Shown here piece by piece: positions 1 to 32,000 of a stretch of DNA of 32,000 bases. The DNA comes from Synechococcus elongatus PCC 6301 (GTDB lineage: Bacteria > Cyanobacteriota > Cyanobacteriia > Synechococcales > Synechococcaceae). The stretch spans positions 1,410,001 to 1,442,000 of the forward strand of contig NC_006576.1 in assembly GCF_000010065.1 (NCBI RefSeq), in the 5' to 3' direction. A model generated the notes under the pieces. That model ran no database searches. It was not told where the DNA came from and saw nothing but the letters and a program-made list of their open reading frames with translations. The translations under genes were made by a program, and so were the position numbers. Numbering within the stretch: the stretch's first letter is position 1; every line of letters begins with the position of its first letter.

Positions 1-1828
1 AACCGCGATTGCAGCGCAGCAGTGGGCTCTCAGGAGCGATCGCAGCGGCAGCGTCGTAGTCGGCGCAGGATTCGGGGAATTGACCCAGACGATAGTGAAG
101 CACACCTCGGCTAATCAAGTGATCGGCAGTCGCTCCTTGCAACGCGATCGCCTGATTCAGACTGTTCAGCGCAGCGGTCAACTGATTGTCGTAGTACTCC
201 AAACTCGATCGCTCGTGCCAGAACTCCGCTTGCGTGGGGGCTAACTCACAGGCGATCGCGAGGGCTTGGGCCGCACCGGCGTAGTCGCCCTGCTGCTTGA
301 GACTGCGACCTAAAGCGCGATGAAAGGACGGCTCCTCGGGGGCGATCGCCACAGCCTGTCGAATCAACCATTCAGCTCTTGGCCAGTTCTGAGCGGTGAA
401 AGCGCGATCGGCGGCTTGAATCCAATCCGCTATGGATAACTCGCCTCGATAGTCCCAGTGCTGGGGAGCCGGTTGAAACTCAGCCAGCGCCGTTTGGAGT
501 TCCGCAATCGCCCCTGACCAATCACCGGGGCTGGGTTGTCGGAACAGTCGCAGGCTGGGATACCACGGCGTAGTGGCACCAGAAAGTTCCCAGCGCCAAT
601 CGGGAACTGCGGGCAGCAGCACCCAAGTCGGTAGCCCAATCATGCCGCCGAGATGAGCGATCGCCGTATCAACCGTGATCAGTAAGTCCAGATGGGCTAA
701 GCGATCGACGGTGTCCTGAAAATCGCCAATCTCACTGCCGAGATCGAGCAGCGGATCCGAAAGCGTCTGTAAATCCTGCCGTGCCTCATCAACTTGGAGC
801 GAGACAACGTCCCAGCCGGACACCGATAGCACCGACCAGAGCAATGCCAGCGGACAGCTTTTATTAGCGGCAAATTCCGCCGATTGCGCCGGATTGCGAC
901 CCGCGCTCCAAACAAGTCCCAGTCGGGGGCGATCGCTTGCTGGTAGGAAATCACCCTTATGTGGGAAGAAGTAAGGGCCATGCCAAGGCAAGCGGTTGCG
1001 ATCGCTTTGAAAAATCAACATCAGCGACAGCAAAGGCACTTGCCAATCGCAGACAGGTAACTCAGCCCCTTCGGCCAGTACCATGAGTCGATCGTCCGCC
1101 AGCGTTTGAAAGAGCCGGACTAAAGACGGGCTAGTCTGCCAAACGATGCGGGCTTGGGGATAGCGCTGGCGCAGCAGAGGTATCCATCGCGCCCCCATCA
1201 GGCGATCGCCAAAGCCCTGTTCTCCCCAGACCAAGAGCGTTTGTTGATCTAAGTCTTGCCCCTGCCAACGCGGTAGTTTCAGCGAGGCTTCAATTTCGGG
1301 AAAGTGTTGAAGTTGTTGGCAGCGAGCTTCGTAGGCGGGTAGACCAAAGTCCCAGTCCCCGATCGCGAGGGCGGCATGGGCGCTGTTATAGCGAATTTCA
1401 GGGTTGTCGGGATCTGCCTCCAAAAGTTGTTGATAGTCCTGCAGAGCCGTCGCTGGATCGCCGAGTTTTTGCAGGGTAATGGCGCGATTGAAACGAGCTG
1501 CCACATGGGTTGGATCGATCGCCAGCGCTTGAGTAAGCCGCTCTAGGGCTTCAGTGAGGTGGCCCTGCCGTTGCAGGAGATTACCGAGATTGTTGAAGTG
1601 AGTTGGATCCGTGGGATCGAGCGCGATCGCTCGGCGCAGCAGCGTAATTCCAGTCTCTCTCTGGTCGCAGCAGTAATAACACAAACCTTGCAAGCCAAGC
1701 GCAGCCGCCCAATCGGGAACGTCACCGAGCAGCCGATCCAGTTGAGCGATCGCCGCCTCAAACTCTCCCGCTTGATAAGCCGCGATCGCCTGTTGGTAGT
1801 CGTGCTGTGCTGCTGCCGTGATCTGCAC
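1..1828 (-). CDS. TPR-repeat protein with a central glycosyltransferase family 9 (heptosyltransferase-like) domain; C-terminus runs off the left edge
   Basis: Uninterrupted minus-strand frame from 1828 past position 1; absent from the ORF track because it has no stop in the window. An in-frame TGA lies upstream at 1883..1885, and the first canonical start is GTG at 1828..1826 (VQITAAAQHDYQQAIAAYQAGEFEAAIAQL...). My translation shows TPR-like repeats at both ends and a GT9-like core (LLVWGEQGFGDRLMGARWIPLLRQRYP ... LLITVDTAIAHLGGMIGLPTWVLLP). Confidence 0.8.
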   Translation of the reverse strand, partial: MQITAAAQHDYQQAIAAYQAGEFEAAIAQLDRLLGDVPDWAAALGLQGLCYYCCDQRETGITLLRRAIALDPTDPTHFNNLGNLLQRQGHLTEALERLTQALAIDPTHVAARFNRAITLQKLGDPATALQDYQQLLEADPDNPEIRYNSAHAALAIGDWDFGLPAYEARCQQLQHFPEIEASLKLPRWQGQDLDQQTLLVWGEQGFGDRLMGARWIPLLRQRYPQARIVWQTSPSLVRLFQTLADDRLMVLAEGAELPVCDWQVPLLSLMLIFQSDRNRLPWHGPYFFPHKGDFLPASDRPRLGLVWSAGRNPAQSAEFAANKSCPLALLWSVLSVSGWDVVSLQVDEARQDLQTLSDPLLDLGSEIGDFQDTVDRLAHLDLLITVDTAIAHLGGMIGLPTWVLLPAVPDWRWELSGATTPWYPSLRLFRQPSPGDWSGAIAELQTALAEFQPAPQHWDYRGELSIADWIQAADRAFTAQNWPRAEWLIRQAVAIAPEEPSFHRALGRSLKQQGDYAGAAQALAIACELAPTQAEFWHERSSLEYYDNQLTAALNSLNQAIALQGATADHLISRGVLHYRLGQFPESCADYDAAAAIAPESPLLRCNRG

Positions 1829-2133
1829 GATCTGAGATTCCGATGCTTCGGGGCTATCATCCCCGATCTCTAGCGGCTCTGCTCATGACCTACTTGAGGT
1901 TCAGCGATCGCGCAATTGTGGGTCTGATTCAGAGGGATGAGGGCGAAAATCCAAACAGCGATCGCCGACAGGAGCTGTTCGTCGCGCCAAGCAAGGCTGC
2001 ATTGGATGGTCGCTGGCAAACAGACAGCGATCGCAATCTTCAATCCGACGAAAGGCACGGGGTTTAATCATGGCCCTACTGTAGCGAGTCTGTTACTCCA
2101 GATCAGGCGATCGCGTTTGATTCACGTCAGTGT

Positions 2134-3522
2134 CTAGCGTGTCTCAGAACGAGCGCGATCGCGGATTTCCTGCAAGCTTTGTCGCCGCACGATCGCACCA
2201 TTTTCAAACACCGTTTGCAGGCAGGATTGCGGGTCAGGCTCTGACGTCAGTAACGAGACTGTTCGGTATTGCCCCTCGCGATCGCGAATTAAATCCAAGC
2301 GTCCTGCTTTGCTAGCCTTGCGCAGATCCGTGGCTGGTCGCTTGCAAATGGGAATCACTTGTCCCGATCGCTCGATCCAGCTGCACTTGTAGGCAAAGCG
2401 TTGGGTATCGCGATTGACCTGCTGCAACAGCCCGCCACCCATGCCAAAAGCGACATTACTGGCACTAAAGCCAGCGGCCATAACCGCTTGCAGAACTTTG
2501 GGCAGACTGTCCACTGTGATCCCATCGCCCTGAATCACCCGCACCGATCGCAAAACTTGATAACCCTTCTGATTGCGATCGCAGCCGAACTTAGCGGCCA
2601 AACGACGCAGTAATTCCGGCACAATCTGCTCAGGATTGCCTGAGTCAGGCCGAATGACAACGGTTGCTCCCGATTGCAAAATGCGATCGCGGAGATCCTC
2701 ACCCCAAAGCTGATCGACGGCATGCCAGAGATCATAGGAGTCCGATACAACAGCCACCACAGATCCCGGATTTGCAAAGCGATCGAGCATATTGCGGTAA
2801 GCATCTAACTCACCCGATGGGCCCCAAGCCGTAATCGTTGAATGCTCCGCCGCCGGAATCGAAAAGCCAGCGATCGCGCAATCGTAATAGCGCTGTCCTG
2901 CCAGTAACGCAGCGATCGTATCAGTGCCTTGAAAGTTGACCAAATGAGCCAGCCCGCCGATTGCAGCACTTTCTTGGCTCGATACCCCGCGTGATCCAAA
3001 GTCATGCAGTTTGAAGTCAATTTCAGCTGCTGGATTTTCGGCTGATTGCTCCAGCGCTTGCTGAATGATTTGCCGAAGCTGCCAACTGCGTGTAGCCACA
3101 GTTATCGGATACCAAACCCGCAGCAGTAGTGTCTCAACCCAAGTGGCCAGCCAAGCCAATTCAGGATCGGTCGATTCCACTGTCAGCAAGATATTGCCGG
3201 TGGGGACAAGGCTACCTTCCGGGACAGCCCGAATTCGTAAAGGTAAATACCCGCCATAGCGATCGCAAACTCGTTGCCAGCCCGCTTGATTGAAAGGCAG
3301 CCCATGCGCTTGAAACAGCGCGGCGGCTTCTTGAATGTCAGCGCTAGTGATTGGCTGGAAGAAATAACGCAGTAGTAGATATTGCAAGCCAAAAAAGAGC
3401 GTGTGCGAGCAATCTCCACCCCGGCTTTCTAAATAAGCTCCGATCGCAGTCGTATCGGCAGGATATTGCAGCCAGTGGCTGACTTTGTATGAGTCGGTAT
3501 CGAACAGAAGATTGAGGTCCAT
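2134..3522 (-). CDS. nadV: nicotinamide phosphoribosyltransferase (NAMPT/NadV family)
   Basis: 462-aa ORF. The N-terminal FDTDSYKVSHWLQYP and the overall length are typical of NadV-type phosphoribosyltransferases. It lies directly downstream of the NadM-Nudix gene on the same strand. Confidence 0.85.
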   Translation of the reverse strand: MDLNLLFDTDSYKVSHWLQYPADTTAIGAYLESRGGDCSHTLFFGLQYLLLRYFFQPITSADIQEAAALFQAHGLPFNQAGWQRVCDRYGGYLPLRIRAVPEGSLVPTGNILLTVESTDPELAWLATWVETLLLRVWYPITVATRSWQLRQIIQQALEQSAENPAAEIDFKLHDFGSRGVSSQESAAIGGLAHLVNFQGTDTIAALLAGQRYYDCAIAGFSIPAAEHSTITAWGPSGELDAYRNMLDRFANPGSVVAVVSDSYDLWHAVDQLWGEDLRDRILQSGATVVIRPDSGNPEQIVPELLRRLAAKFGCDRNQKGYQVLRSVRVIQGDGITVDSLPKVLQAVMAAGFSASNVAFGMGGGLLQQVNRDTQRFAYKCSWIERSGQVIPICKRPATDLRKASKAGRLDLIRDREGQYRTVSLLTSEPDPQSCLQTVFENGAIVRRQSLQEIRDRARSETR

Positions 3523-3669
3523 AATCAGTTGCGCTCCGCAACGATGAGGTCAAGGACAACTCACCCGGTCTCTCCAGACTGAGCTGTCAGGACAAAATGA
3601 CTACCAAAACAAGAGGCTAAAGCTCTTGAAGTCCAGCTATACAGCGACCTAACACTGATCTCAGCAGCA

Positions 3670-4695
<1,026 letters not shown>

Positions 4696-4837
4696 TCAGA
4701 ACCCCTGAAGTGAAAGCCTGCTTCGATTAGCGTGGCTTGCTTTGAAGGTAACACTGAATTTCGAAAGCTGACAAGGCGATCGCGGCGTCAGCCTATGCAC
4801 ACAATGAAATAGTGAACGGCACAGCTGGATTAAAGCG

Positions 4838-5302
4838 ATGCATTGGCTGATATGGGGATGGTGCTTGCTTCTCCTGTTGGGGAGTCCGAGCTTGCCCGCG
4901 ATCGCGGCGATCCATCACTATCCCGAAGCGGGCGATCGCGAAATGATTCGCTCCTTGCAAAGTCTGCGCGATGCAAGGGATCAATCTTGGCAGGTGATTT
5001 TCTATGAACGTCGCCAAGGCAGCGATCGCCTAGCATCACGGCTGCGCTTAGTGGGGTTTCCAGCGGTGCGGCTCTCGCGACAGACGCCCTTGATCGTGGA
5101 GCAAACCGGACAGCAACTGGCATTGCCCAATGTGACCGATCTGGATGCTCAGCTCAGCGCCAATGTGGCGGAGTTCGATAGCGAAGCGCTATTGCCGCTT
5201 CTCGATCGCGTGACTCCACTGCGGCTGCAGCTCGACCAGGAAGTGGCACTGACGGTGCCGCCGTTTATGGTCAAAGAATGGGCTGCGATCGGGCATGAGT
5301 GA
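4838..5302 (+). CDS. hypothetical exported protein (signal-peptide-like N-terminus)
   Basis: 154-aa ORF. The hydrophobic N-terminus MHWLIWGWCLLLLLGSPSLPAIAA resembles a Sec signal peptide. Its end overlaps the ribD start by 8 nt. No family recognised with confidence. Confidence 0.55.
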   Translation: MHWLIWGWCLLLLLGSPSLPAIAAIHHYPEAGDREMIRSLQSLRDARDQSWQVIFYERRQGSDRLASRLRLVGFPAVRLSRQTPLIVEQTGQQLALPNVTDLDAQLSANVAEFDSEALLPLLDRVTPLRLQLDQEVALTVPPFMVKEWAAIGHE

Positions 5303-6401
5303 TCGCGATCGCCAGTACATGCAGCGCTGTTTGGAACTAGCAGCCCAAGCAGCTGGACAAACCGCCCCCAACCCGATGGTCGGCTGCATCATCGTCCAAG
5401 GCGAGGAAATCGTGGGTGAAGGCTTCCATCCGGCCGCCGGTCAGCCCCATGCCGAAGTGTTTGCCCTGCGACAAGCGGGCGATCGCGCTCGGGGAGCAAC
5501 GCTCTACGTCAATCTTGAACCCTGTAATCACTATGGCCGGACGCCGCCTTGTAGCGAAGCAGTCGTCGCCGCTGGTCTAAAGCGGGTTGTAGTCGGCATG
5601 GTTGACCCTGATCCCCGAGTGACCGGTGGTGGCATTGCGCGACTTCAGCAAGCAGGCATCGAAGTCACGGTCGGCGTCGAGCAAGCCGCCTGTGAGCAAA
5701 TGAATGAAGCGTTTGTTTGGCGGGTGACTCAGCGTCGTCCCTTTGGCATTCTCAAGTACGCCATGACCTTGGATGGCCGGATCGCCGCCAGTACAGGGCA
5801 TAGCGCCTGGGTCAGCAGTCCTGAATCACGTCGCCAAGTTCACTCACTGCGATCGCAAGTGGATGCAGTGATTGTGGGCGGCAATACAGTGCGGCTGGAC
5901 AACCCCCGTCTGACTTGTCATGACATCAGCGATCGCCATCCCCTGCGGGTCGTGATGAGTCGCCGTTTGGATTTGCCGTTAGAGGCTAACCTCTGGCAGA
6001 CCGACATTGCGCCAACACTCGTTTTTACTGAAGAGACTGCCGATCGCGATCGCTGGCGGAAACTCGAAGACCAAGGCGTAGAAGTGGTTGTGCGATCGCC
6101 CCTCACGCCGAGTGAAGTCAGTGCTGAGTTATTCAATCGCGGTCTTTCGACCCTGCTCTGGGAATGTGGCGGTACTTTGGCGGCAGCGGCTTTGCGAGAA
6201 GGTCTGATCCAGAAGCTGCTGGCTTTCATTGCCCCCAAACTCATTGGTGGCCCGCCTGGCTATAGCCCTGTCGGTGATTTGGGTTTACTGCGAATGGATC
6301 AAGCCCTCAAAGTCGAGCGATCGCAGTGGCAAGCGATCGGGCCAGATCTCTGCTGGACCGCCTATCTTGATCTCGTCAGCGGGCAAGAAGGAGTGTCTTA
6401 G
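5295..6401 (+). CDS. ribD: bifunctional riboflavin biosynthesis protein RibD (pyrimidine deaminase / uracil reductase)
   Basis: 368-aa ORF. Zinc-binding deaminase motifs HAEVFAL and EPCNHYGRTPPC, followed by a reductase half (GILKYAMTLDGRIA...). Confidence 0.92.
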   Translation: MSDRDRQYMQRCLELAAQAAGQTAPNPMVGCIIVQGEEIVGEGFHPAAGQPHAEVFALRQAGDRARGATLYVNLEPCNHYGRTPPCSEAVVAAGLKRVVVGMVDPDPRVTGGGIARLQQAGIEVTVGVEQAACEQMNEAFVWRVTQRRPFGILKYAMTLDGRIAASTGHSAWVSSPESRRQVHSLRSQVDAVIVGGNTVRLDNPRLTCHDISDRHPLRVVMSRRLDLPLEANLWQTDIAPTLVFTEETADRDRWRKLEDQGVEVVVRSPLTPSEVSAELFNRGLSTLLWECGGTLAAAALREGLIQKLLAFIAPKLIGGPPGYSPVGDLGLLRMDQALKVERSQWQAIGPDLCWTAYLDLVSGQEGVS

Positions 6402-6793
6402 GCTCCATCGAAAGCATTCCCGTCCAGCCAGCGGAAGGTAGGCAGCTTGGGTTGATTTTTAACCCCTCACTCAACCAAGCGATCGCCTCAGATCTGTCCC
6501 AGCTTCTATTGCGATTTCACAGCATCAATGGGTTAGGCCACTAACAGGATCAAGGGAAACTACCCGTTCTCTCAACTGGGATCGACAGGCGTAGGCCAAA
6601 ATGCCATGGCAGCAGCAATCGCCCTCACCAAATTGATAGTTACTCAGCCGCAGCGATCGCATTGAGATCAACAGCAACGGAACTATTCCTAATGACGAGT
6701 GAACGAACGGAGCAGACCTTAAGCTTTCCGCAGAGAAAATTGCCGAATCAGGATTGCCTGTGGATACTGGGGGCAGTTTTTTGAACTATCGGT

Positions 6794-8245
6794 ATGACTA
6801 TCGCGAGCCCAGCCGGGTTTCGTCGTTTGCCTCCTTGGCTAGCACGACTGGCGGGCAGTTCAACGCTGAGTGAATCTCAACCTGATCATGCAGCTTGGGT
6901 CTGGCTGGGGGGCGCACTTGTCTGGATGATTCTGGGCATGTGCCTTGGCATGATCGCAGCGATCAAGCTGGCCTACCCCGATTTCTTGGGGGGTGCAGCT
7001 CCCCTCGGCTTTGGTCGAGTGCGCCCCGAACATGTCAACACCATTCTGTTTGGCTGGATTGTTGGTGGCGAAATTGGCGCAGCGCTCTACATCGTGCCGC
7101 GCGTCTGCCAGCGATCGCTCATCTTGGGTGAACTGGGTGCCCTGAGTGGCTGGGCCTATCACATCGCCGTTTTGCTGGGGCTCGTCAGCGTTAGCCTAGG
7201 CTGGACCAAAGGCGCAAAGTACGAGGAATGGGTGCGTGGCATCAACCTAGCGGTGGTGATCACGGTGAATCTCACAGCGCTCTGTTTGGTGCTCACGGCT
7301 TTCGAGCGGCGGGTTAGCGGCCTGTTTGTCAGCGTCTGGTACTTCTTTCTATTCGCGATCGCCTTTGACTTCATCTATATTCCCGCCAACCTCAGTCGTA
7401 ATGCCGGGGCCGAAGGCGCGGTCATCAACTGGTACTACGGCCACAATGCAGTCGGCTCCGTTATGACCGGAGCGGGCTTGGCGATCGCCTATTACGTTGT
7501 GCCACGGCTGCTGAATCGCCAACTGTTTGCCCACGGCATCGCTACCTTGAGCTTCTGGACCTTTGCCGGCTTCTACATCTGGAACGGCGGCCACCACTTA
7601 CTTTATGGTCCGGTACCGCGCTTCATCACGATGATGGGCTATTTCGCAGCCTTTGGTATGACACTGCCCTTTGTCCTGTCGACGGTGTCGCTCTGGGGCA
7701 CTATTTGGGGCCAGTGGCGCGCCATTTTGGACAGCATTGCCGTGCGCTTCGCGGTTCTTGCTGGCTCTGTCTACTTCTGGGCTTCAGCCTCGGGAGCCAT
7801 GCTGGCTTGGCACGAACTCACCGTGATTCAGCATTTCTCTGACAACACGATCGCCCACGTTCACCTCGCCTTCCTCGGCTTCACGACACCAGCCCTGAAT
7901 GCCCTGCTCTATCTGATGGTGGAACGGGGGATGCGCCGGCCACTGATCGCCGTCCTGCAGAAATTGCACTGGTGGATGTTTGTGATTGGCTGCGCGCTCT
8001 ACATCCTGCCGATCTACGGGGCCGCCTTTTTTGAAGGGGTGGGCTGGTTCCAGCAAGTGCCCTTTAGTGAAACCGTTGCCCTGCGCTACCCCTACTACTA
8101 CCTGCGGATGTACAGCGGTCTTTTCCTAATTGGCGGGCAGTTGGCGATGGTTTGGAACCTGATCTATGCCTGGCGATCGCCTGCATTAGAGGCAGTACCG
8201 GCAATCGACTCCCCAGTCTGGCTGGTTCCAGGAGAAGAAGCATGA
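6794..8245 (+). CDS. heme-copper oxidase subunit I, C-family (cbb3 CcoN-like)
   Basis: 483-aa polytopic ORF. cbb3-type contexts surround all six metal-ligand histidines: FGRVRPEH(80)VNTILFGW, WYYGH(217)NAVG, GGH(267)H(268)LLYGP, NTIAH(355)VH(357). Tyr261 (GFYIWNGGHH) lies six residues before the HH pair. Confidence 0.85.
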   Translation: MTIASPAGFRRLPPWLARLAGSSTLSESQPDHAAWVWLGGALVWMILGMCLGMIAAIKLAYPDFLGGAAPLGFGRVRPEHVNTILFGWIVGGEIGAALYIVPRVCQRSLILGELGALSGWAYHIAVLLGLVSVSLGWTKGAKYEEWVRGINLAVVITVNLTALCLVLTAFERRVSGLFVSVWYFFLFAIAFDFIYIPANLSRNAGAEGAVINWYYGHNAVGSVMTGAGLAIAYYVVPRLLNRQLFAHGIATLSFWTFAGFYIWNGGHHLLYGPVPRFITMMGYFAAFGMTLPFVLSTVSLWGTIWGQWRAILDSIAVRFAVLAGSVYFWASASGAMLAWHELTVIQHFSDNTIAHVHLAFLGFTTPALNALLYLMVERGMRRPLIAVLQKLHWWMFVIGCALYILPIYGAAFFEGVGWFQQVPFSETVALRYPYYYLRMYSGLFLIGGQLAMVWNLIYAWRSPALEAVPAIDSPVWLVPGEEA

Positions 8246-8994
8246 GACGCCTCTACTTCCTGATCTTCGGCCTCCTCGTCCTCTGTGTGGGTGTGTTCAC
8301 TATCAGCGAGCTCTCGATTCGAATTGCCGGCGACACGGTGCCCTCTCCGGGCTTGCAACCCTATAGCGAAGTTGCCCTGCGGGGCCGCCAAGTCTACATC
8401 GAAAATGGTTGCCTCTACTGCCACACCCAGCAGGTGCGGCCCTTGGGGATCGATTCTCCCTATCTGCACGGCACCCGTCCCTCGCTGCCCAATGACTACG
8501 TCTACGATCGCCCCCATTTGATGGGCACAGAACGGCAAGGGCCGGATCTGACCAACATTGGTCGCAAGTATCTGGGAGCCGAGGGCGCTGTCCAGTTGTC
8601 GATGCTGCTGCGCAATCCGCGTTTGCAATTTGCCAATGCGACGATGCCCAGCTTTGATTTCCTCAGCGATCGCGATCGCTCTGATCTGGTCGTCTACCTA
8701 CAAACGCTCGGGGCCTGGAAGGAACCCTACGACGGCCCTATCGAGCGCTGGACCTACGACTATTTGCGGGATGTCCCCAACCTGACCCAGGAAACGATCG
8801 ATCAGATTGATGGCCTGACGGAAGCGCGGCAGGTCACCACCGTCAACGTGCTGATGTTGGTTTGGTTTGGGCTAGCAGTGGTGTTGCCGTTCTTCTTGGC
8901 TTGGCGCAGTGGTCAATTCCGCGATCTGGAAGCGCCAGCCTTGCAGCTCAGCCAGCAAGCTGAAAACCCGACTGATCCTCGCGCTGGAGAGTGA
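8242..8994 (+). CDS. mono-heme cytochrome c subunit, CcoO/FixO-like, with an extra C-terminal transmembrane (CcoQ-like) tail
   Basis: Start chosen at ATG 8242: GGAGAAGAAG lies upstream and it forms an ATGA overlap with the subunit I stop. The track ORF from 8152 is an in-frame upstream extension. Features are an N-terminal TM anchor, heme c site CLYCH at 8410..8424, CcoO-like blocks YDRPHLMGTERQGPDLTNIGRKY, NPR...ATMPSF and VVYLQTLG, and a second hydrophobic helix VNVLMLVWFGLAVVLPFFLAW near the C-terminus. Confidence 0.82.
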   Translation: MRRLYFLIFGLLVLCVGVFTISELSIRIAGDTVPSPGLQPYSEVALRGRQVYIENGCLYCHTQQVRPLGIDSPYLHGTRPSLPNDYVYDRPHLMGTERQGPDLTNIGRKYLGAEGAVQLSMLLRNPRLQFANATMPSFDFLSDRDRSDLVVYLQTLGAWKEPYDGPIERWTYDYLRDVPNLTQETIDQIDGLTEARQVTTVNVLMLVWFGLAVVLPFFLAWRSGQFRDLEAPALQLSQQAENPTDPRAGE

Positions 8995-9531
8995 TTGATT
9001 TTGGACTTTCTCCTCAATCGGACCAATTTGCCCTACCCCGATCCACTCCATGCGATCGTGGTGCACTTTGTGATCGCGATGGTGATTATCTCGTTTCTGT
9101 TCGAGGTCATTGGGCTGATCAGCAAACGCCAAAGCCTGCTGAATGCAGGCTGGTGGAACCTGGTGGTGGCGGCGATCGCGATTTTCTTTGCCATTCTTTT
9201 TGGCCAATTTGAAATTGGTTTGGCCCAGCCTTCCCAAGCGGCTCAACCCACCATCAATCGCCATCTCGCTGTGGGCTGGTTGCTGCTGTTGCTGCTGCCC
9301 AACCTAGCCCTCTGGCAGGGCATTGAGCGATCGCGCGATCGCACCCGTATTTCCAAGGGTGTGCTGGCCTTCAAAGCGATCGTGGTCGTGCTGGTCTGCT
9401 ACCAGTTTTTACTGGGCACCACGATGTATTGGGTCTACGGAATCCACGTTGAGCCGGTGGCGACCGCCAGCCGTGCTGAACTGCCTGACGCCGGTGCTGG
9501 GCGTCCTAATCTGACTGGAGAGGTGCGCTGA
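8995..9531 (+). CDS. DUF2231-like integral membrane protein (about 4 TM, conserved His)
   Basis: 178-aa ORF with a TTG start directly abutting the preceding TGA. The first in-frame ATG would delete TM1, so a non-ATG start is likely. Signature YPDPLHAIVVHFVIA ... GWWNL ... INRHLAVGW. Paralogous to the next ORF. Confidence 0.7.
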   Translation: MILDFLLNRTNLPYPDPLHAIVVHFVIAMVIISFLFEVIGLISKRQSLLNAGWWNLVVAAIAIFFAILFGQFEIGLAQPSQAAQPTINRHLAVGWLLLLLLPNLALWQGIERSRDRTRISKGVLAFKAIVVVLVCYQFLLGTTMYWVYGIHVEPVATASRAELPDAGAGRPNLTGEVR

Positions 9532-10457
9532 TGATCCGGCCATTACTGGCGACGCAACCCGACTGGAGCAGCGGACTGGATCTGGGGCTAAATGGTCTAC
9601 CCTACGCGCTGCCGGTGCATCCCAATCTGGTGCACTTCACGATTGGACTGTTTGCGATCGCCCTGATCTTTGACCTGATTGCCACCAGTCACGGGCTCTT
9701 GCAGCCGATTTACAACCTGCTGCAGATTAAACCCGATCGCGCTGCCTACTACGACCTAGGCTGGTGGAACTTGCTGGCTGCTGCTCTGATCACCTTCGTG
9801 GCCGTGGCCTTCGGCTTCTTCGAAATGCTGCTGGCTGAACCGCCTGCCGGTGCCGTCAGTCCCTGGGGTTTACCGGCGCTGGAGACCATGTATCTGCACG
9901 GCGTCGGCGGTGTTTTTTCCCTGTTCATGATCGTGCTGCTGACCATCTGGCGAGGGCTAGAACGCTATCGTTGGCGAGCGAGGCTCCGCGCTCAAGTCAG
10001 TTTGCGCTACGGTGCTGTGGCCCTGCTGGTTTTAGGCTTCATCAGCATTCAGGCCGAAATGGGGGCACAGCTGGGCGGCACCTTCGGCCTGCACAATACA
10101 GCAGCGCTGCATATCAGCCAAAAACAGTCAGTAGCGACGCTGCAAACCCTGACAATTCCGCCCCGAACGGTTGGCCAAGCGCTCTCCAATCCACCGGCTA
10201 ACTACCCCTTGCCGCGCTGGGAATTCCAAGGCGATCGCCTTTACTACGGCATTCAATCAGTGCTGACCCTGCCAGCGGAGCTTGCCCAGCCTGAGCTGCT
10301 AACGCGGCTGAATGACCATGCGTGGTCGGCGGATGACTTCTCCCTCGTCGGAGATCAAATCTACCTGGGCGATCGCCCGCTCCTACCAGCGGGAACTACC
10401 GGCCAAGCTCAGCTCTATCGCCTCCAAGCCGCTCTCCTCTCGTCGAGTGACCCATGA
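9531..10457 (+). CDS. DUF2231-like integral membrane protein with a C-terminal soluble extension of about 110 aa
   Basis: 308-aa ORF whose ATG overlaps the preceding stop by 1 nt (TGATG). It carries the same signature as the previous ORF (LPVHPNLVHFTIGLFAIA ... GWWNL ... MYLHGVGG). The C-terminal region after about residue 195 is non-hydrophobic and unrecognised. Confidence 0.75.
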   Translation: MIRPLLATQPDWSSGLDLGLNGLPYALPVHPNLVHFTIGLFAIALIFDLIATSHGLLQPIYNLLQIKPDRAAYYDLGWWNLLAAALITFVAVAFGFFEMLLAEPPAGAVSPWGLPALETMYLHGVGGVFSLFMIVLLTIWRGLERYRWRARLRAQVSLRYGAVALLVLGFISIQAEMGAQLGGTFGLHNTAALHISQKQSVATLQTLTIPPRTVGQALSNPPANYPLPRWEFQGDRLYYGIQSVLTLPAELAQPELLTRLNDHAWSADDFSLVGDQIYLGDRPLLPAGTTGQAQLYRLQAALLSSSDP

Positions 10458-11890
10458 TTGCCTCTACGTCGATCGCTAAACCAACGGTCATTGTGGGGGG
10501 TGGCTTTGTCGGCCTGTTCTGCGCCCTGCACCTACGCCATCGCCATTACCCAGCGCCGATCATTTTGATTGATCCCAAGGATCGCTTCATCTTTCGGCCA
10601 CTCCTATTCGACTTCCTCAGTGGTGAACTGAGCGACGAGCAAGTCTGGCCGCGCTACGAAGAATTGCTGCAGGGCAGTGAGGTGGAGTTTATCCAGGATG
10701 CGGTCAGCGCCATCGATTTGGTCGAGCGATCGCTGACGACAGCCCAAGGTTTGACGTTTGATTACGGGCACTTGGTACTGGGTTTGGGAGCAACCCAAGG
10801 CTACTTTGGCACACCGGGGGCGGCCGACTATGCCTTTGCCTTTCGCGATCGCGATCATGTCGTGAAGCTGGAGCAGCACCTGCGGCAGCGGCTGCAAAAA
10901 GCCAGCCAAATCCACGATCGCCAGCAGCGCCGAGACCTGTTGACCATCGCAGTGGTGGGGGCAGGCCCCTCCGGGATTGAGATGGTGGCCCTCTTGGCCG
11001 ATTGGCTGCCGCTGCACTATGGCCGACTGGGCGGCGATCCCCAAGACCTACGCCTGATCTTGGTCAATCGCAGTCCAGAAATTCTCAAGGGCGACGCCAA
11101 TGCCAGCCTGCACGACCTGGTCTTGGAAGAGCTGCAGCAGCGCCAAATGCCCGTTGAATTGCTGTTGGGGGTTGCAGTCGAAGCAGTAACGCCAGAGGGA
11201 TTACAGTACCGCCGGTCGGGAACGGACGCCTTGGAACAGGTGCGGGGCACCGTGATTTGGACAGCAGGGGTCAGCAATAATCCACTTTTATCGCAGTTGG
11301 AGATTCCCGCCAGCGATCGCGATCGCCATGGCATGCCCTACGTTTTGCCGACCCTGCAACTCCTGGGCTATCCCGAGGTCTTTGCGGCGGGTGACTGCGC
11401 CGTGGTCAAGGAGCAGCCGCAACCCGGACTGGCGCAAGTGGCCTATCAACAGGGTGCTGCGATCGCCCATAACCTCTTGGCACTCAGCCATAATCAGCCC
11501 CTCAGTCCTGCCAAAGTCAGCCTGCGTGGCACCTTGATGGGACTGGGGATCGACAATGCGGTGGCCAATCTGCTGAATCGCTACCGTGTCACGGGCAAGC
11601 CCGGATCATTGCTCCGCAAGGCAACCTACTTGGAGCTGTTGCCGACTCCACTCCACAACTTCAAAGCAACCATGGACTGGCTCTCGGATGAGCTCTTTCA
11701 GGGCCACAGCGATCGACCCCAGACGCTAGAGCAACGGGAAGCTGGCATCAGCCGCGCGATCGCGATCACGATCGTTAGTTTGGTGGCAATCCTCGGCGGC
11801 TTCTTTGCCACTCGACTGCTGAACGAACCGCGATCGCCACAACCGCCGCAGTCCATTCCCACACAACCTGCGGCACCGCCCACGCCCTAA
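10454..11890 (+). CDS. type II NADH dehydrogenase (NDH-2 family flavoprotein) with C-terminal membrane anchor
   Basis: 478-aa ORF with an ATGA overlap with the upstream gene. Two dinucleotide-binding motifs, VIVGGGFVGLFCAL and AVVGAGPSGIEMVALLA. AAGDCA motif, a C-terminal hydrophobic helix ITIVSLVAILGGFFATRLL and a Pro-rich tail. Confidence 0.88.
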   Translation: MIASTSIAKPTVIVGGGFVGLFCALHLRHRHYPAPIILIDPKDRFIFRPLLFDFLSGELSDEQVWPRYEELLQGSEVEFIQDAVSAIDLVERSLTTAQGLTFDYGHLVLGLGATQGYFGTPGAADYAFAFRDRDHVVKLEQHLRQRLQKASQIHDRQQRRDLLTIAVVGAGPSGIEMVALLADWLPLHYGRLGGDPQDLRLILVNRSPEILKGDANASLHDLVLEELQQRQMPVELLLGVAVEAVTPEGLQYRRSGTDALEQVRGTVIWTAGVSNNPLLSQLEIPASDRDRHGMPYVLPTLQLLGYPEVFAAGDCAVVKEQPQPGLAQVAYQQGAAIAHNLLALSHNQPLSPAKVSLRGTLMGLGIDNAVANLLNRYRVTGKPGSLLRKATYLELLPTPLHNFKATMDWLSDELFQGHSDRPQTLEQREAGISRAIAITIVSLVAILGGFFATRLLNEPRSPQPPQSIPTQPAAPPTP

Positions 11891-11949
11891 CCCAGCTCAA
11901 TAATCGCGATCGCTATACTGAGGATTGACATTTCTTTACAGTCGAGCCG

Positions 11950-13311
11950 ATGCCCGATTCGACCCTCAGTACCGTCGCCAAGCCCACGTGGCAGCAGCGG
12001 TTGCTGTTTGGTCAAGAACCCAGTCCTGAACTGGCCGCCATCCTGCTGGTCTACTTCGTGCAGGGTATCCTCGGACTCTCTCGGCTGGCTGTCAGCTTTT
12101 TTCTCAAAGACGATCTCGGCCTTAGTCCCGCTCAGGTTTCTGCCCTGACGGGAATCGCAGCGCTGCCTTGGATGATCAAGCCGGCTTTTGGCTTGCTCTC
12201 CGATGGCTTTCCGTTGGGCGGCTATCGGCGGCGACCCTACCTGATTGCCGCAGGTCTGTTGGGAAGCACTGCCTGGCTCGGCTTGGGCACTGTTGTTCAT
12301 TCCCCTGCAATGGCAACGCTGGCGATCGCGCTCAGCTCGTTGTCAGTCGCGCTCAGCGATGTGATTGTCGATTCCCTCGTTGTCGAACGAGCCCGCCAAG
12401 AATCACGATCGGAATCCGGCTCGCTCCAGTCCCTGACTTGGGCCGTATCGGCACTGGGTGGCTTGGTGACAGCCTATCTCAGCGGCTTTTTGCTGCAACT
12501 GTTCGAGACGCGCACCCTATTTCTGATCACGGCGACCTTTCCTCTGATTGTCTGTCTGGTCGCAGGCTGGATTGCCGAAGTGCCCCAAACGATTCAGCCG
12601 GGACTGGCACTGATTCGCGAACAGGTGGGTCAAATTGGCCAAGCCCTGCGTCAGCGCCAAATTTGGATGCCGACGCTGTTTCTCTTTCTCTGGCAAGTTA
12701 CCCCTAGCGCTGACTCGGCGTTCTTCTTCTTCTCGACCAACGAGCTGCACTTTGAGCCAGAGTTTCTGGGGCGTGTGCGACTGGTCACTAACTTGGCCTC
12801 GTTGCTCGGCGTTTGGATTTTCCAGCGCTTCCTGCGGGGGGTACCGATTCGCCGCATCTTCGGCTGGATGATCGTGGTGACCACGCTACTGGGCTTGACC
12901 TCGCTGATTCTGGTCACTCACCTCAACCGCAGTTGGGGCATCAGCGATCAGTGGTTTAGCCTCGGCGACAGCTTGATCCTGACGGTGGCGGGTCAACTCT
13001 CCTTTATGCCAGTGCTGATTTTGGCAGCACGGCTGTGCCCGAGCGGCATTGAAGCAACACTGTTTGCCCTGCTGATGTCGGTGCTGAATCTGGCGCACTT
13101 TGGCTCCGTGGAGCTGGGAGCGCTGCTCACCCATTGGCTGGGCGTCACCGAAAGCCAATTCGATCGCCTCTGGTTGCTAGTCCTGCTGACCAACCTCAGT
13201 AGTTTGCTGCCCTTGCCCTTGCTGGGGCTCTTGCCCGCTGAGGAAGCCGAAACAGTGCCTTCAGACGCGATCGCCTCCGCTGCTCCTGAACCTTTGGTTG
13301 TAACCCAATGA
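11950..13311 (+). CDS. folate-biopterin transporter (BT1) family MFS permease
   Basis: 453-aa polytopic ORF. The N-terminal region (LLVYFVQGILGLSRLAVSFFLKDDLGLSPAQVS ... LPWMIKPAFGLLSDGFPLGGYRRRPYL) matches my memory of BT1-family transporters. Confidence 0.8.
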   Translation: MPDSTLSTVAKPTWQQRLLFGQEPSPELAAILLVYFVQGILGLSRLAVSFFLKDDLGLSPAQVSALTGIAALPWMIKPAFGLLSDGFPLGGYRRRPYLIAAGLLGSTAWLGLGTVVHSPAMATLAIALSSLSVALSDVIVDSLVVERARQESRSESGSLQSLTWAVSALGGLVTAYLSGFLLQLFETRTLFLITATFPLIVCLVAGWIAEVPQTIQPGLALIREQVGQIGQALRQRQIWMPTLFLFLWQVTPSADSAFFFFSTNELHFEPEFLGRVRLVTNLASLLGVWIFQRFLRGVPIRRIFGWMIVVTTLLGLTSLILVTHLNRSWGISDQWFSLGDSLILTVAGQLSFMPVLILAARLCPSGIEATLFALLMSVLNLAHFGSVELGALLTHWLGVTESQFDRLWLLVLLTNLSSLLPLPLLGLLPAEEAETVPSDAIASAAPEPLVVTQ

Positions 13312-14789
13312 CTGCCACTGCTTCTTCTGCCTCGACTGAGACCTTCAGCCGCGCTGATTGGCTGCGGGGTTACGAATCCCAGACCGAAGAACGGGATTAC
13401 TGGATCGACGACATCGAAGGCGAAATTCCAGCTGAGCTAGAGGGCACGGTCTTCCGCAACGGCCCCGGTCTGCTGGAAATTGGCGGCCAAAGCCTGCACC
13501 ATCCCTTTGATGGCGACGGCATGATCAGCGCGATCGCGATTCGCCAAGGTCGCGCCTATTTCCGCAATCGCTACGTTCGTACCGAAGGGTTTCTGGCAGA
13601 GCAAAAGGCGGGCAAGATTCTCTATCGCGGCGTCTTTGGCACCCAAAAACCAGGGGGTTGGCTGGCCAATATTTTTGATCTCGGCCTCAAGAACATTGCC
13701 AACACCAACATCCTCTACTGGGGCGATCGCCTGCTGGCGCTCTGGGAAGCGGCGGAACCGCACCGCCTCGATCCACAGACGCTGGAAACTTTTGGCCTCG
13801 ATCGCTTGGATGGTTTGTTGGCCGATGGTGATCCTTTCTCGGCGCATCCCCGCATCGATCCCGGCTCGGAGCGTACAGGCGGTCAACGGCGGCTGGTCAA
13901 CTTTGCTGTCAAGACCGGCCCTTCCAGCCGCATTCGGCTCTACGAATTTGATGAGTCAGGCCGCTGCGTCGAGCAACAAGAGCGGGTGATTCCGGGCTTT
14001 GCTTTCCTCCACGATTTTGCGCTGACGCCCAACTACGCCATCTTTTTCCAAAACCCGATTCGCTTTAACCCGCTGCCAGCCTTGCTGGGACAGCGGACGG
14101 CGGGGCAATGCTTGGCGAGCGATCGCAACAAATCTACCCAGATTTTGGTGATCCCCCGCGATCCGAAAGCACCGCTGCAGACCTTTGAAACCGAGTCCTG
14201 CTTTGTCTTCCACCATGCCAATGCCTTTGAAACGGCGGATGGCGCGATCGTGGTTGATTCGGTTTGCTACGACGAGTTCCCAATGCTGGAGCCCGATCGC
14301 AACTTTAAGGAAGTCGATTTCGACAGCTACCCACGCGGCGAGTTGTTCCGCTTTACGCTGCACCCTGGCCAACCTCGCGCAGAACGGAAACTACTGGAAA
14401 GTCGCACCTGCGAATTTCCGACCCAGCATCCCCGCACTGTTGGTCAGGACGCCCGCTACTACTACATCGGTGCTGCCGCTGCTCCAACTGGTAATGCGCC
14501 GCTGCAAAGCCTGCTGAAGATCGATCTGGAAACAGGCGATCGCAAGCTCTGGACCGTTGCCCCGCGAGGCTTTATTGGCGAGCCGCTGTTTGTACCGCGT
14601 CCCGGTGGAATTGCGGAAGATGATGGCTGGGTTCTCAGCCTGATCTACGATGCAGCACGCCACAGTTCAGCACTGGTGATCCTGTCCGCCCAGACCTTAG
14701 AGCCCTTAGCTCGCCTGAATCTCAAGCAACACATTCCCTACGGTTTGCACGGTTGCTTCACGCCACAGTATTTCGGCCCCGAAGACTAG
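13308..14789 (+). CDS. carotenoid/apocarotenoid cleavage dioxygenase (RPE65/CCD family)
   Basis: 493-aa ORF with an ATGA overlap with the transporter gene. The four iron-ligand His contexts typical of CCDs are present: LHHPFDGDG, FLHDFALTPNY, FHHANAFE, GLHGCF. Confidence 0.88.
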   Translation: MTATASSASTETFSRADWLRGYESQTEERDYWIDDIEGEIPAELEGTVFRNGPGLLEIGGQSLHHPFDGDGMISAIAIRQGRAYFRNRYVRTEGFLAEQKAGKILYRGVFGTQKPGGWLANIFDLGLKNIANTNILYWGDRLLALWEAAEPHRLDPQTLETFGLDRLDGLLADGDPFSAHPRIDPGSERTGGQRRLVNFAVKTGPSSRIRLYEFDESGRCVEQQERVIPGFAFLHDFALTPNYAIFFQNPIRFNPLPALLGQRTAGQCLASDRNKSTQILVIPRDPKAPLQTFETESCFVFHHANAFETADGAIVVDSVCYDEFPMLEPDRNFKEVDFDSYPRGELFRFTLHPGQPRAERKLLESRTCEFPTQHPRTVGQDARYYYIGAAAAPTGNAPLQSLLKIDLETGDRKLWTVAPRGFIGEPLFVPRPGGIAEDDGWVLSLIYDAARHSSALVILSAQTLEPLARLNLKQHIPYGLHGCFTPQYFGPED

Positions 14790-14824
14790 CTGCAGGTATC
14801 TAGGCCGCTGGAGGTGAGCGATCG

Positions 14825-15253
14825 TTACTGGCCGCCGATATTGATGGCAGTCCCGCCAAGTGTGGCACCAGCAAGGTTGATGCCCGACAGTTGTGCCCCG
14901 CTCACATCGGCGTGATACATCGTGACGCCGCTGAGGTTTGCATTCCGGAGATCGGCATCCGCGAAGACAGCATTGGTCAGGTAGGCCCGACTGAGGTTGG
15001 CTCCTGTTAAATCAGCACCGGTGAGATCAGCGCCTTCGAGATTCACGCCAGTCAAATTGGCACCGGCTAAATCGGCATTGCGCAGGTCAGCTCCAATCAA
15101 GTGAGCACCTGTCAAATCTGCATCCTGAAGATCACAGCCAGCACAGGCTCCGGTTTCCAGAAGCTGGCGAACCTGAACTGGATTCTCGGCTCGCAGGGGG
15201 GGTGCAATCAAGAGAAGGGCAAGGGCAGATCCCAAAAGGATTGAGGCTTTCAT
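14825..15253 (-). CDS. pentapeptide-repeat protein with signal peptide (probably lumenal/periplasmic)
   Basis: Start chosen at ATG 15253 (MKASILLGSALALLLIAPPLRA; GGAGA upstream) rather than the track start at 15334. The body is tandem pentapeptides: ADLTGAHLIGADLRNADLAGANLTGVNLEGADLTGADLTGANL... Confidence 0.85.
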   Translation of the reverse strand: MKASILLGSALALLLIAPPLRAENPVQVRQLLETGACAGCDLQDADLTGAHLIGADLRNADLAGANLTGVNLEGADLTGADLTGANLSRAYLTNAVFADADLRNANLSGVTMYHADVSGAQLSGINLAGATLGGTAINIGGQ

Positions 15254-15366
15254 GGTGACTCTCCGAACTGGAGCGGCGGGTGAGGAACGACGCTGAGGCC
15301 TTAGTTTTAGTGTTCCCTTGGCGATTGCTTCCAATGCGGTTGAACGCAGGTGGGAGAATACGAATC

Positions 15367-18228
15367 ATGTCTGTAGACTCTCCCCTCTTGCTTCTCGTGG
15401 ATGGCCACTCCTTGGCCTTCCGCAGTTACTACGCTTTTGCCAAAGGTCGCGATGGTGGGTTACGCACCCGCACCGGTATTCCCACCAGTGTCTGTTTTGG
15501 CTTCCTCAAAGCGCTGCTGGAGGTGATGGAGCAACAGCAACCCAAAGCGTTGGCGATCGCCTTCGATTTGGGTGGGCCAACCTTCCGCCACGAAGCAGAC
15601 GAGAACTACAAGGCCAACCGCGACGAAGCCCCCGAAGACTTCAAGATCGATACGGATAACCTCGTCGCGCTGCTGCAAACCCTCAATCTGCCAATTCTGG
15701 TGGAGCCAGGCTATGAGGCAGATGACCTACTCGGCACAGTCGCCCAACGCGGAGCCGAAGCGGGCTATCGAGTACGGATTCTCAGCGGCGATCGCGATCT
15801 CTTCCAGCTCGTTGACCCCGAGGGTGCGATTCGCGTGCTCTACCTCGGCAATACCTTTGGCCGCAGCGCTAATCGAGAAGCCGCCCGTGAGATTGATCCG
15901 GCCGCGGTGATCGATAAGCTGGGTGTACCGCCTGAGCAAGTAATTGATTTCAAAGCGCTTTGCGGTGATAGCTCTGATAACATCCCTGGCGTCAAAGGCA
16001 TTGGTCCCAAAACAGCCGTGGATCTGCTGCAGGCTTGGGGTGATCTCGATCGCATTTACGACAATCTGGAAGCGATCAAACCCGCCGTTCGCAAGAAATT
16101 AGAGAGCGATCGCGAGGCAGCCTATCACTCCCGCAAACTGGCGCAAATCGTCACGGATATTCCCCTAGCGATCGACTGGGATCACTATGCTCTGACCGGC
16201 TTTGATGAACAGGAAGTCTTGCCTTGGCTGGAAAAACTGGAACTGCAAGCCTTCCGGCGACAGGTCGATCGCCTGCAACAGCTCTTCGGGGGCCAGCCAC
16301 CAACTGTCGAAGCACTCAGTGATGAATCCCTCGACTTTTGGACCGCCGAAGAAACTGCTGCGCAGCAACCGCGCTGGCCACAACTGCAGCCTCAGATCAT
16401 CACCACGGCCGCAGCGCTGACTGACCTCGTGACTTTGCTGGAACAGCGCGATAGTCCTGAAGCGATCGTGGCTTGGGACACGGAAACAACCGACCTCGAT
16501 CCGCGCTTGGCGCAACTGGTGGGTATTGGCTGCGCTTGGGGAGAAGAGCCAGATCAGCTTGCCTACATTCCCCTCGGGCATGAGGAAGGCGAGCAATTGC
16601 CGCTCCAGACAGTCCTCACCGCGCTACGACCGATTTTGGAAAGCGATCGCCATCCCAAGGCGCTGCAAAATGCCAAGTTCGATCGCCTGATTCTGCGTCA
16701 CCAAGGCATTGAGCTGGCGGGTGTGGTCTTTGACACAATGCTGGCTAGCTACCTACTCAACCCCAGTCTTGGCCACAGCTTAGATGCTTTAGCCGATCGC
16801 TGGTTAAAGCTGCAAACGCGCAGCTACAGCGACCTCGTCCCCAAGGGCAAAACCATCGCCCAAGTCGCGATCGCGGCAGTTGCACAATACTGCGGCAGCG
16901 ATGTCCATGTGGTGCAGCGGCTGATTCCGTTGCTGAAAGCTGGGATCGCCGAATCTCCGGCGCTTCAATTCCTGCTGGAAACCGTCGAGCTGCCGCTCGA
17001 AGCCGTGCTTGCCGAGATGGAAGATCGCGGCATTCGCATTGATGAAGGATATCTAGCAGAACTGTCGGAGCATCTCAAGGGCGAGCTCGATCGCTTGGAA
17101 GGAGCAGCGCATACCCTAGCGGGCGATCGCTTTAATCTCGGGTCGCCCAAGCAGCTGAGCGAACTGCTGTTCGAGAAGCTAGGGCTGAATGTCAAAAAGT
17201 CCCGCAAGACCAAAACGGGCTACTCCACCGATGCAGCCGTGCTCGAAAAACTCCAGGGTGATCACCCGATCATCGACCTGATTCTGGAGCACTGCACCCT
17301 CGCCAAACTGAAGTCGACCTATGTGGATGCGCTGCCGAGTCTGGTTGCTGCCGATGGACGCATTCATACTGATTTCAACCAAGCGGTGACGGCGACGGGA
17401 CGGCTGTCCTCTTCTAATCCCAACCTGCAGAACATTCCGATTCGCACCGAATTCAGCCGTCAAATTCGCAAGGCTTTTCTGCCCCGTGAAGGCTGGCTAC
17501 TAGCCGCAGCAGATTACTCGCAAATTGAGCTGCGCATCCTCGCTCACCTCAGCCAAGAGCCAGTGCTGCTGGAAGCCTACCGGCAGGGCGATGATGTACA
17601 CCGACTTACGGCCAGTCTGCTCTTCGATCGCGAGGAGATCACGTCCGAGGAACGACGCATTGGCAAAATCATCAACTTTGGTGTGATTTACGGCATGGGT
17701 GCCCAGCGCTTTGCCCGCGAAACTGGCAGCAGCACCAAGGAAGCCCAAGGCTTTATCGATCGCTTCTACGATCGCTATCCTCGGGTGTTTACCTACCTGC
17801 AAAGCCTGGAACGCCAAGCGATCGCCCGCGGTTATGTGGAAACAGTCTTGGGGCGGCGGCGTTACTTTGACTTTGAGGACACTGGCCTCCAGAAGCTACG
17901 CGGGAGCGATCCCGAGAGCATCGATCTCGACAAGATTCGTCCCAGCCGCTTCGAGGCGCAATTGCTGCGAGCCGCCGCCAATGCGCCCATTCAGGGGTCA
18001 AGTGCCGACATCATCAAAGTGGCGATGGTGCAGTTGCAGGCGCTGTTGCAGTCCTATCAAGCGCGGATGCTGTTGCAAGTCCATGACGAACTCGTCCTAG
18101 AACTGCCGCCGGAGGAATGGGACAGCCTCGCACCCCAAATCCAGCAGACGATGGAGCAGGCAGTTCAGCTGACCGTGCCGCTGGCTGTGGAACTGCATGC
18201 AGGCCACAACTGGATGGAGGCAAAGTAA
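15367..18228 (+). CDS. polA: DNA polymerase I (5'-3' exonuclease, 3'-5' exonuclease and polymerase domains)
   Basis: Start chosen at ATG 15367 (MSVDSPLLLLVDGHSLAFRSYYAF); the track start at 15280 adds an unlikely leader. Exo I motif WDTETTDLD. Polymerase motifs A (DYSQIELRILAH), B (RRIGKIINFGVIYGM) and C (QVHDELVLE). Confidence 0.95.
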   Translation: MSVDSPLLLLVDGHSLAFRSYYAFAKGRDGGLRTRTGIPTSVCFGFLKALLEVMEQQQPKALAIAFDLGGPTFRHEADENYKANRDEAPEDFKIDTDNLVALLQTLNLPILVEPGYEADDLLGTVAQRGAEAGYRVRILSGDRDLFQLVDPEGAIRVLYLGNTFGRSANREAAREIDPAAVIDKLGVPPEQVIDFKALCGDSSDNIPGVKGIGPKTAVDLLQAWGDLDRIYDNLEAIKPAVRKKLESDREAAYHSRKLAQIVTDIPLAIDWDHYALTGFDEQEVLPWLEKLELQAFRRQVDRLQQLFGGQPPTVEALSDESLDFWTAEETAAQQPRWPQLQPQIITTAAALTDLVTLLEQRDSPEAIVAWDTETTDLDPRLAQLVGIGCAWGEEPDQLAYIPLGHEEGEQLPLQTVLTALRPILESDRHPKALQNAKFDRLILRHQGIELAGVVFDTMLASYLLNPSLGHSLDALADRWLKLQTRSYSDLVPKGKTIAQVAIAAVAQYCGSDVHVVQRLIPLLKAGIAESPALQFLLETVELPLEAVLAEMEDRGIRIDEGYLAELSEHLKGELDRLEGAAHTLAGDRFNLGSPKQLSELLFEKLGLNVKKSRKTKTGYSTDAAVLEKLQGDHPIIDLILEHCTLAKLKSTYVDALPSLVAADGRIHTDFNQAVTATGRLSSSNPNLQNIPIRTEFSRQIRKAFLPREGWLLAAADYSQIELRILAHLSQEPVLLEAYRQGDDVHRLTASLLFDREEITSEERRIGKIINFGVIYGMGAQRFARETGSSTKEAQGFIDRFYDRYPRVFTYLQSLERQAIARGYVETVLGRRRYFDFEDTGLQKLRGSDPESIDLDKIRPSRFEAQLLRAAANAPIQGSSADIIKVAMVQLQALLQSYQARMLLQVHDELVLELPPEEWDSLAPQIQQTMEQAVQLTVPLAVELHAGHNWMEAK

Positions 18229-18411
18229 TCACTCGCTTCATCCACTTGCGATCGCTCTTGACTATCGCTGATGCCCATTCAACGACTTACATGCACACAG
18301 CCTGGCGATCGCCATCAAACCGGTCACTTTTAGGTATGTGAATAAGTACCGCAATTCGTTGCCCGTCGAACATTCTGCACCGGTTTCCGTGTCTAGACTG
18401 AGGGCAAACAA

Positions 18412-18636
18412 ATGACCGAGCAGGAGGTCCGTATGCTTGTTGTCTTAACCGACCGGCATGTGTTGGCCACAGATTGTGTCTGCCAAAACTGTCCGCTAGC
18501 GGATGGCAGTGGACATCCCCGTTGGCAAGCGGGGCGTTTACGCTGTGGTCATGGCCTCGCCAAACAAAATGCCCAACAAGCTGACCAATTCCGCTGCACG
18601 ATGGGCTTCCGGCTGGCGAGCATCCACTTTGATTAG
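18412..18636 (+). CDS. small Cys/His-rich hypothetical protein
   Basis: 74-aa ORF with GAGGG upstream. It contains CVCQNC ... H ... CGH ... C spacing. No family recognised. Confidence 0.45.
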   Translation: MTEQEVRMLVVLTDRHVLATDCVCQNCPLADGSGHPRWQAGRLRCGHGLAKQNAQQADQFRCTMGFRLASIHFD

Positions 18637-18696
18637 GTCGTTAGTGCCAGAAACTGCCGCTAGACTGGGCAAGACGACTCAGCCCCCAGAACTCAC

Positions 18697-19173
18697 ATGA
18701 CTTGGCGCGGTTCTGCCTCACCTGCCGATCGCTTTTTTGCCTGCCTGCCCTACCTGTTGCCGTTAGCAGAGGGCGTGAGCTTCGGCTTTGCGCTATTCAA
18801 TCAATTCCCCGTGCTGCAGTATTTAATTTTGCCATTGGTGCCTGTGCTGCAGCTCTTTCAAATTCCCTTCGCTGGGCTGATTATTTTCTTCCTGCTCTTT
18901 TTCCTCGTTGTTCGCAATGAAAATATCAGTCATTTCATTCGCTTTAATGCGATGCAAGCGATTCTGATTGATATTCTGCTGATTCTGGCAAATATCATTT
19001 TCCAAATGGTGCTGCGTCCTACCTTGGGTGGAGGCTTTATCCTCGAGACGCTGAATAACACCATCTTCTTGGCAATGTTAGTGGGTTGCCTCTATTCGAT
19101 CATCCAATCAATTTTGGGTCGCTACGCAGAAATCCCGACGATTTCAGATGCGGTTTATATGCAAGTTCGCTAG
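18697..19173 (+). CDS. Tic20-family (Ycf60-like) integral membrane protein
   Basis: 158-aa ORF with 4 predicted TM. The N-terminal ADRFFACLPYLLPLAEG and FIRFNAMQAILIDI blocks are typical of cyanobacterial Tic20 homologues. Confidence 0.8.
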   Translation: MTWRGSASPADRFFACLPYLLPLAEGVSFGFALFNQFPVLQYLILPLVPVLQLFQIPFAGLIIFFLLFFLVVRNENISHFIRFNAMQAILIDILLILANIIFQMVLRPTLGGGFILETLNNTIFLAMLVGCLYSIIQSILGRYAEIPTISDAVYMQVR

Positions 19174-19194
19174 ACCATCACAACTCATCAAGCA

Positions 19195-19228
19195 AAAGGG
19201 CCTCATGCACATCATGAAGCCCTTTTTG
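19195..19228 (+). terminator. rho-independent terminator hairpin between convergent genes
   Basis: AAAGGGCCTCATG (19195..19207) pairs with CATGAAGCCCTTT (19213..19225) with one mismatch, and is followed by a T-run. It sits between the Tic20-like stop (19173) and the aminotransferase stop (19263), so it could act in both directions. Confidence 0.7.
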
Positions 19229-19262
19229 ATAGCTGTGCGATCGCAGAAGGATTAACGATTGA

Positions 19263-20411
19263 CTACTTCGCGAGTTCAGCTGCCGCTGCGGCAACCCCTG
19301 CACCCGAGGTGAAGTTGCTGTAGCCCAAGCCAGTCAGAGCCGCTTCGATCGCGGCGATCGCGGTCAACACATCGCGACCCGAGACAAAGCCCAAGTGGCC
19401 AATCCGGAAGATTTTGCCCTTCAGGTCGTCTTGACCGCCCGCCAGCAGAATATCGAAGTGCTTTTTGGTGAAGCTGCGGATGTCTTCAGCGGCAACTTCC
19501 ACCGGCGCGACTGCTGTAATTGCCGGGCTACCCACTTCATCAGCGGCGTAGAGCGGCAGGTTGAGCGCCTTGATCGCAGCGCGGGTGGCGCGGGTCAGTT
19601 TCGCATGGCGCGCAAAGATATTTTCCAGACCTTCGCGCTGCATGATTTTCAGGGCAGCATCGAGGGCGTAGTAGAGGTTGACTGGCGGTGTGAAGGGATT
19701 GGAATCCTTCTGGGCCGCTTTGCGGTACTTGCCAAGGTCGAGGTAGAACTTGGGCAACGTCGCCGTTTCGTAGGCTTTCCAAGCGCGATCGCTGACCGCT
19801 ACAAAACCCAGTCCGGGCGGAATCATGTAGCCTTTTTGCGAACCCGAGGCGACAACATCCAAGCCCCAAGCATCGATCGGCACATTGGCCGCACCCAAGC
19901 TGGTGACTGCATCAACAATGCTCAGCGCACCATGGGCGCGAATGTAACCGCTGATCGTTTCGAGGTCGTTGATCACCCCCGTCGAGGTTTCACTGTGGGT
20001 GAGGATGACCGCTTTGATTTGCTTATCGGTGTCCGCTTCCAACTTGGCGCGAATCGCTTCCGGATCGAGCGGTTTGCCCCAAGGCGCTTGCACGAGGTCA
20101 ACATCCAGCCCAAAAGCTTGCGCCAGCTTGACCCAACGCTCGCCGAACTTACCGTTTTCGCAGCAGAGAACGCGATCGCCTGCACTGAGGAAGTTGATGA
20201 TGCCCGCTTCCATGGCACCCGTACCGCTGCTGCAAAGCACCAAGACATTACCCGTCGTTTGGTGCAACCACTTCAGACCGGCGGTGGTGTCAGCGACCAA
20301 GCGGCTAAAGTCAGCGCTGCGGTGCCCAATCGGATGCTTGGCCATCGCTAGCAAGACCTGCTCCGGCACCGGCGTCGGGCCGGGGATCATCAGCATCAAT
20401 TTGTCTTCCAT
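19263..20411 (-). CDS. class V pyridoxal-phosphate aminotransferase (alanine/serine--glyoxylate aminotransferase family)
   Basis: 382-aa ORF. N-terminal MLMIPGPTPVP and the PLP-lysine context VVASGSQKGYMIPPGLGF are typical of the AGT/SPT family. Confidence 0.85.
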   Translation of the reverse strand: MEDKLMLMIPGPTPVPEQVLLAMAKHPIGHRSADFSRLVADTTAGLKWLHQTTGNVLVLCSSGTGAMEAGIINFLSAGDRVLCCENGKFGERWVKLAQAFGLDVDLVQAPWGKPLDPEAIRAKLEADTDKQIKAVILTHSETSTGVINDLETISGYIRAHGALSIVDAVTSLGAANVPIDAWGLDVVASGSQKGYMIPPGLGFVAVSDRAWKAYETATLPKFYLDLGKYRKAAQKDSNPFTPPVNLYYALDAALKIMQREGLENIFARHAKLTRATRAAIKALNLPLYAADEVGSPAITAVAPVEVAAEDIRSFTKKHFDILLAGGQDDLKGKIFRIGHLGFVSGRDVLTAIAAIEAALTGLGYSNFTSGAGVAAAAAELAK

Positions 20412-20485
20412 GGGGCCAGCTTCGCTTGAATCGTGCAGAAACTACTAGCCTACGATCTGCGCTCTCTAATCGGAAAGATTCTGGG

Positions 20486-21610
20486 ATGGCTCGTTCGGGG
20501 TATACCTTGCCAGTGTTTGCTTGTGCAGCTGCGATCGCGGCGTTGCAACGGCTGCGCCAACCAGCAGCCAGTATTCAAAGTGTCGATTGTCACTTGATTG
20601 ATCCGGATCAAACAGTGGCGATCGCGATTGAACAGGTGGCGCCTTTGAGTCCCGATCGCGCCTTGGCGATTTGCCGCAGTGATCCAGGCGATAACCTCGA
20701 CCTGACGCGGGGGACTCCGATTTGGGCTGAAGTGCAGCTCAGTCCGCGATCGCCCGACCAAGATTCGCTGGCGATCGAAGCGGGTGAAGGGATTGGTCAC
20801 AGCGAAACCGGCCCTGCCATTTATGACTACGCCCAGCGCTTATTGCGAGCAAATCTATTGCCGCTGCTCCAGACTAATGAGCAGTTAACCGTTCGACTGA
20901 TTCTGCCAGAGGGTCGGCGACTGGCGGAACGCACCGCGAATGCTGCCTTTGGCGTAGTTGAAGGACTGTCGCTACTGGGAACTCACGGCGTCGCCGAAGC
21001 CTTGAGTGCGCCCGAGCAGCTGCAAGTTTTCCGCGATCGCCTGCGTCAGCTTTCCGCTGATCCCGATCTGGTGATCTTTTGCATTGGTGAAAACGGACTG
21101 GATCTCTCGCAAAAAATCGGATTGCCCCGCGATCGCCAATTGAAAACGGCGAACTGGCTAGGGCCGTTGCTCGTCGAAGCGGGTTTGCTGGGCATCCCGC
21201 GGATTCTTCTGTTTGGCTATCACGGCAAACTCCTGAAACTGGCGGGCAGTATTTTCCATACCCATCACCATGTTGCGGATGCCCGCCGCGAAATTCTGGC
21301 GGCCTACGCGATCGCGGCTGGAGCTTCCCTAGAGCAAGTACGATCGCTGCTGGACTTCCCAACAGTTGATGCTGCCACTCAGTATCTGGATCAGACCGAT
21401 CCAGCCTTAGCCAGTCGTTTGTGGCCGCAAATTGCCGAAGCGATCGTCGATCGCAGTCAGGCTTACATCCGTCGCTACAGTGAGCAAATTCCAGAAATTG
21501 GTGTGGTGCTGTTTGGACGCGATCGCCAGTTGCTCACGGCCTCATCTCAGGCCCAGACTTGGCTGACGAACCGAGCGATCGCCCAGCCGCTACGCTACCC
21601 CAGCGCATAA
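20486..21610 (+). CDS. cbiD: cobalt-precorrin-5B (C1)-methyltransferase
   Basis: Start chosen at ATG 20486 ([20 protein letters not shown], the CbiD-type N-terminus); the track start at 20426 is TTG. Length and internal blocks ([35 protein letters not shown]) fit CbiD. Confidence 0.8.
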
Positions 21611-21765
21611 ATCCCCGTGATAAATTGGGGGAATCTTCAGCCCGGAAACCGAATATCAGCGTCAGCGGACGATGGCTTGTTCACCCCGCGATCGCGGCCT
21701 TCAGTTCTGCGTTTCCCGGTTGTTTTTGCCCCTTGCCGAGCCCTGCCGTGACGCTCCAGACTGAA

Positions 21766-23352
21766 ATGGAGGCTGCACTTGAAGTTGCAGCCTTGAACCG
21801 TGAAATGTTGATCATTCTGGACTTCGGGTCGCAGTACTCGGAGCTGATTGCTCGCCGCATTCGCGAAACGCAAGTTTATTCAGAAGTGCTGTCCTACCGC
21901 ACCACGGCGGATCAAATTCGGCAGCTGTCTCCCAAGGGCATCATCCTTTCAGGCGGCCCTAATTCGGTCTACGACGACTACGCGCCAGTTTGCGATCCAG
22001 AAATCTGGAATCTGGGAATTCCGGTGCTGGGCGTCTGCTACGGCATGCAGCTGATGGTGCAACAGCTAGGGGGCCAAGTCGATCGCGCCGAGCGTGGCGA
22101 ATATGGCAAGGCAGCGTTGGTCATCGACGATCCGACCGATTTGCTGACCAACGTCGAACCGGGCTCGACCATGTGGATGAGCCATGGCGACTCTGTCAAA
22201 ACCATGCCCGAGGGCTTTGAGCTGCTCGCCCACACCGATAACACCCCCTGCGCTGCGATCGCGGATCACCAGCGCAAGTTCTACGGCGTGCAGTTCCACC
22301 CGGAAGTCGTGCATTCCGTGCATGGCATGGCGCTGATTCGCAACTTTGTCTATCACATTTGCGATTGCGAACCGACTTGGACAACGGAAACCTTTGTCGA
22401 AGAAGCGATTCGCGAAATTCGGGCACGAGTCGGTGATAAGCGCGTTCTCCTAGCGCTATCCGGCGGTGTAGATTCTTCGACGCTGGCCTTCCTGTTACAT
22501 CGGGCAATCGGCGATCAGCTGACCTGTATGTTCATTGATCAGGGCTTCATGCGCAAAGGCGAACCGGAGCGCTTGATGGAGGTATTCAACGAGAAATTCA
22601 AGATTCATGTTGAATATATTCAAGCTCGCGATCGCTTCTTACAGCGACTGGAAGGCATCACCGATCCCGAAGAAAAACGCAAACGGATTGGCCACGAATT
22701 CATTCGCGTTTTTGAAGAAGAATCGCGTCGGCTCGGCCCCTTCGACTATCTGGCCCAAGGCACGCTCTATCCCGATGTGATTGAGTCGGCAGACACTAAC
22801 GTCGATCCCAAAACGGGCGAGCGAGTGGCGGTCAAGATCAAGAGCCACCACAACGTCGGTGGTCTGCCCAAAGACCTCCAGTTCAAGCTAGTTGAACCGC
22901 TGCGGCGTCTGTTCAAAGATGAAGTGCGTCAGGTTGGGCGATCGCTGGGTCTACCAGAAGAAATCGTCAAGCGCCATCCGTTCCCAGGCCCGGGCCTCGC
23001 GATTCGGATTCTGGGTGAAGTCACAGCTGAAAAGCTCAACATCCTGCGCGATGCAGACTTGATTGTTCGCCAGGAAGTCAACCGTCAGGGCTATTACGAC
23101 GAGTTCTGGCAAGCCTTCGCTGTGCTGCTGCCGGTCAAGAGTGTCGGTGTGATGGGCGACAAGCGCACCTACGCCTACCCTGTTGTGCTGCGTTTTGTCA
23201 GCAGTGAAGACGGCATGACCGCTGACTGGTCGCGGGCTCCCTACGACCTACTGGAGACGATTTCGAATCGGATTGTCAACGAAGTGAAAGGCGTCAACCG
23301 CGTCGTCTACGACATCACCTCGAAACCCCCTGGCACGATCGAGTGGGAATGA
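21766..23352 (+). CDS. guaA: GMP synthase (glutamine-hydrolysing)
   Basis: GATase motifs [18 protein letters not shown] and [11 protein letters not shown] pyrophosphatase P-loop SGGVDSS. C-terminal dimerisation region ending PPGTIEWE. Start is uncertain between ATG 21766 and ATG 21805; the track start at 21559 overlaps cbiD and is unlikely. Confidence 0.93.
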
Positions 23353-23380
23353 TCACCGCTCTATAAGTTGTTGTTGAATG

Positions 23381-23416
23381 AACGCTCTCTAGTCAGTCCT
23401 AGGGAGCGTTGTTTTT
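23381..23416 (+). terminator. rho-independent terminator of guaA
   Basis: AACGCTCTCTAG (23381..23392), 6-nt loop, CTAGGGAGCGTT (23399..23410) with one G-U pair, then GTTTTT (23411..23416), about 30 nt after the guaA stop. Confidence 0.75.
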
Positions 23417-23464
23417 AGGGATAACGGCAGAGCAGTCAGCAATGAAGAGGCGATCGCAGTAGGA

Positions 23465-25201
23465 CTACCAAGCGGGAGCTTGGGGCGATCGCGCCACTTG
23501 CAGCGCTTCTTCAATGGTCAACGGTGCGGAGTAGGCCAACCCTTGCATGGCGTCACATTCGGCCCGTGCCAAGAACTTGGCTTGGTCAACCGTATCAACG
23601 CCCCGCGCCACAATCCGCACCTTGAGGGCTTGCGACATAGCTACGACCCCCCGCACGATCGCGCGATCGTTGGCATCATCAGGGAGCCCGCGCACAAACC
23701 GGCGTTCCAGTTTGAGGGTCGTTAGAGGCAAGTTACGCAGGTCATACAGACCAATCGAGCGGCTACCGAAATCAGCGAGGCCAATGCCAATGCCTAAATC
23801 GCGCACCGCATAGACCCAATCCCAAGACTCGGCGGCAGACTCCGCTAAGCTCTGAGCAGGCAGATCGAGCTCTAGCTGCTCGGGCGGGATCTGGTAGGTT
23901 TCCAGCAAGCTGCGCAAGTCATGGATAAAGCTGGGTGACTTCCACTGTTGCGGCAACAGCGATAGAGCAAACAGACCACTAAATTGGGCACTGTTTCGCC
24001 ATTGGCTAAGCAATTGACCCGCTTGATCGAGGAACCAGCGCCCCACCGTTTCTCGGTGCTGGGACTGTTCTAAATGCTCCATCAGTTGCGAGGCCAGCAA
24101 GGTGCCTTGTTGGGGATGCTGCCAGCGTAGCTGAACTTCAAATCCCCGCAATTGGCGGTTGCGCAGGCCCATTTGAGGTTGCAGAGCGAGTGTCAGTTCA
24201 CCTGCTGCGATCGCCTGTTGCCAATCGCGATCGCGGGAATACTGCTCTGGAGCTGCCACAATGGCACTCGCTTCGAGACTGAGGTGACCTTGTTGCTGCG
24301 ATCGCGCTGTCATGGCAGCGGCTTCCGCCGCTTGGAGCAAGACCGTAGCAGGAGTCTCTGGGGTCAGGGGGACGATGCCGATATGAGCACCGCCCTCAAA
24401 CCCAGCCAAACGATCGCGAATCAAGGTTTGAATGCCGTGAGCTCGCTCTTCTGCTCGGAGTTGCACATCGGGATCGAGCAGCAGCAACCCAAATTGATGG
24501 TGGTTGAGGTGCGCTAGGGTTTCGTGGGGACGAACGTAGGCCTGAAGCCGATTGGCAATGATTTCAAGGTTTTCCTCAGCATCAGGGCTGAGGCTCGGGC
24601 TGCCATCGAGGTGTGCTGGCAGACCTAAATCAATCAACAGCAAGGCACCCGGTACGCCGCTAAATTGACTCCAAGCCAGCGCTTGATTCAAGCGATCGAG
24701 GAAAAGCTGACGTTTGGGTAGACCCGAATGCTCGTCGTAAATGCCCTGGCGCTGCAGCGCCTGTTCCTGCTCTTTAAAGGCCGTGATATCGCGTTGCAAC
24801 GCGACGTAGTGCGAGACCTTGCCTTGACCGTCCGTAATCGGTGCGATCGTCAGCTGATTCCAAAACAACGAGCCATCTTTGCGGTAGTTACGCAGAACAA
24901 CTTCGCAGGCTTGACCGTTGCGAATGGCTTGCCGGAGCGTGGTAATACCAGGCTGGGCGCGATCGCTTCCCTGCAGAAAACGACAACTTTTACCGAGCGC
25001 TTCGGCGGCGTTGTAGCCAGTTAGCTTTTTAAAGGCCGAATTGACGTAGGTCAGGATCAAATCAGGATGCGTAGCATCTGCGATCGCCACACCCTGTCCC
25101 GATGCTTCAAGAGCCGCCAGCCAAAATCGCGATCGATCCGACAGACTCAAGTCATCTGTGGCAAGTTGATCCGCGGTTGGCACCATAGGACGGGCAATCA
25201 T
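23465..25201 (-). CDS. LOV (blue-light, flavin-binding PAS) - degenerate GGDEF - EAL signalling protein
   Basis: 578-aa ORF. LOV core GVAIADATHPDLILTYVNSAFKKLTGYNAAEALGKSC(73)RFLQG ... LRNYRKDGSLFWNQLTIAPI. The GGDEF-position pentapeptide reads NHHQF (AHLNHHQFGLLLL). The EAL domain has ELTLALQPQ and GFEVQLRW, so the EAL motif reads EVQ. Confidence 0.88.
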   Translation of the reverse strand: MIARPMVPTADQLATDDLSLSDRSRFWLAALEASGQGVAIADATHPDLILTYVNSAFKKLTGYNAAEALGKSCRFLQGSDRAQPGITTLRQAIRNGQACEVVLRNYRKDGSLFWNQLTIAPITDGQGKVSHYVALQRDITAFKEQEQALQRQGIYDEHSGLPKRQLFLDRLNQALAWSQFSGVPGALLLIDLGLPAHLDGSPSLSPDAEENLEIIANRLQAYVRPHETLAHLNHHQFGLLLLDPDVQLRAEERAHGIQTLIRDRLAGFEGGAHIGIVPLTPETPATVLLQAAEAAAMTARSQQQGHLSLEASAIVAAPEQYSRDRDWQQAIAAGELTLALQPQMGLRNRQLRGFEVQLRWQHPQQGTLLASQLMEHLEQSQHRETVGRWFLDQAGQLLSQWRNSAQFSGLFALSLLPQQWKSPSFIHDLRSLLETYQIPPEQLELDLPAQSLAESAAESWDWVYAVRDLGIGIGLADFGSRSIGLYDLRNLPLTTLKLERRFVRGLPDDANDRAIVRGVVAMSQALKVRIVARGVDTVDQAKFLARAECDAMQGLAYSAPLTIEEALQVARSPQAPAW

Positions 25202-25421
25202 AGCAATTGCGGCTCTAATGTCCCGTTTAGATTAAGAGACTGAGGTTAAGTTTCTTTTAAGGCCGTTTCTTAATCCGCCAGACTCAGTTCCAGAGCGATC
25301 GCTCGTTAAAGCCTCCTCTTCAGCTGCCGATCAGACGCAGTGAGTTGCCATCGGCGATCGCAGACTGCCGTTACCTCGCCGGATTCCCGCTTAAATAAGA
25401 CAATCCTTGCCTGTCTCCGAC

Positions 25422-26465
25422 ATGCTGTCCCTTGCGATCGCTACGCTTGTTGTCCTGTTGGGCTCTGCTATCTGTTCGGCCAGTGAAGCCGCCCTACTCT
25501 CGCTCCCGCTGATTCGAGTCCGTCAACTGGCAGAGTCCCGCCGCCCAGCGGCCCTTGCCTTGCTGGCGATCAAAGAGCAGATTAGCCGTCCCTTGGCAGC
25601 CTTAGTTGTCCTCAACAACCTCTTCAACATCCTCGGCAGCATCATCATCGGGAGTCTGGCTGCGCAGGTCTTGCAATCCGCTTGGATCGGCATTTTTTCG
25701 GCGGTACTGACCCTGCTGATCATTCTGTTTGGCGAAATTGTTCCCAAAACCCTAGGGACTCGTTTTGCCCAAACCCTCGCTTTGGTTTCCGCCCAACCCC
25801 TGCGCTGGCTGACACGCTTACTGTTGCCAATCATCTGGCTGCTGGAGCATTTCACAGCACCCTTCAATGAGGGCAGTCCGCAACTGACGACGGACGAGCA
25901 AGAGATTCAACTGCTCGCCAGCATTGGCCATCAGGAAGGTGCGATCGAGCAGGATGAGCTAGAGATGATTCAGCGCGTGTTTCAGCTCAATGATCTGAAT
26001 GCGTCGGATGTGATGACGCCCCGAGTGGCGATCACCTATCTCTGGGGCGAAGATCAGCTCGAGACTGTTAAGGCAGAAATCCTGGCCTCCCAACACAGCC
26101 GCATTGTCATTGTTGATGACAGTATTGATGCTGTTTGTGGCATTGCGCTGAAGACTGAACTGCTGGCTGCTCTTTTAGCAGGCCAAGGGGATTTACTGTT
26201 GTCGGCTTTGGCAAGACCCGCTCATTTTGTGCCAGAAACAGTGCGAGCCGACAAGTTGCTCAAGACCTTCCAAAAGGTACGCGAACATTTGTTCATCGTG
26301 CTGGATGAATATGGTGGCGTCGCTGGCGTGGTCACGCTAGAAGATGTGCTGGAAGTGCTGACGGGCGAGATTGTTGATGAAACCGATCGCAATGTCGATC
26401 TACGGGCGATCGCTCGTTTCCGGCGGCGGCAGATTCTGCATCAACGTGGCCTCGATGAAGCTTGA
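25422..26465 (+). CDS. DUF21 (CNNM) transmembrane domain + CBS-pair protein (HlyC/CorC-type putative divalent-cation transporter)
   Basis: N-terminal TM region with SASEAALLSL and FGEIVPKTLG blocks typical of DUF21, followed by a CBS pair (DVMTPRVAI ... VLDEYGGVAGVVTLEDVLEVLTGEIVDE). Start at ATG 25422 is preferred over the TTG at 25407 used by the track. Confidence 0.82.
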   Translation: MLSLAIATLVVLLGSAICSASEAALLSLPLIRVRQLAESRRPAALALLAIKEQISRPLAALVVLNNLFNILGSIIIGSLAAQVLQSAWIGIFSAVLTLLIILFGEIVPKTLGTRFAQTLALVSAQPLRWLTRLLLPIIWLLEHFTAPFNEGSPQLTTDEQEIQLLASIGHQEGAIEQDELEMIQRVFQLNDLNASDVMTPRVAITYLWGEDQLETVKAEILASQHSRIVIVDDSIDAVCGIALKTELLAALLAGQGDLLLSALARPAHFVPETVRADKLLKTFQKVREHLFIVLDEYGGVAGVVTLEDVLEVLTGEIVDETDRNVDLRAIARFRRRQILHQRGLDEA

Positions 26466-26471
26466 TTCCCC

Positions 26472-26723
26472 TTAATTGACGTAGAGCATCCGTGCCTGCT
26501 CAAACACCTGAGTCAGTTCAGCATCCGATAGCTGTAAGGCAGTCGGAGCAGCGGTTCGCAAATACTGGCGCAAGCGGGCAGCATCGAGAGGCGATCGCGT
26601 TCCGGTTTGGAGTGCAGCTTGGCTCAGAAAGGGATCAAAAAATTCTTCCTGAGCAGCGAGGACGCGAAACTTGAGGAATTCCAACAGTTTGGCTTTGAGG
26701 ATTGGTGCTGTGGTGCTCGACAT
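26472..26723 (-). CDS. small hypothetical protein (83 aa)
   Basis: Start chosen at ATG 26723 (MSSTTAPILKAK...), preceded by GGAGG and lying 14 nt downstream of the ggt stop. The longer track ORF (to 26792) would overlap ggt. No family recognised. Confidence 0.5.
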   Translation of the reverse strand: MSSTTAPILKAKLLEFLKFRVLAAQEEFFDPFLSQAALQTGTRSPLDAARLRQYLRTAAPTALQLSDAELTQVFEQARMLYVN

Positions 26724-26736
26724 CGACTGACCTCCA

Positions 26737-28263
26737 TCAACAGCAACCATAGACGCCCGATCGCCGTGGATCGCCCGCTCCACAAAATTCACCAGTCGCT
26801 GTCAGTCCCACGGCATGCACGCCGCCAAAGAACATGTTGGGAGTAGTCCAAGCGATCGCAGTTTCAGAGGGTTGACTTGCTGCTTCAATCCCCGCAGGGT
26901 CCCAGCCTGGCTCCCAGTTCAACACTCCAGCCTCCCAATGCAGCCGAGGAGCCGCGATCGCCTCAGCAAGTGCGTAGCCTTCGACCGCCCAGCGATGAAT
27001 CACCTGCAGAATGGCCGTGCGAATCCGGTTGGAGCCGCCGGAGCCAAGCACCAAATGCGGGCGATCGTCTTCGCCCCAAAGCAGGCTGGGCGACATCATC
27101 GAGCCGAGGCGTTGCCCCAGCGGCCAGCGATGAAAACCCAAAGGGTGCAGATCGGCTTCGCCCAGCATGTTGTTGAGCATGATGCCGGTGTCCGGCAGGA
27201 CATGACCGCAACCTTCGCCATTGGAACTGGTGAGGCTGGCAGCGTTGCCTTCGGCATCAATGACACTGATATGCGTGGTGCTGCCCAGCCGATTCAGCCA
27301 GCCGGCAGCGGCTTGCTCAAAAGCGGCACCTGTCAGAAATTGGCGATCGATGCCAGCTTGTTGCAGTGCGCCATCCAAAAAGTCGCGGCGAGCCCTATTG
27401 GTCAACCGCATCAGCTGTACAAGATCCTGCGGATGCTGCTGAGGATTGAGGTTGATTACAGACTGATTGAGGAGCGACAAGGCAAAGGCAATCAGCAGAC
27501 CACCACTGCTGGGTGGCGGATTGGTTAGCAGACGATAGTTGCCGAAGGGAATCGCGAGGGGCGATCGCACGGCGACGGGATACTGCTGCAAATCCGTCAG
27601 TTGCAAGTTGCCGCCGGCCGCGCAGTAATTGGCGATCGCAGGCAACAGTTCGTGTTCGTAGAAGGCCTGACCCTTGGGCGCAGCCAACTCTTCTAAAACG
27701 GCAGCTAAGTCAGTGTTTCTAAAGCGATCGCCCGATCGCAGCGGTTGACCCTGCGGCTGGTAGAGCGATCGCGCTTCTGGCGTTGCAGTCACGATCGGAT
27801 CCAGTAGCCGAAAGCAGTATTCACCAAAGGCATTGATTTCTACTCCTTCGCGGCCCAGAGCGATCGCCGGTTCCAAGACGACTGAGCGCGGCAGCCGTCC
27901 CAGTTCGGCCTGCACTCGCAGCAGCCCAGCCAAGAGTCCGGGTACGGCCACAGAGCCTAAACCGATATGAAACTCCTGAATCGCATCGCCAAAATCAACC
28001 CCAACGGGATAGAAATCCTGTGGTTCTGGCGATCGCTGACTGGGCGTCTGGCAAAAGAAGTCATAGAGGCGGGGGCTTTGGTGGGGCTGGGCTGCGAGCA
28101 GAAAGCCACCTCCAGCCGGGGAGGTCAGTAGAGGCTCGGTGATCCACGAAGCCGCCAGAGCTGCGATCGCGGCATCAAAAGCATTGCCTCCCGCTTCCAA
28201 GGCCACTAGCCCAGCCGCAACGGTCTGTGGATGTCCGGCGGCGATCGCCCCCCGCTTAGCCAT
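26737..28263 (-). CDS. ggt: gamma-glutamyltranspeptidase
   Basis: Start chosen at ATG 28263 (MAKRGAIAAGHPQTVAAGLVALEAGGNAFDAAIA); the track start at 28377 overlaps the upstream gene. Autoprocessing/nucleophile context LGSTTHISVIDAEGNAASLTSSNG. C-terminal GAGDPRRSG. Confidence 0.9.
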   Translation of the reverse strand: MAKRGAIAAGHPQTVAAGLVALEAGGNAFDAAIAALAASWITEPLLTSPAGGGFLLAAQPHQSPRLYDFFCQTPSQRSPEPQDFYPVGVDFGDAIQEFHIGLGSVAVPGLLAGLLRVQAELGRLPRSVVLEPAIALGREGVEINAFGEYCFRLLDPIVTATPEARSLYQPQGQPLRSGDRFRNTDLAAVLEELAAPKGQAFYEHELLPAIANYCAAGGNLQLTDLQQYPVAVRSPLAIPFGNYRLLTNPPPSSGGLLIAFALSLLNQSVINLNPQQHPQDLVQLMRLTNRARRDFLDGALQQAGIDRQFLTGAAFEQAAAGWLNRLGSTTHISVIDAEGNAASLTSSNGEGCGHVLPDTGIMLNNMLGEADLHPLGFHRWPLGQRLGSMMSPSLLWGEDDRPHLVLGSGGSNRIRTAILQVIHRWAVEGYALAEAIAAPRLHWEAGVLNWEPGWDPAGIEAASQPSETAIAWTTPNMFFGGVHAVGLTATGEFCGAGDPRRSGVYGCC

Positions 28264-28327
28264 GCTGGTCCTCAGTGACTGCCGCGATCGTCGCAGCTTG
28301 CCGAGAGCCTGACAACAACGGTGAGCA

Positions 28328-29419
28328 TCAGGCCCAAATCGCACGCCCGAGACTGTAGAGCAACAGTGCCGAGCCAATCGCGATCGGCAGGGTAATCAGC
28401 CAAGTCCAGAGCAAGCGTCGGATTGTCTGGCGGTTGAGGGCTGTCTGGGTGGCGAGTGTGCTGCCAGCAATGCCCGCCGTCAGGACTTGCGTGGTGCTGA
28501 TCGGCAACCCCCAACGACTGGCCGTCAGGATTGTGGCAGTGGTTACCGCAGCAGAAGAGAGGGATTGGGCGGTGGTTAAGGGGCGATCGCCCATGGCTTC
28601 GCCGAGGGTGTGGGTGATCCGTTGCCAGCCAATCAGGGTACCGATCGCCAGACTGAGGGCAACGGTTACTTTGATACCGAGGGGTAAGTGGTGCTGCTCC
28701 AACGCAGTCGCAAAGCGATCGGGCAAGGCTGTCGCCAGAATCAAGAGCAGCAGTCCCATGCCCTTTTGCCCATCGTTGGTGCCGTGGCTGAAGCTCATGC
28801 CCGCGGTAGCCAGCAAGAGACTACTACGGGTTGGCCAAGTCAGGGTTGGCTCTGCCAAGGATTCCAGTTGGTCTAGGCTAGTTGGCAAGCGCGATCGCAC
28901 CAGACTCAGCAATCCGTAGGCCAGAGCAAAGCCCAGCAACGGCGAGAGTAGCAGCGCTTCTAGCGTGGCGGGGAGCGGTGGCACCGTCAAAGCCTGCCAA
29001 GTCCAGGACTGCTCACTCCACAGTTGCCCCCAGTGAACACCAATCAACGCCCCGATCAGGGTTTGTGAACTGGAGAGGGGAATGCCCCGCCACCACGTCA
29101 GCCAGTTCCAGGCGATCGCCACCAATAACAGCGCTGCCACGGCCCACCAGTCTGGGGTCTGCCCTGCCGTGGTTGGCGGTAAGAGCGCCACAATCCCAAA
29201 GGCGACTGCACCGGACGAGGCGATCGCCCCCACGAGATTCCAAAGGCTACTCCAAATCACGGCGGTAAAAGGCGTCAGTACGCGACTGTAGACCAGCGGC
29301 GCGATCGTGTTGGCGCTGTCGTGGAAGCCGTTGATCAGTTCAAACAGGAGGCAGAGCAACACCCCTAAGATCAGCCAACTGCGATCGCTACTGCCCAGTT
29401 CCAGTAAGGCCGCGATCAT
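28328..29419 (-). CDS. inorganic phosphate transporter, PiT (PHO4) family
   Basis: 363-aa polytopic ORF with the duplicated PiT signatures NGFHDSANTIAP and SHGTNDGQKGMG. Confidence 0.85.
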   Translation of the reverse strand: MIAALLELGSSDRSWLILGVLLCLLFELINGFHDSANTIAPLVYSRVLTPFTAVIWSSLWNLVGAIASSGAVAFGIVALLPPTTAGQTPDWWAVAALLLVAIAWNWLTWWRGIPLSSSQTLIGALIGVHWGQLWSEQSWTWQALTVPPLPATLEALLLSPLLGFALAYGLLSLVRSRLPTSLDQLESLAEPTLTWPTRSSLLLATAGMSFSHGTNDGQKGMGLLLLILATALPDRFATALEQHHLPLGIKVTVALSLAIGTLIGWQRITHTLGEAMGDRPLTTAQSLSSAAVTTATILTASRWGLPISTTQVLTAGIAGSTLATQTALNRQTIRRLLWTWLITLPIAIGSALLLYSLGRAIWA

Positions 29420-29805
29420 GAGCGAGGCGGCAAGGACTCGGAGACAGCGATCGGGTCACTAGGATGTGCAAGCCGTCGCCGCAACCGCTGCACCGTCACA
29501 CCTGCTTCGATCGCAGAGCCAAGACCTACGGCGATCCAACCTAAACTGGCAGTTTTGAGGGCAGCCCAGGCAAAATTGGTAGCGCGATCTTCAAAGCTCA
29601 CGGAAGGCGTTCTGGCCCATGCGATCGCCCCGGAGAGGCTGCCGCTCCCCAGTGCTGCCAAAAAAGCAATCAACGCACCCAGCCAGTAGGCTTTCCAGCG
29701 TCTTTGATAGACATAACCGCCGCCATTACAGGTCAGGTTAAATAAAACTGCAATCCAAATCGCAGTTTCAGCCAGCGATCGCTGGCGTTCTTGAGGAGTC
29801 AGCAT
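29416..29805 (-). CDS. hypothetical membrane protein (129 aa)
   Basis: ORF with three hydrophobic segments. 4-nt ATGA-type overlap with the PiT gene start implies co-translation. No family recognised. Confidence 0.55.
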   Translation of the reverse strand: MLTPQERQRSLAETAIWIAVLFNLTCNGGGYVYQRRWKAYWLGALIAFLAALGSGSLSGAIAWARTPSVSFEDRATNFAWAALKTASLGWIAVGLGSAIEAGVTVQRLRRRLAHPSDPIAVSESLPPRS

Positions 29806-30001
29806 TGACCCAACCCATCGCTTTCTGGACCATACGCTGCTGCCGGTTCGCCCTGCTTCAACTCGCGTTAATCAGCATCTAGATCGGATTGCTAATTGAT
29901 GATTTCAGGTTGACCAGTGATAGGAATTCTTGAACGGATAAACAAACTTAGTCAGCCTCGCGATCGCTCAGCAATCAGCCAATCTTTAAGTCAATAATTC
30001 G

Positions 30002-30727
30002 ATGGCCTCCACAGATCAGCATTATGAACAACTGCTCGCGCCGATTTACGAATGGATGGCTGGTGGCGCTGAGGCAGCACTCACTGCTGGTGCTGCTGAC
30101 TTAGAGGGACTTTTGCACTCGCCGGGGCTCTGTTTGGATTTGGGTGCGGGCTTTGGCATGCATGCGATTCCACTCGCACAAGCAGGCTTTGAGGTGATCG
30201 CGATCGATTCTTCGGCGCAGCTCTTGGCGCGGTTACAGGAGTTAGCGGGTTCTCTGCCGATTCAGTCGGTTTGTGCTGATTTGCTGGACTTTCCTGAGCA
30301 TCTGCCGGCAGGCCGCAAGCCAAGCCTGATCGTCTGCATGGGCGACACCTTAACTCACCTCGATAGTCTTGAGGCAGTCGATCGCTTAGCGAGTCTGGCC
30401 GCTGAACATCTCGCACCGGGTGGGCGTTTTCTGGCGACATTCCGCGATTATTCGCAGCCACTTCAGGGCGATCGCCGCTTTATTCCGGTGCGATCGGATC
30501 AGTCTCGAATCCTCACCTGCTTTCTGGAAGAACAAGGCGATCGCATCTGTGTGCATGACATCCTCCATGAACGGCAGGGCGATCAATGGACGATGCAAGT
30601 CAATCACTATCTGCAGCTGCGGCTAGCACCCGAAACAGTTCGCCAGATTTTTGTAGATAAGGGCTTCATGACGCAGATAGAGGCAGCACCGAGAGGTATG
30701 CTGCGCCTAATTAGCGATCGCCATTGA
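30002..30727 (+). CDS. class I SAM-dependent methyltransferase
   Basis: 241-aa ORF. Motif I CLDLGAGFGMHAIPLAQAGFEVIAIDSS and post-I/II spacing typical of Rossmann-fold methyltransferases. It is GC-rich and contains HIP1 sites, so it belongs to the native chromosome. Confidence 0.8.
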   Translation: MASTDQHYEQLLAPIYEWMAGGAEAALTAGAADLEGLLHSPGLCLDLGAGFGMHAIPLAQAGFEVIAIDSSAQLLARLQELAGSLPIQSVCADLLDFPEHLPAGRKPSLIVCMGDTLTHLDSLEAVDRLASLAAEHLAPGGRFLATFRDYSQPLQGDRRFIPVRSDQSRILTCFLEEQGDRICVHDILHERQGDQWTMQVNHYLQLRLAPETVRQIFVDKGFMTQIEAAPRGMLRLISDRH

Positions 30728-31006
30728 AGTGATGACAGTATAATCGTATATTTATTAAATTAAGTAAGGAGTTTTCAGCGCTTCATTTACATGGATTTCA
30801 CTACACCCTCCAAGAAATTGGAAGACATCTTCTGAAAGATTGCACCCAATCAATATCTCTTGCCTAAATGTTAACAAATAGTTTGGTGGTCTAATGACCT
30901 TCATCAGCAACAGCTAACTTAATGTAAGAATTTTGTAATCACGCAATACATTAAGATAATTCTGAGACAAGCTTCATCACAGCATTTTGCCCTTATACTG
31001 GAGAAG

Positions 31007-31012
31007 TATAAT
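31007..31012 (+). promoter_or_regulatory. candidate -10 box (TATAAT) for the ATPase gene
   Basis: Perfect TATAAT 79 nt upstream of the ATG. There is no convincing -35: TTGCCC at 30987..30992 is only 14 nt away. AT-rich DNA produces such hexamers by chance. Confidence 0.25.
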
Positions 31013-31077
31013 ATGTAGATTCTTGATTTACGGCAATAGACTGCCAACTCATGATCAAGAAGTTAAACTAAGGCTTT

Positions 31078-31082
31078 AGGAG
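31078..31082 (+). promoter_or_regulatory. Shine-Dalgarno sequence AGGAG
   Basis: AGGAG lies 8 nt upstream of the ATG at 31091. Confidence 0.6.
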
Positions 31083-31090
31083 TCGAGAAA

Positions 31091-32000
31091 ATGAAAATTA
31101 AGCGAATTTCTGTATATGGTTTATTTGGAGTTTTTGATCACACAATTTCCTTAAACACTAATCAAAGAATTACTATTATTCATGGTCCTAATGGCTTTGG
31201 AAAAACAGCAGTATTAAGACTATTAAACAGCTTTTTTAATTCTCGATATTCCGAGTTAAGATCAATTTCATTTAATAAATTCAAGGTAGAGTTAAATGAT
31301 GATACAGTTATTGAAGTTGCAAGAGAAATAAAAGACTTTCACGAGTCAGGAAGAGTTGATATAACTTTTTATTTATACAAACCTAACATCGAGAGAAAAT
31401 CCTTCTCTTTAGGTCAGGTTAAATATTCTCCCGATATAGGTTTTCCTATTGGTATCCTAGATGAAGTAGTGCCAGGTCTGGAAAGAATAGATACCAGAAA
31501 GTGGATGTATCTTCCCACCGATGAGGTTTTATCTTTAGAAGAAGTTGTTGAGCGTTTTGGAGACTCATTACCTGACTCTTTATCTGCAAATTTAAGGGGA
31601 TCTTATTCAAAAGAAGAACCTGTGTGGTTGAAGGACATAAAAAATGCTATTCACATTCGCCTCATTGAATCGCAGCGACTACTTAATCTCGTTCCTAGTC
31701 GTTCTTCCAGAACATATCGTGGAACACCTTTAATGCTATCTACTGTCTCCGCTTATTCGGATGAACTTGCAAAGCTCATGCAAGATAAATTCAAGGAATA
31801 TGGCACAACATCGCAATCTCTTGACAGAACATTTCCATTGAGAGTGGTAAAGCAACAGCCATCTTCGGACGTATCAGATGAGCAGCTTCGCAACCAGTTG
31901 GATGAGCTTGAGTCAACTCGTTCTCGTCTCATAGAGGTAGGACTACTAGATAAAGAAGAAGATTCAGAATTTCAAATTCAACCTCAAGATATTGATGAGA
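31091..32000 (+). CDS. SMC/RecF-like ABC-type ATPase, N-terminal 303 aa only (runs off the right edge)
   Basis: I translated this by hand and found no stop from ATG 31091 to 32000, which is why it is missing from the ORF track. The sequence begins MKIKRISVYGLFGVFDHTISLNTNQRITIIHGPNGFGKTAVLRLLNSFF. That is a beta-strand lead-in plus Walker A GPNGFGKT (31184..31207), typical of RecF/SMC/Rad50-type ABC ATPases. A candidate Q-loop is at IRLIESQRL. It is followed by a charged, helical-looking stretch (DELAKLMQDKFKEY ... SDEQLRNQLDELESTRSRLIEVGLL). Confidence 0.75.
   Translation, partial: MKIKRISVYGLFGVFDHTISLNTNQRITIIHGPNGFGKTAVLRLLNSFFNSRYSELRSISFNKFKVELNDDTVIEVAREIKDFHESGRVDITFYLYKPNIERKSFSLGQVKYSPDIGFPIGILDEVVPGLERIDTRKWMYLPTDEVLSLEEVVERFGDSLPDSLSANLRGSYSKEEPVWLKDIKNAIHIRLIESQRLLNLVPSRSSRTYRGTPLMLSTVSAYSDELAKLMQDKFKEYGTTSQSLDRTFPLRVVKQQPSSDVSDEQLRNQLDELESTRSRLIEVGLLDKEEDSEFQIQPQDIDE

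What the first reader, a model, noticed from the sequence alone, without database searches (positions are those of the whole stretch)
6794..11890. Self-contained five-gene respiratory operon: cbb3-like CcoN/CcoO, two DUF2231 proteins in place of CcoP, and NDH-2
Seen in sequence: the five plus-strand ORFs have no intergenic space.
- ATGA overlap at 8242..8245.
- TGA abutting TTG at 8994/8995.
- TGATG overlap at 9531.
- ATGA overlap at 10454..10457.

Subunit I has all six His ligands in cbb3-type contexts (H80, H217, H267, H268, H355, H357). It also has Tyr261 six residues before the HH pair. In the C-family oxidase of Pseudomonas stutzeri the His-cross-linked Tyr sits at that position (Y251 relative to H257, from memory). 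Subunit II is CcoO-like (CLYCH, RQGPDL, MPSF). No di-heme CcoP gene is present. Two paralogous His-bearing 4-TM DUF2231 proteins and a membrane-anchored type II NADH dehydrogenase follow.

Established knowledge: the terminal oxidases usually described for cyanobacteria are the aa3-type Cox, ARTO and cytochrome bd. A C-family enzyme is not part of that standard picture.

Inference: the operon may encode a compact NADH-to-O2 (or NO) branch in which the DUF2231 pair replaces CcoP as the electron-entry module, possibly as a quinol-oxidising or heme-b-binding unit.
Basis: partly seen in the sequence, partly recalled or inferred. Interest (0 to 1): 0.65.

Follow-up and report, generated by a model that had tools for sequence, protein, structure and literature searches.

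The report
Cyanobacterial cbb3-like oxidase with ARTO accessory genes
This is the annotated but uncharacterised 'cbb3' operon of Synechococcus elongatus, and its two DUF2231 proteins and NDH-2 turn out to be the same accessory set that sits beside the copper-A-less oxidase ARTO across cyanobacteria, which gives a testable idea of how both oxidases receive electrons.

Summary
Five plus-strand genes (6794-11890) are joined by ATGA, TGA/TTG, TGATG and ATGA junctions. They encode a CcoN-like subunit I with all six His ligands and the C-family Tyr, a mono-haem CcoO, two DUF2231 paralogues and an NDH-2. No CcoP gene lies anywhere in the 32 kb window.

The locus is SYNPCC7942_RS01005-RS01025 of S. 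elongatus. RefSeq already calls it cbb3-type, and papers say its function is unclear, so the operon itself is not new.

What appears to be unreported:
- DufA, DufB and the NDH-2 are orthologues of a module found in at least 567 cyanobacterial genome stretches.
- In 58 well-flanked loci, the module lies next to an A-family oxidase in 49 and next to an NDH-2 in 44. All 60 linked subunit II genes lack the CuA motif, so they are ARTO type.
- The S. elongatus arrangement is a rare variant in which CcoN and CcoO stand in place of the ARTO subunits.
- CcoO carries a fused CcoS/FixS maturation domain.
- DufB carries an extension specific to the C-type clusters, predicted to face the P side.

Best reading: an NAD(P)H to plastoquinone to O2 branch, with DufA/DufB as the P-side electron-entry or quinol site. 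The cofactor is unknown and no structural homologue was found. Interest 0.6.

The parts
6402..6793 (+). 392-nt region between ribD and ccoN, the presumed promoter/leader of the operon
   Evidence: Sequence read. No sigma-70-like site was found on the + strand and there was no Rfam match. One indel relative to PCC 7942 at 6597. The promoter assignment is inference only.
6794..8245 (+). CcoN-like subunit I of a divergent C-family haem-copper O2 reductase (483 aa)
   Evidence: PF00115 1.2e-57. TIGR00780 ccoN scores 207 bits, below the 583-bit cut-off. Best PDB hit is 3mk7_A cbb3 CcoN at 1.6e-49, and only cbb3 chains are hit. All six His ligands and the Tyr align. Equals SYNPCC7942_RS01025.
8242..8994 (+). 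CcoO-like mono-haem cytochrome c subunit II with a fused C-terminal CcoS/FixS-like transmembrane domain (250 aa)
   Evidence: PF02433 FixO 2.5e-24. Aligns to cbb3 CcoO chains, with CLYCH and MPSF matching the CxxCH motif and the Met ligand. Ortholog alignment.
8863..8940 (+). CcoS/FixS-like segment of CcoO (residues 208-233, ...FLAWRSGQFRDLE...)
   Evidence: PF03597 FixS on the isolated tails: window 22.8 bits (cut-off 23.1), Gloeocapsa 31.0, L010 29.4, L012 27.0, L093 16.9. In L011 a separate 84-aa ORF scores 23.1.
8995..9531 (+). DufA: four-helix DUF2231 membrane protein (178 aa) with invariant H19, H24, E73, H90, Q137 and H151
   Evidence: PF09990 5.9e-35. More than 1000 homologues, all from cyanobacteria among those that carry an organism name apart from one MAG labelled Actinomycetota. 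Invariant columns in 121 sequences. AF2 model has pLDDT 85.9 and four long helices. The P-side position of the His/Glu cluster is inferred from the positive-inside rule applied to the sequence.
9531..10457 (+). DufB: paralogous DUF2231 protein (308 aa) with invariant H30, H35, E98, H123 and H188
   Evidence: PF09990 1.2e-28. 32% identical to DufA. Invariant columns. AF2 model pLDDT 85.1.
10116..10454 (+). C-terminal alpha/beta extension of DufB (about residues 196-308), found only in DufB proteins linked to C-type oxidases
   Evidence: DufB is 301-314 aa where the C-type context was seen (window, L001, L003, L010, L093, L012) and in three long homologues whose context was not fetched (P0299, P0303, P0366). 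It is 187-219 aa in ARTO-type loci. AF2 pLDDT is about 90 for residues 224-306. No conserved Cys, His or Met. It follows TM4, so it is predicted to lie on the P side (inference).
10454..11890 (+). Type II NAD(P)H:quinone oxidoreductase (NDH-2, 478 aa) with a C-terminal hydrophobic anchor
   Evidence: PF07992 1.1e-28. The GGGFVGL and GAGPSGIE Rossmann motifs, GDC, and the AQVAYQQG quinone motif are conserved across 58 orthologues. The end of beta-2 reads N-[HR]-[GS], with no acidic residue. 49% identical over 448 aa to the ARTO-linked NDH-2 of L006.

Best explanation
The locus is one functional unit encoding a dedicated NAD(P)H-to-O2 respiratory branch.

Shown:
- CcoN and CcoO form a divergent but cofactor-complete C-family O2 reductase. 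Its maturation factor CcoS is fused to CcoO.
- DufA, DufB and the NDH-2 are orthologues of an accessory set conserved across cyanobacteria. Elsewhere that set flanks the CuA-less A-family oxidase ARTO.

Inferred:
- NDH-2 reduces plastoquinone on the cytoplasmic side.
- A DufA/DufB heterodimer is bound to the oxidase. Each protein has an invariant cluster of four His and one Glu near the P-side surface.
- This heterodimer oxidises plastoquinol, or otherwise relays electrons, on the P side and releases protons there.
- It passes electrons to the haem c of CcoO, then to haem b, then to haem b3-CuB.
- In ARTO the same pair would make up for the missing CuA. Here it makes up for the missing CcoP.
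For: - **Catalytic core.** Searches show the ligands, the Tyr, CxxCH with Met, and hits to cbb3 only.
- **CcoS fusion.**
- **Unit character.** The four junctions are overlapping or abutting.
  - The same genes occur together in Gloeocapsa, L093 with an inserted SET gene, L003 in a different order, and L010 and L012.
  - All five genes rise together in RNA-seq, with log2FC 1.2-2.3, while neighbouring ribD falls.
  - A published iModulon is named 'CBB3 NDHII'.
- **Accessory module.**
  - At least 567 cyanobacterial genome stretches encode DufA relatives.
  - In 58 loci with at least 7 kb downstream, DufB is adjacent in 56, an A-type oxidase is present in 49, a C-type in 1, and an NDH-2 in 44.
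  - 0 of 60 linked COX2 genes have the CuA motif.
  - The Anabaena ARTO operon is published as alr2729-alr2730-coxB3A3C3.
- **Link to the oxidase rather than only to NDH-2.**
  - C-linked DufA proteins are monophyletic. C-linked DufB proteins group together with that of L092, an A-type COX1 locus.
  - C-linked DufB proteins carry a conserved extension, predicted to lie on the P side.
- **Against a pure CuB-insertion role.** L010 keeps the pair although its CcoN has lost the CuB and haem b3 ligands.
- **Weak hint of cytochrome b type.** 106 of 121 DufA proteins give sub-threshold PF01292 hits.
Against: - No cofactor is demonstrated for DufA or DufB.
- There are no PDB sequence hits. Foldseek gives nothing below E 0.3, only generic helical bundles.
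- The PF01292 hits are sub-threshold and appear alongside other hydrophobic-family noise.
- CcoO keeps its haem c and could simply accept electrons from soluble cytochrome c6 or plastocyanin, which would make a membrane entry module unnecessary.
- In a second RNA-seq contrast only ccoN and ccoO change, so the last three genes can be regulated separately.
- L003 lacks an adjacent CcoO, L012 lacks an NDH-2 within 9 kb, and 6 of 58 loci have Duf plus NDH-2 without an oxidase nearby.
- The 80 loci examined are the best-scoring subset of a truncated scan.
Confidence: 0.45

Rival explanations
1. DufA/DufB are non-redox assembly or stabilising factors for CuB/haem-containing subunit I. They would act like CcoH, CcoQ, Cox11 or subunit IV, perhaps handling copper through the His cluster. 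The oxidase would take electrons directly from cytochrome c6 or plastocyanin via CcoO, or from quinol via subunit I in ARTO.
For: - Four invariant His plus a Glu near the membrane surface resemble a metal site more than a classical bis-His pair on two helices.
- The best, though insignificant, fold matches include oxidase subunit III/CyoC.
- L092 has Duf-Duf-COX1 only.
- CcoO retains a normal haem c site.
- Another maturation factor, CcoS, is already built into the operon.
Against: - The pair is found only with CuA-less subunit II genes (0 of 60 have the motif). A general CuB or haem chaperone should not show that restriction.
- It is retained in L010, where the CuB and haem b3 ligands are gone.
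- It is tightly interleaved with NDH-2. Examples are DufA-NDH2-DufB in L065 and L083, and Duf plus NDH-2 without an oxidase in 6 of 58 loci.
Confidence: 0.25
2. DufA/DufB work mainly with the NDH-2, for example as its membrane receptor or as a quinone-handling partner. They sit beside oxidase genes only because the products are co-regulated parts of one respiratory branch, without physical contact with the oxidase.
For: - NDH-2 lies within 10 kb in 44 of 58 loci.
- Loci with Duf plus NDH-2 but no oxidase exist: L014, L032, L069, L082, and DufA-NDH2 alone in L039 and L088.
- NDH-2 is inserted between dufA and dufB in L065 and L083.
- In one RNA-seq contrast dufA, dufB and ndh2 behave differently from ccoN and ccoO.
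Against: - The invariant His/Glu cluster and the DufB extension are predicted on the P side, opposite the cytoplasmic NDH-2 (sequence topology).
- C-linked Duf proteins form their own clade and have a C-type-specific domain, so they co-vary with the oxidase type.
- 12 of 58 loci have an oxidase but no NDH-2 nearby (50 with an oxidase minus 38 with both).
- L010 shows no NDH-2, but that contig ends soon after dufB. L012 has none within 9 kb.
Confidence: 0.15
3. The CcoN/CcoO pair is a nitric oxide reductase, or another non-O2 enzyme of the C branch, and the operon detoxifies NO.
For: - Scores lie far below the ccoN and ccoO equivalog cut-offs.
- The Glu equivalent to P. stutzeri E323 is Ser.
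- HCO oxygen reductases have some NO reductase side activity (PMC11214002).
Against: - All three CuB His and the C-family Tyr are kept, and there is no Glu in the cNOR FeB position (GHNAVGS).
- NOR families lack the Tyr (PMC11214002).
- No NorB or qNOR chain is hit in the PDB even at E<=10.
- Expression rises with oxygen and light stress.
Confidence: 0.05

Closest known systems
cbb3-type (C-family) cytochrome c oxidase, e.g. Pseudomonas stutzeri CcoNOQP (PDB 3mk7/5djq)
   Same: - Subunit I aligns end to end, with all six His ligands and the helix-VII Tyr.
- T215, Y223 and Y317 of the proton pathway are kept.
- CcoO has CxxCH and a Met ligand.
- A CcoS maturation element is present.
   Different: - About 30% identity, and scores lie below the NCBIfam equivalog cut-offs.
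- No CcoP, and no CcoQ gene recognised.
- CcoS is fused to CcoO.
- S240, H243 and E323 are replaced.
- Two DUF2231 proteins and an NDH-2 lie in the operon.
- The host is an oxygenic cyanobacterium.
Cyanobacterial ARTO / Qox (CtaCII-DII-EII; Anabaena alr2729-alr2730-coxB3-coxA3-coxC3)
   Same: Orthologous DufA (48% identity), DufB (52%) and NDH-2 (49%) in the same kind of cluster. In both cases the oxidase lacks the usual electron-entry site: CuA in ARTO, CcoP here.
   Different: - The catalytic subunits belong to a different HCO family (C, not A).
- DufB has an extra domain of about 110 aa.
- The small 2-TM protein common in ARTO clusters is absent.
- That alr2729 and alr2730 are DUF2231 proteins is inferred from Nostocales synteny. 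It was not checked on the PCC 7120 sequence.
Quinol-oxidising haem-copper supercomplexes with an added membrane redox subunit (e.g. Sulfolobus SoxABCD with the cytochrome b-like SoxC; from memory)
   Same: The concept is the same: a haem-copper oxidase gains quinol oxidase activity through an extra integral-membrane subunit encoded in the operon.
   Different: No homology between DUF2231 and cytochrome b was shown. A cofactor in DufA/DufB is hypothetical.
Prokaryotic cytochrome b561 / Ni_hydr_CYTB family (PF01292)
   Same: Four-helix membrane bundle with conserved His. 106 of 121 DufA proteins give weak hits (best E 6.2e-05).
   Different: - The hits are sub-threshold.
- For the one hit whose coordinates were seen (L003 DufA), the match covers TM2-TM3 and does not place a DufA His on the first haem ligand of the profile, by my reading.
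- FdnI appears only at Foldseek probability 0.2.

Membership tests
C-family (cbb3-type) haem-copper O2 reductase | Subunit I homologous to CcoN, with His ligands for low-spin haem b (2), high-spin haem b3 (1) and CuB (3) | tested here: met
   H80, H357; H355; H217, H267, H268 align with P. stutzeri H60, H347; H345; H207, H257, H258.
C-family (cbb3-type) haem-copper O2 reductase | Active-site Tyr supplied from helix VII, six residues before the HH pair (cross-linked to the first CuB His) | tested here: met
   Y261 in FYIWNGGHH aligns with Y251 in VYIWAGPHH. The covalent cross-link itself cannot be tested from sequence.
C-family (cbb3-type) haem-copper O2 reductase | Mono-haem cytochrome c subunit CcoO (CxxCH plus a Met ligand, N-terminal TM anchor) | tested here: met
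   PF02433 2.5e-24. CLYCH and MPSF align with cbb3 CcoO chains.
C-family (cbb3-type) haem-copper O2 reductase | Di-haem CcoP subunit (present in the proteobacterial enzymes; from memory, not universal in the family) | tested here: not met
   The only CxxCH in any ORF of at least 80 aa in the 32 kb window is that of CcoO. The rest of the genome was not searched.
C-family (cbb3-type) haem-copper O2 reductase | Score above the NCBIfam equivalog cut-offs for ccoN (TIGR00780) and ccoO (TIGR00781) | tested here: not met
   207 bits against 583, and 84 bits against 201. This is a divergent lineage, not a canonical equivalog.
C-family (cbb3-type) haem-copper O2 reductase | Conserved Glu that ligates the Ca2+ between the haems (P. 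stutzeri E122; role recalled from memory) | tested here: inconclusive
   Lys (K142) in the window allele. Glu in PCC 7942, in all other S. elongatus strains checked and in all clade members.
C-family (cbb3-type) haem-copper O2 reductase | O2 reduction with high affinity, and proton pumping | not testable with these tools
   Needs purified enzyme.
cNOR/qNOR nitric oxide reductases | FeB site with three His plus a Glu, and no active-site Tyr (PMC11214002) | tested here: not met
   The Tyr is present. No Glu follows the first His (GHNAVGS). No NOR chains are hit in the PDB at E<=10.
DUF2231 (PF09990) | Pfam model match above the gathering score | tested here: met
   120.8 and 100.4 bits against a cut-off of 26.4.
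Cyanobacterial DufA-DufB-NDH-2 oxidase accessory module (defined here) | Adjacent paralogous DUF2231 genes with the invariant H-x4-H / E / H / H pattern, next to a haem-copper oxidase and an NDH-2 | tested here: met
   The window proteins are 48-52% identical to those linked to ARTO.
Type II NAD(P)H dehydrogenase (NDH-2) | Two dinucleotide-binding GxGxxG folds plus the AQxAxQ quinone motif | tested here: met
   GGGFVGL, GAGPSGIE and AQVAYQQG, conserved in 58 orthologues. PF07992 1.1e-28.
Di-haem cytochrome b561 / Ni_hydr_CYTB (PF01292) | Pfam match above the gathering score, with His ligands aligned | tested here: inconclusive
   Weak hits in 106 of 121 DufA proteins (best E 6.2e-05). The one hit seen in detail, L003 DufA, scores 13.8 bits against a cut-off of 30.1. 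No significant fold match.

The most novel reading that the evidence does not exclude
DufA/DufB define an unrecognised family of redox-active, P-side electron-entry (quinol-oxidising) subunits. These would be shared by ARTO and by the cyanobacterial cbb3-like oxidase. Both would then be five- to six-subunit quinol oxidases that, with their own NDH-2, form an NAD(P)H oxidase line partly insulated from the photosynthetic plastoquinone pool.
Probability: 0.28. Interest if true: 0.8.

Novelty: new variant of a known kind. Interest (0 to 1): 0.6.

Why it matters
**Open question on ARTO.** How ARTO receives electrons, and whether it has more than three subunits, is still open. [quoted passage not shown]

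**Open question on the third oxidase.** The function of the third oxidase of the model strain S. elongatus PCC 7942 is explicitly called unclear (PMC13208690).

**What this result adds.** The same DufA/DufB/NDH-2 set is attached to two unrelated catalytic cores that both lack their usual electron-entry site. That points to one common answer and names the genes to delete, tag and purify in tractable strains.

**If DufAB are redox subunits:**
- DUF2231 would gain a function.
- Models of cyanobacterial respiration, dark metabolism and stress electron sinks would need another branch.

Tried and rejected
- **PDB sequence search** with DufA and DufB: no hit, even at E<=10.
- **AlphaFold2 models plus Foldseek against the PDB:** nothing below E 0.3, only generic helical bundles.
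- **NCBIfam** has no model for DufA or DufB.
- **Pfam secondary hits to PF01292:** recurrent but sub-threshold, and accompanied by EamA/DUF5090 noise. Kept only as a hint.
- **Literature search for 'DUF2231':** one unrelated paper. Searches for the old locus tags found nothing, and searches for reviews linking cbb3 to cyanobacterial oxidases added only the two S. elongatus papers already in hand.
- **Promoter/terminator scan:** no informative sites on the + strand, and no terminator-like site after 11890.
- **Rfam scan of the window:** nothing.
- **cNOR/qNOR reading:** rejected on active-site residues and the lack of any NOR hit.
- **Recent horizontal island:** not supported by composition, since GC is 0.58-0.60, like the flanks. 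The neighbours are ordinary housekeeping genes, and no ccoGHI genes lie in the window.
- **Which of NdbA, NdbB or NdbC the NDH-2 matches:** could not be decided without the Synechocystis sequences.
- **Formal HCO phylogeny with NOR outgroups:** not possible, because no NOR sequences could be fetched.

Full report
**Observation**

The five plus-strand ORFs exist as described.
- The junctions are ATGA at 8242-8245, TGA/TTG at 8992-8997, TGATG at 9529-9533 and ATGA at 10454-10457.
- Shine-Dalgarno-like motifs precede three of the starts.
- Pfam assigns COX1, FixO, DUF2231, DUF2231 and Pyr_redox_2.
- The only CxxCH motif in any ORF of at least 80 aa in the 32 kb window is the CLYCH of the CcoO-like protein, so no CcoP gene is nearby.

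**Identity of the locus**

- The DufB protein is found exactly on a 2,696,255-bp contig. From memory, that is the size of the Synechococcus elongatus PCC 6301 chromosome.
- A transcriptome supplement lists SYNPCC7942_RS01005 (NAD(P)/FAD oxidoreductase, 1437 bp), RS01010 and RS01015 (DUF2231, 927 and 537 bp), RS01020 and RS01025 (cbb3 subunits II and I, 753 and 1452 bp). They lie between fbt and ribD, with exactly my ORF lengths and neighbours.

The operon is therefore already annotated in a model organism. Two papers mention it. One counts Cbb3 as a third terminal oxidase of PCC 7942 and says the function 'remains unclear'. The other reports a 'CBB3 NDHII' iModulon. The general picture of cyanobacterial oxidases still lists only type A, bd and 'bo' (ARTO), with type C assigned to Melainabacteria and Sericytochromatia.

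**The catalytic core**

Subunit I aligns over residues 42-462 with P. stutzeri CcoN (3mk7_A, E 1.6e-49). Only cbb3 chains are found in the PDB, even at E<=10.
- H80, H217, Y261, H267, H268, H355 and H357 match H60, H207, Y251, H257, H258, H345 and H347.
- According to PMC11214002, O2 reductases need three CuB His plus the Tyr cofactor, whereas cNOR and qNOR have three His plus a Glu and lack the Tyr. The window protein has the Tyr and no Glu after the first His.
- I therefore read it as an O2 reductase of the C branch.
- It is divergent. Identity to canonical enzymes is about 30%, the ccoN equivalog score is 207 against a 583-bit cut-off, and P. stutzeri S240, H243 and E323 are replaced.

CcoO has CxxCH and the Met ligand. 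Its C-terminal extension is a fused CcoS/FixS maturation domain. The tails of orthologues score 27-31 bits against a cut-off of 23.1, and the window tail scores 22.8.

**Rarity of the C-type clade**

A full HMMER scan of 1.84 billion representatives found only two further cluster representatives above about 33% identity: P0147 at 45% and P0148 at 37%. The word-indexed search found S. elongatus strains, a Gloeocapsa MAG and one metagenome contig at 55-56%. Contexts are:

| Locus | Gene order |
|---|---|
| Gloeocapsa (L001) | same five genes, same order |
| L093 | CcoN-CcoO-SET-DufA-DufB-NDH2 |
| L003 | DufA-DufB-NDH2-CcoN, no adjacent CcoO |
| L010 | CcoN-CcoO-DufA-DufB, then the contig ends |
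| L012 (Stenomitos) | CcoN-CcoO-DufA-DufB |
| L011 (37% identity) | no Duf genes |
| L004, L005 (30% identity) | no Duf genes |

**The key result: the accessory genes are not rare**

- DufA has more than 1000 homologues at 44-55% identity. All of those that carry an organism name are cyanobacterial, apart from one MAG labelled Actinomycetota.
- I annotated the ORFs of the best 80 loci by BLASTP against the window proteins and against a Cylindrospermum locus.
- The dominant arrangement is DufA-DufB-COX2-COX1-COX3-(small 2-TM protein)-NDH-2.

Counts for the 58 loci with at least 7 kb downstream:

| Feature | Loci (of 58) |
|---|---|
| DufB adjacent | 56 |
| A-family oxidase genes present | 49 |
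| All three A-family subunits | 46 |
| C-type oxidase | 1 |
| NDH-2 within 10 kb | 44 |
| Oxidase and NDH-2 | 38 |
| NDH-2 only | 6 |
| Neither | 2 |

- None of the 60 linked COX2 homologues has the CuA motif CxExCxxxHxxM. They are therefore the CuA-less ARTO type.
- The Anabaena ARTO operon is published as alr2729-alr2730-coxB3-coxA3-coxC3. It has an NtcA site upstream of alr2729, and alr2729 and alr2730 are listed together among genes affected by SigC. By synteny with Nostocales loci, those two 'hypothetical' genes should be DufA and DufB. This is an inference.
- The window DufA, DufB and NDH-2 are 48%, 52% and 49% identical to the ARTO-linked ones.
- C-linked DufA proteins are monophyletic in an NJ tree. 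C-linked DufB proteins group together with that of L092, an A-type COX1 locus.
- Stenomitos carries both systems (L012 and L048).

The S. elongatus operon is therefore a variant of a common cyanobacterial supercluster, in which C-family subunits replace the ARTO subunits.

**Anatomy of the Duf proteins**

- Both are four-helix membrane proteins, with AF2 pLDDT of 86 and 85.
- Both keep the same invariant pattern. This is H-x4-H at the start of TM1, a Glu at the end of TM2, a His early in TM3 and a His just after TM4. In DufA these are H19, H24, E73, H90 and H151. In DufB they are H30, H35, E98, H123 and H188.
- The positively charged loops 1-2 and 3-4 place all these residues on the P side (inference from sequence).
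- C-linked DufB proteins add a well-predicted alpha/beta domain of about 110 aa after TM4, so also predicted on the P side. It has conserved motifs but no conserved Cys, His or Met.
- No solved structure resembles either protein.
- 106 of 121 DufA proteins give weak PF01292 (cytochrome b561) hits, which I treat only as a hint.

**NDH-2**

Both Rossmann motifs, GDC and the AQVAYQQG quinone motif are conserved. The end of beta-2 in the NAD(P)H fold is N-[HR]-[GS], without an acidic residue, which may allow NADPH use (inference). A C-terminal hydrophobic segment is present.

**Mechanism**

I commit to the following model:
1. NAD(P)H reduces plastoquinone via NDH-2.
2. Plastoquinol, or its electrons, enters at a P-side site on a DufA/DufB heterodimer bound to the oxidase.
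3. Electrons pass to the haem c of CcoO, then to haem b, then to haem b3-CuB, where O2 is reduced.

Shown: the catalytic residues, the gene linkage, the orthology with the ARTO module, and the restriction to CuA-less or CcoP-less oxidases. Inferred: the heterodimer, the contact with the oxidase, any cofactor, and quinol oxidation.

Arguments for entry rather than assembly:
- The exclusive association with oxidases that lack their normal entry site.
- Retention of the pair in L010, whose CcoN has lost the CuB and haem b3 ligands (H to E, HH to RR, H to Y).
- The tight interleaving with NDH-2.
- Co-variation of the Duf clade and the DufB extension with oxidase type.

Arguments against:
- CcoO could accept electrons from soluble carriers.
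- No cofactor evidence exists.
- In one RNA-seq contrast only ccoN and ccoO respond.

Rivals: an assembly or stabilising factor (0.25), a partner of NDH-2 only (0.15), and a NOR (0.05).

**Expression**

In one contrast all five genes rise together, with log2FC 2.31, 1.92, 1.64, 2.17 and 1.16 from ndh2 to ccoN, while ribD falls. This fits one regulon. A separate internal promoter is possible. No terminator-like site follows 11890.

**Verdict**

The operon itself is known and annotated. The following appear undescribed in the searchable literature:
- The shared DufA/DufB/NDH-2 module.
- The CcoO-CcoS fusion.
- The C-type-specific DufB domain.

I rate this a new variant of a known kind, interest 0.6.

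Noticed in passing
window 6794-8245 (codons 60, 142, 325, 386); L095: The window carries the PCC 6301-type allele of ccoN. Over an 18.2 kb overlap it differs from PCC 7942 by 16 SNPs and 1 indel. Five of the SNPs lie in ccoN, and four are nonsynonymous (T60A, E142K, F325S, P386A). E142 corresponds to the Ca2+-ligand Glu of P. stutzeri, and E142, F325 and P386 are conserved in the clade. This could reflect relaxed constraint in this strain or errors in an old assembly.
   Followed up: partly
window 8863-8940; L001, L010, L012, L093, L011: The C-terminus of the CcoO-like protein is a fused CcoS/FixS cbb3-maturation domain (WRSGQFRDLE motif). In the more distant L011 cluster it is a separate 84-aa gene.
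   Followed up: yes
L010:1393-2862 (P0147): This CcoN-like protein has lost the CuB and haem b3 ligands (H to E, HH to RR, H to Y) but keeps both haem b ligands and the Tyr. It still sits in a CcoO-CcoS-DufA-DufB cluster. Many other distant 'CcoN' representatives also lack ligands.
   Followed up: partly
L003:494-4911: Rearranged cluster DufA-DufB-NDH2-CcoN with no CcoO gene on either side. The upstream 490 nt are non-coding, and the downstream gene is an HTH protein on the other strand.
   Followed up: partly
L006:13174-13458 and 37 of the 80 ARTO-type loci: A conserved small protein of about 90 aa with two TM helices lies between COX3 and NDH-2 in many ARTO superclusters. No counterpart is present in the window operon.
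   Followed up: no
L051 (cyanobacterium PCC 7702): Two tandem copies of DufA-DufB-COX2-COX1-COX3 lie side by side. The second is followed by the small protein and an NDH-2.
   Followed up: no
window 30750-32000: GC drops sharply to 0.29-0.41, against about 0.57 elsewhere, and there are no long ORFs.
   Followed up: no
window 10454-11890 and 58 orthologues: The NDH-2 of this module has N-[HR]-[GS] instead of an acidic residue at the end of the second strand of the NAD(P)H-binding fold. This suggests NADPH may be accepted.
   Followed up: partly

What the first reader, a model, noticed from the sequence alone, without database searches (positions are those of the whole stretch)
30728..32000. Compositional break at a stop codon: left edge of a probable foreign (defence-type) island
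Seen in sequence:
- Up to 30721 the DNA is GC-rich and carries GCGATCGC every few hundred nt. The last copy lies inside the final codons of the methyltransferase gene (stop at 30725..30727).
- From 30728 to the window end there is no HIP1 copy in about 1.27 kb.
- GC drops sharply; hand counts of individual 60-nt lines gave about 28% and 50%.
- Codon choice flips to A/T-ending codons, with Arg as AGA and Leu as TTA.
- The segment opens with a 363-bp non-coding AT-rich leader, then a gene with a textbook AGGAG RBS.

Inference: this DNA has not been in the genome long enough to acquire HIP1 or the host GC content, so it was probably acquired horizontally. An ABC/SMC-like ATPase as the first gene is the usual signature of anti-phage or conflict systems. 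The rest of the system lies outside the window, which makes this the best candidate here for an undescribed system.
Basis: partly seen in the sequence, partly recalled or inferred. Interest (0 to 1): 0.8.

Follow-up and report, generated by a model that had tools for sequence, protein, structure and literature searches.

The report
PARIS anti-phage cassette in variable slot
The sharp drop in GC content at the stop codon is real. It marks the left edge of a 3-kb foreign insert carrying a known two-gene anti-phage system (PARIS, AriA plus AriB), in a genome slot where another strain of the same species carries a different defence system, DarTG.

Summary
At 30728 GC falls from 0.57 to 0.36 (z = -9.3), the tetranucleotide profile shifts (z = 16) and HIP1 stops; the full HIP1 gap is 3,670 bp.

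The window is Synechococcus elongatus PCC 6301. In the near-identical PCC 7942 record the ATPase gene (31091 onwards, 457 aa in full) overlaps by 4 bp a 290-aa DUF4435/Toprim gene. Native genes follow. The insert is 3,058 bp, lying between the stop codons of two convergent core genes. It has no integrase, tRNA or flanking repeats.

Both proteins best match the PADLOC AriA and AriB models. The ATPase's closest solved structures are E. coli AriA. The ABC motifs and Toprim acidic residues are conserved. The gene pair is adjacent in 53 of 54 related loci.

Another S. elongatus strain (flanks 95-97% identical) has DarT-DarG in the same slot, and a more distant relative has a third sequence there. 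This makes the slot a strain-variable defence hotspot.

The cassette is AT-rich and HIP1-poor in every cyanobacterial host, so composition does not date its arrival. It is a new member of a known kind.

The parts
30002..30727 (+). Native left flank. A class I SAM-dependent methyltransferase gene (241 aa, identical to BAD79518.1, syc1328_d, of PCC 6301). Its stop codon at 30725-30727 is the left limit of homology between strains. The last HIP1 copy is at 30714-30721.
   Evidence: ORF. Pfam Methyltransf_25/23/11/12. Exact-sequence look-up. GC 0.555 and GC3 0.55. L062/L056 homology ends at the stop codon. Identity to the DarTG strain falls from 99% to 84% across the last 400 bp.
30728..31090 (+). 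AT-rich non-coding leader of the insert (363 bp, GC 0.34). Only the first ~12 nt resemble the 3' UTR seen in relatives. No homologue was found upstream of the cassette in any other host.
   Evidence: Sequence. GC. DNA homology to other cassettes begins only about 20-35 nt before the ATG. No Rfam match. Promoter-like sites are not enriched over shuffles. Junction comparison with L058 and L062.
31078..31082 (+). Shine-Dalgarno AGGAG, 8 nt upstream of the ariA start codon.
   Evidence: Read directly from the sequence.
31091..32000 (+). ariA, codons 1-303 of 457, cut by the window end; the full gene would end at window-equivalent 32464. It encodes an ABC/SMC-type ATPase of the AAA_15/AAA_21 kind. 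Walker A (GPNGFGKT) lies at 31184-31207.

Outside the window, in window-equivalent coordinates taken from the PCC 7942 record:
- ariB (DUF4435/Toprim, 290 aa): 32461-33333, overlapping ariA by 4 bp.
- AT-rich trailer: 33334-33785.
- Native tRNA_bind gene: 33788-34141 (-).
- Next HIP1 copy: 34384.
   Evidence: Translation. The full protein P0001 is 100% identical over the fragment. Gene order. Pfam AAA_15 75 bits and AAA_21 59 bits, both above cut-off. PADLOC best hits are AriA, 7.5e-25 and 3.1e-21 full-length. Best PDB sequence hit is E. coli AriA, 1.8e-12. The top 15 Foldseek hits are all AriA chains. Invariant ABC motifs.

Best explanation
Window 30728 onwards is the left end of a 3,058-bp horizontally acquired insert. 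Its window-equivalent span is 30728-33785. It sits exactly between the stop codons of two convergent core genes, a methyltransferase and a tRNA_bind-domain gene, in Synechococcus elongatus PCC 6301/7942.

Its only cargo is a two-gene operon of the PARIS family. ariA encodes a 457-aa ABC ATPase. ariB encodes a 290-aa DUF4435 Toprim nuclease and overlaps ariA by 4 bp.

Shown here:
- the composition break;
- the gene pair and its strict conservation as a pair;
- family assignment by HMM, by sequence and by predicted fold;
- conservation of the ATPase motifs and the Toprim acidic residues;
- the fact that the slot holds other cargo (DarT-DarG, or a third sequence) in related strains.

Inferred from the E. 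coli B185 system (PMC11464382, PMC12409363): AriA oligomers hold AriB inactive. A phage protein, in E. coli the anti-restriction protein Ocr, binds AriA in an ATP-dependent way and AriB is released. AriB then dimerises and cuts the anticodon loops of particular host tRNAs (Lys, Thr and Asn in E. coli). This stops translation and aborts the infection.

Also inferred: cargo in this slot is exchanged by homologous recombination through the flanking core genes, rather than by a site-specific recombinase. The host is naturally transformable, which is established knowledge.
For: Composition:
- GC z = -9.3, tetranucleotide z = 16.3, HIP1 gap of 3,670 bp.

Gene pair:
- ATPase followed by a DUF4435 gene with a 4-bp overlap, in all S. 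elongatus assemblies read.
- The same adjacent pair occurs in 53 of 54 related genome loci; the exception is cut by a contig end. No third gene is conserved, and neither S. elongatus neighbour occurs beside the pair elsewhere.

Family assignment:
- PADLOC best hits are AriA (7.5e-25; 3.1e-21 over the full model) and AriB (8.8e-25, the only strong hit).
- Pfam AAA_15, AAA_21 and DUF4435 are all above gathering score.
- The best PDB sequence match is E. coli AriA, 464 aa against 457 aa, E 1.8e-12.
- The AlphaFold model of the ATPase (pTM 0.73) has AriA chains as Foldseek ranks 1-15 (E 1e-13 to 4e-10), ahead of retron ATPases, PtuA and Rad50.
- Walker A K38, Q195, LSSGE 376-380, Walker B D403-E404 and H437 are invariant in 30 homologues.
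- E29, D33, D82, D84, D105 and E107 are invariant, including in a Yersinia P2-like phage homologue and an E. coli plasmid homologue. Their spacing matches E26, D30, D88, E90 and E122 of E. coli AriB (PMC11464382).
- A homologous ATPase plus DUF4435 pair sits between cI and int of a Yersinia P2-like phage, E 4e-21.

Hotspot:
- In a strain with 95-97% identical flanks the slot holds DarG (1.4e-140) and DarT (1.5e-65).
- An 84%-identical relative has yet another AT-rich sequence there.
- Flank divergence rises towards the slot on both sides.
Against: - No experiment bears on this locus, and no paper mentioning it was found.
- The DUF4435 protein has no sequence-level or profile-level match to the solved E. 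coli AriB.
- Its AlphaFold model is poor (pLDDT 56). The Foldseek match to AriB chain 8ux9_A is weak: rank 2, E 0.077, probability 0.93.
- ATPase identity to E. coli AriA is only about 16-20%, so trigger and tRNA target cannot be transferred with confidence. Burman et al. note that the AriA pore residues are poorly conserved.
- No empty version of the slot was found, so the exact insertion junctions and the exchange mechanism are inferred.
- No relatives were found on viral contigs.
Confidence: 0.85

Rival explanations
1. An ATPase plus Toprim pair that is PARIS-like in architecture but works differently. For example, an OLD- or Gabija-like nuclease acting on DNA, or a plain toxin-antitoxin pair in which the AAA_21 ATPase neutralises a Toprim toxin without sensing phage.
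For: - AriB similarity to the solved E. coli AriB is detectable only through HMM families, not directly.
- The PADLOC list for the ATPase also contains PtuA, GajA, NsnB and ATPase-Toprim models at E 1e-23 to 1e-11.
- An OLD-family nuclease is a weak PDB hit, 1.7e-5.
Against: - The partner protein hits only AriB strongly in PADLOC; the next hit is 1.4e-3.
- It carries DUF4435, not Toprim_OLD, HNH or a helicase.
- The ATPase and nuclease are separate proteins, unlike OLD and GajA.
- AriA chains outrank every other ATPase by about four orders of magnitude in Foldseek.
Confidence: 0.1
2. One reading: the left edge of a larger, undescribed multi-gene defence island whose other components lie beyond the window.
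For: - The window ends inside the first gene, so the rest could not be seen.
- The composition break is real.
Against: - The extended sequence shows only one more foreign gene, then a 452-bp trailer with no credible ORF, no Rfam hit and no unusual fold.
- GC, GC3 and HIP1 return to host values from the tRNA_bind gene onwards.
- Both genes match a described system.
- Strain-to-strain homology resumes at the tRNA_bind stop codon.
Confidence: 0.03
3. Native, vertically inherited genes whose low GC reflects their own constraints, with no horizontal transfer.
For: The cassette is AT-rich and HIP1-poor in every host, including Nostoc loci that share one syntenic site. Composition alone therefore does not prove recent arrival.
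Against: - Within one species the slot holds PARIS in some strains and DarTG in another.
- The closest relative of the cassette is in Nodosilinea (83% nt, 88% and 72% aa), with unrelated flanks.
- Leader and trailer are foreign in composition too.
Confidence: 0.02

Closest known systems
PARIS (AriA/AriB) of E. coli B185, structures 8UX9 and 8V45-8V49 (Burman et al. 2024, PMC11464382; Deep et al., PMC10802264; Belukhina et al. 2025, PMC12409363)
   Same: - A two-gene operon of an ABC ATPase of about 460 aa followed by a DUF4435/Toprim protein of about 300 aa.
- Best HMM, sequence and fold matches.
- Conserved Walker A and B, signature and H-loop motifs, and Toprim acidic residues with the same spacing.
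   Different: - Only about 16-20% identity for AriA.
- No direct sequence match for AriB.
- The host is a cyanobacterium.
- The site is chromosomal, between core genes, rather than in a P4 satellite.
- Trigger, tRNA targets and stoichiometry are untested.
ATPase plus DUF4435 pair between cI and int of Yersinia P2-like phage vB_YenM_31.17, and a similar pair on E. coli plasmid pDS26_129
   Same: - The same abutting two-gene architecture.
- The AriB-like protein is 28% identical over 86% of its length, E 4e-21. The plasmid ATPase is 27% identical over its full length, E 2e-38.
- The invariant catalytic residues are shared.
   Different: These pairs are carried by a temperate phage or a plasmid next to an integrase. 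The S. elongatus copy has no mobility gene.
DarT-DarG (DarTG) in the same slot of another S. elongatus strain (locus L062)
   Same: - It occupies the identical position between the methyltransferase and tRNA_bind stop codons.
- It is also a two-gene defence system and is also below host GC, at 0.42.
   Different: The proteins are unrelated (an ADP-ribosyltransferase toxin and a macrodomain antitoxin). The genes are on the opposite strand. The insert is 2,266 bp rather than 3,058 bp.
Integrase-free core-genome defence hotspots, described in other bacteria such as Pseudomonas aeruginosa
   Same: Conserved core genes flank a slot with strain-specific defence cargo. There is no recombinase, and flank divergence rises towards the slot.
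   Different: Only three cargo states have been seen here, and the slot is very small (2-3 kb, one system at a time). The recombination mechanism is inferred.

Membership tests
PARIS (AriA/AriB) | Adjacent, co-oriented genes for an AAA_15/AAA_21 ABC ATPase and a DUF4435 protein | tested here: met
   The genes overlap by 4 bp. AAA_15 scores 75.3 bits (cut-off 32.1), AAA_21 59.5 (27) and DUF4435 60.0 (27). The pair is conserved in 53 of 54 related loci.
PARIS (AriA/AriB) | Curated AriA and AriB profile HMMs are the best defence-system matches | tested here: met
   PADLOC gives AriA at 7.5e-25 and 3.1e-21 (residues 1-442 on model positions 1-373 of 373), and AriB at 8.8e-25 (model 2-226 of 236) with the next hit at 1.4e-3. 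PADLOC's own system-level rules were not run.
PARIS (AriA/AriB) | AriA is a Rad50/SMC-like ABC ATPase with intact catalytic motifs | tested here: met
   GPNGFGKT (32-39), Q195, LSSGE (376-380), LIDEPE (401-406; E404 corresponds to E. coli E393) and H437 are invariant in 30 homologues.
PARIS (AriA/AriB) | The AriA fold is closest to solved AriA | tested here: met
   Foldseek against the PDB puts AriA chains at ranks 1-15, E 1.3e-13 to 3.6e-10, TM 0.41-0.62. The next hits are retron ATPases at 1e-9 or weaker. The model has pLDDT 73 and pTM 0.73.
PARIS (AriA/AriB) | AriB Toprim metal-binding acidic residues (E26, D30, D88, E90 and E122 in E. coli) | tested here: met
   E29, D33, D82, D84, D105 and E107 are invariant across the cyanobacterial, Yersinia-phage and E. 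coli-plasmid homologues. The E-x3-D and D-x-D spacings match (residues from PMC11464382).
PARIS (AriA/AriB) | The AriB fold matches solved AriB (8UX9 chain A) | tested here: inconclusive
PARIS (AriA/AriB) | An AriA oligomer sequesters AriB, and a phage trigger (such as Ocr) releases it | not testable with these tools
   This needs biochemistry or cryo-EM.
PARIS (AriA/AriB) | Released AriB cleaves specific tRNAs, and the system protects against phage | not testable with these tools
   This needs tRNA sequencing and cyanophage challenge.
Gabija / OLD-family nucleases | ATPase and Toprim fused in one protein (GajA, OLD), with a GajB helicase partner for Gabija | tested here: not met
   The ATPase and Toprim are separate proteins and no helicase is adjacent. 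GajA models match only the ATPase ends, at E 6e-11 or weaker.
Septu (PtuA/PtuB) | An ABC ATPase with an HNH nuclease partner | tested here: not met
   The partner is DUF4435/Toprim and shows no HNH match. The PtuA hits reflect shared ATPase ancestry.
Integrative genomic island or prophage | An integrase, a tRNA or tmRNA target, and flanking direct repeats | tested here: not met
   There is no integrase among the called genes and no tRNA in 21 kb. Only short chance-level repeats were found, and no viral-contig relatives.
Core-genome defence hotspot | The same slot between conserved core genes holds different defence systems in different strains | tested here: met
   PARIS is present in PCC 6301/7942. 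DarT-DarG is present in the strain with methyltransferase WP_126147191.1 (flanks 95-97% identical). A third sequence is present in an 84%-identical relative.

The most novel reading that the evidence does not exclude
The cyanobacterial AriA/AriB clade, with about 1,300 detectable relatives mostly in Nostocales, may be a functionally distinct PARIS branch. It would sense a cyanophage protein other than Ocr-type DNA mimics and cut a different set of tRNAs. The methyltransferase | tRNA_bind slot would be a recombination-driven, integrase-free defence hotspot in a naturally transformable model cyanobacterium. Because S. elongatus PCC 7942 is genetically tractable, both ideas are directly testable. 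A weaker further reading is that the adjacent tRNA_bind gene matters to a tRNA-cleaving system. The evidence argues against this: the gene has native GC3 and is absent next to the cassette in all 54 other loci.
Probability: 0.3. Interest if true: 0.45.

Novelty: new member of a known kind. Interest (0 to 1): 0.3.

Why it matters
S. elongatus PCC 6301/7942 is a main laboratory model for cyanobacteria, and its phage-defence content affects cyanophage work and strain engineering. A likely functional PARIS system in it gives an accessible non-proteobacterial example for asking what triggers PARIS outside enterobacteria and which tRNAs it cuts. No paper describing it was found.

The PARIS/DarTG swap between two convergent stop codons is a clean, very small example of an integrase-free defence hotspot.

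There is also a methodological point. In this gene family, low GC and lack of HIP1 persist in every host, so they flag foreign-type cargo but do not date its arrival.

Tried and rejected
- **PDB searches for the DUF4435 protein.** The single sequence, a 20-sequence profile and a broadened 12-sequence profile gave no AriB hit. They returned only spurious de novo TIM-barrel matches and weak MukE and RNase M5 matches. The Yersinia phage and E. coli plasmid homologues did not bridge to solved AriB either.
- **Viral contigs.** No relatives of the ATPase.
- **Plasmid megablast of the window end.** No match.
- **Rfam on the whole slot.** Nothing.
- **Promoter and terminator scans.** Not above shuffles.
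- **Flanking repeats and tRNA genes.** Only chance-level repeats and no tRNA.
- **Trailer 33334-33785.** No credible ORF, fold z = -0.7.
- **Metagenome scan with the methyltransferase.** This looked for further slot variants and found only relatives at 57% identity or less, none S. elongatus-like.
- **Genome-collection scan.** It did not return S. elongatus itself; the extension came from the exact-protein look-up.
- **Literature.** Searches for PARIS in S. elongatus or for the locus tags found nothing. One preprint ran DefenseFinder on PCC 7942, but its held supplements do not list the result.
- **tRNA_bind gene as part of the insert.** Rejected. Its GC3 is 0.57, it is homologous in the DarTG strain, and it is never beside the cassette elsewhere.

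Full report
**Observation.** The window carries 120 copies of HIP1 (GCGATCGC), against 1.4 expected. The last is at 30714-30721, inside the final codons of a methyltransferase ORF (30002-30727, stop at 30725-30727). From 30728 the GC of 400-bp windows falls from 0.57 to 0.30-0.40.

Measured against all native 1,273-bp windows (mean 0.568, sd 0.023, minimum 0.493), the tail at 0.356 has z = -9.3. Its tetranucleotide profile lies 16 sd from the native spread. GC3 is 0.26 against 0.55-0.72 in neighbouring genes. AGA/AGG make up 12 of 22 Arg codons and TTA 14 of 34 Leu codons. The leader is 363 bp, and AGGAG at 31078-31082 sits 8 nt before the ATG at 31091.

**What lies beyond the window.** The 303-codon fragment is 100% identical to a 457-aa S. 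elongatus protein, P0001. An exact-sequence look-up shows that the window's methyltransferase is the PCC 6301 allele, BAD79518.1 (syc1328_d). The ATPase is BAD79519.1 in PCC 6301 and ABB56213.1 in PCC 7942. The PCC 7942 record differs from the last 10.9 kb of the window at four bases, so I used it (locus L056; window coordinate = L056 coordinate + 21,090) to extend the sequence.

The ATPase gene is followed, with a 4-bp overlap, by a 290-aa DUF4435 gene. Next come 452 bp of AT-rich non-coding DNA. After that the genes have native composition: a tRNA_bind-domain gene on the minus strand, an ABC transporter pair, RsmI, an inositol phosphatase and others. GC and GC3 return to host values at the tRNA_bind gene (GC3 0.57). 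HIP1 resumes at window-equivalent 34384, so the gap is 3,670 bp against a next-largest gap of 1,189 bp. The 21 kb contains no integrase and no tRNA gene, and only chance-level repeats flank the segment.

**Identity of the two genes.** PADLOC's best models are AriA for the ATPase (7.5e-25; 3.1e-21 end to end) and AriB for the partner (8.8e-25, with no other strong hit). Pfam gives AAA_15, AAA_21 and DUF4435, all above gathering scores. This domain pair defines PARIS in Burman et al. (PMC11464382).

The best solved relative of the ATPase by sequence is E. coli AriA, 464 aa, at 1.8e-12. An AlphaFold model (pLDDT 73, pTM 0.73) has AriA chains as its 15 best Foldseek matches in the PDB, at 1e-13 to 4e-10. 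Retron ATPases, PtuA and Rad50 follow at 1e-9 and weaker. Walker A, Q-loop, signature, Walker B (E404, equivalent to E. coli E393) and H-loop are invariant in 30 homologues.

The DUF4435 protein has invariant E29, D33, D82, D84, D105 and E107. Their spacing matches the Toprim residues E26, D30, D88, E90 and E122 of E. coli AriB (PMC11464382). Direct comparison with solved AriB is the weak point. No sequence or profile hit was found. The model is poor (pLDDT 56). Its Foldseek match to AriB chain 8ux9_A is rank 2 with the highest probability (0.93) but E 0.077, among other Toprim domains.

A bridging observation helps. The S. elongatus protein matches, at 4e-21, a protein of a Yersinia P2-like phage that follows an ATPase gene between cI and int. 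A similar ATPase-plus-partner pair lies on an E. coli plasmid.

**The pair as a unit.** In 53 of 54 related genome loci the two genes are adjacent and abutting; the exception is cut by a contig end. These loci are mostly Nostocales. The closest is Nodosilinea, at 83% nt and 88% / 72% aa identity. DNA homology to those cassettes covers only about 30 nt upstream of the ATG through the ariB stop; the leader and trailer are unique. No third gene is conserved beside the pair, and neither S. elongatus neighbour ever accompanies it. Fifteen Nostoc loci share one syntenic site next to a gene that starts like topoisomerase I (my reading of its N-terminal sequence; no domain search was run), which suggests long residence there.

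**Composition is a family trait.** In every host the cassette is more AT-rich than its flanks, 0.30-0.43 against 0.32-0.60. Across the 53 non-S. elongatus loci it holds 4 HIP1 copies where flank densities predict 92 (P about 3e-34). Low GC and absent HIP1 therefore mark the cargo type.

**Direct evidence for turnover.** A second S. elongatus strain (methyltransferase WP_126147191.1; loci L062-L067) has flanks 95-97% identical to PCC 7942. Homology ends exactly at the methyltransferase stop codon and resumes at the 3' end of the tRNA_bind gene. Between them that strain has 2,266 bp carrying DarG (PADLOC 1.4e-140) and DarT (1.5e-65) on the other strand, at GC 0.42.

A more distant relative (84% nt; L058) shares about 25 nt of 3' UTR with the DarTG strain and then runs into a third, unrelated AT-rich sequence before its contig ends.

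Identity between the PARIS and DarTG strains falls towards the slot on both sides. On the left it drops from 99% to 84% over the last 400 bp of the methyltransferase gene. On the right it is 83.5% in the first 200 bp of the tRNA_bind gene (87% over the gene as a whole), then 99-100%. This pattern fits exchange by homologous recombination through the flanks, which is an inference.

The slot, window-equivalent 30728-33785 between two convergent stop codons, therefore behaves as a small integrase-free defence hotspot.

**Mechanism.** By analogy with E. coli B185 (PMC11464382, PMC10802264, PMC12409363), AriA oligomers would sequester AriB. A phage protein would bind AriA in an ATP-dependent manner and release AriB. 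AriB would then dimerise and cleave anticodon loops of selected tRNAs, halting translation. Only the conserved catalytic machinery is shown here. Complex formation, trigger and targets are inferred. The pore residues that bind the trigger are reported to be poorly conserved among AriA homologues, so a different trigger is likely.

**Verdict.** The DNA is foreign and defence-type, and its edge is at the stop codon. It is not undescribed, and it does not extend beyond two genes. It is a new member of a known kind, in a well-used model organism, and no paper describing it was found. Interest is modest, at 0.3.

Noticed in passing
window 29549, 29703, 29830, 30687: The window differs from the PCC 7942 record at only four bases in its last 10.9 kb. 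Two of them (29549, 29703) fall in the 129-aa minus-strand ORF (29416-29805) and one (29830) just upstream of it, all within 280 bp. The fourth changes Ala to Val in the methyltransferase. The window carries the PCC 6301 allele.
   Followed up: partly
L058 1392-2112 (84%-identical relative, Logan ERR14373510): A 215-aa GrpB-domain gene lies between the 129-aa gene and the methyltransferase in this relative. It is absent from PCC 6301/7942, so there is a second variable point about 0.8 kb to the left of the defence slot.
   Followed up: no
window 30002-30727: The methyltransferase has host GC and HIP1 copies. However, its closest homologues outside S. elongatus are 61% identical or less and come largely from non-cyanobacterial genomes and soil metagenomes. 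Its best NCBIfam hit is a daptide-type RiPP methyltransferase, far below the cut-off (57 bits against 175). It may be an older acquisition whose composition has since drifted to that of the host.
   Followed up: partly
L056 13042-13251 (window-equivalent 34132-34341): The region upstream of the tRNA_bind gene carries an indel of about 150 bp between the PARIS strain and the DarTG strain. The tRNA_bind gene itself is only 87% identical, against 96-100% further out.
   Followed up: partly
L034 11332-13523; L049, L051 and L052 (ariA): In one Nostoc MAG, ariB is split by an insertion of about 1.3 kb, with about 15 codons duplicated at the break. In three other loci AriA lacks roughly residues 100-175 while staying in frame. 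That region corresponds to the variable insertion IS1 (residues 122-180) of E. coli AriA.
   Followed up: no
window 3001-5000: This stretch has lower GC (0.50 against about 0.57) and sparse HIP1 (gaps of 589 and 745 bp). It covers two minus-strand ORFs (2134-3522 and 3670-4686). It was not examined.
   Followed up: no
alignment A4, profile positions 135-222 (C-terminal half of the DUF4435 protein): The region gives weak profile matches to MukE chains (E about 0.1). These are probably chance, but this part of the protein is otherwise unassigned and was modelled poorly.
   Followed up: no

What the first reader, a model, noticed from the sequence alone, without database searches (positions are those of the whole stretch)
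31091..32000. Unassigned SMC/RecF-like ABC ATPase with a long insertion after the Walker A lobe
Seen in sequence: the N-terminus (KRISVYGLFGVFDHTISL..RITIIHGPNGFGKT) is the canonical strand-loop-Walker A start of RecF/SMC/Rad50-like ABC ATPases. About 150 residues of non-canonical sequence follow, for example VPGLERIDTRKWMYLPTDEVLSLEEVVERFGD. Next comes a possible Q-loop (IESQRL), then a charged heptad-like stretch that continues off the window.

Established knowledge: this architecture class is shared by ATPases of Gabija, Septu, PARIS, Lamassu, Wadjet, OLD-family and ABC three-component conflict systems.

Inference: I cannot place this sequence in any of those families by eye. The insertion between Walker A and the Q-loop looks unusual, so it may define a new variant.
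Basis: partly seen in the sequence, partly recalled or inferred. Interest (0 to 1): 0.7.

Follow-up and report, generated by a model that had tools for sequence, protein, structure and literature searches.

The report
PARIS anti-phage system ATPase (AriA)
The open reading frame at the window's end is the first two-thirds of AriA, the sensor ATPase of an ordinary two-gene PARIS anti-phage system whose nuclease partner AriB lies just past the window, on a small horizontally acquired islet of the Synechococcus elongatus chromosome.

Summary
An intact ORF starts at 31091 with a ribosome-binding site, a Walker A motif, an invariant Q-loop glutamine and a helical stretch, and it runs off the window.

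It is not an unassigned ATPase.
- The window is Synechococcus elongatus (4 mismatches in 10,910 nt to PCC 7942). The full protein is 457 aa.
- A 290-aa DUF4435 gene follows it with a 4-bp overlap.
- The pair meets the published PARIS detection rule (AAA_15 75 bits, AAA_21 59.5 bits, DUF4435 60 bits).
- PADLOC gives AriA as the best match for the ATPase. AriB is the only match for the partner.
- The best solved structures, by sequence and by predicted fold, are E. coli AriA and AriB.
- The "unusual insertion" and the "heptad stretch" sit where AriA's known insertion sequences IS1 and IS2 and its short coiled coil lie. Catalytic residues of both proteins are intact.
- The two genes form a 3-kb islet of 35% GC in a 56% GC chromosome. 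The same pair recurs elsewhere with different neighbours: in two other cyanobacterial genomes (and, with ariB interrupted, in a third) and in a P2-like Yersinia phage.

Most likely mechanism, inferred from E. coli PARIS: AriA holds AriB inactive, a phage protein triggers release, and AriB cleaves host tRNAs and aborts the infection.

This is a new member of a known kind, in a clade far from the studied E. coli system. Interest is low.

The parts
30728..31090 (.). AT-rich intergenic region (34% GC). It is the left edge of the low-GC islet and the presumed promoter region of ariAB.
   Evidence: GC falls from 55% in the methyltransferase gene that ends at 30727 to 34% here. A sigma-70-like site, TTGTAA-16-GATAAT, lies at about 30933-30960. 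The number of such sites does not exceed the shuffled expectation (14 against 11.1 +/- 3.4), so no promoter is demonstrated.
31078..31082 (+). Shine-Dalgarno-like AGGAG, 8 nt upstream of the ariA start codon.
   Evidence: Read directly from the sequence.
31091..32000 (+). ariA, codons 1-303 of 457 (PARIS sensor ABC ATPase). The gene continues 464 nt past the window end.
   Evidence: Translation. 100% identity to the 457-aa P0001 of S. elongatus. AAA_15 75.3 bits and AAA_21 59.5 bits. PADLOC AriA 7.5e-25 and 3.1e-21. PDB AriA 1.8e-12 by sequence and 6.5e-16 by profile. Foldseek top 15 hits are all AriA chains.
31184..31207 (+). Walker A / P-loop GPNGFGKT (residues 32-39). K38 is equivalent to E. 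coli AriA K39.
   Evidence: Motif position. HMMER alignment ihgpngfgkt / ihgkngagks. K39 is required for trigger binding in E. coli (PMC11464382). H31 and N34-T39 are invariant in 39 homologs; G32 and P33 are nearly invariant.
31418..31651 (+). IS1-like insertion in the N-terminal ATPase lobe (about residues 110-187).
   Evidence: The AF2 model shows helix 120-126, three short strands at 130-148, then three helices at 149-159, 162-168 and 178-186 before the Q-loop strand. E. coli AriA IS1 is residues 122-180, three helices, predicted to recognise the trigger. This region does not align with E. coli AriA (domain scores -1.4 and -3.1). It is conserved within the cyanobacterial clade (W138, Y140 and F156 invariant).
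31664..31681 (+). Probable Q-loop IESQRL (residues 192-197).
   Evidence: E193 to N199 are invariant in 39 homologs. The motif ends strand 188-193 just before the coiled coil. The assignment is by position, as in Rad50/SMC (established knowledge).
31742..32000 (+). Start of the short coiled coil / helical bundle, including the IS2-equivalent region (residues 218-303 in the window; the bundle ends near residue 344).
   Evidence: AF2 helices 218-236, 263-283 and 303-344, with low-confidence linkers at 237-256 and 292-298. E. coli AriA has a truncated coiled coil forming a four-helix bundle, with IS2 at residues 242-289.

Best explanation
The ORF is the 5' two-thirds of ariA, the sensor ABC ATPase of a two-gene PARIS (phage anti-restriction-induced system) locus. 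The locus sits on a roughly 3-kb horizontally acquired low-GC islet in the Synechococcus elongatus chromosome. The effector gene ariB (a DUF4435/TOPRIM nuclease, 290 aa) follows just beyond the window with a 4-bp GTGA start/stop overlap.

Shown here:
- gene pair and architecture
- family assignment by profile and by fold
- intact ATPase and TOPRIM catalytic motifs
- mobility of the two-gene cassette

Inferred from the E. coli B185 system: AriA oligomerises through its ATPase heads and short coiled coils into a scaffold that holds AriB monomers inactive. A phage-encoded protein binds AriA in an ATP-dependent way (an anti-restriction DNA mimic such as Ocr in E. coli; unknown for cyanophages). 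AriB is released, dimerises and cleaves specific host tRNAs in the anticodon stem-loop. Translation stops and the infection aborts.
For: **Identity and context**
- 100% identity over 303 aa to a 457-aa S. elongatus protein seen on 286 contigs.
- In CP000100.1 the next gene overlaps by 4 bp and is a 290-aa DUF4435 protein.

**Published rule**
- The PARIS rule is an adjacent pair with AAA_15 >= 32 or AAA_21 >= 27 bits, plus DUF4435 >= 27 bits (PMC9122126).
- Scores here are 75.3, 59.5 and 60.0 bits.

**Profiles**
- PADLOC best model for the ATPase is AriA (7.5e-25). The full-length AriA model gives 3.1e-21 over residues 1-442.
- The partner matches only AriB (8.8e-25).

**Solved structures**
- The best PDB sequence matches are AriA entries 8ux9 and 8v45 (1.8e-12 by sequence, 6.5e-16 by profile). 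The next best is an OLD nuclease at 2.8e-7.
- The AF2 AriA model gives the top 15 Foldseek hits all as AriA chains (3e-12 to 1.5e-9), ahead of retron ATPases, Rad50 and PtuA.
- The AF2 AriB model (pLDDT 82) has E. coli AriB chains 8ux9_A and 8v46_D as its top two Foldseek hits (3.7e-4 and 3.4e-3, probability 1.00 for both). All other hits have E >= 0.14.

**Motifs**
- AriA: K38, Q195, LSSGEQ 376-381, D403/E404 (E. coli D392/E393) and H437 are all invariant.
- AriB: D33, D82, D84 and E107 are invariant and E29 is nearly invariant (at least 90%). They follow the order of E. coli E26, D30, D88, E90, E122.

**Mobility**
- ariA, ariB and both flanking intergenic regions have 33-36% GC (gene GC3 28%), against 55-61% GC in the neighbouring genes.
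- The same overlapping pair occurs in Nostoc and Adonisia with unrelated flanks.
- It also occurs between CI and integrase in a P2-like Yersinia phage, at 30% and 28% identity.
- Both proteins match phage families over nearly their full length.

**Precedent**
- Deep et al. already include Nostoc and Caldora AriB sequences in their AriB alignment.
Against: - There is no functional test of this locus or of any member of its clade.
- Similarity to the characterised E. coli proteins is remote: 16-19% identity in the structural alignments and TM-scores of 0.40-0.58.
- The AriA model is mediocre (pLDDT 70), and the insertion and coiled-coil regions often fall below 50.
- A sequence profile of the cyanobacterial AriB clade does not detect E. 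coli AriB in the PDB. AriB membership therefore rests on the DUF4435 and PADLOC HMMs and on fold.
- The AriA residues that form salt bridges with AriB in E. coli (D401, E404) are G412 and I415 here. The presumed equivalents of AriB R28 and R31 are S31 and K34.
- The i/i+4 aromatic ladder of E. coli IS2 (F230, F234, F238) is not evident. The A6B3 assembly is therefore assumed, not shown.
- PtuA (Septu) models score about as well as AriA models on the C-terminal ATPase lobe. The ATPase alone would not discriminate; the DUF4435 partner does.
- No trigger is known in cyanophages.
Confidence: 0.85

Rival explanations
1. It is a PARIS-like but mechanistically distinct ATPase+TOPRIM two-gene system. 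It would be comparable to AbiL, RloAB or the unnamed Nostoc system that Deep et al. call structurally distinct from PARIS, with a different oligomeric state, trigger logic or nucleic-acid target.
For: - Identity to E. coli AriA and AriB is only 16-19%, with moderate TM-scores.
- The cyanobacterial AriB profile does not reach E. coli AriB by sequence.
- The published AriA-AriB salt-bridge residues are not conserved.
- Deep et al. note that other ATPase+TOPRIM systems, including one from Nostoc, are structurally distinct.
Against: - AriB is the only PADLOC family the partner hits. No AbiLii or other TOPRIM model appears.
- AbiLi is not among the top ATPase hits.
- The best fold matches of both proteins are AriA and AriB specifically, over the full length.
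- The protein lengths match (457 and 290 aa here, 464 aa for E. coli AriA; its AriB chains are 305-306 residues as modelled).
- IS1 and IS2 fall at matching positions.
- PARIS comprises 11 divergent clades whose sensor residues are poorly conserved and whose AriA and AriB co-evolve. Interface divergence is therefore expected within the family.
Confidence: 0.1
2. It is a housekeeping DNA-repair or chromosome-maintenance ABC ATPase (RecF, RecN, SbcC or SMC-like), and the downstream gene is unrelated.
For: Weak N-terminal matches to SMC_N (25.7 bits against a cut-off of 40) and to RecF (15 bits against 172). Rad50 structures appear in the fold search.
Against: - No housekeeping model comes near its cut-off.
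- The gene lies on a 35% GC islet in a 56% GC genome.
- It is translationally coupled to a DUF4435 nuclease.
- The pair moves between unrelated genomic contexts and occurs in a phage.
- Rad50 hits are 4-5 orders of magnitude weaker than AriA hits.
Confidence: 0.01
3. It is a decaying or silent remnant of a PARIS cassette that no longer functions in S. elongatus.
For: - The codon usage is foreign (GC3 28%).
- No promoter is demonstrated.
- In Chroococcidiopsis the ariB homolog is interrupted by a 1.5-kb insertion, which shows that such cassettes do decay.
Against: - Both ORFs are full length, with every catalytic motif intact and the overlapping start/stop preserved.
- Exactly the same protein sequences are seen on about 290-330 contigs from S. 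elongatus assemblies.
Confidence: 0.04

Closest known systems
PARIS (AriA/AriB) of E. coli B185 P4-like satellite (Rousset 2022; Burman 2024; Deep 2024; PDB 8ux9, 8v45-8v49)
   Same: - Two-gene ATPase-then-DUF4435 order.
- Nearly identical AriA length (457 against 464 aa); AriB is 290 aa, and the E. coli AriB chains are 305-306 residues as modelled.
- Walker A, signature, Walker B and H-loop motifs aligned.
- Rad50-like head with a truncated coiled coil and two insertions at matching positions.
- TOPRIM acidic residues in the same order.
- Best PDB match for both proteins.
- Location on mobile DNA.
   Different: - Only 16-19% identity.
- The IS1 region is unalignable. It is predicted to contain short strands plus three helices, and carries a clade-specific conserved KWxYLP motif.
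- The AriA-AriB salt-bridge residues (E. coli AriA D401/E404 and AriB R28/R31) are replaced.
- The second TOPRIM motif is DxD rather than DxE.
- The host is a cyanobacterium, the cassette is a bare chromosomal islet rather than a satellite hotspot, and the trigger and tRNA targets are unknown.
PARIS-type pair in Yersinia phage vB_YenM_31.17 (Peduoviridae, P2-like), OM140653.1 genes 005/004
   Same: The closest relative in annotated phages. The ATPase is 29.8% identical over 99% of the query. The partner is 28% identical (E 9e-29), with VEGxSD, DxDFD and HDxE motifs aligned. Start and stop overlap in the same way, and AriB is the only PADLOC hit for the partner.
   Different: It is phage-borne, between the CI repressor and integrase genes. 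The ATPase is shorter (423 aa). The genes are annotated only as "ATPase" and "hypothetical protein".
OLD-family nucleases (class 1 P2 Old / Ts OLD 6p74; class 2 Gabija GajA)
   Same: An ABC ATPase of the AAA_15/21 type combined with a TOPRIM nuclease. PARIS is classed as OLD class 4 (PMC11464382). Ts OLD is the next-best PDB sequence match after AriA.
   Different: - Here the ATPase and TOPRIM are separate polypeptides.
- The TOPRIM is of the DUF4435 type; there is no Toprim_Old hit.
- No UvrD-like GajB gene is nearby.
Septu / retron-associated PtuA ATPases
   Same: The C-terminal ATPase lobe scores similarly against PtuA models (2.8e-23). PtuA and retron ATPase structures follow AriA in the fold search.
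   Different: The partner here is a DUF4435/TOPRIM protein, not the HNH nuclease PtuB. There is no reverse transcriptase or ncRNA nearby. NCBIfam PtuA scores 29.6 bits against a cut-off of 500.

Membership tests
PARIS (AriA/AriB) | Adjacent gene pair: ATPase scoring AAA_15 >= 32 bits or AAA_21 >= 27 bits, plus DUF4435 >= 27 bits (detection rule of Rousset et al. 2022). | tested here: met
   AAA_15 75.3 bits, AAA_21 59.5 bits, DUF4435 60.0 bits. The genes are adjacent and overlap by 4 bp. The rule is quoted.
PARIS (AriA/AriB) | AriA is an active ABC ATPase: Walker A lysine (E. coli K39), Walker B D-E (D392/E393), signature motif and H-loop. | tested here: met
   K38, LSSGEQ 376-381, D403/E404 and H437 are all invariant in 39 homologs and aligned to the E. 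coli residues by HMMER.
PARIS (AriA/AriB) | AriA architecture: Rad50-like head split by a truncated coiled coil or helical bundle, with IS1 (about 122-180) and IS2 (about 242-289). | tested here: met
   The AF2 model has three helices at 149-186 before the Q-loop strand, and helices 218-236, 263-283 and 303-344. Foldseek top 15 hits are all AriA. Caveat: pLDDT is 70 overall and below 50 in the linkers, and Foldseek does not return residue-level equivalence.
PARIS (AriA/AriB) | AriB is a DUF4435 protein with a TOPRIM two-metal site (E. coli E26, D30, D88, E90, E122). | tested here: met
   DUF4435 3.9e-16. PADLOC AriB 8.8e-25 as the only hit. D33, D82, D84 and E107 are invariant and E29 is nearly invariant. 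E-x3-D and D-x-[DE] spacing is preserved. The E107 to E122 equivalence is inferred from order only.
PARIS (AriA/AriB) | AriB fold matches solved AriB. | tested here: met
   AF2 model pLDDT 82. The AriB chains 8ux9_A (3.7e-4) and 8v46_D (3.4e-3) are the top two Foldseek hits, both at probability 1.00, TM 0.45-0.52, aligned over 328-338 columns. All other hits have E >= 0.14.
PARIS (AriA/AriB) | AriA hexamer sequesters AriB monomers at the head-head interface (A6B3). In E. coli the contact uses AriA D401/E404 and AriB R28/R31. | tested here: inconclusive
   The specific salt-bridge residues are not conserved: G412 and I415 in AriA by HMMER alignment, and S31 and K34 in AriB by register. AriA and AriB co-evolve by clade, so a different contact is plausible. 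Assembly cannot be tested with these tools.
PARIS (AriA/AriB) | Phage-protein trigger releases AriB, which cleaves host tRNA and aborts infection. | not testable with these tools
   This needs phage challenge, toxicity and tRNA-cleavage assays. The mechanism is taken from PMC11464382 and PMC12409363.
OLD class 1 / Gabija GajA | ATPase and Toprim_Old fused in one polypeptide; for Gabija, an adjacent UvrD-like helicase GajB. | tested here: not met
   There are two separate genes. Pfam gives no Toprim_Old hit. No helicase is nearby. GajA models match only the N-terminal ~80 residues, or at most 6e-11.
Septu (PtuAB) | PtuA ATPase with an adjacent HNH nuclease PtuB. | tested here: not met
   The partner is DUF4435 and hits only AriB. 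NCBIfam PtuA scores 29.6 bits against a cut-off of 500.
AbiL | AbiLi ATPase plus AbiLii TOPRIM partner. | tested here: not met
   No AbiLi model is among the 25 best PADLOC hits of the ATPase, and the partner gives no AbiLii hit at E <= 0.001.
RecF / RecN / SbcC / SMC housekeeping ATPases | Full-length match above the curated cut-off, in a conserved housekeeping context. | tested here: not met
   RecF TIGR00611 scores 15 bits against 172. SMC_N scores 25.7 bits against 40, N-terminus only. No other housekeeping equivalog is approached. The gene lies on a foreign-GC islet.

The most novel reading that the evidence does not exclude
The cyanobacterial clade could be a functionally divergent PARIS. 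Its IS1 is strongly conserved within the clade and does not align with E. coli AriA (GLERIDxxKWxYLPTxExLSLEEV). Its AriA-AriB docking residues are replaced. It might therefore sense a different class of cyanophage protein than Ocr-like DNA mimics, and might assemble differently or cut a different tRNA set. Because it sits in the genetically tractable model S. elongatus PCC 7942, this could be tested in the native host.
Probability: 0.3. Interest if true: 0.4.

Novelty: new member of a known kind. Interest (0 to 1): 0.15.

Why it matters
The practical value is modest. The locus tells users of the model cyanobacterium S. elongatus (PCC 7942 and near-identical strains) that the chromosome carries an apparently intact abortive-infection system. 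RefSeq labels the two genes only "AAA family ATPase" and "DUF4435 domain-containing protein". This could affect cyanophage host-range experiments and the expression of foreign, highly acidic or DNA-mimic proteins. The locus also offers a divergent PARIS clade for comparing trigger recognition. It does not reveal a new kind of system.

Tried and rejected
1. **Fragment-only scans.** Pfam, PADLOC and NCBIfam scans of the 303-aa fragment gave only generic P-loop hits. The assignment needed the full-length protein and its neighbour.
2. **Coordinates.** My first scan used coordinates off by one base and failed.
3. **AriB against PDB sequences.** Neither the AriB sequence nor the AriB profile found E. 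coli AriB. The link is by HMM families and fold only.
4. **Fetching an E. coli-type PARIS locus.** I used the E. coli AriA N-terminus against the phage collection, to align AriB residue by residue, and found no match. The AriB catalytic-residue equivalence therefore rests on motif order and spacing.
5. **Empty site.** I looked for a relative lacking the islet, using the upstream methyltransferase as an anchor in genome contigs. The 80 loci kept (47-59% identity) were Proteobacteria, Acidobacteriota and other non-cyanobacterial lineages, none cyanobacterial, so the scan was uninformative.
6. **Islet borders.** There are no convincing flanking direct or inverted repeats, tRNA genes or integrase. 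Promoter- and terminator-like sites are not above the shuffled expectation.
7. **NCBIfam.** No AriA or AriB model is reached.
8. **Literature.** No paper in the searchable library names this locus. One preprint ran DefenseFinder on this very assembly, but the supplement text held here does not list S. elongatus rows.
9. **Families considered and rejected.** RecF/SMC housekeeping, OLD class 1, Gabija, Septu, AbiL and Lamassu/Wadjet (LmuB matched the N-terminus only, at 28.9 bits, with no partner genes).
Full report
**Observation.** Window 31091-32000 (+) is an open frame of 303 codons that starts at an ATG preceded by AGGAG (31078-31082) and runs off the window. It contains IESQRL at residues 192-197 and ends in a helical, charged stretch. 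On its own the fragment matches only generic P-loop families. AAA_23 scores just above its cut-off, and AAA_15, SMC_N and the others score below theirs. It also gives short N-terminal hits to many defence ATPases, with AriA the best of them. It approaches no housekeeping model: RecF scores 15 bits against a cut-off of 172.

**Full-length protein and neighbour.** The fragment is 100% identical to a 457-aa "AAA family ATPase" of Synechococcus elongatus seen on 286 contigs. The window differs from the PCC 7942 chromosome (CP000100.1) at 4 of 10,910 overlapping bases. The missing C-terminus carries the signature motif LSSGEQ (376-381), Walker B LVLIDEPE (399-406) and the H-loop ATHSP (435-439). 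The protein is therefore a compact ABC ATPase with a short helical insert, not a long SMC. Immediately downstream, overlapping by 4 bp (GTGA), is a 290-aa DUF4435 protein.

**Family assignment.** PARIS was defined and detected as an adjacent pair scoring AAA_15 >= 32 or AAA_21 >= 27 bits, plus DUF4435 >= 27 bits (Rousset et al. 2022, PMC9122126). This pair scores 75.3, 59.5 and 60.0 bits.

- In PADLOC the best model for the ATPase is AriA (7.5e-25). A second AriA model aligns end to end over residues 1-442 at 3.1e-21.
- PtuA models score similarly on the C-terminal lobe, so the ATPase alone is not decisive. The partner, however, matches AriB (8.8e-25) and nothing else.
- Against PDB sequences the best matches are AriA entries 8ux9 and 8v45-8v49: 1.8e-12 with the single sequence and 6.5e-16 with a 39-sequence profile. 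The next best, an OLD nuclease, is at 2.8e-7.
- An AlphaFold2 model of the ATPase (pLDDT 70) returns AriA chains as its top 15 Foldseek hits (3e-12 to 1.5e-9), ahead of retron ATPases, Rad50 and PtuA.
- A model of the partner (pLDDT 82) has the two E. coli AriB chains as its top Foldseek hits (3.7e-4 and 3.4e-3, both at probability 1.00), aligned over the full length; every other hit has E >= 0.14.

**The "unusual insertion".** Burman et al. (PMC11464382) describe two insertion sequences that distinguish AriA from Rad50. IS1 (residues 122-180) is three helices near the nucleotide-binding domain and is predicted to recognise the trigger. IS2 (residues 242-289) adds two helices to the coiled coil and enables hexamer assembly.

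- In the model here, residues ~110-187 comprise helix 120-126, three short strands and then three helices (149-159, 162-168, 178-186) just before strand 188-193 and the invariant Q195.
- Helices 218-236, 263-283 and 303-344 follow, with low-confidence linkers.
- Positions and total lengths match the E. coli protein: 457 against 464 aa, and 366 against 354 residues from the Walker A lysine to the Walker B glutamate.
- The IS1 region does not align between this protein and E. coli AriA. That agrees with the published finding that trigger-facing residues are poorly conserved among the 11 PARIS clades.
- Within the cyanobacterial clade the region is well conserved (W138, Y140 and F156 invariant).

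**Catalytic competence.**
- AriA K38 aligns with E. coli K39, which is needed for trigger binding. D403/E404 align with D392/E393, which are needed for hydrolysis and defence. All are invariant.
- In AriB, D33, D82, D84 and E107 are invariant and E29 is nearly invariant (at least 90%) among 38 homologs.
- These residues reproduce the order of the E. coli metal ligands E26, D30, D88, E90 and E122. For the first two pairs they also reproduce the spacing.
- I could not obtain the E. coli AriB sequence for a residue-level alignment. This mapping is by motif register.

**Context and mobility.**
- ariA (35.7% GC, GC3 27.9%), ariB (35.3%, GC3 28.2%) and both flanking intergenic regions (33-34%) form an islet of about 3.06 kb (window 30728 to about 33787).
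- It lies between genes of 55-61% GC in a window averaging 55.9%.
- No tRNA, integrase or convincing terminal repeats mark its borders.
- The same overlapping pair occurs in Nostoc sp. TCL26-01 and Adonisia turfae with unrelated neighbours.
- In Chroococcidiopsis cubana it lies about 2 kb from BREX genes, and ariB is interrupted by an insertion.
- About twenty AriA and AriB homologs share contigs of identical length.
- A P2-like Yersinia phage carries a homologous pair between its CI repressor and integrase genes, at 30% and 28% identity, with AriB as the only PADLOC hit for the partner.
- Both proteins match phage protein families over nearly their full length (phrog_7507 at 9.9e-56, phrog_20954 at 1.4e-33).
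- All of this fits the known lifestyle of PARIS as a mobile, often phage- or satellite-borne cassette.

**Likely mechanism (inferred).** By analogy with E. coli B185 PARIS:
1. AriA assembles through head-head and coiled-coil interfaces into a hexamer that sequesters AriB monomers.
2. A phage protein binds AriA in an ATP-dependent way. In E. coli this is Ocr or another acidic anti-restriction protein.
3. AriB is released, dimerises and cleaves host tRNAs. In E. coli these are tRNA-Lys(UUU) and tRNA-Thr(UGU), with tRNA-Asn(GUU) as a secondary target; tRNA-Lys is cut between positions 40 and 41.
4. Translation stops.

Only the parts list and the intact motifs are shown here. Assembly, trigger and target are not.

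**Differences worth recording.**
- The E. coli AriA residues D401 and E404, which form salt bridges with AriB R28 and R31, correspond to G412 and I415 here. The AriB equivalents would be S31 and K34.
- The F230/F234/F238 aromatic ladder of IS2 is not evident.
- Because AriA and AriB co-evolve clade by clade, this probably means a re-wired interface rather than a different system. It leaves about 10% for a mechanistically distinct PARIS-like system.

**Novelty and verdict.** PARIS is a well-characterised family. Cyanobacterial AriB sequences already appear in published alignments, and a preprint has run DefenseFinder on this very assembly. No searchable paper describes this locus, and RefSeq names are generic. 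It is a new, uncharacterised member of a known kind, from a clade remote from the studied one. The "defence-type ABC ATPase with downstream effector" expectation is borne out. The suggestion that it is unassignable or a new variant is not. Interest is low (0.15).

Noticed in passing
L006:7359-9731 (Chroococcidiopsis cubana SAG 39.79, JAVKZF010000001.1): The ariB homolog is split into an N-terminal piece (7359-7661; residues 1-97, 69% identity) and a C-terminal piece (9177-9731; residues 109-288, 66% identity). The ~1.5-kb insertion between them carries a reverse-strand 435-aa ORF with no Pfam hit. The locus lies about 2 kb from BrxA and BrxL (BREX) genes, so this is a PARIS cassette decaying inside a defence neighbourhood.
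   Followed up: partly
window 30002-30727 (+): The SAM-dependent methyltransferase just upstream of the islet has its nearest relatives in the genome collection (47-59% identity) in Proteobacteria, Acidobacteriota and other non-cyanobacterial lineages. None of the 80 loci kept is cyanobacterial. This may reflect older horizontal acquisition or a sampling limit of the scan.
   Followed up: no
L002:12698-13051 (-), about 1.8 kb past the window end: A 116-aa tRNA_bind (PF01588) protein gene lies directly after the islet on the opposite strand. It has intermediate GC (49%). The placement is probably a coincidence of insertion site, but it is worth noting because AriB is a tRNase.
   Followed up: no
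ariA residues 411-416 (off window; L002:11231-11248) and ariB residues 29-34 (L002:11455-11472): The E. coli AriA-AriB salt-bridge residues (AriA D401/E404, AriB R28/R31) correspond to G412/I415 and S31/K34 in this clade. This suggests a re-wired docking interface (the AriB mapping is by register).
   Followed up: partly
window 29416-29805 (-) and 26472-26792 (-): Two small ORFs have no family assignment: a 129-aa ORF overlapping the PHO4-family transporter gene by 4 bp (no Pfam hit), and an 83-aa called gene (L001/L002:5382-5633, no Pfam hit on record) that lies within the 106-aa ORF listed at 26472-26792.
   Followed up: no
window 1-32000: No Rfam family reaches its gathering score and there are no tRNA or tmRNA genes anywhere in the 32-kb window.
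   Followed up: yes
L007:3501-5650 (Yersinia phage vB_YenM_31.17, OM140653.1): A PARIS-type pair is annotated only as "ATPase" and "hypothetical protein". It sits between the CI repressor and integrase genes of a P2-like phage, so it is an unannotated defence cargo.
   Followed up: partly
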